A DNA stretch of 64,000 nucleotides, from NCBI RefSeq assembly GCF_000143415.4, contig NW_003314397.1, forward strand, positions 124,001 through 188,000, given 5' to 3'. Origin of the DNA: Selaginella moellendorffii. Taxonomy: Eukaryota > Plantae > Lycopodiophyta. The translations under genes were made by a program, and so were the position numbers. The notes beneath the pieces were generated by a model. That model worked only from the letters and a program-made list of their open reading frames with translations. It had not been told where the DNA came from and ran no database searches. This document shows, one piece after another, positions 1 through 64,000 of the stretch (position 1 is the first letter of the stretch; each line of letters starts with the position of its first letter).

Positions 1-1944
1 CGAGCCAGCAAATCCACCATGGAGCAGTAGATCTCAAAGTGTGGATCTACGCATCGATCTTCCAGCATGTACAAGAAGCACTGGCGGCCTTCTTCGACGA
101 GCCCGACGTGCCGGCAAGCGCTCAGGATGTTCACGCAGGTGGCCTCGTCGGGTGGAATTCCCAGGAGCTCCATCGGTTTGAGCAGCTCCAGTGCTACCTT
201 GCCATGCCCGTTTCGAGCATACGCGGTCGCCATCTCGGCCCAGGACTTGACGTCCGGGTGTGGGATCCTTGCGAGAAGATCCCGGGCTTCGCCCAAATGC
301 CCGCTCTGGGCAAATGCTGCCACCACCGCGGTCCAGGCGATCCAATTGCGCTCCGGCTCGGCGGGGAGGAGAGCCGGATCCCATCCAGCCGCGTCCACAG
401 GTATGATTTCTGCCACTGCCGCTGGGAGGAGATGGCGCCCATGGGAATCGCTCGATCCCACTCCGCTGCGGTGACAGTAGGGGGCCGCGTCTACGTCGCT
501 GGCGGCACGTCCGCCGAGGGGCGACGAGGCCGCTCTGGGCGAATCCGGCTGCGATGCTCGTCCAGGAGATTACATTCCTCTGGGGCATCCGATCGAAGGC
601 GGTGCTTGCCTCGTCCATCAGCCCCGCCTGGGCGAAGCTCGAGATCATCGCGTTCCAGGAGACGAGATTGGCCTGGGGCATGGAATCGAAGACGGCCTTG
701 GCGGCGACGGCGTCTCCGACGAGCCCGTGCACGGTGATCATGGCGTTCCAGGAGATCACATCGAGCTGTGGCGCGCGAGAGATCGCGGCGATGGCGTCGT
801 CGACCTGGCGAGATTGGGCGTAGGCGGCGATGAGCGCGTTCCAGGAGACGATGTTGCGAGAGGGCATCGAGTGGAAGAAGGATTGGGCATCGTCGACGCG
901 ACCGCTCTGGGAGAAGACTGTAATCATCGCGTTCCAGGCGATGGAATCCCATTTGGGCATAAGAGAGAACATCTCGACCGCTCGATTCAAATCTCCCGCC
1001 GTCGCCAGGCCTTCGATTATGGCCGTCCAGGACACCACGCTCCTTTCCGCCGCGGAATCAAATATCGCCATCGCATCGTCCACGTGCCCCTCTTCCGCAA
1101 AACAACGAATCATGGCCGTCCACGACACCACATCGTGCTAGAACACGTTGCGCGCCCTCATCCCCCTCTCGGCATTCGCGACGACAATCACAGTCTAGGG
1201 GCGCTCGGGCATCCCATCGAAGATCCTCTTGGCCTCGCGATTCTCCCCGCGCTCGACGTGTACTGTGATCATCGCATTCCAGGAGACGACGTCGTGCTGC
1301 GGCATCCGCCAGAACATCGCGCGCGCATCGTCAAGATTTCCTCTCTTGGCGTAGCCAGCGACCATCGCGTTCCAGATCACGATGTTTTGCTGGGGAATCG
1401 AGTCGAATATCGCCTTGGCATCGTGGATCCGGCCGTGGCGAGTGTAGAGCGTGATCATCGTGGTTCCAAGGTGCACATCCCACTGCGGCATGCTCTTCTT
1501 GATCTTCTTGGCCTCCGCCACATCCCCTCTCCGAGCATAGGCAGCCGCCAAGGAATTCCAGGTGACCGCATTGCGCTCGGCCATGGCATCGAAGATCCGC
1601 CGCGCCTCCTCGACCTCGCCATTCTCGACATAGGCCTGGATCATCAGATTCCCGGAGAAGGAATTGGGGCAAGGGATGGAGTCGTGCACGGATCGCGCGT
1701 CGCGGGGGCTGCGGCACTTGCCATACATCTCCACGAGCAGATTGGCGAGGTACAAGCTCTGGGCATGGATGCTGCTGCCGCGGATTCGAGCATGCAATCG
1801 CCGCCCCCCACACAGGTCGCGGTTCCTCCCGCATTCGCGGACGAGCTCGCCGAGATTCTTCTCCTCAACTCCAGCAGCATCGTCTCTCATCGGCAAATGC
1901 CCGACTATGGCATCGCATTCTCCGCGCGTGACAGTTACATTCAT
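1..1944 (-). pseudogene. PLS-class PPR pseudogene (copy of 7521-9503), runs off window start
   Basis: ORF split into 1195-1944 and 34-1131 by several small deletions at ~1138-1200; also disrupted by a 161-bp foreign insert at 358-518. Confidence 0.9.
358..518 (+). pseudogene. Kelch-repeat (F-box/kelch-like) gene fragment inserted in the PPR pseudogene
   Basis: Absent from the intact paralog; + strand reads LGGEESRIPSSRVHRYDFCHCRWEEMAPMGIARSHSAAVTVGGRVYVAGG, matching the kelch pattern YD..W...M...R......GxxYVxGG. Confidence 0.85.
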
Positions 1945-1957
1945 CGACTCAGGCTAG

Positions 1958-2401
1958 CTAGAACAAGGGAGATCTGTGAGGAGTTCCTTTGCGGTGGCTT
2001 CTGGGCGATGGAGAGGAGACAAGCACTAGGCTTTTACAAGGCGTGGGTGTGGGTGTGGCGGCCATCTCCGACGAGAGCACGGAGTTTGGAGAGGGTGGAA
2101 CTAGAGTTACTGGTGGGGGATGTTGGTGGCGAGTAGTAGTGGTGGTGGCGGTGGTGGTACTGGGCTCTCGATCTCTCACAACTATCTGGAGCTTGGTCTT
2201 CTTGAAGCCCAGTATCCGAGGAGGAAGAACTTCTTCGCCTGAGAAGATTGACGGTGGTGGTGGTGGTGGTGGCGGCATTCTTATTCTGGTGGTGGTGGTG
2301 GTGGTGATGGTCGCTCGTCGCCATGGATGGTGATGGAGCTGGATTGAGTTCTTCGCGGTCTTCCAGCGATCCAGTGGGGGATGACTTACCTGGAGAAGGC
2401 C
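1958..2401 (-). pseudogene. 5'-truncated PLATZ transcription factor fragment
   Basis: Same C-terminus (RSHRKGTPHRSPLF) as 9582-10490; zinc-binding N-terminal domain missing; internal indels. Confidence 0.85.
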
Positions 2402-2429
2402 CTTCAGCTGCAATGCTACTGCATTATGT

Positions 2430-3160
2430 CCCACACGAGCACTTGGAACACTTCCTGATGAACTATGAGGAGAATTCCAACGAAGCTCCGCTGCAAAAAT
2501 AAAAATAGAAATAAGCTTTCACAAAGAATTAACTCGAGCTTTTTTACTGCTCACCATCAAGAAAACCGGACGTCCATGAAGGGTGTTCTAGCTGCAGCAG
2601 CAATTATATTACGGTTCATCAGCGCCTTTTCTCGCTCCAAGCTTTTGATTATCTTTGTCATTTCGGCCTGCATAATTCCCGCGTCTTGAAGGTCCTGTTG
2701 TGAAAGAACTGAGCTTGCAAAACTCTAGCGTCTTTTAACACTGACTCCTTCCTGACGAGACAAACTCTGCCATTAAATCGAATGAAACCATGAACAGCTT
2801 CACTAACCTGAACTCTGCCATAAAAATCAACCATCGGTAGAACATACTCTTCAGCAGTGATCTCTCCAGCATAATATGAAGATGTTGTCTGTGAGATTTC
2901 TGCCTTTTGGACATTAAGAGCCAGGCTTTAAAGACCTCTGACCTGCAAAACAAGAAAAAAGTTGCCTCAATTCTCCGAACAAAATGAATGATAATTACCT
3001 CAGCTTGGCAGATTGTCGAAAACGGAAACGCAACAGCAAGCGATCTTCAGTCAACCGCACTTTCCAGCCACTGAACGCATTCTGATGAAGATCTAAACAC
3101 CGCGATTCCTGAGCTTCAGATCTCTAGTTGTTCCTTTTGCTCCTGCTGCTGCCGCTCATG
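2430..3160 (-). pseudogene. Spliced gene remnant of unknown function with FxxW repeats and a coiled-coil segment
   Basis: Exon-like segments NAFSGWK / EVFKAWL / LLKSMFYRWL and MQAEMTKIIKSLEREKALM separated by short GT-AG introns; no clear start; cut off at the duplication breakpoint. Confidence 0.3.
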
Positions 3161-3642
3161 TGTTCCTAACCAAACCCTAATTAAAAAATCAAATGAGAAT
3201 ATCTATTAGATATCAACTGCTATTGTACAAATTATGTGTAGTACCGACCATCCAACAACATTAACAACACTGATGCTAAGTGGTGGTAGAATTAAAAATG
3301 TTATATGACTTTGGTAAATCACCATAAATTATCATGGTAAATCACCATAAGATAAAAGGTGAAATCCCCGTGCGTTACACTAATTTCTAATACACAGGAT
3401 AGGTTCTTGTGTTCTCCTTCGCAACTTTACATTTTCTGCAATCGGAAAGCCTGCTTCTGGAGTAGAGCAGCAATCTGGCGGCGGATTTGACATTGTGACT
3501 GATCACAAACTCCTTGGACGCATAGCCGCAGTGAAATTCGAGCTGAGAAGCCGCCATAGCCATGCCCAGGGCTTTTTGTTCGTGTGTTCAGAATTCAATG
3601 GTTACAGTCAGATCAACGGTCAGATCTACACTAAGGACATAT

Positions 3643-4885
3643 CTACGCGGTGTCGTCGTCAACGCCCTCAGAGAAGTTGACACAGTCCTTGTGGTGAAAT
3701 ACTGCAACTTCACAATCTCGGTGTGAGCAGACAACCACAGCACCTTCATCCACTCCTTGCCGACATAGGCAGATATCTTCATTTGTTGCATTTTTAACAA
3801 TCGAAACATTAAAACCGCACGAAACACATACCACGAGATGGCGGTGCCTCTACCAAATTCAGTGAAACAATTTGTTGCTGTAGCTCGAAAAGGCTGAGCT
3901 CAAAATGAAAATCTTGATCAAGCCCTGCAATGTCAAGAAAAAAAAATTCAAATAAAAGCCAAAACATAGAAATATACCTGTCGGATATCCTCGCATAATT
4001 TTGTGCAAAGGAATTCTTTGCACAAAATCTTCTTGGTTCTCTTCATTACATACCCCAGGACTGAAGTTCACGTCGCGGAAACGACCGGTGCCATCTTGAT
4101 GATCGAGTATGAAAAGAAGAAACCGCTGGCTAAGCACCCCATTACCTGATCAAGTAACTCGTAAGAAAAAGAAAAAGAAGAAAAGTTGCCTTAACCAGCT
4201 CGCTTGATCTCCAGTTTGATGCCCAATGTGATGGCCACGCCGTTGCATGACCACCACCGCATCTCTTCCTTGAGCCGCGGGATCGATTCATTTCTATACG
4301 ACAGCTCAAGGACAAAGCTCGGAAGAGCATTTGGCGTTTGCGATGGCACCCATGCTGTAAAACATCGCAAACTGTTATACACAAACCACATATCCAAGAG
4401 AGTACAAGCATACCGACGTCAGGCTCCTTATTGATAACGTACTTGTCGACTTTGAGTGGTATTCTCGTAGATCCAATTCCAAGCAAAACATCTCGGCTTT
4501 TGAAGCTACCCCGATTGCCTTGCTCATACCATGCTGATACCATCTGCTCCTTCATCTCATGTACGCAGAGGGCAACAACCTCATGAACGCGTGAGGGATC
4601 GCCGTAAAGCCAAACGGACCCAAAATCCTTCCCCGCCTCCTTTACAAAGGAGAGTTTCCACCCGCTTTCGATTTCCAAGCTCCAGAGCTCAAACACACTC
4701 TCATACACTCTGGAAGCCACAAGATAAGGGCCTCGACATCGTCCTTTTGCAGCATCCTCTTCTAGCTCAGCTATTGCCTTATCTAAACCTATGTGCAGAT
4801 CCACAGGCCTGCACACGGTACTGGTAACATCCCCACACCGATAGAGACCACCCTCAATGACATCGCTGACACCACAACACGCCAT
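3643..4885 (-). CDS. Uma2/DUF820-like PD-(D/E)xK endonuclease with C-terminal PHD-like finger (exons 4885-4414, 4354-4196, 4145-3978, 3924-3832, 3776-3643)
   Basis: Removing short GT-AG introns in phase gives KEPDVAWVPSQTPNALPSFVLELSYRNES (Uma2 PDxxxV...PxxVxE motif) ... SLFELQQQI, then DICLCRQ...VVCSHRDCEVAVFHHKDCV; PHD end is interrupted by TAG codons; the last intron has a weak AAG acceptor. Confidence 0.7.
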
Positions 4886-5079
4886 TACCTGATAATACTA
4901 CCCTTAGCCTGTCCTGTGTATTTAGGGTAAACCGGTAAACCTTAAAAGCACAACGGTTGATGGGGTGGACTGCATGGTGGGCCATGGCAGGGGCGCGCCT
5001 GAGCACCGTCCGTTGACCGTTGACGAAGGTAGGACGAGAAGACCGGACAGTTGACCGCTGAACAGGCCGTTGAGGCAAT

Positions 5080-5720
5080 CCCTTACTGCCGAAGATCCTC
5101 TATCGAAACTACAACTCCTACAGCTAAATACTCTGCCGTGTTCCCAAGAAATGCTCGCCGCAAACAGCCGCCCCCTCGGTTGAATGCCGTGACCAGAGAA
5201 ATCGACCCACAAGGTGAAAACACGCAGAAACCCACCCCGAAAAAAGAAAAGAAAAAAGAAAAACAGAGGAACCCGGAAAAGGAAAATAACGAAAATAAAG
5301 GCACTGGAGCCTAGCTCAGAATCCGAGGCTCTGAAAAAAAATAAAAAAGCAACGTTCAAATCAAAACTCCAGAAATACATACCGATTGTGCTCGTTTTCC
5401 AAAGTAGTGCAGAAAGTTCCCAGGACAATGGACCACATCAGTTGCTCCTGCAATTTCAGCCCTCCTTATCGCCTCCTTGTCCTGAAATTCTTGACAGTCA
5501 GCCGAGATTTCTACAAGAGAAACGTAAGAAAGTCGTTTCGTCCGCCAGCCAGCCGTCGATGACAACACCAGTTGCAAAAATTTCAGAGAGCTTCCAACTG
5601 TGGGGCATAGGTGAAGGTTTCGCACTGTACTTGAAAATGATCATGATCGTACCTTCACAAGAGCAACAAACAACTCAGTAACTAAACTGGAGGAGTGAAG
5701 TATATATCCTACCTTCCTTC
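5080..5720 (-). other. Possible further spliced exons of unknown identity upstream of the Uma2-like gene
   Basis: ORF 5356-5625 is bounded by tacag| and |gtatgt; pyrimidine-rich minus-strand intron-like tracts nearby; no recognisable motif. Confidence 0.25.
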
Positions 5721-6419
5721 AATATCGCAATGATTAGAACCATGAAAGGTGAAAAAATCGAATTTCCATATCAAAGCCAGCAGCATAAGACCGAGTTTCA
5801 GAAAAACGCAAAGGTAAACACAAGAAACTGTTCCATAAATGAAAAATACTCACTGGTTGTGTTGGATACTGCATATATATATATGTATAGGAAAAAAAAA
5901 CGAGTCAAAGATATTACGATTACAAAACAGTTATGGTCCGTATTATTTTTATGTTAAGTCATCAGTTTTTTCGACATTTGAATGGCACTCAAATTGTACT
6001 AAGCTCAGAATTAGTGAGAGAGAGGCCAGTTGCCATTTAAGTCTCCAACCATTGGAAAATCTTTATTTGCAACTGGCAAATTTGTTATTTTGGTTGTCTG
6101 TATACATAAATTTACCATGCAATTTAAGCAACTGGCAAGTAGCATGCTCAGTTGTTTCTATTTGATGTTGCAGCAACGGTGGATTTTGTGAAGAGTGGTC
6201 GCCGTTTGCAATCGCTAGACGACGCTCCGAGTAAAAGAGCCTATGCTTCAAGAACCTGACGATGGAGAAAGCTTCAGTGGTTTAAAGCTGTCGATTCAAA
6301 AGCGGACTCTTCGAATCAAACAGCGTTTATGTGATCGATGATGAAATTCTGCTCAACTGAACTCCAGAGCTGCTGAGATATCATCCATCTCAGTTGCACA
6401 ATTCGCTTCCAAATTGATA

Positions 6420-7145
6420 AACAGCTTCAAGATGTATCTCAAGCAATATCTCCGTTGCTTCATCATTTATCAGTAGAACGATTAGACACAACTCCTACCA
6501 TTTATTGAGTTCTCGTACAACAACACAGTTCACGGTTCCATGCAACAAACATTTTTCTTCTTTCTCCAATACTACCATCCACGATGGACGTTTCATGAAT
6601 CCGTTTCTCTACTGGCCAATTTTTCTACCACAAACCGGTCAACTTAACTCCAACACATTCATCATGATCTCCAAGAACATTTCCTCGAGGCTCAGAAACG
6701 TCACAAACTCGCCTCGCCTCATGGCTCCTAAGTAAAAGGTTGGTGATTAAGTTTGGTTATTGCGGTGCAACATTCAAACTACTCGTCCATCTGGTAAATT
6801 CGACTATCAATGCCTCGGTTCCTTCCAAATCTCTGCTCGCATTCATGAAGTTGCATATCAACTGGATCTTCCTCCGAGTATGTGCCTCCATCCTGTCTTT
6901 CATGTTTCCCTGCTCGAACCATACGTCACCAATGATATTCCAAGTCGAGTCATCCCACCAGCTCCCGAAGTCCAGATTGATTGTCACCCCAGTATGAAGT
7001 TGCTGAGATCCTCGATTCTAAGATCCTTCGACATCGGATGTACTACCTCATCGACTGGGTTGGTTACTCTCCAAGAGATTGGACATGGGAACCCTCGCAA
7101 AGTATAGTAAATTCTTCAGGTAAATTTTCTGACTTCCACGGCCGT
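6420..7145 (+). mobile_element. Decayed Ty3/gypsy chromovirus fragment (integrase C-terminus, GPY/F motif, chromodomain)
   Basis: QYLRCF..EFSYNN, LGSFQI..AYQLDLP..HPVFHVSLLEPY, YEVAEILDSK..YYLIDWVGY..TWEP, all with frameshifts; homologous to 24399-25868. Confidence 0.9.
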
Positions 7146-7520
7146 GAACAAAGTCATGGGAACGTTGCAGGGTCACGAAATCCCAAAGGGCCAGGCCAAG
7201 ATCGAGCAGTTCATGGATTCCTCCCACGCAAAGATCACCAAGCTCGTCAAGGTACCGACACTCTCATTCTTGTAAATTCATCCTTGTTCTCTTTTTTGTG
7301 CAGGGATACTTGGACAAGTATGTGTCGTGATGTTTTGACAATGGTTGGAAGCCGGAAGATTGATTTCTCAACAGATTGTACTATGTAAGTCTATAAGTAT
7401 CAATAGCTAACATTTAAGGTACGCGCACTGGTTCTACTCTTCTGTGTTCTTCAATTTCTCTATGGTATTTCTTTCGATCTAACAAAAAAAATCGGTTTTT
7501 GATGAGCCAGCTCTAGGTGG

Positions 7521-9503
7521 TCACTCGAGCAAGATATTGGCCATGAGGATATAAGGTCCGGGGTTCTCGGGGTGTGCCTCAAACGCGCTCCACGCCGCTC
7601 GGAGACCACACTGGATATCACTGTGGATCCGAGCGCCGCCAAGCAGTGCTCCCCAGGTGGTATCATCGGGAAGATATGGCATGCTCTGGATAAGCTCCTC
7701 GGCCTGTGGGAGCTGCCCGGCTCGAGCCAGCAAATCCACCATGGAGCAGTAGATCTCAAAGTGTGGAGCTACGCATCGATCTTCCAGCATGTACAAGAAG
7801 CACTGGCGGCCTTCTTCGACGAGCCCGACGTGCCGGCAAGCGCTCAGGATGTTCACGCAGGTGGCCTCGTCGGGTGGAATTCCCAGGAGTTCCATCGGTT
7901 TGAGCAGCTCCAGCGCTACCTTGCCATGCCCGTTTCGAGCATACGCGGTCGCCATCTCGGCCCAGGGCTTGACGTCCGGGTGTGGGATCCTTGCGAGAAG
8001 ATCCCGGGCTTCGCCCAAATGCCCGCTCTGGGCAAATGCTGCCACCACCGCGGTCCAGGTGATCCAATTGCGCTCCGGCATGGATTGGAATGCGTGCTTC
8101 GCTTGGGCGACGAGGCCGCTCTGGGCGAATCCGGCTGCGATGCTCGTCCAGGAGATTACATTCCTCTGGGGCATCCGATCGAAGGCGGTGCTTGCCTCGT
8201 CAATCAGACCCGCCTGGGCGAAGCTCGAGATCATCGCGTTCCAGGAGATGAGGTTGGCCTGGGGCATGGAATCGAAGACGGCCTTGGCGGCGACGGCGTC
8301 TCCGACGAGCCCGTGCACGGTGATCATGGCGTTCCAGGAGATCACATCGAGCTGTGGCGCGCGAGAGATCGCGGCGGTGGCGTCGTCGACCTGGCGAGAT
8401 TGGGCGTAGACGGCGATGAGCGCGTTCCAGGAGACGATGTTGCGAGAGGGCATCGAGTGGAAGAAGGATTGGGCATCGTCGACGCGACCGCTCTGGGAGA
8501 AGACTGTGATCATCGCGTTCCAGGCGATGGAATCCCATTTGGGCATAAGCGAGAACATCTCGACCGCTCGATTCAAATCTCCCGCCGTCGCCAGGCCTTC
8601 GATCATGGCCGTCCAGGATACCACGCTCCTTTCCGCCGCGGAATCGAACATCGCCATCGCATCGTCCACGTGTCCCTCTTCCGCGAAACCACGAATCATG
8701 GCCGTCCACGACACCACATCGTGCTGGGGCATTCTCAAGAACACGCTGCGCGCCCTAGCCACATCCCCGCTCTCGGCATTCGCGACGACGATCACAGTCC
8801 AAGGGATCACATCGCGCTCGGGCATTCCATCGAAGATCCTCTTGGCCTCGCGAATCTCCCCGCGCTCGACGTTGGCTGTGATCATCACATTCCAGGAGAC
8901 GACGTCGTGCTGCGGCATCCGCCAGAACATCGCGCGCGCGTCGTCAAGATTTCCTCTCTTGGCGTAGCCAGCGACCATCGCGTTCCAGATAACGATGTTT
9001 TGCTGGGGAATCGAGTCGAATATCGCCCTGGCATCGTGGATCCGGCCGTGGCGAGTGTAGAGCGTGATCATCGTGGTTCCAAGGTACACATCCCACTGCG
9101 GCATGCTCTTCTTGATCTTCTTGGCCTCCGCCACATCCCCTCTCCGAGCATAGGCAGCCGCCAAGGAATTCCAGGTGACCGCATTGCGCTCGGCCATGGC
9201 ATCGAAGATCCGCCGCGCCTCCTCGACCTCGCCATTCTCGACATAGGCCTGGATCATCAGATTCCCGGAGAAGGAATTGGGGCAAGGGATGGAGTCGTGC
9301 ACGGATCGCGCGTCGCGGGGGCTGCGGCACTTGCCATACATCTCCACGAGCAGATTGGCGAGGTACAAGCTCTGGGCATGGATGCTGCTGCCGCGGATTC
9401 GAGCATGCAATCGCCGCCCGCCACACAGGTCGCGGTTCCTCCCGCATTCGCGGACGAGCTCGCCGAGATTCTTCTCCTCAACTCCAGCAGCATCGTCTCT
9501 CAT
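7521..9503 (-). CDS. PLS-class pentatricopeptide repeat protein (tandem 31-aa S/SS motifs + E domain, no DYW), 660 aa
   Basis: Repeated VSWNAMI..YA..G....A..F..MP motifs; E-domain YCSMVDLLARAG / TWGALLG / PGPYILMANI; single exon. Confidence 0.95.
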   Translation of the reverse strand: MRDDAAGVEEKNLGELVRECGRNRDLCGGRRLHARIRGSSIHAQSLYLANLLVEMYGKCRSPRDARSVHDSIPCPNSFSGNLMIQAYVENGEVEEARRIFDAMAERNAVTWNSLAAAYARRGDVAEAKKIKKSMPQWDVYLGTTMITLYTRHGRIHDARAIFDSIPQQNIVIWNAMVAGYAKRGNLDDARAMFWRMPQHDVVSWNVMITANVERGEIREAKRIFDGMPERDVIPWTVIVVANAESGDVARARSVFLRMPQHDVVSWTAMIRGFAEEGHVDDAMAMFDSAAERSVVSWTAMIEGLATAGDLNRAVEMFSLMPKWDSIAWNAMITVFSQSGRVDDAQSFFHSMPSRNIVSWNALIAVYAQSRQVDDATAAISRAPQLDVISWNAMITVHGLVGDAVAAKAVFDSMPQANLISWNAMISSFAQAGLIDEASTAFDRMPQRNVISWTSIAAGFAQSGLVAQAKHAFQSMPERNWITWTAVVAAFAQSGHLGEARDLLARIPHPDVKPWAEMATAYARNGHGKVALELLKPMELLGIPPDEATCVNILSACRHVGLVEEGRQCFLYMLEDRCVAPHFEIYCSMVDLLARAGQLPQAEELIQSMPYLPDDTTWGALLGGARIHSDIQCGLRAAWSAFEAHPENPGPYILMANILLE

Positions 9504-9581
9504 CGGCAGATGCCCGGCTATGGCATCGCATTCTCAACGCTAGAGGAAAGACAGTTAAATACATTCATCGACTCAGGCTAG

Positions 9582-10490
9582 CTAGAACAAGGGAGACCTG
9601 TGAGGAGTTCCTTTGCGGTGGCTTCTGGGCGATCGTGAGGAGACGAGCACTAGGCTTTTACAAGGCGTGGTTGTGGGTGTGGCGGCCATCTCCGACGAGA
9701 GCACGGAGTTTGGAGAGGGTGGAACTAGAGTCACTGGTGGGGGATGTTGGTGGCGAGTAGTAGTACTAGCAGCAGTGGTGGTGGCGGTGGTGGTGCTGGG
9801 TTCTCGATCTCTCACAACTATCTGGAGCTTGGTCTTCTTGAAGCCCAGTATCCGAGGAGGAAGAACTTCTTCGCCAATGCTTTGCTGCCGCCTCTTGAAG
9901 AGATTGACGGTGGTGGTGGTGGTGGTGGCGGCATTCTCATTCTGGTGGTGGTGGTGGTGGTGGTGATGGTCGCTCGTCGCCATGGATGATGATGGAGCTG
10001 TATTGAGTTCTTCGCGGTCTTCCAGCGATCCAGTGGGGGATGACTTACCTGGAGAAGGCCACGCGACGATGGCCGTGTCGTCATAGCTCGCCACCACGCA
10101 TGCAAGCTTACAAGAAATGGAGCAAAACCGGAGGGGATCCGAGATGCTTCTCCCGCACGTCTCGCAGCAGCGAAGCGATCCTTTGGCGAGCCTCGACTGT
10201 GGCCGGCTGAGGAGGAAGGCGATCTTGGCACCATTGATGGTGTAAGGCTGAATGCCCGTGGTGTCGAGCAGCTTGTGGAGGTCGTTGATACGCACAGCGT
10301 CCATGTGAGAAGCTCGCCTCACCTGGAGCGTGGTGTGCGAGAGATGATCCCGCAAGCCCGAGTGACAGAGCGGCCCCTCGCAGCAGTCGACACAGAAGTG
10401 GTTTCTCTCATTCTTGCTCGAGACATGGCTGCGGCAATGAGCGAAGTAGTTGCCTGCCAGGAACGCCTCCAACCAGCCCGGGACCGCCAT
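9582..10490 (-). CDS. PLATZ: PLATZ transcription factor, 302 aa, intronless
   Basis: WL..FL...YF..C..H...KNERNHFCVDC..LC; LQVRR; IQPYTINGAKIAFL; CETCGRS...RFCSISCK; C-terminal RKGTPHRSP. Confidence 0.93.
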   Translation of the reverse strand: MAVPGWLEAFLAGNYFAHCRSHVSSKNERNHFCVDCCEGPLCHSGLRDHLSHTTLQVRRASHMDAVRINDLHKLLDTTGIQPYTINGAKIAFLLSRPQSRLAKGSLRCCETCGRSISDPLRFCSISCKLACVVASYDDTAIVAWPSPGKSSPTGSLEDREELNTAPSSSMATSDHHHHHHHHQNENAATTTTTTVNLFKRRQQSIGEEVLPPRILGFKKTKLQIVVRDREPSTTTATTTAASTTTRHQHPPPVTLVPPSPNSVLSSEMAATPTTTPCKSLVLVSSRSPRSHRKGTPHRSPLF

Positions 10491-10933
10491 TACGCTGCAT
10501 TCTCAGCGATGCATGCTCGCTTCACGACCAAGTGATGAGGCTCGAACATGGCAATGCGCGAGCCGACCATGCAGCGTAATGGGATTTGGAGCAAGAACAC
10601 CGACACGATCCAGCAATGGGCGTGTCAAAAGGGAAAGAGGACGAGCGAAGCAGCAAGAGTAAAGGAGAAGGCGACGACGACGCTGGAGAGGAAGCAGGAG
10701 ACGCGAATAGAAGGACGAAAGGCCGGTCCGCCATGGGCGATTTGTGTGGAGCCTGGAAATAGAAGGCGAGGTGACGAATCTCTCCATGGCCGATTACCAG
10801 GTACTGCATGCTCTTTGAACAACACGTCTTTAACTTCCGGGAAACATGCAGCTTTTATTCTTCGCGTAGATTCTCCACCACTGTGAGACAAAAGGAGTTT
10901 TTGGAACCAAAAATTGGCCGCGAAGTCTACAGC

Positions 10934-12415
10934 CTACTTCTTTGATCCTTCACGAGAGCTGCGAATCATGCTCTCCAAGAAGAACTCTCCGGCTCGGTAC
11001 GACGATCGGACCTGCAAATGGTAAGAACATTTTCTTAAAGTTTGCAATTATGCGGGAGAGGAAGAGTACTAACCAGTGGACCACTTGCGACGTATCGAAA
11101 CCCGACGACTGACTCCCCGTATTCTTTCCAGAAGTCGAACTTCTCCGGAGTTATGTACTCTTTCACCGTGAGGTGCACAGGAGTTGGCTGTCGGGAAGAT
11201 CGTTCGTAAGCTAAGGTAAACAAGCATACTCGTCACTTCATTGCTATCACTTACTTGTAAGTACTGGCCAAAGGTAACGATGTCAACTCCCGCAGCTTTG
11301 AGATCGTCCAGAGCTTGTTTGATCTCGTCATCCTTCTCGCCAAGCCCCAGCATGATCGACGACTTTGTAATGAGGCCATCTTTCGATGCCTTGGCGAGTT
11401 TCAACACTCCCAAGCTCTGCTCATACCTGCATCAACAATGCCCGCGCTCATGGATCCAGTAAGAAAGAACGGAAAAAAGGTATGGAGTTTTCGTTTTCTT
11501 ACCCGGCTCTTGGATCACGAACTATTCTTTGCAGCCGCTTCACAGTCTCGATGTTGTGAGCGAAAACGTCCAGACCGCAAGTAGCCACCGTTGTCACGGC
11601 CTCCGGATCGCCTCGAAAATCCGACACCAAGCATTCTACCAGAATCTCGGGCTTAAGTTCCTGGAAGAACAAAACAAGAGGTCTTGTCTTTCTCCAAGCA
11701 AAAACAAACTTTCTTCTGATACCTTGAGCGTTCTTACAGTCCGAGCAAAATGGCCGCTGCCACCGTCGGGCATATCATCGCGATCAACGCTGGTAAGAAC
11801 AATATATCCTACACTGGGAAAGCAAAGAAAAGAGTTTTCCATCACCAAGAACGAAGGAGAAAAGCTGCTCGATCGATCTCTTACCCCCAACTGGCGATAG
11901 CCTTGGCAGTGTTCTCGGGCTCCAATGGATCCGGAGGAGCTGGATTTCTGCTCGTCGCAACCGCGCAAAATCTACATCCTCTCGTACAAGTGTCTCCCAG
12001 CAGCATGATCGTAGCAGTCCCAATTCCATGCGCGCCATCGCCACTCCCACCATTCCAGCACTGCCAAGAACGAAGATCCAACCAAATCCAATAAGAAAAT
12101 GTCCGGACTGGGCAGCTGCTGGCAGCCCACCTCGCCAATGTTTGGGCAGCGTGCCTCCTCGCAGACCGTGTGGAGCTTGAGCGCGCCTAGCGACTCCTTG
12201 AGCTCCGAGTAGCGATCGCCCTGCGCCGCGCGCTGCCGGAGCCACTCCGGCTTCTTCACGGACAAATCTCTGCCGGTGTGCGGCCCTAGGCTCGCGGATC
12301 TGGAACGCTCTCTCACACTCACCGTCGCGGAGGAGGATTCCTCTTGGGTAGCGCAGCATCGAGCAATTGGGAGCGATCTCGCCGGAGCTATGGAGCTCCA
12401 CAACGCTGCCGCCAT
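10934..12415 (-). CDS. LIP1P: Lipoyl synthase, plastid type (radical SAM), multi-exon
   Basis: [77 protein letters not shown]; N-terminal transit-peptide-like sequence and [12 protein letters not shown]. Confidence 0.93.
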
Positions 12416-12718
12416 GCCTCTCCTTGCTCAACAAGGGTTCCTGCCGGCGGTGATCGCGAAGCCAGAGCCTTCCATTGATTCCAAGCTTAGAAGGTAGCTA
12501 AAAAATTTCTACGGTAGAAAAGGTTTCTCTTCGAATCGATCATTGGAGTGCGCGTCCGTCGCATGCGAGGGGAAGAAGAAAGTCCTCTCGCTCCCACCAA
12601 CGCGGTTGACCAAAACAACGACCAAAGTTTTGACTACCGTTGACCCCTAGAACCGTCTAGAGAATATCCTTAGGATATGCTAAGATATGCCTTAAAGTTT
12701 GACTATCGTTGACGGATC

Positions 12719-15128
12719 CTAGCATTTGTTTTCATAGTTCCTCGAGAGGAGGGCATCGAGAGAGCATCGAAATGTTTGACCCCGCCGACCAGAGGTCCTG
12801 GCCAGTGTTGACCCGGCTCGCGTGGATAATCGCCACCGCTGTAGCGAACGCTTGCAGCGCCGACAATGGCTCCTTGAATTTGACCGAGAAGAGACCGTTG
12901 CTCAATCCCACCAGCTCGAAGCAATCTCGATCGATTTGCCCCCGCCCACCTTGGATCTAAGTTGGATCAACAAGAACTTTGTCAAGAACAAACCAAAACC
13001 CGCGAAAAACTCTCACCTGGAGGGAGATGTCTAGCTTGCTGGATAGCGGGCTTCTAGCGTCCGGGTTTCTTCCAAGAGTGTGAAGCGCGCATCCCAGATC
13101 CCAGCCTCCACAATCGCATTTTCCCCTCCTCCACCGCTGGATCAAAGAACTCGGACCACCGGCACCACCACTACTGCTGCTATCACGGTCACCACCATCG
13201 CTGTTTGGACGATCAGGGAGCCCATGCTCGCCAACGGGAAGAATGGCCGTCACGCTCATGGCCGCGAATCCATGATCTGGAAGAGACTCCACGCTGGGAT
13301 TCCTGGAATGCGAGGAGCTCTTGAGGTGATGGTGATTAGTCGCTAGGCCTGGAAGAGTGACGACGATGGCTGCGAGCTCTTGCAATGGATTCATCCTCTT
13401 CTTGGCGGCTCGAGATCTCTCATCGGCCTCCATTTGCTTCCAGACCTCGCGAAGAATGTCCAGCTCTTGGTCGTCATCGTCGGCGATCTTTCCCCTGGTC
13501 GGGCTGGAGTTGTGTGACAAGCTCTTTTTCTTCGTGATCCTGGTAGAGCTCTTGGATGGATTGGACGAGGAGCTCGCCGAGGAGAGGCTGCTGCTCTGCC
13601 ACGATGAGAAGCTGAGACGATGATCGATGGACTGGTCACCTTGGCGCTGCTCCAGCGCCGACGATCTCTCGCAAACATCGCTTAGAACAAACTGGAGCTC
13701 CGCGATCGATGAAGGGCTCCTTCGCAATCTCATGCTTGCCACCAGCTCCGAGGACTCTTGCGACCTGGAATCTCCAGCGCTGGGCGACGCCCATGCCGGC
13801 CTCCACGAAGATCGTGCCTTCGCCCTAGAGGAGCTACGCTTCCACGAGAAGAAAGAACACACCTCTTCCTCTTGACCTTGTGGCTGCTCGTGCTCTTTCT
13901 CTCCTCGATCGTGCTGCTGCCGAGGCCTGGGCACCCGCGCGACGAGGCGCTCCTCGGATCCATCCACGAGATACGTGTAGCTATGGTGGTCGTGCCGGAT
14001 CGCGCAATGCAGGTGTGCCGAGGAAGAACTGTTACTGTTGTTGCTGCCAGCGCTACTGCTGCCGCCGCTGCTGCTCCTCTTCCGGATCAGCGCTCTAGGC
14101 AGAGCGTCCAAGAGAGTCTTGAGAAGATCGCCACCGCCACCATCGCTCCTCTCCTTCCTAGGGCTTGGGGAGAAGAAGCGCGACGAGGGTCGTGGCTGCT
14201 GCTCGCTAGGGCTGGATGTGAAGAGCAATCTCCTGGCGACGTGGCGCCGACGCTCACCGTCCTCCTCGTGGATCATCGTCTTTTTCTTCTTCTCCGTGAG
14301 AGATCGCATCAATGCCCAGGCCGGGTATCTGTCCGCCATAGCCTGGACCGGCGGCAATGGCGATGCTGGCCATGGCGGCCGATTGTCCTCTTCCTTGTCG
14401 CGATCTTCTACCTCCGGAGGAAGAACGAGCTGGCCGTGTACAAGCGTGTAATCCAGGAACCCACCTTGTTCTTCCACTTCTTCGCGTTCTTGAGCACGAT
14501 TGGAGGAGGTGGCTGTGCCGCCATCGCTGGTGGAGGAGAAGGACGAGGATTTCTTGGACGAGAAGATGGATGAGGTCTTGGACGAGAAGATGGATGAGGC
14601 CGCCTCCTGATCGCTGCTGCTGGATGGGCTTTGCTTCTTCTCGCCACGATCATCATCGTCCTTGCAGTCGCCATGACGAAGAAGAAGATCTTCTTCCAAA
14701 TCGCTAGCGCTGCTGGACGCGATGATGGGCTCCTCGGGCATAGCATCCAGGTAGACTCCTAGTCGCATCTGGAGGGCGTGCTTGCTCTCGCCGCTCCACA
14801 GGCTGCGGCGGACGGAGCTACACGGCTGCGGTGGCGGCGTTGGGCGTTCCAAGAGCGAGAGCGATCGCCGCAGCTTCACTCTCTCCCTGCTCCTGGGATC
14901 CTGGCTTTGCCGCCTCGATGGTGACGACGATGATCTCGGGAACTCTACGTCCCAGACGCGAGTGCTCGACACCGGCTGGATCAACTGGCGCTGCCGCAAA
15001 GGACTGAGCCACGGAGACGATGGTTTGGACGACGATTTCCTGGTCGACCACGGCTTGATGGTCCTGCTACTGTCACTGCCAAGATGAAAGCTACCACGCA
15101 AGCAGTCTTCGTCGGCCATAGCTGCCAT
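12719..15128 (-). CDS. DUF3527 domain protein (long exon plus last exon ~12719-12955)
   Basis: ELAAIVV, TAILPVGEHGLP, GPSSLIQRWR.GKCDCGGWDLGC, and last exon LSALQAFATAVAIIH. Confidence 0.85.
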
Positions 15129-15582
15129 GATGCTATACCTCTCAGAACAAGCTCACCTTTCTTTCTGGCCGAGCCACACAAAACCACCTCAAGACTTCGC
15201 TCTCAAAGTAAGTTTCACTCCCAGATTTTGGCAGATTGGCAGCAGCAGCCATCCTGAGAGGATGATCACGGAAATCGTTTCGAGTACAGTGATCACGATC
15301 CGTGGAAGCCGACAGCGAGCAAAGCTACAAAACCTGGTGGGGAAAACCTGTGAATGTCGTGAGCATCTGCTGCTTGCGTGTGACTCCCGCATTCGCGATC
15401 GAAAAAAGGGAGAGGTGACACCCAAGTAGAATCAAAGAGAAAGAGTTCCATCCGTCCTCCTCCGGCCAGACAATACAACAGTCTTTGCTGAGCGACGCAG
15501 CGCTCGTCCTTTTGTCGGGCTCCAGTGGCCCGTCCCGAGAAGACCAAATTCGACTTTAGCTCATGCAAAATGTCAAGAAATG

Positions 15583-15725
15583 TTAGTATCAAAACACCGC
15601 CACCTTTCCATCTCAAATGCGCCGTCACTTTTCTCAAGTTATAACAAAAATACTGGGCACCGTATGCGTGTGAAAGAAAAGTTGCTGTGTGTAAGTGTCT
15701 GGCCATGGCAGCCACAGCACAGTCG
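15583..15725. repeat. ~140-bp direct repeat, copy 1 (copy 2 at ~16586-16726)
   Basis: Shared tagtatcaaaacaccgcca..tttccatctcaaatgcgccgtc..tactgggcaccgtatg..aaagttgctg. Confidence 0.8.
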
Positions 15726-16037
15726 CAATCCGACCATGCAGGCTTGGTAAATCAACGTAAGGGTAAAGATCGTTACATTCGATTAGTATATAAAACACAC
15801 ATTGACTGATATTGAATTATTGACAGTACAACTCAAAGGAAAGTCCAGCCAGATTCAAAGCACTGAAGGTGAAACGAAACTTTCCTCTTCTTGTCCAGGG
15901 TGGGTGCCAAAGCAGATCTGTAAAACCTCAAGCTTTGGATCGATCAACTCAAGGGAATTTGTAACAAGCTCCACTCAAAGTTTTCTGCTCCTAGTTTTTT
16001 CAGTTACTAAAAAGTTTTCTGCTAGGCAATCTCAGAA

Positions 16038-16250
16038 ATGGAGGGATCAGGGATTCATGCAGTTGTGATCTTGGCCGTTCTCCTTCTGTTTCCGACTGCT
16101 GGCCCTTCCAGTGTACCAGCATCATTGTCAAGGAACGCTAGAGTATTAGGAAAATGTTCAGCCATTTCAGTAGGATTGCCAGGAAGAATAAAAAAAGAAG
16201 GAAGAACACCCCCGGTAACAAAGGAAAGAAAAACAGCACATAAGAACTAA
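16038..16250 (+). CDS. Small secreted peptide, divergent paralog of 18454-18654 (70 aa)
   Basis: Signal-peptide-like HAVVILAVLLLF; DNA similarity to 18454-18700 including cagccatttcag..ggaagaat; motif SAISVGLPGRIKK; paralog's stop lost. Confidence 0.55.
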   Translation: MEGSGIHAVVILAVLLLFPTAGPSSVPASLSRNARVLGKCSAISVGLPGRIKKEGRTPPVTKERKTAHKN

Positions 16251-16585
16251 AAAGCACATGGTCCTTTGCTTTTAAACTTGGCAGTATTTTCGGCGCATTA
16301 GAGATGGTGGCGGTGATTTGAGAAGATGCTAACATTTCTTGACAGATGGAAAAGAGCTTGAGCTAAAGTGGTAAAGAGAACACTTCTAGTGACGGGCCAC
16401 TGGAGCAGAGACCAATGCTCGTGGTCAATGTCTATGGTCAATGGTCCAATGGAATTAGATTTGATGGACGCGGGCGATCCTCTGCAAGATTGAAATCGAA
16501 ACCGCATCCTGGACATCAATGAGATCTCAGGAAAGCGATTGCTGTTCGGGGTCACAGAAACATAGTATCAAATCAGGGCGAAACA

Positions 16586-16726
16586 TAGTATCAAAACACC
16601 GCCATCTTTCCATCTCAAATGCGCCGTCGCTTCCCCCAAGTTATAACATAAATACTGGGCACCGTATGTGTGTGAAACAAAAGTTGCTGCTGTAGGTGTC
16701 TGGTCATGCCAGCCACTGCACAGTCA
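16586..16726. repeat. ~140-bp direct repeat, copy 2
   Basis: Matches 15583-15725. Confidence 0.8.
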
Positions 16727-17494
16727 GGCGTATTTCTACCCTAAACCTGTTTCGTCCAGATTAACAAGAAATCGCGAGCATTCCAGGACTAGCAACGGAA
16801 AGAAACAACTGCTCTCCCTTCCTTTCATCCCTAACCCTCTGGGTGACTGCAGCGATCGAGCCTGAGAAATTGGCAGTAGTTTTTAAACGTAGAACTTAAT
16901 CAAAGACGGATGCATCAGTGAGGCACCTCACAATATTTTGTGGCTTCCCCTGGATCTTACCTTTGAATATATATGACTTCGATATTGTGGAGGACATCAA
17001 ACAAGTTGAAATAAAGGAGAGCGAAAGCAATTATTGGGAATATAGCCCTGAGGAGAAGGTTGCGACCATCAACACAATCCAGGTGAGAAACTGTACTCAT
17101 CTTGTTACTCGTTTACATAAGTGCTCACTGGATTGGGAGTGGGTGCCACCATTCGACTGTGACGAACAGCCAAGTCATTGTGGGTGGTGCTTTTGTTGTT
17201 GCGCTCGTTGCGTCTGACAGGGCGATGGTATGACTCTGATTTAGCACTCACTAATGTGGTGACGGAACGCATCCGGCCTAAGGAGCTCTTGTTAGTATTG
17301 CCTCCTTCCCCGGAGGCACGGGGTATTTCGAGGGCTGCCCAGCAAAACTACGACGTTGTAGGCACGGCAGAGGAACTTTCAGAGTTGGACCCAGCAGTGG
17401 AAGATTCCACTGTGCTTGTTTGTGAAAATGTGTGTCCCAAGGGTGAAAGATCTTAAGAATGAAGAGCAGTTGGAGCTTCCGGTGAATATATCGT

Positions 17495-17675
17495 GAGATC
17501 TCATTGACAGCTTCAAGGCCCAGATGATGGGTTTTTGTTGATAGAACTTTTCCATAAAGAAAGAGACCTCTAGTTCAATGACCATTAACCATAGACACTG
17601 TTATACTTGCACGAGCATTGACTCAAATCTGACAAACGGAAAAGTCCGGGGCCATTGACAGGCATTCAAAGTGGA
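17495..17675. repeat. ~190-bp direct repeat (second copy at ~18843-19042)
   Basis: Shared agatctcattgacagcttcaa ... aaaagtcc..gccattgacagg.attcaaagtg. Confidence 0.7.
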
Positions 17676-17781
17676 ATGACATTCACGTAATTGCCCCACG
17701 CCTCGATCAAAGTTCTTCAGCTAGATCTCACAATTTAGAACCGGCCTGATGGAGACGACGAATTCACAGGTCATGGAAAGA

Positions 17782-17793
17782 TGTGTGTGTGTG

Positions 17794-17830
<37 letters not shown>
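17782..17830. repeat. (TG)n/(GA)n microsatellite
   Basis: Seen directly. Confidence 0.9.
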
Positions 17831-17832
<2 letters not shown>

Positions 17833-18453
17833 TGTTGCAGCTACCTAAACGCAAAACTCCTAACATTGGCCTGACCCACATTCAAACATTGACTGTAGCT
17901 CTAACGGTGCTGCAAAATCGAAGAGAAGGATTTAGATCGAGCACAAGGGCTGCGGGGAGCGCCAATTCAAGTAAGTCCCAGCTCGATTTCTTCCTCTCGA
18001 TCTCTAGATCTAGCTGCCGCTAGCTGCAGATCCGCTCTCGCCTGCCTGCGTGCAAATTTGTACTTTTGTTAAATTATCTATGTTCTTAGTAATCGATATG
18101 AACTGCATCATAACAGAAATTAAGTCCCGCATTGAAAGTGAACCGAAACTTCCCATGGTCAGGAAGTTCGTCCAGGCGTCTCATGACCGCGGAGAGGATC
18201 CTGTCAAGCTGTGGACGCGATCGGGATCAGAAAGTGTGTCGTGGTGGATCTCCGTGATCAATAGAAAGATGGGCCTCTTTTTCGCCGAAGATGCTCTACG
18301 CGACGTCTGCCGTGTGTGACTGGCACCAAGCTTGTCCCTGCCAAGGCAGTCTTGTATCCACTGATCTATAAAAATCTCATGGATGTTTTCTCTCAGTCAC
18401 TCGAAGGTAGGCAATTTCTAGCCAGATTTCCTGTGATCTTGGAGAGATCAAGA

Positions 18454-18654
18454 ATGGTTCATGTGGTTGTGATCTTGGGCATGCTCCTCCTGTTTCTCCA
18501 TGATGCTGCTGCTGCCAGGCCCTTCCAATCGACTAGCACCATGAAGACAATGGATTCAAAACCAGCATCGGTTTCAAGCAAAGTGTTAACGTCTGAAGCA
18601 TTAGAAAATTCTCCAGCCATTTCAGGAGGATCGCCCGGAAGAATCCATAAATAA
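18454..18654 (+). CDS. Small secreted peptide precursor (66 aa) with C-terminal CEP-like 15-mer ENSPAISGGSPGRIH
   Basis: Hydrophobic signal MVHVVVILGMLLLFLHDAAAA followed by ARP, Ser/Thr-rich variable region, terminal motif; TATA-like ctataaaa at ~18367; single exon. Confidence 0.75.
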   Translation: MVHVVVILGMLLLFLHDAAAARPFQSTSTMKTMDSKPASVSSKVLTSEALENSPAISGGSPGRIHK

Positions 18655-19955
18655 GGGAAAGAGGGAAGAGCGCAGCAAAGGAAAGAAAACTGGCACATAA
18701 CAAAATCTGGTCTCAAGGCCATGATAAACCGCTATTCTCACTCTCAAATGTAATATAAGTTGCAAACAATGACTGGCTAATGTACAATTGCCAAAAGCAA
18801 GGTTTTCTTGTTTGGTGACAATGAACAGCAATTTCTTTGGTAAGATCTCATTGACAGCTTCAATGCCCTCGAAGAAACTACAGAGAAATCAGCAGAATTT
18901 TGTGATGGTTCTTTGTTGATACGAACAACCGCGTAGAACTTCACCAATCAAAGACCGATAATTCATTGTCCATTGACTATAGACATCTAACTGTGCGTCA
19001 GTCAAACGAAAAGTCCCGTGCCATTGACAGGGATTCAAAGTGTAAACTAGTGTTGCCAATCAATACTTCTCACTGCTAGATGAGGATCACGTTAAGGTTC
19101 CAACATGAGGGGCGGCAGGTAGATTGGTGAAGCCTAGGGCAGTGACAGAAGGCTCCGTGGCAGAAGACCTGGACGAGTTCAACAAACGAATGGCTCAAGA
19201 AATCATTAAAACAGCTTACTATAATCCGTCCTTTTTGGTGGGCACTGGGAAACTTTGTAAACAACTAATGAATGGATGATTACATCATGTTTTGATCGAA
19301 GTTATCAATCAAGTTCTCACAGTTTAAAGCATACCTCATTCAACCAGAAAGTGGTAGAGAATCTGAAAGGAGAGATCAGGAATGGTTTATGCGATTCTGT
19401 ACAGTAAGTTTACTCACTTCCAGCCATTTTCACAACGATCTGTAAAAGGAGGAAAACCAGCACCCCACTACAACTATGTTTATTTAGCCATATGTTTTTG
19501 TTATATTTAATATTATTTCATTAAATTTTAAAATAAAATATACTTCTGTACTCTAATTATATTGTTATGATTTAATAATCTAATTTCTGTTGTCTTTGGT
19601 TTGTGGCTGCTCTTTCTTGGGGCCACGTTGGCTGGCACGCAAGGAGAATGCTTGGAATTTTCAAGGGACAATACTGCAAATTAATAATTGTTTTAAATTT
19701 CTTAGGTAGGAGAACTCTAACAAAGGTTTCCGGGCAAAATTTTTGGGCATACAACCCAAGATTGTTGCAGCAGCATCCTAGAACATGCTTGGAGGTCTTG
19801 ACTGTTGCAGTGCAGGCTTGGACGACGTGATTATTGTAGGGCAGTTATGAACGACTTAGTCTTCGATGTTGACTTTCACGGCCTTAAAGCAGCGCTAGGG
19901 GCAGATCTGGGTCATCCTGTTTTCGCTGTGATCGGGTGTGATTTGTTTCTGGAGG

Positions 19956-20707
19956 ATGGCTCCACCAAGCAAGCAAGACATGCTCCAGACTTTGGACCGG
20001 GCGGCATTTGCTGGTAATGTGTATGTTATGATGCCTCAGGACAGGAATGATCTGAGGGACAACTTGAGCAAGTACTGGGACCATGTCGCTCAACACGACG
20101 GCTTGGTTTCCACCAAGAGTCGCTTAGAGGCCGAGAACGCCAAGCTGAACGCGCGCCTTATCGACTGCATCGAGGGAGGGAAGAAGAAGTGCGATTGCGA
20201 GAAGCTCACTGTCGACCTCAACAAGTGCAAGGAGGAGAAGAATCACGCCAAGGAGGATAAGAAGAAAGTCGAAGTCAAGTAAGTGCTGGTGTTTCTCTCC
20301 TGGATCCACTTCCTAACTCTCTCTGGGATGACTCCATCAGACTGGAGAAGTGCGAGAAAGGGCGAGAAGGGGACAGAACTAAGCTGAAAGAGTGTCAGAA
20401 TCGAGTGTGGTGCTTGGAGGAGGAAATCAAGCGCTTAAAGAACCAGCCCCCAAAGGTGATCCGAGTGAAGGAGTACATAACGCGATATGTGCCACAGTAC
20501 ATAACCAAGTATGTACCACAGTACATCAACCGTTACGTAACCCGGTATGTACCACAGTACATCACACGGTACGTAACTCAGTACGTACCGCAGTATGTAA
20601 CGCGGTATGTCACACAGTACGTGACCCAGCCCTGCTACAACTATGTCTATCGACCATGCTACAGTGCTTGTGCTTGGGGATGGAATCAATGTCGCAGATG
20701 GTGGTGA
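19956..20707 (+). CDS. Orphan protein: Cys-studded coiled coil + 13 x Y[VI][TPN][RQK] repeats + Cys/Trp tail (exons 19956-20278, 20341-20707; 229 aa)
   Basis: 62-nt gtaagt...catcag intron joins the two ORFs in phase; synonymous variation among the 12-bp units; start codon uncertain. Confidence 0.7.
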
Positions 20708-21011
20708 GAACCCTTTGCTGAAGTTGTGTGAACGTTTGATATGTCTATCTGGTTTGTTTGATAAAGACCTCTTCTATCTTTTGATCAACTTTTTCATTGT
20801 CTTCGAACAGTGAGAAAAATTGAAACAATCGGTGACTATGGTGTATTATGTACAGGGGAGAGGGAGAGCGAGAGCGAGAGAGAAAAGAGAGAAAGGGAGG
20901 CTCTCAACTTACAGCTTTCTCCAGTAGTGTTCTATGTACATCTACCTGTGCTTACTTTTGTACAGAGAGTGCTGCTTTTAGTTTTATGTACAATCGTCCA
21001 CCATGAACGCT

Positions 21012-22472
21012 TTACGCCTGCCAGACCCAGACCAGTGCAAGTCCATCACCAAAACAAAATCGCAAGTCCATCTCGTACCTCTTGCTGGCGCTTCTTCGAC
21101 GAACGGAACTTGCTGAGCTGGTCTCTCAGGCGCGCTGCATCGTTGTAGCGCTCCTCCACAGCTGCAACCATCATGCTACGGACCAGGACGAACTCTTCCG
21201 CCTCTGTACAAGTTCCAGATTCCGGCCTAGGGGAGAGAAACTAATCAGCTGCTTTGCTACCGGGAAAACTCGCGAGCGTTACCTGTCCAATGATAGTCCC
21301 TTGAAACCTTTTAGTGGCAGCCTCATGGCTTCCTTGACGATGCGAACACCATCGCAATAGGCAAGTTGCTTGTTTACTTGGATCGGAACCTGAGAAGAGA
21401 GAAGATATTTTTATTTTCTGTTGCCTTGATTTTTACCTGGCAACGAACTGCAAGATTTATAGCATCCGAAGGACGCACGTCGAGACTGCAAATCTTCTGA
21501 GTTCCATTCTCATCCTGCAAAAAGAAACAAACGAAACGCAACATCATCATCGATAGATTATACAAGTGACCCTGAAAATACCTTTGCAAGATACAGTCTT
21601 GCAAAATAAGCTTCGTGTACCCGTTTTGTGATGCGCACAAGCTTGGGCTGCACCACGTCGCTGTCAATCCAGAACAAGCAGAAAAAACCAGCAGAAACAT
21701 TCACGTACTTGATATCCCATCAGCTCAATCATATCTTTCATCACATTGTATACTGTTGGTCTGGCCTGTAACAAACACGGTATAGTTTTCCATCAAAAGG
21801 AAAATGCGAAACTTACAACTTGAATGTTTCGCACAGCTTCCATGAGCATCGCACAGGGTAACTCCACTGCAAGGAAACCAAGTCGCAAGAAAAAGCGTTA
21901 GACAGCTGTTGAAACTCAAAGATGGCGTGACTTACAAACGATTATTGGAAGAAGAAGGTTACTATCGTCGTCCATCTTGAGTACAATTGCCGGCTGTGGT
22001 GCGTAGTCTGGTAAGTGACCACCATCAGCATTGTTGTGCTCGCATTTTATGTGACGCCCATCTCGCATTGTGATCATGAAACCGTCAGCTCCACTCTTCA
22101 CCTCCACTAAAGAAGACACAAGGAAAGAAATCTCCATGAATCGATGTAAGAGAAGCTCTTGCAGAACAGCTTACCAGCTTCCAAAACAGTGGAGTTGATA
22201 TAGTTTTCATCGTCCTGGATAGAATCCTCCGCCAAGTTTCCATCGCTGTAGAAGCTGGAGCCGCATTTCACAGGCAGCCTAGCCGGGGAGAGGTGTCGAG
22301 ACGAGAATCCAGTGCAAGGGCGAGCTCCAAGTAGCTTTCTCTTAAGGATCCCAGCTTTCGCGATTCCCAACGCAGTGTTGGAGCAGCCAAGCGCGAGGTC
22401 CTGGTTTAGAGCGGCCAAGCCCTGGGCGTTGGAAGCAGCATTGATGACCGGAGCATTCAAGGTCACGGCCAT
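21012..22472 (-). CDS. BBD: Bifunctional nuclease (BBD/DUF151 DNase-RNase with UVR-like C-terminus), multi-exon
   Basis: EVKSGADGFMI.MRDGRH..C.HNN..GGHLPDYAPQPAIVLKM..LLLPIIV; DVRPSDAINLAVRCQV; AAVEERYNDAARLRDQL. Confidence 0.9.
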
Positions 22473-23081
22473 TCTAGATTAGCTTCCAAGATCTTTAGCT
22501 TCCAAATTGCGTGGATCTGCCACGGGCACGAGTGAAATTCTAGATTCCAAGCCACGAATCCATGCCATACCTCTCAATCGCGAAGTCGCCCTGCCGGCCG
22601 CCAAGGGAATGAGAGGAGAGGCAGCAGTGGCGATGGGAGGCACGGCCGGCGAGGGACGATCCCGTTGGAGGCGAGCAGACTAGTGACCTAGCAAGGCGCG
22701 TGCTTATCTTGCACTGCACTCCTAAAGCACAAAATGGCCGCCTCTGTAGAGATAGGAATATGCACTAGGACATTCGGTCAGCTGACTGGAATCTTCGGCT
22801 TGTAAGGACAGGATATTCCTAGAGATATGCTTTAATCTATTGAGAAGGAAACATCTGTTAAAGTATATTAATTTAATTTGCTATGCTAAGACATTGAAAA
22901 ATAGCTAAAATTGCTGTATGAAGTTATTAATTTGTGATAAATGTGAAGTTATTAATAATAGATTAGAAAAAGTAAACTTTAAAAATAATTTTTTTTCCTC
23001 AATATTTGTACTTTAGGAGAATATAAATGTATTATATTGAAGTTTAATTTGAAAAAATTTGAAAGTTTTATTATTAAACTA

Positions 23082-24026
23082 TAAGACACAAATCCCTAGG
23101 CCCCAAAGTGGAGCCGATGGTATGTCTGGTTAAAGCAAAAATCCAATGAATGTAATACATTTAAATCAAAAGTTTTGAATCAAAAAGTTGAAAACTAGAG
23201 TGGAACTTCAAAACAAAGTGCATGAAACAATTGATAAATGAATATTTAGAAAGGGATACAAGAAAGATTAACATATACCAAATGTTATAACACATGAAAG
23301 TGTTGGGACCAAATATAAAATGGAGTCCTAGAAGAAGTTTAAGAAGGAGTCTGAGATGGAGTCTAAGAAAGTGTTAGGACCAAATACAAAATGGAGTCCT
23401 AGAAGAAGTTTAAGAAGGAGTTTGAGATGGAGTTTAAGAAGGAGTTCAAAATGGAATCCGAGATGGAGCTCGAGGTTGAGTTTAAAATGGAGACTGAGAC
23501 TGGGTCTAAGATTGAGGTCGAGGTTGAGATTGAGATTGAGACTGGGTTTAAGATTGAGGCAAAGACTGAGGCTAAGACCAAGACCGAGACTGAAACCAAG
23601 ATTGAGATAGAGTTCGAAACCAAGTCCAAATACTAATAAGATGAAAGCCTAAAGCAATCATCCCCGGGGAAGGAGGAGGAGGGGGGCACAGAGGGTTGCA
23701 AGAGCTTCCAAAAGTATAGTAGGGAGAGTGTAGGGGTTGGATGTTAGTAGAACCAATTTGGATAAGAAAGGCTAGTGTGGTCACCTATATGGTGGGTGAT
23801 AATATAAGTCTAAGGCTAGAATGAATACTAATGGATAAGCAAGGTAACTTAATAAATTGTTCAAGAGTTGGCTCTAGCTCTCTTGGGAGATCAAATGATC
23901 GATACTCCCAATCCAAGTGTGGGTAATATTACTTACTTGGATATGTGGCTCATCAAAACCTCGTCCTAGCCACATAATTAAGGCACCCAAAGGTGGAAGG
24001 TGGATATAAGGTTGGTGGGTGTTGGG
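23082..24026. mobile_element. Degenerate LTR-like repeat with 6/12-bp minisatellite (copy A; interrupted by the chromovirus, resumes at 29618)
   Basis: Shares terminus (t/g)agacac..ccctaggccccaaagtggagc, gagatggagtc arrays and the aaagtatagtaggg block with copies at ~30040, 31134 and 34100. Confidence 0.7.
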
Positions 24027-24387
24027 TGTCAAGACCCCTGACAAGATCAAGACTGGAAAATGCAAAAAGACAAAGAGAAAAGCTAGTGGAAACAAAGAAA
24101 AAGCATTAGACTGGCATTGATTCAGATTGTGGAGAAATGGAACAAGGCTAACCTATATATACTATAAGTTGATGAAGCTCCACCACTCTTGGATCGAGGA
24201 CGGCCTAAATATAGCTGAGGTCGAGGAGGTGCCACATCATCATCAGGAATGTGGCTCGAGACTCAGGAATCGGGAAGTGTCTCGAGAGTCAGGAATAGGG
24301 AAGTGTCTCGAGAGTCAGGAATGTGGTCTGCAGGTAAGGAATCCGGCGAGAGTTAGGAATGTGGCAAGAATTGGGGGATTCCTGACA
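24027..24387 (-). repeat. 3' LTR (361 bp, two 26-bp internal units)
   Basis: Direct repeat of 29200-29612 with tgtc...gaca termini. Confidence 0.95.
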
Positions 24388-24402
24388 GCACCCCCTCCTC
24401 AA
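24388..24402 (-). promoter_or_regulatory. Polypurine tract
   Basis: Minus strand TTGAGGAGGGGGTGC immediately before the 3' LTR. Confidence 0.85.
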
Positions 24403-25868
24403 GAACGAGTGGAACGAGGATGTGAACGAGAACGAAGAGGAGGATGAGATGAGCGGCGAGGGATGGGAGATGGAGAAAAAGAATGAGGACTGGGACGAGA
24501 AGGATAGCGGCGGTGGAAGTCCTGAACAAGGTCAGGAGAATGAATCAGGTTGTCCGCAGGTTCCCAAGTGCGTTCCTCAGGTCCATAACCCTTCCAGTCC
24601 ACCAGATAGTAGAGTTTAGACCGTGAAATCTTGGAATCAAGGATGTCCTGAACCTCGTACTCAGACCCATCCTCGAGCTGCATTGGTGGAGGCGGAGGAA
24701 TGACCCGATTTGGAATAGGACTGGGAATATAAGGCTCAAGGAGAGAGGAGTGAAAAATGGGGTGAATTTGATATGAGGAGGGAAGTGCAAGGTGATAAGT
24801 GACAGGATTAATGATGGCAGTGATAGGGAAAGGACCAAGGCGTTTGAAATCGAGTTTTGAACAGGGCCTGGTGATGGAGATATTTCGCTTGAGGAGCCAG
24901 ACTTTATCCCCGATATTGTAAGGGGGACAATCTTGACGATGGACATTGGCAAATGTTTTATGAGATTCTTGAGCACGATGGAGGTGGACGGAGATGGAGT
25001 TGTGGATTTCTTGGAGGTTGGAGATAAATGCCTCAGAGCGGGGATTTGAACGAGAGGATTCAGATGGAGAAGGAAGTGAGAGATTGAATCGGGGATTTCG
25101 GCTAGAGTTCGCAAAGAAGGGGGAAACTCGAAAAGAGGAGTGAACAGAGTTGTTATAAGAGAACTCAGCAAGGGGAAGGATATCGAACCAGTTATCCTGA
25201 TGATAGTTGATGAAGCACCTCAAGAATTGTTCCAACGTCTGAATCGTTCGCTCGGATTGCCCATCAGTTTGAGGATGATATGCCAAAGAGAGGTTGGCCT
25301 TCACTCCAAGCAGCTGCAAAAACCGTTGCCAGAAATGAGAGATGAACTGAGGCCCCCGATCTAAAACCACATCTGTAGGAATCCCATGAAGTCGGAAAAT
25401 TTCCCTGAATACCAGTTTTGCCATGTCCTCGCCCGAAAACTCCTTGGTACATGGCAAGAAGTGCGCCATCTTTGTGAAGCGATCCACCACGACTAAAATG
25501 TCGTTGAAGCCTCCAGAACTCGGAAGATCACTCAAGAAATCCATGGAGATGGATTCCCAAGGACCTGAAGGGACTGGAAGGGAACGAAGCAAACCTGAAG
25601 GAAGGTGGCGAGGTACCTTATTCCGGGCACAAGTGTCACAGGAGGTAACAAAAGCTTTGATGTAGTCGTCCATGTGAGGCCACCAAAAGTCCCGTGCAAC
25701 TAGCTCATAGGTTTTCGCAATGCCGAAGTGACCAGCAGTCGGGCTATCGTGGCACGCCATCAGGACCAACCTTCGAGCATCACCTTCAGGAACGTAAAGC
25801 TGCTCCCCACGGTACAATAAGCCATCTAAGAACTCGAACTCGTCAAATCGCCGGCAGTCGGGAGTCAC
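24399..25868 (-). CDS. Integrase (HHCC, DDE) + chromodomain, separated from RT-RH by a frameshift
   Basis: HD...GHFG..CDTC; SMDF, DRGPQF, GQSER; GPF; YEVQDILDSK..YYLVDWKGY. Confidence 0.9.
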   Translation of the reverse strand: MTPDCRRFDEFEFLDGLLYRGEQLYVPEGDARRLVLMACHDSPTAGHFGIAKTYELVARDFWWPHMDDYIKAFVTSCDTCARNKVPRHLPSGLLRSLPVPSGPWESISMDFLSDLPSSGGFNDILVVVDRFTKMAHFLPCTKEFSGEDMAKLVFREIFRLHGIPTDVVLDRGPQFISHFWQRFLQLLGVKANLSLAYHPQTDGQSERTIQTLEQFLRCFINYHQDNWFDILPLAEFSYNNSVHSSFRVSPFFANSSRNPRFNLSLPSPSESSRSNPRSEAFISNLQEIHNSISVHLHRAQESHKTFANVHRQDCPPYNIGDKVWLLKRNISITRPCSKLDFKRLGPFPITAIINPVTYHLALPSSYQIHPIFHSSLLEPYIPSPIPNRVIPPPPPMQLEDGSEYEVQDILDSKISRSKLYYLVDWKGYGPEERTWEPADNLIHSPDLVQDFHRRYPSRPSPHSFSPSPIPRRSSHPPLRSRSHPRSTRS

Positions 25869-28156
25869 TGGGTGTCCAGCCTGAAGATGGGGAAAATGTC
25901 GCTAGCGAGATCATCGGATTGAAGATCGTTTCTGATTGCATCCATCAAGGAGGAGTCCTGAGGGGCCAGGGAAATTGCCATAACTTGAAGCCGATCAGGA
26001 CCGAGGATAACTTGATCCTGTTGATCGAAGGCAGGATTACCAGGCCTGAGACTGAGATAGGAGCGCCTTGAAAGAGCATCAGGAAGGCCTTGAAACTTTC
26101 CAGGTCTGTACTTGATAACAAAGTCAAACCGACTCAGGAATTGTGCCCACCTTGCTTGACGATGGCTTAAAACTCGGGAAGTGGCAAAGTACTCGAGATT
26201 TTTGTGATCCGTCCAGACTGTTGTTTGATGGCTCGCCCCCTCCAAGAAACGGCGCCACTCTCCAAAGGAATCCACGATGGCAAGGAGCTCATTGTCGTGG
26301 ATTTCGTAATTGATCTCCGCAGGTTGGAATTTCCGAGAATGGAAAGCGACCGGATGAAGTTTGTGATCCGCTCCGAGTTGAGACAGCACAACACCAATGG
26401 CAAAGTCGGAGGCGTCAGCCTCGATGAAGAAAGGTTGTGAGGAATCAGCATGGATCAAGACAGGAGCAGAACTGAAGGCCGCCTTGAGTGTGTCGAAGGC
26501 CTGCTGGGCAGCAGCAGACCAAGAGAAGGGAACATCCTTGCGAGTGAAATATGTGAGAGGAAGGACAATGTCAGAGTAGTGATCAATGAATTTGCGGTAG
26601 AAGTTGGCGAAGCCGAGGAAAACCTGAACGTCCGACATTGATTGTGGAAGCTCCCATTCGAGAATAGTCTTGACTTTGGCAGGATCCATCGTGATACCTT
26701 CAGGAGTGACAATGTACCCAAGGAACTCCACAGACTGTTGATCAAAGGAACATTTCTCAAGCTTCGCGTATAGGCCGTGTTCTCGCAGCTTCGCTAGCAC
26801 CTTGCATACATGTTCGTCATGCTCCTCCTGAGTTTTTGAGTAGATGAGGATGTCATCGAGGTAGACGATCACCATCTGATCAAGAAACTCCCGAAAGACG
26901 TCATTCGCCATGTGTTGGAAAACTGCTGAAGCATTTGTCAAGCCAAATGGCATGACAGTGTACTCGAAGTGGCCATAGCGGGTTCGGAACGCAGTCTTCC
27001 ATTCATCACCAGGCCAGATCCGGATCAGGTTGTATGCTCCACGGAGGTCGATCTTGGTGAAGAAGCGGGCACCGCCGAGGCGTTCCAACAGGTCCGAGAT
27101 CAGGGGAAGCGGATAACGGTTCCGAACAGTCACCTTGTTCAAACCTCGGTAGTCGATGACTAGCCGCAAGCTCCCATCCTTCTTCTTGACAAAGAAGACA
27201 GGCGCTCCAGCTGGGGACTGCGAATGCTGAATGTAGCCCGAGGCAAGGTTCTCATCCACGTACTCTTTGAGGGCCTTAAGCTCGAACGGGGATAACCTGT
27301 AGATAGGCCCCCACGGAGGTGACGCTCCTTCCTGTAAATCAATGGGACAATCATAAGGCCGATGAACAGGCAGTACACTAGCTTTTTTCTTGTCAAACAC
27401 ATCCCCAAAATCATGATACTTCTCAGGAAGATTGACAGGAGAAACATGCAAAGCAAAAAGAAAAAGAGGTTCTTTATGAAGGAGTTCTTTCATAGTGATT
27501 GTGGAGATAGGAGGAGGCGTACGACTAAATGGAATGATGAGACGAGGATACGGTCCAGTGTAAGATGGAAGAGAGGAAAAAGAAGAGGGTGAAAACTTTC
27601 TAGAGTTAGGAACAAAACCCCGATTTGAGTTTAGGGAACTTTTCCTGATTCGGACTCGATGAACAGCAGGGGAAGCCGTGGGAGAGATGAGCTGTAATTC
27701 CTTCCAATAGATCTGAGGCTGATGTAGTTGGAACCAAGGAAGACCGAGCACCACAGAGGAGGACTTGCTGTTGATGATGTTGAAGGCGATATCGGTGACG
27801 GTGGACCCGATGTGTACTCGAATGGGCAACATTTCCCTAAGTCCAGAAGATGGAGACACAAAATGCCCGCCGATGCCTTCAACCCTCAAATCCCGTATGG
27901 TAGGAGAAAGAGGAACGTGATGTCGGGCAGCAAAGTCCGTGTCCATGAAGCAGGAAGTTGCACCCGAGTCCAATAACGCCAGAGCCTTGAGTCCTGATTG
28001 TCCGGTGAAAGAAAGGAGACATGGGACGCGGAAGTTGCGGGAATTGGTGGTGGCTTTGATGAAAGGTGGTGAGGAGCTTGATAAAGAAGAAAAGTGATTT
28101 TTATTCAGGGAGTCCAAACAGACAGCTCCTACTCTGTTTGGACAGGGTCGTTTCCC
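25865..28156 (-). CDS. pol: Pol: aspartic protease, reverse transcriptase, RNase H (expressed by -1 frameshift from gag)
   Basis: LLDSGAT; YLDDILIYS; EADASDFAIG, ELLAIV, TDHKNL, DALSR. Confidence 0.93.
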   Translation of the reverse strand, partial: GKRPCPNRVGAVCLDSLNKNHFSSLSSSSPPFIKATTNSRNFRVPCLLSFTGQSGLKALALLDSGATSCFMDTDFAARHHVPLSPTIRDLRVEGIGGHFVSPSSGLREMLPIRVHIGSTVTDIAFNIINSKSSSVVLGLPWFQLHQPQIYWKELQLISPTASPAVHRVRIRKSSLNSNRGFVPNSRKFSPSSFSSLPSYTGPYPRLIIPFSRTPPPISTITMKELLHKEPLFLFALHVSPVNLPEKYHDFGDVFDKKKASVLPVHRPYDCPIDLQEGASPPWGPIYRLSPFELKALKEYVDENLASGYIQHSQSPAGAPVFFVKKKDGSLRLVIDYRGLNKVTVRNRYPLPLISDLLERLGGARFFTKIDLRGAYNLIRIWPGDEWKTAFRTRYGHFEYTVMPFGLTNASAVFQHMANDVFREFLDQMVIVYLDDILIYSKTQEEHDEHVCKVLAKLREHGLYAKLEKCSFDQQSVEFLGYIVTPEGITMDPAKVKTILEWELPQSMSDVQVFLGFANFYRKFIDHYSDIVLPLTYFTRKDVPFSWSAAAQQAFDTLKAAFSSAPVLIHADSSQPFFIEADASDFAIGVVLSQLGADHKLHPVAFHSRKFQPAEINYEIHDNELLAIVDSFGEWRRFLEGASHQTTVWTDHKNLEYFATSRVLSHRQARWAQFLSRFDFVIKYRPGKFQGLPDALSRRSYLSLRPGNPAFDQQDQVILGPDRLQVMAISLAPQDSSLMDAIRNDLQSDDLASDIFPIFRLDTQ
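28112..28156 (-). promoter_or_regulatory. -1 programmed ribosomal frameshift signal
   Basis: G GGA AAC heptamer in gag phase, 6-nt spacer, perfect 11-bp stem GTCCAAACAGA/TCTGTTTGGAC; pol lies in the -1 frame. Confidence 0.85.
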
Positions 28157-29151
28157 GACTGCAATAGAGGTGGACTTTGAGGCAGAGTGAACTCGAGCAG
28201 TTGAGGAGGCTTCTTGGGACATACAGCTGCTTTGTGCTTAGGATCAGCACAATAGAGGCAAAGATTATGAGATATTTGACGTTGCTTCTCAGCAGGACTC
28301 AACTTCCCTCTAATGAGTCGGGGAGTACCAGAAATATCCATCGGAACCGGAGCAGTAGGTTCAGGAGTATGCCCCAAAGACTCAAGCTGGGATTCCTGAG
28401 TCTGGGACGGAAAAACAGCGGCGCGGCGACTTTCCTGACGACGTTCAAAGAGACGATTGTCACATCGAACAGCTTTGTTGATGGCATCCGACAGGTCCTT
28501 GGGATCCTCCATGGTGAGCAACAAATCCTTGACACCGTTGTTGAGGCCGAAACGAAATTGGTCAATCAGGGCCTGCTCATCCCACTGAGTGTCCAAAGCA
28601 AGGAGTTGGAACTCTGCAGTGTAGATCGAGGCAGGACGAGACCCCTGAGAGAGACGTCTCATCTTTGTGGTAGTAGCCTGAACCCGATCCGTCTCGCCAA
28701 AACATGCTTCGAGCTTCTCTTTGAACAATTGAAGATCCATCAGCTCTGGAACCACGACCCCTTTCATGCTCTTCTCCAGAAGAGGAGAAAACCATGACAA
28801 AGCTGCACCTTCGAGCAACATCCCAATCGCGCCGATTTGAGATTCAAGAGTAGGGTACCGCCGATGTTGAAGTGCGAAGATCAACTCCATCTGGTTCAGG
28901 AATCCGCGAAGCTCCGAACGCTTGCCTGAAAATTTCGCCAGGAAGCTCACCTTCGGTTCAGGAACTTTGCTGGATCCTTGAGCCGAAAGTGAAGCAAGCT
29001 CCTGCTGCATGCGAAGAAGGGTTGCCTTCAGCTCGGTATTCTCAGACTGGATTTTTGCAAGGACTTCAGCAAAGAAATCAGGATGGCTTAGAGACTCCAT
29101 TGGCAAGAAGAAAGAAAAAAGGGGGAAAAAAAGGCAAAGGTAATCAAACAA
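28129..29151 (-). CDS. gag: Gag (retrotransposon capsid + CCHC zinc knuckle); true start probably MESLSH at ~29100
   Basis: FSGKRSELRGFL, LSQGSRPASIYTAEF, PMDI, CLYCADPKHKAAVCP. Confidence 0.9.
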   Translation of the reverse strand: MFDYLCLFFPLFSFFLPMESLSHPDFFAEVLAKIQSENTELKATLLRMQQELASLSAQGSSKVPEPKVSFLAKFSGKRSELRGFLNQMELIFALQHRRYPTLESQIGAIGMLLEGAALSWFSPLLEKSMKGVVVPELMDLQLFKEKLEACFGETDRVQATTTKMRRLSQGSRPASIYTAEFQLLALDTQWDEQALIDQFRFGLNNGVKDLLLTMEDPKDLSDAINKAVRCDNRLFERRQESRRAAVFPSQTQESQLESLGHTPEPTAPVPMDISGTPRLIRGKLSPAEKQRQISHNLCLYCADPKHKAAVCPKKPPQLLEFTLPQSPPLLQSGNDPVQTE

Positions 29152-29182
29152 TCAAAACGAGCTAAATCAAAAAACGAAAAAA

Positions 29183-29197
29183 CACAATCTGAATCAA
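29183..29197 (-). promoter_or_regulatory. Self-priming primer-binding site
   Basis: 15-nt perfect reverse complement of LTR 29290-29304; no TGG/tRNA-type PBS. Confidence 0.8.
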
Positions 29198-29199
29198 AC

Positions 29200-29612
29200 T
29201 GTCAAGACCCCTGACAAGATCAAGACTGGAAAATGCAAAAAGACAAAGAGAAAAGCTAGTGGAAACAAAGAAAAGGCCTTAGATTGGTGTTGATTCAGAT
29301 TGTGGAGAAATGGAACAAGGCTAACCTATATATATTATAGGTTGATGAAGCTCCACCACTCTTGGATCGAGGACGGCCTAAATATAGCTGAGGTCGAGGA
29401 GGTGCCACATCATCATCAGGAATGTGGCTCGAGACTCAGGAATCGGGAAGTGTCTCGAGAGTCAGGAATAGGGGAGTGTCTCGAGAGTCAGGAATAGGGA
29501 AGTGTCTCGAGAGTCAGGAATAGGGAAGTGTCTCGAGAGTCAGGAATGTGGTCTGCAGGTCAGGAATCCGGCGAGAGTCAGAAATGTGGCAAGAATTGGG
29601 GGATTCCTAACA
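29200..29612 (-). repeat. 5' LTR (413 bp, four 26-bp internal units, TATA at ~29327-29334)
   Basis: Direct repeat of 24027-24387. Confidence 0.95.
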
Positions 29613-29617
29613 TTGGG

Positions 29618-30760
29618 TTGTAATGTTTTGAAATGTTATTTCAAAGTCTTAAATTATGGAAAGGGAGAGGAACAATCCTCTTGTATAGTGACTAAAGATA
29701 CAATCACGTGGTAAGAAAGTCCTAGATGTTAATGGGACTTAATGGTTGGGCCTTTGGGCCTTAATCTAGTGGCAGTGTTGCCAAGCACAATTGTGGGTGA
29801 AAAGGGATTTGGTGAGGATTGAAGAAAAGATATTAAGGAAGGGTGTTCCCCATATCTTTGGACATCCTAAGGATGCTAAGGTGTGGTCATGGGATGACCA
29901 CTCATGGACGGATGGCCCAATCATTGAGAAATAAAACTGTGGTATAGGAGGTCTTGGATTACCAATAAGATAAATGTCAATGGACGTAGCTTTAGTGTAA
30001 AGGGTTAATATGTCAACTAAAAAGGGGCACAACAAGGACTGACACATGAAAGTGTCATGAACGAGTCTGAGAAGGAGTTCGAGATAGAGTCCAAGATAAA
30101 GTCTGATATGGACCTGAGATGGACTCAATATAGACCCGAGATGGAGTTTGAGATGGAGTTCAAGATAGATCTGAGATGGAGTCCAAGGTCAAGTCCGAGA
30201 TGAACCTAAGATAGAGTCTAAGATGGACCTAAGATGGTCGAGTCCGAGATGGACCCAAGATGGAGTCTGAGGTCAAGTCCAGATGGAGTCTGAGATGAAC
30301 TCAAGATGGAGTCCAAGGTCGAGTCTGAGATGGACCCTTTGAGACCGAGACCAAGACCAAAACCAAGATTGAGACCGAGATTGAGACTGAGTTCAAGACC
30401 GAGTCTAAGACCAAGTCCAAGTTTGACTCTATGTCTAAATTTGAGTCCAAATCCAAGGGTGAAAGCTCAAAGTGATCATCTCCCAGACCTTAGGGGGTTT
30501 GGTGAGCTCCAAAAGTATAGTAGGAGGAGGACTCTAGTGGAGCCAATTTGTCTAGGAAAAGCTAGTGTAATCAAAGAAAGTTATACCCACATGTTGGGTG
30601 ATGATATAAGTACTGAAGAATCCAAGACTAAAGTGAATATGGATAAACAAACAGGGTAACTTAGTGAAGTGTTCAAGAGCCAGCAGGAGATCAAATGGTC
30701 AATGCTCCCAGTTCAGTGGCACTTCCTAGGATGGGGAAGTGGAGTTTGCACATGTGCAAT
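29618..30760. mobile_element. Remainder of LTR-like repeat A plus another minisatellite-bearing partial copy (B, ~30040-30760)
   Basis: Post-TSD sequence matches the uninterrupted copy C at ~32250-32310; gagatggagtc/gagatggacc arrays. Confidence 0.65.
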
Positions 30761-31133
30761 GAAAGGTGTCAGAGCCATTGAGGAATCGCCTTGAGAGGTC
30801 AATATCAAAATTTCAAAGTATGATAGTTATGTTAATAGAGGTAGAGATTATTCCAAAATGAGTAGTAAGATTGAGATAAAAAAAGTGTTTCTAACAAGTA
30901 TAGCAAAAACCAAATGAACAAAGGGAAAGAATCATATATGATATAATGAGACTCTAAGTTGGAAAGACTATGCTCCTTAAAGGATGGGCAAGGTATGGTG
31001 ACCCTTCAATATCAAACCATTGCCAAATATTGGTTTAGTGCTAAGGATGAAATGGTAATCTATGATGATTACTTTATAAAATAGTTTATCATTTAATGAG
31101 GACATCGAACTTTATGTATGGATGGTGGAGTTT

Positions 31134-32420
31134 TGAGACATAAAGCCCTAGGCCCCAAAGTGGAGCAGAAGGTGTGCCACATAGCAGTGGTCAAAATGAA
31201 AGTTTAACAAGTGTAACATATTTACTCTGGCTCGAAAAGTTGAGATTGGGCGCCACAGCGCTGCCAGTCCAGACATGCACAGTGCCATGGGGGGCGTTTT
31301 CTATGGTTCCTTCGCCAGGGGCATTGGCGTCGCCAGCGCGGTAGGCCTGCCTGAAGAACAAGCTCGGGGTCCTAGCGCCACTCACGATCTGCTGGAACAT
31401 CAGCCCTCTTTGCAAATAAAGTTCTTGCCAAAATTTTGAGTGATTTTCTTGCTTATAATTACTCGATAATTGAGGAGGAGAAGGCAGTATTTGCAGCGTC
31501 TAGCCTTCAGAGATGATACGTAGATTCTTTCACAACGACTTCGAAGAAAACTAGCATTGGTGATAACCGGAGTGGAACTCCAAATGAAATACTTGAGGAA
31601 TGAATACAAAGCAATCAATAAATGAGTCTCTAAAAAGGGACATAAGAAGGACTAACATATGGCAAGTGTTGAGACCGAATCCAAGATGGAGTCTAAGATA
31701 GAGTCCAAGATGAAGTCCAAAATGGAGTCTGAGATGGAGTTTGAAATGGAACCTGAGGTCAAATCTATGATGGAGACTGAGACTGGGTTTGAGATCGAGA
31801 CCAAGGCCAAGACCAAGACTGAGACCAAGATTAAGTCCGAGTGCAAGACTAAGTCTGAGTTCGAGTCGAAATCCAAATGCTAATATAGGTTGAGGGGTGA
31901 AAGCCTAGCCCAAAGCAATCATCCCTGGGGGGGTTCCAAAAGTATAGTAGGGAGTATAGACTCTAGTGGAATCAATTTAGCTAGGAAAGGCTAGTGTGAC
32001 TCAAGAAGGTTACACCTACATGGTGGGTGATGATATAACCATTGAGGAGTCCAAAGCTAAAGCGAACATAAATGGACAGATAAAGTAGTTTCATGAATTG
32101 TTCAAGAGCTAGTTTTACCTTCTTTAGGAGATTAAATGGTTAATACTCCCAATCCAAGTATAGGTGGCACTACCTATTTGGATATTTGGCGTGGTTCATC
32201 AAAACTTCACTCTAGCCATATAAGTACCTACAAGATTGGCATTTGGCTATAGTTTTTTAAAATGTCATCCCAAAATCTCGAATTATGGAAAGGAAAAGTA
32301 GTCCTCTTGTGATATGGTCATATGGCAAGGAGGGGTATAGTCATGGTGTTAACAAGCATGGCTATGGGTAGAAAGTTCTAAGGATCTATTGTGATAATAT
32401 ATCCAAATCTTATTCCATGA
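31134..32420. mobile_element. LTR-like minisatellite repeat, copy C, containing a foreign insert
   Basis: tgagacataaagccctaggccccaaagtggagc terminus; array at 31670-31880. Confidence 0.7.
31229..31405 (-). pseudogene. PPO: Polyphenol oxidase (tyrosinase CuB region) fragment
   Basis: MFQQIVSGARTPSLFF..AYRAGD...PGEGTIENAPHGTVHVWTG; GC-rich island inside an AT-rich repeat. Confidence 0.85.
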
Positions 32421-34099
32421 TTATATGCACTACACTCACCCCCTCTTCAGAGATGTTAATGTCCATATTAACTATTGACTAATAACCTCTAGTGAGCCAA
32501 AGGGAACAAACATCTCAATTTCCACATTGAACCCATGGGATGCTCCAGAAGAAGAAGGACATATGCATGGATTAAGAGTAGGAATATATCTTGCTCAAAG
32601 GTATATTATATTTTTTAAATAGCTACTAATCAATAGAAATTAAACCCATGTTATTTGCTCCAATACCACATGTAACACATGCTATCTCTCACTTTAAAAA
32701 GGGTAATTATTTGATCCTTAGTAGCTATTTTATCCCCATTTATCTTTAAGGTTTCAAGATCCATGGTGATAGTATATCTAAATTTTATCCCATAATCACA
32801 TGTACTACAACTAATGAGACAAAGATGAATGGACATAACCTTAACATAAAGGCCTGATATGTAGTGGTATCTTTGGGTGTCTATCATGGGAATGGACAAG
32901 TGAAACACTTGAACCAAGTGCAAAAACTGAGTGGTATAGAGGCCATTCAAAAGGCTAGTAAATCTTTAAGTTGGGAATAAAATTTATGGAGGTGGTGAGT
33001 GAGACTCTTTTGAATGGTTAAAGGTGTATAAAGTAGAATGGAAAAATTAGTCACTTATATAAATTAGTTATTGCTCCATATTAATAGCCATATTATAACT
33101 TACTAACTATGATTTTTATTTGATACTTAATATATAAAAATGTAAATCACATTTTATTATATATTATAATCCATCAAAATATCTATTGTTCTATCTGGAT
33201 TTTCATAAATTGAGATTTTCAATATCAAGTAGTTCATATCCAAGTCTTCTAATATTACAATACTAAATTATGAAGAGTAGTTTCTGATTTTTACATTAAA
33301 AACTACATGAGAGTGAGAAAATTAACTTGGATTCTCTATGCGCTAACATTTTTTTTCTGTTCTTCTATTTTTATCATTTTTTAAATCCGTTCTAAGCTTC
33401 TATTAAATTTGAGACTCCATAATATAAATATTTTATTTCTTATTAACAAAGAGTTTACCATGTAATTTTATGGTAATTTCTTTTAAGATGATATTCATTA
33501 TCTTACACATTACCAATATAGAGAAACCACTCTCTTGGAGTTTGAATTAATACTTATCTTTTCATAATTGTTATAAATATGATTACAAGTATTGAAAGTT
33601 ACTTATCAGCTAGTCCTTTCGATATTCTTTCCTTACTACCACGATGGTTGAAAGTCGGTATTGCTAGACCCTTTATTAATCCCTTTTGTTCAAGTGTTAG
33701 TAAACATAATTTAGCATTTATACTTGGTCGGATGAGCATAAGAAAGGAATTCCTAGATGTCTATTTAGCTAAGCATACTTAGCCTAGCTTGTTAGTTCTC
33801 TTTTACTCTAATAACCTATCATTTAACAGATATTGAGGGACTAATCTCAATATTATGAGGGTTCTTGTTAAACTAGTGTAAAATGTATTTGCCAAACACC
33901 TTTGCTATCATGCCTTTTGTGTTAGCCTTATTCAGTCTTAATTTCTATTCATAGAAACTATTTAGATTTGTTAATTTGGCATATTTATAGAATGTAAAGA
34001 TTGTTCTTAACATAATAGTGTTGGTCTCGTGTCCAAATTCACAATTTAATGCCATTCCATAATTAGTACGTTTCAAGTTTGTCCCAAAGACTAACTCTA

Positions 34100-34970
34100 C
34101 GAGACACAAAATCCCTAGTCCCTCCCAAGGAAGGGCTGAAAAGGTGCCATGTGGTAGTGGCCGAAATGAAAGCCAAACGAGCGTAACACGTTTAGACTAA
34201 AATCTCCAACTTGAAGAGCCGAGAGCGGGAGTGGAACTCCTGTCGGAATGCTCAAGGAACAAGCATGAAACGAGCAATAAGAAATTCTCTAGAAAAGGGA
34301 CACAAGAGGACTGAGATGGAATTCGAGATGGACCCAAGATGGAGTCTGAGATGGATTGAGATGAAGTCCAAAATAAAGTTCAAAATGGAGTTCGAGATGG
34401 ACCCAAAATGGAGTCTGAGATGGAGTCTAAGATGGACCCGAGATGGAGTCTGAGATGGAGTCTAAGATGGACCCGAGATAGAGTCTGAGATGGAGTCTAA
34501 GATGGACCCGAAATGGAGTCTGAGATGGACCGAGATGGAGTCCGAGATGGACACGAGATGAAGTTTGAGGTGGACTCGAGATGGAGTCTGAGATGGGCTC
34601 GAGATGGAGTCCGAGATGGACCGAGATGGAGTCTAAGATGAAGTCCGAGATGGAGTCCAAGATGGACCCAAGATGGAATTCGACATGGAGTCCGAGAAGG
34701 ATCTAAGATAGAGTCTGAGGTCGAGACCAAAACCGAGATCGAGACCAGGATTGAGACCAAGACCGAGGCCGAAACCAAGCCTGAGCTCGAGTCCAAGTCT
34801 GAGTCCGAGTTTGAGTCTGAGTCCGAGTCCGAGTCCGAGTCCAAGTCCAAGTTCGAGTCCGAGTTCGAGTCCGAGGGTGAAAGCCCAAAGCGTTTGTCTC
34901 TCAAACCCTAGGGGCTTTGGCGAGTTCCAAAAGTATAGTAGGGGGGAGGACTCCAATGGAGCCAGGTTAA
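34100..34970. mobile_element. LTR-like minisatellite repeat, copy D (best-preserved 12-bp gagatggagtcY/gagatggacccR array)
   Basis: Same terminus and internal blocks as copies A-C; array at 34310-34875. Confidence 0.75.
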
Positions 34971-36799
34971 AGGGGCTATGGGGGGTTCTAATTTTATAGT
35001 AGGGATAGTAGGGATGGTGGATAGGTTAGATATGGTTGACTAACTGAAGGCATAATTTAGTTTTCATTTGCATGCCTATTTTTATTCTACAACTAACTCA
35101 GGTCTAAGCCTAAGTTTCATACCATGCTAATTGGTGGAGTACCCATATCTTTGCATTAGGCCACTAGTATACTAAAATAGCACTAAACTTTATTTAAATC
35201 CATTTTACGTATCTGTCTTGGCATTGGGATGTTAAATGCTTTAGAATTGTTCTAAATCACTTTGTGCTCTTGTTCCTTCACTCCTTGGGCTGTACACTCA
35301 AGAATCACTCCATGTTTCAATACTTTTGCTTCTTGGCTGTATGTTTATGAGTTTGGTTCTGTTCCTTCATTCAGTGAAATAAAGCTCTGAAACTTGGGTT
35401 CTACCCTATTATCCTTAAACACAAGACATGTGGCACATAAAGGGTTTAGGTTCCACTTCATTTTTATCCTATAGTGAATTACTATAGAATAAAAAGTGAA
35501 AACCATATGCACTACATTAATATAAAATTTGTTATTAGGTAAAACTTTTAATAATAATATTGAACTTACTTCTCTTGGAAGCAAACTTTATTGTATCTTA
35601 AAAAAAAAGATTGGTAGAAATGAGTTTTACCTCCTCAATTCATATAATTGTGCACAACTTCTAGGGGTCGGTTCACTCTTAAAAGTACGTTATTATTAAA
35701 GTTGAGAACATTCAATTAGTTTTCAATTGAAATACTTTCTTTAGCTTGGTATTCTTAAGTGGGTATAGAAAATCACTTAACTCTAAAAAAAAAGGAAGTA
35801 TAAAGCCAAATTGCAAAGAGGAAGTAAAGAAATAAATATAAATAACAACTAAATAATTGTTAATCAAGAAAAAAAAAGTTACTCATTGTATTGAGTTCAT
35901 TCTATACTCTTTTAACTACAACTATACAATTGTATTACTTTATAAACAAGTACAATATTTTTTATAAAAGTAAAATATCAATAAAATCAATAAAATAATC
36001 CTAATTTACATCCTAAAGATCAATTTAGAGAAGTTTTGGGTCATGTTGTAGTGGTAAAAATCAAGTAAAGAAACTTGAATTATGCAAAAAAAACATATGC
36101 TACACTTGAGAATTTACAATATAATGTGTTGAATATTATTATCTTAAGAGATAATGATATTAAAATTTTGTGATAATATAAATATTAATTAAAAGAAAAT
36201 AAATCAAATTTTAATATGGACTTCATTTTGAATAGAATTCTCGACACCAATATTAAAAGTGTTTAAGAAAGTAATTGCAGCCCATGTTTACTTTTCAATA
36301 ACTTTTTATAGGTTTAGATTAAGAACTGACATTTGTTGCTAAATTATTAAATTTAATCATGCAATATTAACACATATTTTTATATATAATATTCTTAAAA
36401 TGTAATATTTAATACTTATGTTTATGTTGTAAAGAATTTATTTTAATATAAAAATACATTTGGAATTCTTTGGAAATCTAGAATATATATTTATTAAATA
36501 TAAAATGACTAACACGTCAGCAAAAACTTTTAATAAAAACTAATTAATTTGTTAAATAATTCCTAATTCTCTTGAATAATTATACTAAAAATAATTTTGT
36601 ATGAATTGTATGTAACAATGTTTGATTTGCTTAATATTAGTTTATTCCTACTTAATTTATCAAATAAAAAATTTATAAATATAAGCATGTTTGTCATTTA
36701 TAAACACATATTTAATCTTATTGCATATCAACCATTAGATGATAGAATAAAATAGAATATACTTGAAAGTGTTTAAGAAACTTTATAAATTATAAACAT

Positions 36800-36832
36800 T
36801 AAATCTAAACCTTGAACCCTAAACCCTAAACC
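36800..36832. repeat. Short degenerate interstitial telomere-type (AAACCCT)n tract
   Basis: taaatctaaaccttgaaccctaaaccctaaacc. Confidence 0.55.
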
Positions 36833-38059
36833 AGTTTATAAATTATAAATACAAGATTAATCTAAATGACTAAGAACCATTAGATGGTAGAATATCCTAG
36901 AATATTCAAGTATACTCTTGGTATATCCACTACCATCCCAGTCCCCTTGCAGGTTTGCTTAAGCTAACCAAAAATTGATGAACATTAAGTCTCTATTATC
37001 CATTTTATAATATATGATTCACTGCTATATTGATATATAAGTTTTTGAAGTGATTTTGCTCTTATTATTTTGCTCAACATATATGTTGGCCATGGTGATG
37101 GTGGTTCACTTTGTTTATCAAGGTTAAAATTCAATCAATAAAAAAATTATCAGTATTAGAATTATGTTTGTATAAACATGGTTAAAATCCTATAACTTCA
37201 TATTGATAAAAGATAGTGCACTAGAGAGCTTTCTTTCTAAGGAGGTAGATTCCATTTGTTAGTAAAGAGGTGATCCTCTTTACTACTAAAATTGATTTTT
37301 AAGCTTTTACTGTTACATTAAAGCATTTAAAAATCACCATTTCAAACTCTATTGGTAGTTATAATTCAAAATCCATATTATAAACTTTTTTGAAATTCTA
37401 TTGATCTCTTTCTTCTTATTTAGAATGCTAAGCACTAATTCGAGGACTTTAAGATAAGTCTGGTGCTAAATTTAGAGACTCTACAAATACCCGCTAGCAT
37501 GAAAAACATGAAAAATACCTTGAAAATGTCTTATAAGTTTTCATTTTGCACTCTAGCATTGGCAAAGAATTTCAAAAACACCAGGACATAATTATGGTTT
37601 AAATGCCAATGATAAAAAGTAATATTCTAATATTATGATAAAGCTCATTGGGCACTTTTGAAGAATTTGATAAAACTTTGAACTGATAAGTAAAATACTT
37701 TAAGAAAATATATTTCAAACACTTATTTAGTCATTTTTATGTCTATTACCAGGTGGGAGCTACATCTGGCAATACTAGGTCATCATTATTAAATTACATC
37801 TTTCAACAATAAAACTTATAAAACTTTGTTTCTTTCAGTTTCTCTTTGGGTTTCATGTAGTAAACAGTTAACATATAGTATTAGTGATAATTACAACAAT
37901 AAAAAACTTTAAGAACCTAAATGTATACTTGGATATTCTATAGTGATAATATTTTTTAACTTCTTTTAACCATTTCAATATATATGAAATAGCACCATTT
38001 ATTGAAATGTTTGTTATTAAATAAATTGATTTTAGTTTATGAAACACACTTGCAAGGGA

Positions 38060-38066
<7 letters not shown>

Positions 38067-38124
<58 letters not shown>
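38067..38124. repeat. (TA)n microsatellite
   Basis: Seen directly. Confidence 0.95.
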
Positions 38125-38127
<3 letters not shown>

Positions 38128-39615
38128 ATTAATATGTGTATATGCTCATATCTTCTAGCATATCTATAAAGATTTTTCAGTATTTCAAAATTGTTAGTTG
38201 CGATCATATACATGTTTTTTAATTTAATATTTTCTTTTTCTTTAAATAGTGATTGTCAAATAATTTGTGGTTTATATATAGTTTAACACTGGACAGGAAG
38301 CATGACAATTAAAGCTGGAAAGCTAGATCAAGGAATCAGATGCAGATCCAGATTAGGATACCTGGCAGGGTTTTTATTTTATCTTACATTGTCGACGCAA
38401 AAAGTATGGGCCTCATTCTTTCGGAGGGGTTGAAGTCACCGCTTTCCCATCCAAAAACTCCGAGTGCAGGATTTCGGCGGATCCAGCCAGTTCCGCTCTC
38501 CCTAGTTTCTGGCTCAGGCCACGATGATCAGTGACGAGACCACACAGTACGAGTTACTGAGGAGCTTCTTGGAAGGACGGCCGGTGTTTGAGAGCTGTAT
38601 ATGAAAACTAGATTCCAGGAAGTAAAAGAATTGTGTACCTTTCAGGAAACTTTAACCAAAAGGTGAGTATGAACAGAACAGTGAAGATTGCGTGCGTGCC
38701 AGGCGAGTCATAACATGGCCTTCCATTCCATATCTCATGCCAAAGTTCTTAAGTACTGACACACTTGCAACACAAGTTCTTTATTTTTCCCTTCCATCTG
38801 ATGCCCACGTTTCATACTAGGAAGGAAAGCCAAAACAAAGAAGACACTCTTGACTTGCTATCCCGAAGGATGAAACTTGGCTGCCAACAGAAGGGCCTTG
38901 TCACTATAAATTTCTTCCACGCAGCTTGCCAGTCCCCGGTCGATCTCACAATTGAAGAAACACTCACGAATTTGGAGGATTGCGAGCAAGAGCTTTAAAA
39001 ACATGCCGGTGTTGCGTTTCCATCGCTCTAGTTTTGCCAAAGTCTCGAATTTTTAATTTCGTGTGTAGCGTGTGGTGGTTTTATCAAGTGGGCAACAACG
39101 ACCACAAAGAATTGATCGATTGCTCAAAGCTTTCTGGTGGGCATGTGATGAAGTGGTGGTTGCTGCAAAATACCCCCAACAACTGAAAAGATTGGACCAC
39201 TGTTTGTTCCTCGACCACCGAAATTCCGGGTAGAAATCTTATCCGTTGACTCTTTGATGACCATCGCTGACCTCCATTGACCAGAGAAAAAAATAACATG
39301 GTCTCTCCATTGTCTCTCTAACGAAACAACGACAACATGGTGTGTCCGGCAAAATGCTTTACAGCACCGTCTTCTCTGGCGGGCTCGGATCTCCATTAAA
39401 TGCCCGCGCAAAGATATATCGCCATAGAAAACAGGGGAGCTCTGCAGAGAGCATGGGCGAAGCATTGCTGACAAGAGTGCCTTAAGAATCGCGCTCGTCT
39501 CTGGCAGTAGATAGATTGATAGATAGTTTCGCGAGCGATTCGCGCTCGCCCACCAGGGAGATTGGGAGATTCGAGAATCGCCATCTTTTCTCCTCTCTCT
39601 TGTCTTCTTCGATCG

Positions 39616-40983
39616 ATGATCTTCAACCAAAAGTACCACGGGAGGAAGGGCGCGTTGCAGCGGTGTCGATTGTGGGTGCAAACGCTGGGCCGGGATATGC
39701 AGAAGAGCGGAGTTTACAGAAGCGTGACCGAGTACGTGCCGATGATCACGGGAGCAATCCTGACACTGCTTCTGTTTTGGAGCTTCTTCGTGTCACCTCT
39801 GCTCGAGGCCGCTCAAGAGCACGTCATTCAGCACGAGGACAAGAGCAAGGCCACCGAAGCCGGGAGGCACACCCTCTCGGTGGATGGATCATCGAGGCAG
39901 AACTATGGTGGCGGGCATGGAGCCGAGGATTTCATGCCGGAGAGGACCGACATAGAGTCCCTGCTCAACAAGACGCTGTCGATCGATCCGCTGCTCAACA
40001 CCTCCTTCACCCTGGGCGCCAGGATCTCCGACTGGGACGAGCAGCGGCGAGCGTTCCTCGAGAAGAATCCCGACGCCAATGTGGATTCCTCGGGCAGGCC
40101 AAAGCTCTTCATGCTGACGGGATCGCAGCCCGGCCCCTGCCACAATCTCATGGGCGATCATATGCTCCTCAAGGCCGTCAAGAACAAGATCGACTACTGT
40201 CGCATCCACGACATGGAGCTCTTCTACAACATGGCCACCTTCAGCCGTGACATGCCCTCCTGGTGGGTCAAGCTCCCTCTCATTCGATCTTTCATGCTCG
40301 CACACCCCGAGGTGGAGTGGCTATGGTGGATAGACAGCGACGCCGTCCTCACCGACATGACCTTCCAGTTCCCATCGGAGCGATACAAGGACTACAACCT
40401 GGTGATCCATGGCTGGGAGCACCTCGTCTATGGGGAGCGTAAGTGGACTGGTCTCAACATGGGCATCTTTCTGGTGAGGAATTGCCAGTGGACGCTGGAT
40501 CTCTTCGACACTCTGGCGCCGATGGGCTACCGCGGCGTCGTGGGCGATCGAGTCGGGAAGGTCCTCACCATGGCTCTCTCCGGCAGGCCCGAGAGCTTCG
40601 AGTCGGACGACCAGGGAGCTTTCATCTATCTCCTCAATGCCGATCGCAACACCTGGGGATCCAAGGTCTATCTCGAGAACTCCTACTTCCTCAATGGATA
40701 CTGGAAGGATATCGTGGACAAGTATGAAGGCTATGTGGAGAGCAGCCACCCGGGATTTGGCGACGATCGATGGCCTTTCGTCACGCACTTCACCGGGTGC
40801 CAGATTTGCAGCGGCAAGATCAACAACGTCTACACGGCGGAGGAGTGTACGGCACAGATGTCGCGGGCGCTGACGCTGGCGGACAACCAGGTGCTCCACT
40901 CGTACGGATACGCGCACCCGAGCTTGGCCACCGCCGAGATCGTCCCCGTCGACAAGAAGGATGCCGGCGACGACCATCATTGA
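39616..40983 (+). CDS. Glycosyltransferase family 34 (xyloglucan xylosyltransferase/galactomannan galactosyltransferase-like)
   Basis: Type II TM anchor; ISDWDEQR, TGSQP..C.N..GDH.LLK..KNKIDYCR.H, HPEVEWLWWIDSDA, DDQGA, WPFVTHFTGC. Confidence 0.93.
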   Translation: MIFNQKYHGRKGALQRCRLWVQTLGRDMQKSGVYRSVTEYVPMITGAILTLLLFWSFFVSPLLEAAQEHVIQHEDKSKATEAGRHTLSVDGSSRQNYGGGHGAEDFMPERTDIESLLNKTLSIDPLLNTSFTLGARISDWDEQRRAFLEKNPDANVDSSGRPKLFMLTGSQPGPCHNLMGDHMLLKAVKNKIDYCRIHDMELFYNMATFSRDMPSWWVKLPLIRSFMLAHPEVEWLWWIDSDAVLTDMTFQFPSERYKDYNLVIHGWEHLVYGERKWTGLNMGIFLVRNCQWTLDLFDTLAPMGYRGVVGDRVGKVLTMALSGRPESFESDDQGAFIYLLNADRNTWGSKVYLENSYFLNGYWKDIVDKYEGYVESSHPGFGDDRWPFVTHFTGCQICSGKINNVYTAEECTAQMSRALTLADNQVLHSYGYAHPSLATAEIVPVDKKDAGDDHH

Positions 40984-41827
40984 CCGGCATTGACCCTCTG
41001 TTTCTCATGCGCTGGATGGATTGGAAGCTTACAAGCGGGGCAGCTGAGCGCTTTTCTCCTCCGTGCAAAGGACGAGCAAGGCAGAAGATACCAAGTGAGC
41101 GATATGACCTTCTCTTTTTTCTTCTTTAGTTCTATACGAATCCAGTTGATAAACGCATCAAAGAATCAAGATAGTAGGCAGAGCCAGCTGCTGCCAGCCA
41201 GTTTAGCTGTGCGCTTTAGAAGAAAAAACTGTACTCGTTTACATGGAACAAAAGTACTGTCTATACTCTCTCTAGACGACTCCGGCCTCCATTGCTACAA
41301 GAGTAGCAGTATCTACTCTAGAATAAGTTCTAAATTCCAGCCAAAGAAGAGGAGGGATGGATAGATGTGACTGGGGATTCTTCTTTCACTGTTCTAGCTT
41401 TTCAGGGAATAGACCTGTAGAAGAAGCCATGGCTGGAAGCAAAATGCCAAAGCTAAAAGATTGGAGGTGTAGGACCGAAAGAAGGAACCAAGCAAAAACA
41501 AAATAGCTAGTTCTTGTGGACCAGTCAAGTTGGTCACACATTTACTCGCCACTGACGTTTTCACAGCGGCATTCACCGACGCGGTTAAAAAACACAAAAA
41601 TTCGCCCGGTCAAGCAAGTCGCTGACCGAGATGGTCAACTACTTTCAGGTAGGTCATGAAGGAGGCATGGGGCGGCCCAGATCGCGCACACGTGTCCTTG
41701 TATAGAGCGTTGGATCTCCTCTAGGGATTGCCGCGGAGGAGCTGGGCAACAGGCGCCAAGAACAAGAGAGGTGAGTGTGCGCTAGCTATGGATGTTTCAA
41801 TCGATCGAATCGATCGTAGGGACAGCT

Positions 41828-42814
41828 ATGGCGCATCCGTCGCTGGATTCCACCGTCGACAGCCTCTTTGGCGGGAGGAGCCCAGAGGATTTCTACGCCA
41901 AGCATGGCGTCACGCACGGCGAGAGGATGATCACAAACGCCCGAGGCATGGCGCAGTACACGCAGTCATGGCTGCCAACGCGGGAGAGAGTTAAGGCACT
42001 GGTGATGGTCTGCCATGGCTATGGCGCCGACAGTGGCTGGTTCGTGCAGCTCACAGCTATCGGCATCGCGCAGAGGGGATTCGCCGTGCACGCCATCGAT
42101 CACCAGGGCCATGGACGATCCCAGGACTGGCAGGGACTGCGAGCTTACGTCCCAGATATCAATCCGGTGGTGGACGACTGCATCGCATTCTTCGATTCCG
42201 TGCGATCCCAGCAAGAGTTCCAGGGACTTCCGGCCTTCTTGTATGGAGAATCGCTGGGTGGCGCACTGTGCCTCTTGATCCATCTCCGCCAGCCGGGGGT
42301 CTGGAGTGGAGCCGTGCTGAATGGAGCGATGTGTGGGATCTCTCCAAAGTTCAAGCCGCCATGGCCGCTCGAGAACTTGCTCTCGTACGTGGCGGCGCTA
42401 GCTCCGACTTGGGCGATCGTCCCCACCAAGGACATTCCCACCGTGTCCTTCAAGGAGGCCTGGAAGCGCGAGCTCGTCAAGAAGAACCCGGTGCGCTACT
42501 CCGGGAGGCCGAGAGCTGGGACGGCACTGGAGCTTCTCAGGGTGGTGAGAGAGCTGGACGAGCGGTTTCCAGAGGTGACGCTGCCGCTGCTGGTGATCCA
42601 TGGAGAGCTGGACGTGGTGACCGATCCGGAGGGGAGCAAGGCCTTGTATGATCGATGCAGCAGCAAGGATAAAACGCTGAGGATCTACCAGGGAATGTGG
42701 CACCAGCTCGCGGGCGAGCCTCCGGAGAACTTGGAGAAGGTGTTTGGAGAAGTCTACTCGTGGCTGGAAGATCACGCCGCCGCCGCCGCCTCGAGTTCTC
42801 AAGAAAAACCATGA
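41828..42814 (+). CDS. Alpha/beta hydrolase, monoacylglycerol lipase/caffeoyl shikimate esterase-like
   Basis: HGYG, DHQGHGRS, GESLGG nucleophile elbow, HGELDVVTD, GMWH. Confidence 0.92.
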   Translation: MAHPSLDSTVDSLFGGRSPEDFYAKHGVTHGERMITNARGMAQYTQSWLPTRERVKALVMVCHGYGADSGWFVQLTAIGIAQRGFAVHAIDHQGHGRSQDWQGLRAYVPDINPVVDDCIAFFDSVRSQQEFQGLPAFLYGESLGGALCLLIHLRQPGVWSGAVLNGAMCGISPKFKPPWPLENLLSYVAALAPTWAIVPTKDIPTVSFKEAWKRELVKKNPVRYSGRPRAGTALELLRVVRELDERFPEVTLPLLVIHGELDVVTDPEGSKALYDRCSSKDKTLRIYQGMWHQLAGEPPENLEKVFGEVYSWLEDHAAAAASSSQEKP

Positions 42815-42819
42815 AATCC

Positions 42820-43021
42820 TTGTCCACCACCTTTCTCCATCGCAAGAAAACAATCTTCCAAGCTTGATCTTGCAACTATACTCTCTCGATCTGCTGCGAG
42901 CTCTCGTCTAGAAGACGACCATGATCCTTGCAACGTTTTAAGATTATTGTCCACCAGCCTCTCTCCATCGAGAGAAAACAATCTTCCAAGCTTCCAAGCT
43001 TGATCTTGCAACTATACTCTC
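42820..43021. repeat. ~70-bp local tandem duplication between convergent 3' ends
   Basis: ttgtccacca..ctccatcg..gaaaacaatcttccaagcttgatcttgcaactatactctc at 42820 and 42947. Confidence 0.8.
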
Positions 43022-43040
43022 GCAGAGGAGCGAAAGTTTT

Positions 43041-44897
43041 CTACGCTCTCGATCGTGGTGGCGAGCATGAATTGTGGATGTTGATATTGGCGAGGAGCAA
43101 ATAAGCTCCGCCATCGCCGGGGTTGAAGTGGAAGACGTTGCTCGCGATCTCCGCTCCATGGCGGGCCTCCGTACACGCCCCGAGCAAACACTTCCAGTCG
43201 AGCGCGTCGGGTGCGTACGGCATCCCCGCGATGAGGCCTCGTGCGTCGTCCACGTGTCCGGATCTGGCCAGCAGCGCCACCATGACACGGTAGTACGGCT
43301 TGGTTGGCGCCAAGCCATAGTCGAATGCCATGGAGATGAAAGCGCTCCTCCCAACCGCGAGCTTCCCCCCGTGGTTGCAAGCGATGATCGCCACCAGGAA
43401 GCTGATCTCGTCCACGGCGCTCTCCACCGCCATGGAGTCGAAGATCTGGAGCGCGCTTTGGCACAGCCCCTGGTTCGTGTAAGCCGCGAGCATCGAGTTC
43501 CAGCACGCAATGTCGGGTCGCTCGGGCATTGTGTGGAAGAGGAGCTCGGCGCGTTGGAGGGCGCCGTTTTGCGCGCAGGCGGAGAGCATCGCGCTCCAGG
43601 AGATGGCGTCACGCTGCGGCATCTGGCGGTGGAAGAGATGGAGCGCGCTGGAGAGGTGGCGGTTCTGGGCGTAGGCTCGCAGGAGGGCGTTCCAGGAGAC
43701 GATGTTGTGCTCGGGCATGGAGGAGAAGATCTGTGTGGTGTTGTCGAGGAAGCCAGCGGCGGCGTAGGCGGAGAGCATTGCGTTCCAGGAGACGAGATCC
43801 AGCTCCGGCATGGAATCGAAGACGCATTTTGCGTCCTCGAGGAAACGCCCGTTTTGGGCATATGCCGTGAGGATGATGCTCCAGGAAACCACGTCCCTCT
43901 GTTCCATCCGATCGAATTCTTGTTTTGCTAAGTCGAGGCGGTTTGCTTGCACGTAAGCGGCGAGGAGGGAGTTCCAGGAAAAGAGATCTCTCCTTGGACA
44001 AGCATCAAACATTCGTTTCGCTTTCGCAAAGCGCCCACTGTGGGCATATGCGGAGATCATAGCGTTCCAGGCTGCTACGTCGCACACTTTCATCTGGTTA
44101 AAAAGGTTCTCAGCCTCGTCAAGGTGGCCGTGTTTCGAGTACTCCGCTAGCAGCGTTGTTTCTAACACTATATCTCGCATAGGCATCTCGTCAAAAAGCA
44201 ACTTGGCGCTGTTAAAATGCCCGTTCTGGGCAAGTGCTGCAAGCATGACGGTACAGGCCACCAAGCCGTGGTGAGGCATGCGGTTAAAAATCTGCCATGC
44301 CTGCTCTACGTTGCTTTCTTGCGCGGCCGCGGCCAGCAGTGCATTCCAGCTCACACCATCGTGCTCAGGCATTTCATCAAAGATGTTTTGCGCGTCTACA
44401 AGATACCCACACTGGGCATTTACAGAAACCATCGCTGTCCAAGAGACCAGGCTTCTCTCCGGCATTTCTTTGAAGATTCTACGAGCGCAATCGAGATGGC
44501 CCTTCTGGGTAAAGGCAGCGAGAATCGCATTCCAAGCAACGAGGTTTCTAGCAGGCATGTCGTCGAAAACCTTGTAAGCCTCCCGCAAGCACCCGCTCTG
44601 GGCAAGCGCACAGAGCATGAGCACCCAAGAGAAGCAGTCCTTGATCCGGATGGAGTCGAACACCCGGCGGCATTGCTCGACCCCACCCAATCGCCCATAC
44701 ATCTCGATGAGCTTGTTGAGCATGAAAACATCATCTCGGCAGAGAGATCCCCTCACCCTGGAGCCAATCTCCTCCGCCAGTGACAAGCAGTGGCAATTTG
44801 CCATGAGCCGGATCCACTCCCTCCTGCAAATTGGGATCCATGATCCAAGATGGGACCCAAGCTCGCGTCCACAGAGAACTTGGCTCGATCCATCCAT
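43041..44897 (-). CDS. PLS-class PPR protein with E domain, no DYW (618 aa; start uncertain)
   Basis: Tandem VSWNA.L..YA..G motifs; YYRVMVALLARSG, DWKCLLGAC, AYLLLANI. Confidence 0.92.
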   Translation of the reverse strand: MDGSSQVLCGRELGSHLGSWIPICRREWIRLMANCHCLSLAEEIGSRVRGSLCRDDVFMLNKLIEMYGRLGGVEQCRRVFDSIRIKDCFSWVLMLCALAQSGCLREAYKVFDDMPARNLVAWNAILAAFTQKGHLDCARRIFKEMPERSLVSWTAMVSVNAQCGYLVDAQNIFDEMPEHDGVSWNALLAAAAQESNVEQAWQIFNRMPHHGLVACTVMLAALAQNGHFNSAKLLFDEMPMRDIVLETTLLAEYSKHGHLDEAENLFNQMKVCDVAAWNAMISAYAHSGRFAKAKRMFDACPRRDLFSWNSLLAAYVQANRLDLAKQEFDRMEQRDVVSWSIILTAYAQNGRFLEDAKCVFDSMPELDLVSWNAMLSAYAAAGFLDNTTQIFSSMPEHNIVSWNALLRAYAQNRHLSSALHLFHRQMPQRDAISWSAMLSACAQNGALQRAELLFHTMPERPDIACWNSMLAAYTNQGLCQSALQIFDSMAVESAVDEISFLVAIIACNHGGKLAVGRSAFISMAFDYGLAPTKPYYRVMVALLARSGHVDDARGLIAGMPYAPDALDWKCLLGACTEARHGAEIASNVFHFNPGDGGAYLLLANINIHNSCSPPRSRA

Positions 44898-45686
44898 GCA
44901 GGGAGGAGAAAAGAGCTAAAGATTTTTGTACATAGCTAGATAGCTATGATCTCCATGTTTACCGTTTGATCATCTGGGAGATCGTGCCGCAGCCATGAGA
45001 GATTGCGATACATTCCATCCAGAGATGGATAAGATTGGACCAAAGCAAGTTGCAAACCCTAGACCTTAACGTAACCCATTTGTTTACTGGGAATGCCCCA
45101 CGCGCCTATCAGCCAAGGGGTCCATATGTTTGTCTTTGGCTTGCGCCACCCTGCCATGCGCAAGTTACGTGTGCACATTGTGAATTATTGGCCTCTATGC
45201 TAACGTGGTGGCACTTTCTGGTTTGTATCATTGTACCCCATGGCATACAGATTCAACATACGTAAATCTCAAAGATTGGAGCGTAGTGCCAATGGTTGTT
45301 TGTTTTCAAGGGCTGACGAGTGGCACCAGAGGTGGCGGCTCTAAAGTTACATTGACAAACACGGAGCCACAGAAAAAAGGGGGAGAATTCTTGTTTGAGA
45401 GGGAACGTAAAGTTGGCCAAGTATGCAACGCTGATTTCTTGTATTCCTGGAGCGGCAAATTAGAGACCAACACGTTAACTCGCAGGATATTCCAGTGGGT
45501 GTGTATATTCCACACAACAAAAAGGGAGGCACTTGGAATTGTGGGGATGGAAAAGAGGAGGAGTCAGAGGCTCGAGATCAAGCCTTTCTTCTTCCATAGC
45601 TTTTGGCTTTTCTCCTCTTTGTCAAGCTCTGAAGCTTTCAATCCCTTGTTCTTCGTAGAAGGGAGGAATAAAGTTGGATCTAGAAG

Positions 45687-46835
45687 ATGTGTGCTATCGA
45701 GGATGGTGCTTCTAGCGGTATCACGGTGAACGAGAGTGCGTTATCGCTGGATTCCTTGTCTGGAGGGGATGAAGGGTCTTCTAGCGTCAGCTCGCTGGCG
45801 GAGGAGGAGGAGATCGTGTCGGGATTGGATCAAGCGCGATCTATCTCGAGCAAGAAGAGGGTGAAGATGATGTGCAGCTATGGCGGCCGGATCTTGCCCC
45901 GGCCTCACGACAACCAGCTGCGTTACATGGGTGGAGAGACCCGCATTCTGGTGGTGAAGAAGGAGATTGCGTACAAGGATCTCATGGCGAAGCTCTCACA
46001 CCTTGCCGGGAAGAGTTTTCTTCTCAAGTACCAGCTGCCTAATGAAGATCTGGACGCGCTCGTGTCGGTCACCTCGGACGAGGACGTCAAGAACATGATG
46101 GACGAGTTTGACAAGATGGTGAGTCGAGACCGATCTTCCGATGGAGCTGCGGTGAAGCTGAGGGTGTTTTTGTTCGATCCTCACGGCCCTTCCAAGTCGC
46201 CATTGTTCGATCCATCGGCAGTGCTCGAGTACTCGTCCGACGAATCCGTCATGGATCCAAGCTCCACAAGCTCGGGGTCAAAGTTTGCGGCCTCGCCGCC
46301 ACTCCTCGCGACCAATTCCTCCTCGTATCACCACCATCCACCTCGCAAATCCAAGATGGGCGCTGCGCAGCAATTGCGGGATCACGAGTTTGGGTCGCTC
46401 AAGGCGTACCAGCGCAAGCACCAGGCCCAAGATCAGCATCACTCCCCGGTGGAGCCGGAGAACAATCACAGCGAACGACGAGGAGGTATGTTCTACAACC
46501 AGGATGTTCCATCCAGTGGCCAGCTCCACCCCCATCACTATCAATTCGTTGATGGATTCACCAGCAGCGAAGCAAGCCGCGGGATCAAGCCTCCCTGTCA
46601 CTGCTGCGCTGCGGAGCCATCATCTTCTTCGTCATCGATGCTCCCCCCGCGACATCCTGTTGCACAGCGATCCCTGAGTCCCTACCACCATCACTCCCCT
46701 GTGCGTACAGGCTACTCGATCAACGAAACCCAAGCCCACTTCTGCGGACCTCGCTACTATAATCCTCCATCTTATTCTCACCACCACCACCCCCACCACC
46801 ATCACCACCTCCACCACCTATATAACAATGCGTGA
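45687..46835 (+). CDS. PB1 (octicosapeptide/Phox/Bem1p) domain protein
   Basis: VKMMCSYGGRILPRPHDNQLRYMGGETRI, LKYQLPNEDLDALVSVTSDEDV.NMMDE, KLRVFLF; His-rich tail. Confidence 0.92.
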   Translation: MCAIEDGASSGITVNESALSLDSLSGGDEGSSSVSSLAEEEEIVSGLDQARSISSKKRVKMMCSYGGRILPRPHDNQLRYMGGETRILVVKKEIAYKDLMAKLSHLAGKSFLLKYQLPNEDLDALVSVTSDEDVKNMMDEFDKMVSRDRSSDGAAVKLRVFLFDPHGPSKSPLFDPSAVLEYSSDESVMDPSSTSSGSKFAASPPLLATNSSSYHHHPPRKSKMGAAQQLRDHEFGSLKAYQRKHQAQDQHHSPVEPENNHSERRGGMFYNQDVPSSGQLHPHHYQFVDGFTSSEASRGIKPPCHCCAAEPSSSSSSMLPPRHPVAQRSLSPYHHHSPVRTGYSINETQAHFCGPRYYNPPSYSHHHHPHHHHHLHHLYNNA

Positions 46836-47072
46836 AAAGATGGTGTCGGGCAAGGAAGAAACTCTTAATACAACCTTTATATAGAAGGAGGAAGAAAGAG
46901 GGCTCTAAAACAAGGAGGGCTCTAGAACAATAGATTCTTAATTTTTCTCATTTTTCGGGTCTGTAAACGCACAGAGAAGCGGAGATTACCAAAACAATTT
47001 GTATATACGAGAGAAAAAAAACACACTTTTAATGGAAGAAGCAAAGTCCGATGTACCTGATAAGTATGCTAG

Positions 47073-49594
47073 CTAGTAGCGAGGACTTGCAGCAGCAGGA
47101 GAAGCGTGGACCTCTCGCTGATGTTGTTGATGATGCTGCTGCTGGTGATGAGATCTCGGCACATTCCCATTGCGTTGCTCTCTGAAGATCCGTAGCAAAG
47201 CGGAGGCCTGGCACGAAACGTAAAGAGGATGCAAGTCCGAGTCAGTCGCTGCCTGTGCCTTGACATATTTGGACGTTCCATACCTTCTCTTTTCCTCGCG
47301 CGGTCCCAGTCTGTGACAAAATGTGTAGCATCGGAGTGACACCCTCGTTGAAAATCATGGCTCGGTGCCTGGGACTGTTGGAGCAAAGCGTCAGCAACGC
47401 GGCAGCCGCATGCTCCTTCCCGCGCTGGGACCCGGCTTCCACGACTTCCACCAGAGCTGGAATTCCTCCGTCCTCGGCAATGGCGCTGCGTCCCTCCGAC
47501 ACCGTGGACAAGTTGGTCACCACCGCCACGGCCTTGTCCACCATCCCCAGCCTCGGCTCGCAGATGAGGTCGATGAGAGGCTTGACGGCTCCGGCCTTGA
47601 CCACCTTGTTCTTGTTGTCGTGGCATATCGAGAGGTTGAAGAGCGCGGTTGCCGCATCCTTCTTCCCGCGAGGAGTTCCGGACTTGAGTAACTCGACCAG
47701 CGGCGGGATGGCGCCAGAAGCGCCGATGAGTGCCGTGTATTCCTGCTTCACCGAAAGGCTAAACAGCGTGGCTGCCGCGTTTTGCCTGGCTTCCGGGTTT
47801 CCTTCCGAGAGGACGCTGATGAGAGGCGGGATGGCGCCCGAGTCCACAATGTCGTGCTTGTTGCCGTCGTTGAGTGACAGGTTGAGCAGCGACGTGACCG
47901 AGTCCTCCTGGACTTTTGGATCCGCGGAGCTCAGCAGTGCCACCAGCGGTTTGATGGCGCCAGCGTTGGCTATCCGGATCCTGTCCTCGGCGTTGTTCTT
48001 GGCGAGGAGTCTCAGCTCCGCCGCAGCCGTCCTTTGCATGTCCAGAGATGGCGCGTCCAAGTCCTGGATCAGACTCCTTATCTTGCTCTCCTTGTTCTCG
48101 TCGTTGCCAATGATGTCGAAGAGCTTCTCGCTGTTACCACCAAGTTTCAGCCTCGACCTCTCCTTCCTGTTCCTGTAGAGAAACCTGGGTGACTTCTCCT
48201 CGAGACTGTCCGAGGCTGCGTCTCCGGAGAGCTCGCCGCTGAAGCGACGTCGACTCCCAGGAGAAGCAGCACCTCTGCTGGAACCGGACGGCTTGTGCTG
48301 GATGCCTACCAAGAAGGATCTCATGTCAGGCTCCTCGCCGCCACCTTGCTCAGGATCGTGGTTCCCGTCCACCATCTCGGACGAGGACACTGGCAGCGAC
48401 TCGGCCTCCACTCCACTGCCTTTGGTGCCCGACGACACGTCCTGCTCTAGCAGCTGCGGAGGAGGCTTGGAAGGAGTGATGAGCTCCCCCAGCTCGTCAA
48501 CTTTCGGGGGCTCGGGGAGTGGCACGTTGTGCATCTCACACCAGTTTGCGATGAGCGCCTTGACGGTGTAGTTCGGGATCAAGTTGGTGTGAGAGATCAC
48601 TTGCTGCGTCTTGGGACAAGTCCTGTTTCCTCGATCCACCCACTGTTGAATGTAAGCTCGTTCATAGGTCTGTCCGGAAGCCACGATGACAGGATCCGAC
48701 ATTAGCTGCTGCGATAGTGGACAGCAGAAGTCGGCAGGGATCGGAATGTTTTGCTGCTGGACGCTATCCACTTTCTCTGGAGCAGGATCTTGGGTGGTCA
48801 TACTCAGCAGCGATGTAAGCTTGTCGATGACAGCAGCAGCGCCATCTTCCCTCGACTCCCTCTCCTTTTCCAAAGCGGCCTTCTCCTTGGCAATGCTTTC
48901 CAAGGACCCCAACTCCATCTCCTCGAGAAACCTTTTGAGCTGCGCTGGATTCACCTGGGAGCGGCCAAAGTCTTTGAGAAGGATGGCAATCTCGTCCGCC
49001 AGCTGAGAGTCACGGGCATTGATCGTGAACTTTAATCTCCGTAGCTCCTGGTGACAGTGCTCGATCTGCACTGAAGACGACGAGGGGCTCAGAAACAAAC
49101 GCAAGAAGGAGCAAGGCTCTCATGAATTACCTGTGATCTTGTGTGACTAGAAATATACATAGAAGATAGAGGGATGGTTTCAATGACCCGACACATATCG
49201 CCAGCGATTTCTTGAAACCCAACGACGATCTCGTGACAGCGATAGATCTACACAAAAGCGCATTAGAAAAGAAGAAGAAGAAAAAGAAACTCTCACGCTC
49301 TTTCTCACACTCGCAACTTACCAGGAAAATCTTGCTCCTTCCAACGCTGCATTCCTCCACCGCGTCCCTGGCCCTGAGAAGAACGCTGTTGAGCGATTGG
49401 AATGGCGCTAACGCGGGCTTGGGCAGCGGAATCTTCACTTCACGGAGGTAATCAACGGCGGGCTTGAGCATCTTGATGCGAGCGAGCAGGCTATGGACGC
49501 TGGATCGCTGGAATTTGACGCTCTCTCGAGCCAGCAGCAGCATGTGCATGGAATCCGACACATCCGTGAGGATCACCTCGTCCTCCATCACCAT
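47073..49594 (-). CDS. U-box/ARM-repeat E3 ligase (PUB4-like), multi-exon
   Basis: UND N-terminus, IPADFCCPLSQQLMSDPVIVASGQTYER U-box, ARM repeats (GKKDAATALFNLS, GKEHAAAALL). Confidence 0.93.
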
Positions 49595-50266
49595 TGCTAT
49601 CAAGATTTCCACTAGTGAGCGCGCGCGATCCACTAGAGTAAAACAAAGAAAACGCATTAAAATACCATACCTCAAATCCCTGGAAACCCTTGCTGGAGCT
49701 CGCGATTGGAATGCCGCGGCGTGGATCTAAGATTTTAGCCCGAGGCGCGCGATGCCGCCGCGGCGGGGCGCCATGGCGCCATAGCCTAGCGAAACAAAGA
49801 GATAAAGAAACTCTCGCGCAATCGATCAGAGGGGGTGGACGTTTCCCATGGCGTACGGACCCATGTGGCTACTGACCACCGATTGTCAGCCGGGCTGCCT
49901 TCTCAGCCGTCGATGCGATGTCGAGCGAAATGAATGCGGTCAGTACGGTCGCGCATTGATTAACGGTGAGATGGCCCGCCACCTGGCGAGGCATAATCCA
50001 TGTTTAAATGTATAAGTAAAGTTAAACTTCATGGTAATAAAACGTTTGACCGCGTCTTTTTCTACGAAGCTACGAGTAGAAGAATTCGTCTTCTCCTTCG
50101 ATCAGGGAGTGTTTATACTTGCTATAGTTTTTCTCTTTGGTTGTTTCTTCGAAGCCAAGTTCTCTCTTCGTGCATCATTGCCGAAGTTTAAAAGAACTTC
50201 CGCGGGATCAATCGCTCTCTTGCTTGCTCCCTGCGATGTTTCTCGCCAGAGATCAGCAATGCTGCG

Positions 50267-50701
50267 ATGGGTTTCGTGGCAGATCTCGTCGTTGGAGCGC
50301 TGGTATCCATCGTCGACTTGGTCAGCAGCTTGCTCCTCCAGTCGCTCTCCATCGTCCTGCTAGCTGCGATCCATCTCTTGAGGGGCTTGGTCACGATCGT
50401 CCTGCGAGCAGCCAAGCTCTTGATTCGTGCACTGGAGATCTTTTTCGATGCGTTGCTTGATGCGCTGTTCGCCGTCCTCGTCCGGATCTCATCTGTGCTG
50501 CTCGTGTTGGTTGTCGAGATCTGGAGGCTGCTTGTCTCGTTTCTAGCTCGAGCTGTCCGCGAGTTCATTGCTGACGTCCACACGGCTCTTGACAACACAC
50601 TTGGCATTCTCGTTGCTCTTGGAAAGCTGCTGGGACTTTCGCTCTACACGGTCTCGAAGAACCTGATTCGCGCCGTGGTCCATATCCTCGATAACTTATA
50701 G
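50267..50701 (+). CDS. Hydrophobic/amphipathic helical protein, 144 aa, unknown function
   Basis: ATG-to-stop single exon, GC-rich codon usage like neighbouring genes, no Pro or Cys. Confidence 0.6.
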   Translation: MGFVADLVVGALVSIVDLVSSLLLQSLSIVLLAAIHLLRGLVTIVLRAAKLLIRALEIFFDALLDALFAVLVRISSVLLVLVVEIWRLLVSFLARAVREFIADVHTALDNTLGILVALGKLLGLSLYTVSKNLIRAVVHILDNL

Positions 50702-50841
50702 CTGCTGCTTTGCTCTTCTTTTTACTTTTCTTGTCTTCCACCTCGTCGTGATCAATGTATACAAGCTGGTAAAGAATGTTGCACGCCCGCAAGCATTAGC
50801 ACAAGTTGAAGCTAGAAAATCAAAGTTACCGGTAATTAAGT

Positions 50842-52902
50842 CTATCGGGGATGCGGGGAGTCCAACGTTTCCGAGAACGCAGGAGAAGGATCAAACGGCA
50901 CCGGAAAAGCTTTGATGCTTGACGACCTCCGGAATGATCCGATACTATCCATTGAAAGCATGTACTGGGACGCGTTGTTCTCGATTATAAGAGCGTCGTC
51001 GAGCTCCTTCACGACACCAGCCATGTCCGGTCTACGTGCTGAGCAGGTCTCCACGCTTGCATAAGCCACCTCCACTACTCTCCACATTGCCTCCGGTGTG
51101 TAGCTAGCGCTGATACTCGGATCGATGATCGATTGAATGTTAGCTTCGCTTATGGACTTCCTGGCCTGCAACAAACACAGTAGAAATTCAATGCCTTGTC
51201 TAGCAACAAGTTAAACGAAAACTCACCCAGTCAACCAAACTGGCCTCTGAACGGGGACGGCGTAAGTTCAGAGGCTCGCGACCACATACGATCTCCAACA
51301 ATACGACGCCAAAACTAAAGACGTCGCTCTTGGTAGTGAGCACCTGTGTCATGTAGTACCTGCAAGCAAAAAATACATGGCGACTCAGGTTATCACGGAG
51401 GATGGTGACTTACTCTGGATCAAGATAACCAGTCGTTCCTCGAACTTCAACCGAGACGAGGCTGTCGTCTTCCTGCGGTGCAAATCGCGAGAAACCGAAG
51501 TCCGCGACTCTTGCGTTCATGCTGTCGTCAAGGAGAATGTTACTCGATTTTACATCTCTGTGAATGATGGGACGCGGGCCACTCGTATGCAAAAAGTTCA
51601 ACCCTGCAATGGTCGGATGATCAGTCTCCAAACAAAACTGAAATATACTCTACCTCGAGCGGCTCCTATCGCGATAGATAATCTGGTTTGCCAATCGAGC
51701 GGCTTTCTTGTTGCTGCCTCGCCATAAAGTCGGTCTTGTAAAGTACCATTTGACATGTAAGGATAGACGAGCATTTCGTGTTGGCCTTCCGTGCAGTAGC
51801 CAAGCAAAGGAACCAGATTCGGGTGTCTAATCTTGGATAAGAGCGTAAGCTGTCACAAGCTCCAGAATCAACAAACGTGTTTAACTTCATCGAACTCGCA
51901 GCTTACCTCAGCAGTGAACTCACGTAGGCCTTGTGATGAAGTTGATGATCGCACTTTGATCGCCACCTCCTGTCTGTTAATCAGCGTCCCACGGTACACG
52001 TATCCAAATCCACCTTCAGCTATCTTAATCCCGATTGCTTCTTCCAGTTCTTTCAGCATGTACTGCTTAATGGCGATTGGTTCTTTGTTTACTTTCAGCT
52101 CCATGCTCCTTTGATCTGTAAAGTGATATGAGAATCCATTTTATGGGACATGGGACGAAAAACACTTACAAATTCTCGGAGAAGACTGAGGCTCCACTGG
52201 CGGGGTTCCCCTCAGTGCTCGAAACAGCTTAGTGATACAAAGTGCCGTGACCATAGTCAGCGATGTCAAAGATATCAAGACCGTGCTCATGAGTCCAAGC
52301 ATGGATAAAGGACTTTGGTGTGGTCTTTCAAGCAGCTTTCTGGAAGAAAACCTGAGGCCCCTTGGCGTCAGAAAACTCGGAGACATGAAGCTTACCGGCT
52401 GTAAGTGAATTTTGGAGCGAGAAACAGTTCCAGAGTCGGCATGGTTGTCACGAGGCCGCTTGGAGCTGGCATCAAACAGTAAAGAAGTAGAGTGCTGTTA
52501 GCGGGATCAAGAGGAACCTGGATGACAAGATCCTTGGACGTGTCGACGTTGCGGAGTAGTTTTGAGTTGATCGAGATGTCTAATGCTGGCGGCTGTTTGG
52601 CAATCTTGTCATGTCTGAAAACTCCGCGGACGATGAAGCTCTGGCCGGTTATGTTCATTCTAGAGCAAACCTTCGTTTCTCTTGTAGCCAATTTGCTCCC
52701 ATTCGAAAAAGAAGTGGCCACGCTTTCCTTCCAAGAGGCAAGAGCAGTAACCTCTGCAACAAGGAGTCGAATTACAACAGTACTGCCGAATTCCCGATTT
52801 ACTCCTACCTTGATCCGAGCTGACCACCGGTCCTGCTTGTAGTAGCACAAGGCCAGAAATCACCAAAGTCGCAAAGAATTTCCATTGTTCATGAGGAAGC
52901 AT
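50842..52902 (-). CDS. SYMRK: SYMRK/NORK-like receptor kinase with short ectodomain, multi-exon
   Basis: Signal peptide; one malectin-like lobe; TM; [84 protein letters not shown]. Confidence 0.85.
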
Positions 52903-53395
52903 CTCTTATCTCCTCCGCCAATGAATTCGATCATGAGATCGATCAGGGATTGCGATGATGAACTGTTGCCGCAACTACAGGAGCAACAATTCAGTCCCAA
53001 ACAGGGAAAGTCAAAGAAGAATCTCTCGAGCCAAAGCAAGCAGCGAACAATCACTGATGGGAAACGAGAAAAAAAGAAGAAAAGCAACAGGAATGCGAAG
53101 GATCGATCACTGTATCCACAACCTTGGGGCAAGATCGGGGAGTGTGATGCGCTCCAGCGCTGGGGCAGCAAAACCCTACCTCGAATCGAATCAGGCCGGC
53201 ATGGCGCATGAGACTAGCTCTTCCTCCGCGAGATGGGCCACATTTGATTCCCCCAAACGAGCCGTCAAACCCTTTGTTAAAAGAGGGTTTATACTAAACA
53301 CCCTAGAGCGGGAAAAAATAATTTTAAATTGTAAAGGCGGGAAACTAGTTTAAAAATGAGCTTCTAGAGTTCTCTATCCAGATGCGCCATAGCCA

Positions 53396-54258
53396 ATGGC
53401 GTTTAGCTTGCGATGGCCAGTGTTTTGTGTGTGGCTACACACGGATCCTCCCACTCCTGGCCGCAATTCCTCTCTAGGGCTAGGGTTCGTGTGTCTCAAC
53501 AGCGATTGCGCAAGGCCATTTGCTGGAAATCGTCATCGCCGGTGTGGCCGTGCGGCATCTAGGGTCGCGGATGGGAGATTGGAAGATAAGGCGCTGGATT
53601 CTAGCAAGGATGATGACGATGCCATGGCCGCGCAGCTCAATGCGTTCTCCTATTCCGGTAGCTGCAAGGATGGGTCTCTAGTCTCGGTGGAAGTGCTCAA
53701 GCCCAAGCACTCGAAAGGTACAGTGGAAGTTCTCACGGATTCCTTCTGCGATCTTCTCTGGGGTCCTCTCACTTACAGGCCGCTCCTCCGGATGATCGTG
53801 CAAGAGAATTTGATCGAGACCCAGAAGCTCTTCCCCAAGAATGTGATTCTCGTGGCCTTGTACGAGCAAAGCTCCGCCAAGGTTGTGGTTGGTACGGTAG
53901 AGGTTTATTTGAGCAGTGCTGGTGTCTCGAGTCCCAATCCTCCTCCCGACGCTCCATTTCTTTGCAACATGGCTGTCAAGCAGAACTATAGAAGGTGGAA
54001 AAATTCCATTTTGTCTTTCACCGCTCTAAGTTTGTTCTTAGTGTGTACAGGAAAGGCATAGCTGGGCAACTTCTCAAGGCTGCGGAGGAGCTGGCTGTGA
54101 CAATGGGTTCCAACGAAATGTACCTTCACTGCCGCTTGATCGACAAAGTTCCCCTGGGAATTTACCAGCGAGCTGGATACGAGGTGGTCTCTACAAGCAG
54201 CGTCTTCTCCTTGCTCGTGCTACAACGCAGGAAGCACCTCATGCGTAAACGCCTGTGA
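53396..54258 (+). CDS. GNAT-family acetyltransferase (probable plastid targeting), 2 exons
   Basis: VVGTVEV, PFLCNMAVKQNYRR|KGIAGQLLKAAEE, MYLHCR..D..P..IY.RAGY. Confidence 0.88.
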
Positions 54259-54292
54259 TAGCAACGAGATCTTCACAGAAGCTGGCTCCTTT

Positions 54293-56110
54293 TCAGCACG
54301 AATCAGTTGAATCTTTCGGAAGAAGTGGCTCTGTGATCTCGGCATCGTCCTGCGTCAACCGACACGATTAGATACAGCAGATGGTTAACAGAAAACAGAG
54401 ACTACGTACTGAAGCCGGAAGAATCGCCTCTTGAAGAAGTTGGCAACGTTTGTTAACGATCAAGCAAGCACAGCCATCTCCCAGATGTTCACGGAAGTTC
54501 GAATGGATCCCAGGAGCCAGTCTACGGCGAGGAGTACTGAGACATCACCAACATATCTTGAGAAACCGACCGCCTGGAAACATAAAAGAATAATGTAAAG
54601 ACACAATTTTTTTCCTTCTCTAGAAGGAACACTCGCCTGCAATGCAGTGATCACAGTGATCACTCCAGCTTGTGGAACGGAGGCACACCCGATAGCGGCT
54701 AAGGTCGAAGCTATCGCTAAAACAAAGAGCTTGGCGAGATTTAGCTCCAGACCATGAGCCTGTATGAGATCACAATAGATTGCCAATGAAAAATAGCGAC
54801 TCAAAGCACACCTGACAAATAAAAAGCACTGATACTGCTTCATATAGAGCTGACCCGTCGCGATTGATGTTAGTTCCCAAAGGTATCACAAAACTCACGA
54901 GACTGGGATCACATCCGGAAGCCTCAGCACATTTCATTGTCAGTAAAGGCATTGTTGCAGCGCTGGATGAAGTTCCTAGACCCAGAAGCAGAGCTGGAGC
55001 AAAATGCCTGTCAAACATAGTTGTAGGTGAGAAGGAAACGAAAAGCTTGTATGCTTACATGAGGAGCTTGAAAGGATTTTTCTGTGAGAGGAAGAACCGC
55101 CAGCGAGTGTAATAAAAATCCTCCTATTACAGTCCCCACGTCCACTCCAAGGGCCTTCAACAGATGGAACACATTGCAGGCTTTCAAGAGTGTCTTGCAT
55201 GCTAACGAGGCAACTCCAAAGGGAGTAAACGCTATAACACCTAAGATCTGACAAGAAAAGTGTGTGAGCGGATTAGAGCTTGAGAAAGTTCTGGCTTACA
55301 ATTTTTATGACAACGCTGTTGCAAAGCTCGACAAGCGTCACTAGTGGATACGCGCGCTCGCCTAGAAAGAAAGCACAACAGGTATGAAGTCTCAAGGCAG
55401 AAATGCAAAAGCGTACCAACAGTGTTGCAGCAGAAGGCAAAAACAGTTGCAAAAGCAACAATCCCAAGGTAGTTTGGCTCAGCAACTATATTGGTTGGAA
55501 TAAGTTTCCGGCCGATGTTTAGAAACGCTTGAGCCGCGGCCGCAGCTGCTTCGTTATCTTCTGCACCACTGGATCCATAAAGACGTTAACCATTTCAGAA
55601 GAGGGCATTCACTTACGGATCTGGAGAGTTGAGGTTGGCGCAGCCTGGGAGAGAAGACGATACAAAAGGCAGACTCTTGCCTGGCTTGATGACATAAAAC
55701 AGAGTCATTCCAAGTAGCACGGCCAGTAGCATGGACAAAATATAGTAAAGAAGAGACCACCTAGCCTGCACAGATCTAAAAACCTCATTTTTCCGAGCGA
55801 AAAAAAGAAGAGCAGAAACTTACCCTCCCCCTGCCTGCCTCAAACTAAAGACTCCACTCATAAGTGAAGATACTACCAAGGGTAAGACGAGCTGCTGCAA
55901 TGCTCGAAGATACAGCTCTCCGGGATAGCCTGCAACGCATTCCTTTAGTTTCGGATCATAGAAATTTGGAAGCATACCTATGAGATCGATTGTTAGACTG
56001 GAGCAGTTTGAATTGTAGAGGGAAGCTCCAAGTCCAACTCCGGCAGCAACTCCCAGTAATGTCCACCAGACCAACATCTCCTTCCGTAGTAACGTCGCGA
56101 AAAGAGCCAT
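54293..56110 (-). pseudogene. SDF/DAACS (SLC1/EAAT-like) dicarboxylate/amino acid:cation symporter, multi-exon, apparent 1-nt frameshift near the C-terminus
   Basis: GYPGELYLRALQQLVLPLVVSSL, GTSSSAATMP, FVIPLGTNINRDGSALYEAV, AAIGCASVPQAG, LAVDWLL..IRTSVNIW(GD) with one G missing at 54480-54482. Confidence 0.8.
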
Positions 56111-59028
56111 GAAGAGATTTGAGACGCGAGATTCATCCGCAAGATGCTCCAACATTCTGGGACTCCCAACAGCCAAGGAATGCGTGAGGCGACAAAAGAA
56201 CTTCAAACAAGATGTCCCACCTGCTAATTGTCCACGGTTGTCGCTAATAATAAAATCTGAAGAGCTTGGTGGTGATGATTTTGGCCATGGATTTCCAGAC
56301 TTGACGCTGCAAACTTGCTGTGGCGATGGGCCGTCCCATATCTCCCAACGCTCCTGGAAAAGAGAAGCCTCCAAATAACAACCTCCTGTAGCTGGTTGCT
56401 GCTGGCAAACTTTTCTCTCGTCTTCGCAGCTTCTTCTCCAGCTGCCGAATCGAACAAGGCCTCCCAGCCTTGCTCCCATTCCAGGCTTGACGCATCACAC
56501 AAATCTAGCTTATCCATTCCATCTGTGGGAAATCATCCGACAGCGGCTTCACAATCGCGGACGAACGCTCCAGGCTTGATACTTTGGCCTTGCTGGAGAT
56601 GGAAGGCACTGATAGATGCCAACCTTGGAGGCTACGGCCATTTCCTATGATCGATGAGGCAGAAGAAAAGTTGTTCGGCACTGCTAGAGCTCCAAGTGAG
56701 ACTCGAAAAGAGCCTTTGATGATCCAATCGTAGAGAAACTCGTGCTTGCACTCGTAGTCAGTGACCAACACCCCTCGATCAAGCGGAAAAAAATGTGCCA
56801 GGCCTTGCAAGCCATGAGAAAAACCTTCGGCCTCGACAACGTTGGTCTCTGGAAGTGAAGAGCCTTGCCTTTGAAAAGCGTGACTGTCGCGGGGCCCGTG
56901 AAGGAAGACGTAGTTCTTGGTTGTAGCTTAGTTCTTGATTGGTATCAGGGAGAATTCACCTCCGTTTCTGGCGCTCGCTCTGCCTTTATGTTGCATGGAT
57001 CATAGAGCAAGAACCTTGGAGCTTCTTGCTGTGATGTCCGCGGGAATGAAAACGATCTACTGCATTTCGATCGCCCTCTTAGAAGACGATTCTAAGATTC
57101 TGCGATTTAAGGTTAGGGCGCCTCGAGCAAGAACCCTAAATTCTAATCCTTATGGAGGCCAAAAAGGCGAGCGCTTGCACCACCATTGACAGCCTGCCAG
57201 ACGCTGTTCTAGCGCTCATCCTCGACATCATAAAGTACAACGTCATGTACCTTTTGGTAAGCAAGAGGTGGCACAGAATTGGCAAAGAGCTTGGTCTCGT
57301 AATAATCGATCTGCATGACTTGCATGAGGATAAGCCACCGGAGGGCAGGGTTTTCAAGCTGGTGCAGCAATCCATCCGACAGCTCCTCATTCACAAATAC
57401 CATTACTTCTTACACAAGAACTACTCATGGATCACAAGCATTGCCACCACTCTAGAGGAGCTCACCATTGAAGGTGTGAAGCACCAGGACAGTACCTTTG
57501 ATCTAGAGCTGGTCTCCAAGGCGTGTCCCAAGCTCAAGTTTGTCAGCTTTTACAGGCTTCACATTGTGGCCAGGGGCGAGGAGTTCAAGTACCAACAAAA
57601 GGCTCCGTTAAGCCTTACATTTCCGGCTCTCACCCATTGCAGCTTAGATAGGGTGATTGGTCTAGACCTCGCAACAGAGCTTCTGCCTTCGTGTCCAGTG
57701 CTGGAAGAGCTCTCGTTATGCGTGTATCACTCCCCCGGCGCCCTATCATCGTCAAGCTTGAGAGTGTTAAGCCTTGAAACAATAGACGGTAGCGGCATTC
57801 TCGAATTGGATCTTCCCAATCTAGAGACTGCGTGGATCGGTGACTGCGAGAAGCTCAAGATGAGAGCTCCACGTCTAAAGAGCCTCTCGCTTGGCAATTG
57901 TGGGAAGCTTGTGGGGAAGATGGCAGTGCCCGGGGAGCTTGAGATTGTATGTAACGCGTTGGAGACTCTGACGTTGAGATTGGGTGCGTTCGAGACAACG
58001 ATTGCCTCTGTGGAGAAGATTCATTTCAAAACTGTGACGTTGAACTGCATATCACTCTTTGACCGATCTTGTCCTCATGACGTGGCATGGAAGGTGTTCG
58101 TGTTGGAACAGTTTAAAGAGTGCCAGGAGTTGAGCCTCCTTGACTGTTTTGAAACATATTGTGAATGTGGCAGGGGTTTTCCAAGTACGATTCAAGAACT
58201 TCCGAGGCTAAGGAAGGTTTGTTTAGACGCGTCCCGGGGGGGACCTTTACAATTTCGTGTCTTGCTTGATAAGTTTGTGCAATGCTGCCCAGCTTTGCAA
58301 AGTATCGTCTTGTTTGGGAGAGAGGGCAAGCTTAGTGAGCTCCAACAGCTAGCAGCTTGTGTGGCCAACATTCCGGTTACCATTTTGCCCAGAAACTAAA
58401 ATTACTAGATGAAATAGAAACATTTTGAAGCTTTATCATTTCTCTGCCAATGCGTGCCTGATGATGCTCTGTGGAAGCGCAGCGAGAAGGAGGCAAAAGA
58501 TACTCCTGACCATCAGCCGCTACATTTCACAGCGCTGTAGCAGCTCCGAGACTGATTTTCACGGCATCTCGAGGCTGGAAGAAGTGGTGAGCATCATTAG
58601 AGAATGTGGAAATTCCAGGGATATAGGCAAGGGAAGAAAGAGCCACGAGTTTATCTTGCAATCGGGAGGAGAGCATAACAAGTTCGTGGCTAACCTGCTC
58701 ATAGAAATGTATGGAAAATTTGCAGTATTTGCAGGAAAGTTTGCAGTATTTAACGGGATTCCTTATCCCCACAAGTATTCCTGGAAGATTTTGCTGCAGC
58801 TATACATAGACAATGGTTTGCTCCACTCGGCAGAGCAAACATTTAGGAATATGCCAGTCGCGATTCGAGATTCGGATGCCATTGCCTGGAATGCTATGAT
58901 GTCTGCATTTGCCCTGCACGGGCATCTTCTGGTTGCCTTAGATTTGTTCCACGCCATGCCGCATCGGACGGTCGTGTCATGGAACGCCATCATCGCCGCG
59001 CTCATCCAGGCCGCCCGTTTTGAAGCCG
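55511..59028. repeat. 3.5-kb tandem duplication, unit 1
   Basis: Near-identical to 59025-62553; junction microhomology gccg. Confidence 0.95.
57152..58399 (+). CDS. F-box/LRR(RNI)-like protein, 415 aa
   Basis: IDSLPDAVLALIL..LVSKRW F-box; CPKLKFVSF, CPVLEELSL, LPNLETAWI, APRLKSLSL, CPALQSIVL repeats. Confidence 0.85.
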   Translation: MEAKKASACTTIDSLPDAVLALILDIIKYNVMYLLVSKRWHRIGKELGLVIIDLHDLHEDKPPEGRVFKLVQQSIRQLLIHKYHYFLHKNYSWITSIATTLEELTIEGVKHQDSTFDLELVSKACPKLKFVSFYRLHIVARGEEFKYQQKAPLSLTFPALTHCSLDRVIGLDLATELLPSCPVLEELSLCVYHSPGALSSSSLRVLSLETIDGSGILELDLPNLETAWIGDCEKLKMRAPRLKSLSLGNCGKLVGKMAVPGELEIVCNALETLTLRLGAFETTIASVEKIHFKTVTLNCISLFDRSCPHDVAWKVFVLEQFKECQELSLLDCFETYCECGRGFPSTIQELPRLRKVCLDASRGGPLQFRVLLDKFVQCCPALQSIVLFGREGKLSELQQLAACVANIPVTILPRN

Positions 59029-59036
59029 ATGTTTAG
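58461..59036 (+). pseudogene. 3'-truncated PPR gene (duplication product of 61986->64000)
   Basis: Identical 5' end, stops at the duplication junction; internal rearrangement at ~58715-58750. Confidence 0.88.
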
Positions 59037-59565
59037 AAACGCTTGAGCCGCGGCCGCAGCTGCTTCGTTATCTTCTGCGCCACTGGATCCATAAAGACGT
59101 TAACCATTTCAGAAGAGGACATTCACTTACGGATCTGGAGAGTTGAGATTGGCGCAGCCTGGTAGAGAAGACGATACGAAAGGCAGACTCTTGCCTGGCT
59201 TGATAACATAAAACAGAGTCATTCCAAGTAACACGGCCACAAAATATAGTAAAGAAGAGACCACCTCGCGATGAGACCAAGCCTGGACAGATCTAAAAGA
59301 CCTCATTTTTCTGGAGCGAAAAAAAGAAGAGCAGAAACTTACCAAGGGCAAGACGAGCTGCTGCAATGCGCGAAGATACAGCTCTCCGGGATAGCCTGCA
59401 ACGCATTCCTTTAGTTTCGGATCACAGAAATTTGGAAGCATACCTATGAGATCGATTGGTAGACTGGAGCAGTTTGAATTGTAGAGGGAAGCTCCAAGTG
59501 CAACTCCCAGTAATGTCCACCAGACCAACATCTCCTTCCGTCGTAACGTCGCGAAAAGAGCCATG
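59029..59565 (-). pseudogene. 5' fragment of SDF transporter (duplication product)
   Basis: MALFATLRRKEMLVWWTLLGV..GELYLRALQQLVLPL, with small deletions; cut at the junction. Confidence 0.85.
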
Positions 59566-60668
59566 AAAACGTGAGAGCCCGGACACGCGAGATTTGAAGA
59601 GCCACTCATCCACAAGATGCTCCAACATTCTGGGACTCCCAACAGCCAAGGAATCTGGGAAGTTGCGTGAGGCGACAAAAGAACTTCAAACAAGATGTCC
59701 CACCTGCTAATTGTCCACGGTTGTCGCTAATAAGAAAATCTTACGAGCTTGTTGGTGATGATTTTGGCCGTGGATTTCCAGACTTGACGCTGCAAACTTG
59801 CTGTGGCGATGGGCCGTCCCATATCTCCCAACGCTCCTGGAAAAGAAAAGCCTCCAAAACACAACCTCCTGTAGCTGGTTGCTGCTGGCAAACTTTTCTC
59901 TCGTCTTCGCAACTTCTTCTCCAGCTGCCGAATCGAACAAGGCCTCCCAGCCTTGCTCCCATTCCAGGCTTGACGCATCACACAAATCTAGCTTATCCAT
60001 TCCATCTGTGGGAAATCATCCAACAGCGGCTTCACAATCGCGGACGAACGCTCCAGGCTTGATACTTTGGGCTGGCTGGAGATGGAAGGCACTGATAGAT
60101 GCCAACCTTGGAGGCTACGGCCATTTCCTATGATCGATGAGGCAGAAGAAAAGTTGTTCGGCACTGCTAGAGCTCCAAGTGGGACTCGAAAAGAGCCTTT
60201 GATGATCCAATCGTAGAGAAACTCGTGCTTGCACTCGTAGTCAGTGACCAACACCCCTCGATCAAGCGGAAAAAAATGTGCCAGGCCTTGCAAGCCATGA
60301 GAAGAACCTTCGGCCTCGACAACGTTGGTCTCTGGAAGTGAAGAGCCTTGCCTTTGAAAAGCGTGACTGTGCGCGTGAAGGAAGACGTGAGCGTCCAAGA
60401 CGTAGTTCTTGGTTGTAGCTTAGTTCTTGATTGGTATCAGGGAGAATTCACCTCCGCTTCTGGCGCTCGCTCTGCCTTTATGTTGCATGGATCATAGAGC
60501 AAGAACCTTGGAGCTTCTTGCTGAGATGTCCACCAGATTTTTGGCTACTCTCGCGGGAATGAAAACGATCTACTGCATTTCGATCGCCCTCTTAGAAGAG
60601 ATCGAGCTGCGATTTAAGGTTAAGGCGCCTCGAGCAAGAACCCTAAATTCTAAAGTGTTCTAATCCTT

Positions 60669-61952
60669 ATGGCAAGCGCTTGCACCACCATTGACAGCCT
60701 GCCAGACGCTGTTCTAGCGCTCATCCTCGACAAGGTAACTTTCATAAAGTACAACGTCATGTACCTTTTGGTAAGCAAGAGGTGGCACAGAATTGGCAAA
60801 GAGCTTGGTCTCGTAATAATCGATCTTCATGACTTGTATGAGGATAAGCCACCACCAGTGGGCAGGGTTTTCAAGCTGGCGCAGCAATCCATCCGACAGC
60901 TCCTCATTCACGAATACCATTACTTCTTACACAAGAACTACTCATGGATCACAAGCATTGCCACCACTCTAGAGGAGCTCACCATTGAAGGTGTGGAGTA
61001 CCTGAACAGTTTTGACTTTGATCTAGAGCTGGTCTCCAAGGCGTGTCCCAAGCTGAAGTTTGTCAGCTTTTACAGGCTTCACATTAAGGCCAGGGGCGAG
61101 GAGTTGAAGCTTAAGGCTCCGTTACGCCTTACGTTTCCGGCTCTCACGCATTGCAGCTTAAACAGGGTGACTGGTCTAGACCTCGCAACAGAGCTTCTGC
61201 CTTCGTGTCCGGTGCTGGAAGAGCTCTCGGCATTCGTGTATTACTTCCCCGGCTCCCTATCATCGTCAAGCTTGAGAGTGTTAAACTTTGAAACAAAATA
61301 CTGTAACAGCACTGTCGAGTTGGATCTTCCCAATCTAGAGACTGCGTGGATCGGTGACTGCGAGAAGCTCAAGATGAGAGCTCCACGTCTAAAGAGCCTC
61401 TCGCTTGGCAATTGTGGGAAGCTTGTGGAGAAGATGGCAGTGCCCGGGGAGCTTGAGATTATATGTAATGCGTTGGAGAGTCTGAAGTTGAGATTGGGTG
61501 CGTTCGAGACAACAATTGCCTCTGTGGAGAAGATTCATTTCAAAACTGTGACGTTGAACTGCAGATCATCCTTTGACCGATCTTGTCCTCATGACGTGGC
61601 ATGGAAGGTGTTCGTGTTGGAACAGTTTAAAGAGTGCCAGGAGTTGAGCCTCCTTGACTGTTTTGAAACATATTGTGAATGTGGCAGGGGTTTTCCAAGT
61701 ACGATTCAAGAACTTCCGAGGCTAAGGAGGGTTTGTTTAGACGCGTCCCAGGGCGGACCTTTACAATTTCGTGTCTTGCTTGATAAGTTTGTGCAATGCT
61801 GCCCAGCTTTGCAAAGTATCGTCTTGTTTGGGAGAGAGGGCGACCTTAGTGAGCTCCAACAGCTAGCAGCTTGTGTGGCCAACATTCCGGTTACCATTTT
61901 GCCATTTTGCCCAGAAACTAAAGCTTCAAAATGTTTTCAATATTTATTCTAG
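60669..61952 (+). CDS. F-box/LRR(RNI)-like protein, 427 aa (paralog of 57152-58399)
   Basis: Same motifs as the first copy; intact ORF. Confidence 0.85.
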   Translation: MASACTTIDSLPDAVLALILDKVTFIKYNVMYLLVSKRWHRIGKELGLVIIDLHDLYEDKPPPVGRVFKLAQQSIRQLLIHEYHYFLHKNYSWITSIATTLEELTIEGVEYLNSFDFDLELVSKACPKLKFVSFYRLHIKARGEELKLKAPLRLTFPALTHCSLNRVTGLDLATELLPSCPVLEELSAFVYYFPGSLSSSSLRVLNFETKYCNSTVELDLPNLETAWIGDCEKLKMRAPRLKSLSLGNCGKLVEKMAVPGELEIICNALESLKLRLGAFETTIASVEKIHFKTVTLNCRSSFDRSCPHDVAWKVFVLEQFKECQELSLLDCFETYCECGRGFPSTIQELPRLRRVCLDASQGGPLQFRVLLDKFVQCCPALQSIVLFGREGDLSELQQLAACVANIPVTILPFCPETKASKCFQYLF

Positions 61953-61985
61953 TAATTTTATCACTTCTCTGCCAATGCGTGCCTG

Positions 61986-64000
61986 ATGATGCTCTGTGGA
62001 AGCGCAGCGAGAAGGAGGCAAAAGATACTCCTGACCATCAGCCGCTACATTTCACAGCGCTGTAGCAGCTCCGAGACTGATTTTCACGGCATCTCGAGGC
62101 TGGAAGAAGTGGTGAGCATCATTAGAGAATGTGGAAATTCCAGGGATATAGGCAAGGGAAGAAAGATCCACGAGTTTATCTTGCAATCGGGAGGAGCGCA
62201 TAACAAGTTCGTGGCTAATCTGCTCATAGAAATGTATGGAAAATGTGGGTGCCTGCAAGAGGCATTTGCAGTATTTAACGGGATTCCTTATCCCAACAAG
62301 TATTCCTGGAAGATTTTGCTGCAGCTATACATAGACAATGGTTTGCTCCACTCGGCAGAGCAAACATTTAGGAATATGCCAGTCGAGATTCGAGATTCGG
62401 ATGCCATTGCCTGGAATGCTATGATATCTGCATTTGCCCTGCACGGGCATCTTCTGGTCGCCTTAGATTTGTTCCACGACATGCCGCATCGGACGGTCGT
62501 GTCATGGAACACCATCATCGCCGCGCTCATCCAGGCCGCCCGTTTTGAAGCCGCAATAAACGCGTATGAAAGGATGCCGGAGCACAATGCGACGTCGGGC
62601 ACTGCGGTGCTCGCGGCGTACGGGCATGACGGGTACGTTGGCAGTGTGGAGGACGCCAAGGCCATGTTTGACGGCCTTCCGGAGCGCGATGTCATGGCAT
62701 GGACGGCCATGGTGAGGGCGTACGGACTGCACGGTATGCTCGACGAAGCAAGGGCGGCATTCGACAAGATGCCTGCGTGGAGCATTGTGACGTGTACGGG
62801 CCTGATGGTTATTTTCGCGGAAGGCGGGCATGTCTGTAAAGCCACGAATTTGTTCCAGGCAATGCCGGAGCACCACATCGTGTCATGCAGCCATATGATC
62901 AAAATGTATGGTAGCATTGGCAGCCTCGAACAAGCTAAGAACATTTTTGATACTATGCCAGAAAGAGATCTCAAGTGCTGGAACGTTTTTCTTTCTGCAA
63001 ATACCGAAACTCAGCTTGCTCAGGTGACTTTTGAAAAGATGCCACTGTGGAGTGGAGTGTCTTTCACAGCACTATTACAAGCATTTCACATGGCTGGCAG
63101 TGTGAGTGATATGCTAGAGATCCTAGAGAGAATGCCAGAGAAGGACCTGGTTTCGTGGGTTGTGATGCTCAAAGGCTATGCCGAGAATGGGCATATGCTC
63201 GAGGCAAAAGAAGCGTTTGATCGTATGCCCCAGCACGATGCTTTCTCGTCAAACGCTATGCTCGCTGGACTTGCTCAAGCTGGAGAATCTGGGGCAGCTA
63301 GAGATTTTTTCGATGGAATGCCTTGTCGCAATGGGTATTCGTGGTCCACGATGATTAGGGACGCTGGGACAGCAGCAGTTGCCGAGATATTCTTTAGCTT
63401 GATGCCGCAGTGGGATTTGATGTCGTGCGGTGCCATGATCTCGGCCTACGCTGCTGTTGTTGACGGGATCGAGAGAGCGAAAGCTCGTTTTGAAACTATG
63501 GTCCAGCGTGGTGCCGATTTGTGGAGCTCAATGTTTCTAGCGTACGCTGGCCATGGTTCTCTCGTGGAAGCCGAGAAAACGTTTGAAAGAATCCCGCAAA
63601 GAAGTGTGAGAACTTGGACCGCGTTGCTCTCGGCTTATGGCGAGGGTGGCAATTGTGAGAAAGCCAAGAGTGTGTTTGAGAGGATGCCGAGCTTGGACAC
63701 GCAAGCGAGCAATGCCATGCTTGAAAGTCTTGCTTCTTCGTGCCTCCAGGAAGAAGCGAAAGCTCATTTTGATGGAATGCCTAGACGAGACTCTGCCTCG
63801 TGGAACGTTCTGATGTCCTCGAGCTCGAGCAGCAGCTCGATGGAAGCTACAAAATCCGTTTTTGATCGTGTTCCACAGTGGGAAATCTCCTCGTTTGCGT
63901 CCCTGATCCACACCTATTTCTGGAATGAGAAGATCGAGCAGGCCAGGAGCTTGTTCATGGGAATTCCTGAGTGGAGCACTGCTCTTTGCAATTACGTGAT
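61986..64000 (+). CDS. PLS-class PPR protein, runs off the window end
   Basis: ANLLIEMYGKCG.L..A..VF, AWNAMISAFA.HG, VSWNTII, DVMAWTAMV motifs; mitochondrial-like N-terminus; appears open to the window end. Confidence 0.88.
   Translation, partial: MMLCGSAARRRQKILLTISRYISQRCSSSETDFHGISRLEEVVSIIRECGNSRDIGKGRKIHEFILQSGGAHNKFVANLLIEMYGKCGCLQEAFAVFNGIPYPNKYSWKILLQLYIDNGLLHSAEQTFRNMPVEIRDSDAIAWNAMISAFALHGHLLVALDLFHDMPHRTVVSWNTIIAALIQAARFEAAINAYERMPEHNATSGTAVLAAYGHDGYVGSVEDAKAMFDGLPERDVMAWTAMVRAYGLHGMLDEARAAFDKMPAWSIVTCTGLMVIFAEGGHVCKATNLFQAMPEHHIVSCSHMIKMYGSIGSLEQAKNIFDTMPERDLKCWNVFLSANTETQLAQVTFEKMPLWSGVSFTALLQAFHMAGSVSDMLEILERMPEKDLVSWVVMLKGYAENGHMLEAKEAFDRMPQHDAFSSNAMLAGLAQAGESGAARDFFDGMPCRNGYSWSTMIRDAGTAAVAEIFFSLMPQWDLMSCGAMISAYAAVVDGIERAKARFETMVQRGADLWSSMFLAYAGHGSLVEAEKTFERIPQRSVRTWTALLSAYGEGGNCEKAKSVFERMPSLDTQASNAMLESLASSCLQEEAKAHFDGMPRRDSASWNVLMSSSSSSSSMEATKSVFDRVPQWEISSFASLIHTYFWNEKIEQARSLFMGIPEWSTALCNYV

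Follow-up and report, generated by a model that had tools for sequence, protein, structure and literature searches.

A predicted cysteine-studded coiled coil followed by tyrosine tetrapeptide repeats in a small protein family of Selaginella, mosses and a hornwort

High-molecular-weight glutenin subunits are secreted seed storage proteins that have signal peptides, Gly-rich hexa- or nonapeptide repeats and no coiled coil, and Cys residues in their end regions cross-link the chains into polymers. In another context, designed coiled coils with Cys residues in the core bind heavy metals. No epiplast is known from land plants, and the general view is that plants lack cytoskeletal polymers of the intermediate-filament or epiplast type. 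The defining feature of epiplastins is a medial low-complexity domain enriched in acid-base dyads, and published searches detected none of these proteins in green algae (PMC6212826). Some alveolins depend on Cys motifs near the ends of the chain (PMC5223771), and in the engineered "cysteine zipper" rings of Cys residues in the core of a coiled coil form inter-chain disulfides (PMC4476739).

We analyzed a 64,000-nucleotide stretch of the genome of the lycophyte Selaginella moellendorffii (contig NW_003314397.1, positions 124,001 to 188,000), hereafter referred to as the window. A sequence-only reading of this DNA had proposed a spliced gene for a 229-residue protein at positions 19956-20707 of the plus strand. 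This model was borne out, as the whole codons of both exons match exactly the public protein P0007, which is SELMODRAFT_430686 (XP_002992471.1), isoform X1 of LOC9662379. Exon 1 (19956..20278) codes for residues 1-107 of P0007 and for two bases of codon 108. It is followed by a 62-nt phase 2 intron (20279..20340, plus strand) of the form GTAAGT...CAG and by exon 2 (20341..20707), which supplies the third base of codon 108 and residues 109-229 and ends with the TGA stop codon at 20705-20707. The comparison of the exon translations with P0007 showed that the split codon, AA plus A, encodes K108. The splice model is also supported independently of RNA data, because the moss homologues described below contain no intron and remain colinear, through the junction, with the two exons of Selaginella. 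RefSeq lists two isoforms for LOC9662379. Isoform X2 uses an alternative GT donor inside the repeat array (ACACG/GTACGT, 20566..20574, plus strand), and its 185-residue product (P0006) equals P0007 through residue 184, after which it carries a single T and ends. LOC9662379 is thus a real protein-coding gene that is publicly annotated and uncharacterised; new here are the recognition of its family, the four-module design and the coiled coil with Cys at heptad position 'd'.

The nearest genes are one for a bifunctional nuclease (about 21.4-22.5 kb, minus strand) and a retroelement that starts at 24.4 kb. The only domains recognized in the neighboring ORFs were that of the bifunctional nuclease (BFN) and, faintly, an Ig-like domain of the MOV-10 type. 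PPR, U-box/ARM and F-box-LRR genes and a Ty3-type retroelement in the window agree with its being spikemoss and not human DNA. An Rfam search of the 15-25 kb segment returned no match.

The protein had initially been taken for an orphan, a label that did not survive the search for homologues, since Sphagnum magellanicum, moss contigs from peat metagenomes and the hornwort Nothoceros encode the same four modules. A word search with exon 2 retrieved the 184-residue S. magellanicum protein CY35_14G107000 (P0001), and BLASTP, which had been suggested as a check, aligned the full length of exon 2 with it (45% identity, E = 6e-25) and exon 1 with its N-terminus (E = 4e-06). Further searches, conducted with P0001, with alignments of the family and with a profile run against 1.84 billion representative proteins, yielded 35 matches at E <= 0.001, of which about a dozen are true family members. 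Apart from the Selaginella cluster, these comprise Sphagnum-type proteins from peat-type metagenome and Logan contigs (P0002, P0003/P0008, P0005 and P0009 together with the N-terminal paralogues or fragments P0011, P0017, P0018, P0020 and P0025), two proteins of the hornwort Nothoceros aenigmaticus (P0010 and P0040), one from the moss Ceratodon purpureus (M758_9G150200, P0022) and one encoded by another Logan contig (P0035/P0044). The Nothoceros members are Trinity transcripts and are therefore expressed.

Among the 1.84 billion proteins, the profile found no member from seed plants, ferns, liverworts or algae, which is soft evidence of absence because these proteins are short, repetitive and fast-evolving. 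Judged by these matches, the family is small, and the members found so far come from one lycophyte, from mosses, above all Sphagnum, and from one hornwort. Its distribution appears patchy, and the gene of Ceratodon seems to have decayed, which fits a dispensable or fast-evolving function.

No characterized family that would explain the repeat emerged from the databases, and neither a Pfam family nor a solved structure accounts for the protein. Pfam searches with both exons and five homologues returned coiled-coil noise and nothing else, a sequence-profile search of the PDB retrieved nothing more specific than generic coiled coils (best E = 0.012), searches of the ESM Atlas produced no usable match, and none of the papers in the literature library that was searched names the genes of the family or its repeat motif. 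The allelic protein P0004 carries a precomputed weak match to the C-terminal region of outer dense fibre protein 2 (ODF2_C, PF27605), which, like P0004, is a coiled-coil protein. A relationship to ODF2 seems improbable, as the match is weak, concerns one allele only and is missing from the homologues; the label most likely reflects generic coiled-coil similarity.

The alignment of the family divides the Selaginella protein into four modules, and it has all the features that characterize its relatives, namely a YWD head, a partially Cys-phased coil, a Pro-Pro hinge with its repeat units and a CxRxWW end. The head (residues 1-45; 19956..20090, plus strand), a motif predicted to be helical, reads M-A-P-P-S-K-Q-D-M-L ... 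Y-W-D and aligns with the beginning of the homologues from Sphagnum, the metagenome mosses and Nothoceros. Members of the family start with M-x-P-x-[ST]-K-x-x-M and have Y-W-D some 25-40 residues further in, with W and D conserved at more than 90% in the alignment.

The second module (residues 46-142; 20091..20443, plus strand, interrupted by the intron) is the Cys-studded coiled coil that the sequence-only reading had placed before the repeats, and it is supported by predicted helices and the phasing of the Cys residues. Two AlphaFold2 models computed with family alignments (pLDDT 64 and 48) are confident for the helices only; in the Selaginella protein these span residues 27-73 and 81-141, with pLDDT values of 70-83. 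Seven Cys residues fall in the helical region, at positions 71, 79, 81, 91, 112, 126 and 132. Three of the seven (C91, C112 and C126) share one heptad position and a fourth is off by one residue, so that the phasing is weaker here than in the moss proteins, in which the coil Cys residues share a heptad position in 4 of 4 cases (P0001), 7 of 9 (P0009) and 6 of 9 (P0008). A Leu or Ile lies three residues before the phased Cys, so that Leu takes the 'a' position of the heptad and Cys the 'd' position.

This arrangement could also be read as a metal-binding (Cu(I), Zn or Cd) or redox-sensing device, in which Cys residues stacked inside a coil of two or three strands, a C-x-x-C motif present in some members and the tail Cys residues would do the work and the repeats would be secondary. 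The fixed core position of the Cys residues is in keeping with such a role, as are the D-C-S-A-C sequence (C-x-x-C) that the Logan member and the proteins of Nothoceros and Ceratodon have after YWD and the three to five Cys residues found in the tails of the family. However, the number and position of the coil Cys residues vary among members, with few in P0044 and only the three in phase in Selaginella, and the reading leaves unexplained the longest and most conserved part of the protein, the repeat array with its tail. We therefore consider a primary role in metal binding or redox sensing distinctly unlikely.

The coil is connected to the repeats by a Q-P-P-K hinge (20444..20455, plus strand), the two Pro residues of which are conserved at more than 90% in the family. 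The general pattern is [RQ]-P-P-[QKR], followed by [YWF]-[VIR]-[TP]-[QRKE] units. At the other end of the array, residues 205-229 (20630..20704, plus strand) form a basic tail rich in Cys, Trp and Tyr that ends in C-R-R-W-W. Its consensus, Y-V-x-Q-P-x-Y-x-A-x-N-x-C-x-N-Y-C-x-R-x-W-W at the carboxyl end, is kept in Sphagnum, the metagenome mosses and Nothoceros.

The array, which together with the hinge makes up the third module, consists of thirteen 12-nt units encoding Y[VI]xx (20474..20629, plus strand). Repeat analysis and the alignment of the units placed all thirteen in register, as had been reported, in the order YITR YVPQ YITK YVPQ YINR YVTR YVPQ YITR YVTQ YVPQ YVTR YVTQ YVTQ. A degenerate pattern of two units had 12 matches, all at the 20474-20629 locus, where 0.02 were expected by chance. 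Tandem Repeats Finder assigned periods of 24, 36 and 60 nt to the array, since the YVPQ units are placed at a higher-order spacing. When the units are compared codon by codon, the second codon position shows no variation in columns 1 and 2 and hardly any in column 3, and in column 4 it is split between G and A (Arg versus Gln or Lys); the third codon position is the most variable among the 13 units. The variation at synonymous sites that had been noted earlier, including TAC/TAT, GTG/GTA/GTC and CGA/CGT/CGG, is present in full. Tyr is encoded eight times by TAC and five times by TAT, Val by GTA, GTG and GTC, Ile by ATA and ATC, Thr by all four of its codons, and Arg by CGA, CGT and CGG. Residues 150-206 contain 7 Lys or Arg and 1 Asp or Glu.

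Across species, the sequence and number of the units change, and the pattern of the unit stays: an aromatic residue comes first, V, I or R second, T or P third, and Q, R, K or E last. The Selaginella array is the most regular in the family; that of Sphagnum alternates YVTR and WRTE, and that of Nothoceros YVTK and WRTE.

Other frames and the minus strand are likewise open across the array, as is usual in tandem repeats, and these open frames are by-products of the repeat. The same could in principle be said of the annotated frame, in which case its coding appearance would merely accompany a 12-nt DNA repeat with no functional protein. The comparison with the second haplotype copy (L006, scaffold GL377670.1, encoding P0004), conducted over 752 nt, argues strongly against this. 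The two copies differ by 7 substitutions and no indels; six of the seven are synonymous and fall at third positions of this frame, the remaining one being K92R, and the intron and the number of repeats are identical. In contrast, the 1.5 kb upstream show 2.2% mismatches and 108 gap columns, and the flanks of the gene contain many indels between haplotypes. The silent substitutions and the lack of indels in the gene, set against the gap-rich upstream region, indicate that the frame, the number of units and the protein are constrained. Furthermore, the intronless moss and hornwort homologues share the N-terminus, hinge, repeats and tail, and the hornwort members are transcripts. Chance coding within a DNA repeat is effectively refuted by the haplotype pattern and the homologues, and we regard it as extremely improbable. 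Taken together with an architecture kept in mosses and a hornwort, these data support the selection at the protein level that had been proposed from the codon variation.

The 229-residue protein contains neither a signal peptide nor a membrane segment, its maximum 19-residue Kyte-Doolittle mean being 0.57, which agrees with the earlier observation that no signal peptide is visible. The start codon is conserved, and in-frame stops precede it in Sphagnum, on two moss contigs from metagenomes and in both haplotypes of Selaginella. These stops lie just upstream of the ATG and rule out a hidden signal-peptide exon. Since it lacks a signal peptide and a membrane segment, the protein is predicted to be made in the cytosol.

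Two of the three functions that had been suggested for the repeat are affected by this topology. With 17 Tyr in its C-terminal 80 residues, the protein could be pictured as a secreted wall or spore-coat component cross-linked through dityrosine by peroxidases. The route through extracellular peroxidases is nevertheless improbable for a protein without signal peptide or hydrophobic segment whose homologues all have the same N-terminus, with stops upstream, and Ser-Pro/Hyp glycomodules are also lacking. The dityrosine scaffold thus found no support, and we consider it very unlikely.

The second suggestion was a burpitide- or dikaritin-like precursor, in which an N-terminal leader would precede tetrapeptide cores that give rise to Tyr-cross-linked cyclic peptides. 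A Tyr in every unit and variable units between conserved flanks are what such a precursor might look like. Set against this are the missing signal peptide and conserved start codon, and a search of the window in six frames found no CH-x(8-12)-CH BURP motif. No neighbor resembling a cyclase was seen among the ORFs examined. Moreover, the units of the array follow one another directly and are not separated by spacers or by sites for recognition or cleavage, and a Cys-lined coil of ~100 residues and a conserved tail are foreign to known plant precursors. The conserved start and the lack of a signal peptide, membrane segment or BURP gene disfavor both the cyclic-peptide and the cell-wall readings, and the peptide precursor also has a very low probability in our judgment.

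The reading that we favor, to which we assign a probability of roughly 40%, is that of a cytosolic, self-assembling scaffold, insoluble or elastic, that can be locked through thiols. In this scheme, the coiled coil would form parallel oligomers, and the ladder of core Cys residues would lock them through inter-chain disulfides or hold (soft) metal ions. The Pro-Pro hinge would terminate the helix, and the repeat array would probably pair, as short beta strands, with the arrays of neighboring oligomers. The basic tail, rich in Cys, Arg and Trp, might cross-link the assembly or, conceivably, anchor it to a membrane, for example by S-acylation. AlphaFold2 draws the repeats and tail as helix, in Selaginella as well as in Nothoceros, at pLDDT values below 50. 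Tyr, Val, Ile and Thr strongly favor beta structure, and Pro is incompatible with a helix. Beta-branched and aromatic residues abound in the array, and a Pro interrupts it every 8-12 residues (two or three units); the array is therefore probably not helical, with short beta strands the likely form. A point against the scaffold is that disulfide locking in the reducing cytosol would need an oxidising step.

The same modules might instead scaffold a condensate. The evenly spaced aromatic residues, together with Arg and Gln, would then act as 'stickers' and the coil would provide multivalency, giving rise to a liquid or gel compartment in place of a fibre. An aromatic residue at every fourth position and frequent Arg, Lys or Gln persist from one species to the next, even where the units themselves differ, and AlphaFold2 predicts an oligomerising coil at the N-terminus and no fold for the repeat region, all of which a condensate would accommodate. 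Its weak points are the spacers, which are beta-branched (V, I and T), whereas Gly and Ser are typical of liquid-forming low-complexity domains, and the conserved Cys ladder and Cys/Trp tail, which point to covalent or membrane fixation. On balance, we judge the condensate rather unlikely; part of the overall probability is assigned to none of the readings considered here.

A natural Cys-lined coil joined, in a conserved cytosolic protein, to a regular array of aromatic tetrapeptides would represent a new principle of construction and, for early-diverging land plants, a candidate for a polymer of the intermediate-filament or epiplast type. In addition, the family offers a clean test case of a four-residue repeat that is under selection while its units turn over. 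Should a connection with motile sperm, spores or desiccation biology emerge, the family would mark a trait module that was lost toward seed plants; should they be dispensable, the family would be one more lineage-restricted low-complexity protein. A bolder version, which we consider quite improbable, sees in the family the first land-plant counterpart of the beta-repeat membrane-skeleton proteins (alveolin/articulin type) of protists. It would be a coil-nucleated, thiol-locked and possibly S-acylated polymer that shapes or stiffens the spermatozoid or another specialized cell, occurs only in the lineages with biflagellate swimming sperm, the bryophytes and lycophytes, and was lost in euphyllophytes.

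The protist comparison stems in part from the profile search, in which the significant matches outside plants were of two kinds, translated microsatellites and alveolin-type repeat proteins. The latter include a eukaryotic protein of 964 residues (P0016) and the bacterial proteins P0013, P0023, P0034 and P0036; Pfam IMCp (PF12314, the alveolin repeat) matches P0016, P0023, P0034 and P0036. In P0016, P0013 and P0023, a coiled coil ends in (G/P)-P-(K/Q) and is directly followed by four-periodic repeats of V, I, E, K and P. The junctions of the plant proteins have the same layout, with N-Q-P-P-K-V-I-R in Selaginella and N-R-P-P-Q-Y-I-T in Sphagnum. IMCp was matched by neither Selaginella exon at E <= 0.01 in Pfam, and it was absent among the families listed for P0001-P0005 at E <= 10 (the best 25 for P0001 and P0003). 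Alignment of the plant family with P0016 by hhalign gave a probability of 2.5%. Homology to alveolins was rejected on these grounds and because the Selaginella array lacks acid-base dyads; the repeats of a hornwort member, unlike those of Selaginella, contain some K-E dyads.

The beta-rich, self-assembling protein reminiscent of articulins and epiplastins was the best of the three functions suggested earlier, and the part of it that stands is the shared layout, as an analogy; the part that falls is kinship. The plant protein may thus work like an articulin or alveolin, and it is not to be listed as a member of their family. The alveolins, articulins and epiplasmins of alveolates, euglenids, glaucophytes and cryptophytes share with the plant family the succession of head, low-complexity repeat and tail, and the alveolin-type repeat domain is, like the plant array, rich in Val and Ile, contains Pro and has a four-residue rhythm. 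The Cys motifs near the chain ends on which some alveolins depend (PMC5223771) add to the resemblance. The two differ in chemistry, as the Selaginella repeats are based on Tyr, Thr and Gln and include one acidic residue, in contrast to the acid-base dyads of epiplastins. A second parallel is offered by the high-molecular-weight glutenin subunits and other elastomeric proteins, which, like the plant protein, have short repeats rich in Tyr, Gln, Pro and Thr between non-repetitive ends; no sequence similarity to glutenins was seen. The closest parallels for the coil are the cysteine zippers and the designed metal-binding coiled coils with Cys cores, in which, as proposed here for the plant family, Cys fills one core position after another of a parallel coil. 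These engineered coils are man-made, whereas the pattern in the plant family, as read from sequence, is natural, conserved and cytosolic.

The alternative GT donor used by RefSeq isoform X2 (P0006, 185 aa) lies inside the tetrapeptide array of the Selaginella repeat-protein gene, at window positions 20566-20574 (ACACG/GTACGT). Beyond residue 184, P0006 departs from the main reading frame, and it ends one residue later. This donor (ACACG|GTACGT) is supplied by the repeat unit's own sequence, and units of the TACGTA type thus also act as cryptic splice donors. The gene is flanked by two copies of a 29-nt direct repeat (19787-19844) approximately 110 nt 5' of the ATG and a (GA)n/GAGAGC microsatellite (20858-20894) approximately 150 nt 3' of the stop codon. 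Its neighbors in the window gave no hint of being functionally connected with the repeat protein; these are a DUF3527 protein (12957-15128, minus strand), a bifunctional-nuclease (BFN) domain gene (21374-22472, minus strand), and a Ty3-type retroelement with protease, reverse transcriptase, and RNase H (24399-29151, minus strand).

The Sphagnum paralogues CY35_14G106900 and CY35_14G107000 (L009 and Sphagnum magellanicum chromosome 14) carry consecutive gene numbers, and several more paralogues (P0017, P0018, P0020, and P0025) were found on contigs of probable peat moss origin, indicating that the family expanded in peat mosses. P0017 (83 aa) may be just a fragment. P0018, P0020, and P0025 retain the YWD head and the coiled coil without the tetrapeptide array or the Cys/Trp tail; the head is therefore a separable module. 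In the Ceratodon purpureus copy (L008:5891-6480, CM026442.1), the annotated protein P0022 (152 aa) is truncated. Its N-terminal module (PPSKDEML...YWDKVLAAPPDCSAC) is located immediately upstream in a different frame and lacks an ATG, and a degenerate tail (ICNRGW) follows a stop, reflecting either decay or mis-assembly.

Among the non-plant matches of the family profile, bacterial P0013, P0023, P0034, and P0036 and eukaryotic P0016 share a recurrent module consisting of a coiled coil, (G/P)-P-K, and four-periodic VEKI/VDRP units. A hydrophobic stretch opens P0023. P0034 additionally matched Pfam helix-hairpin-helix models, and P0013 and P0023 have C-terminal segments that look similar by eye. 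Several of the five proteins matched IMCp, the Pfam alveolin repeat. The repeats of the bacterial proteins are alveolin-like.
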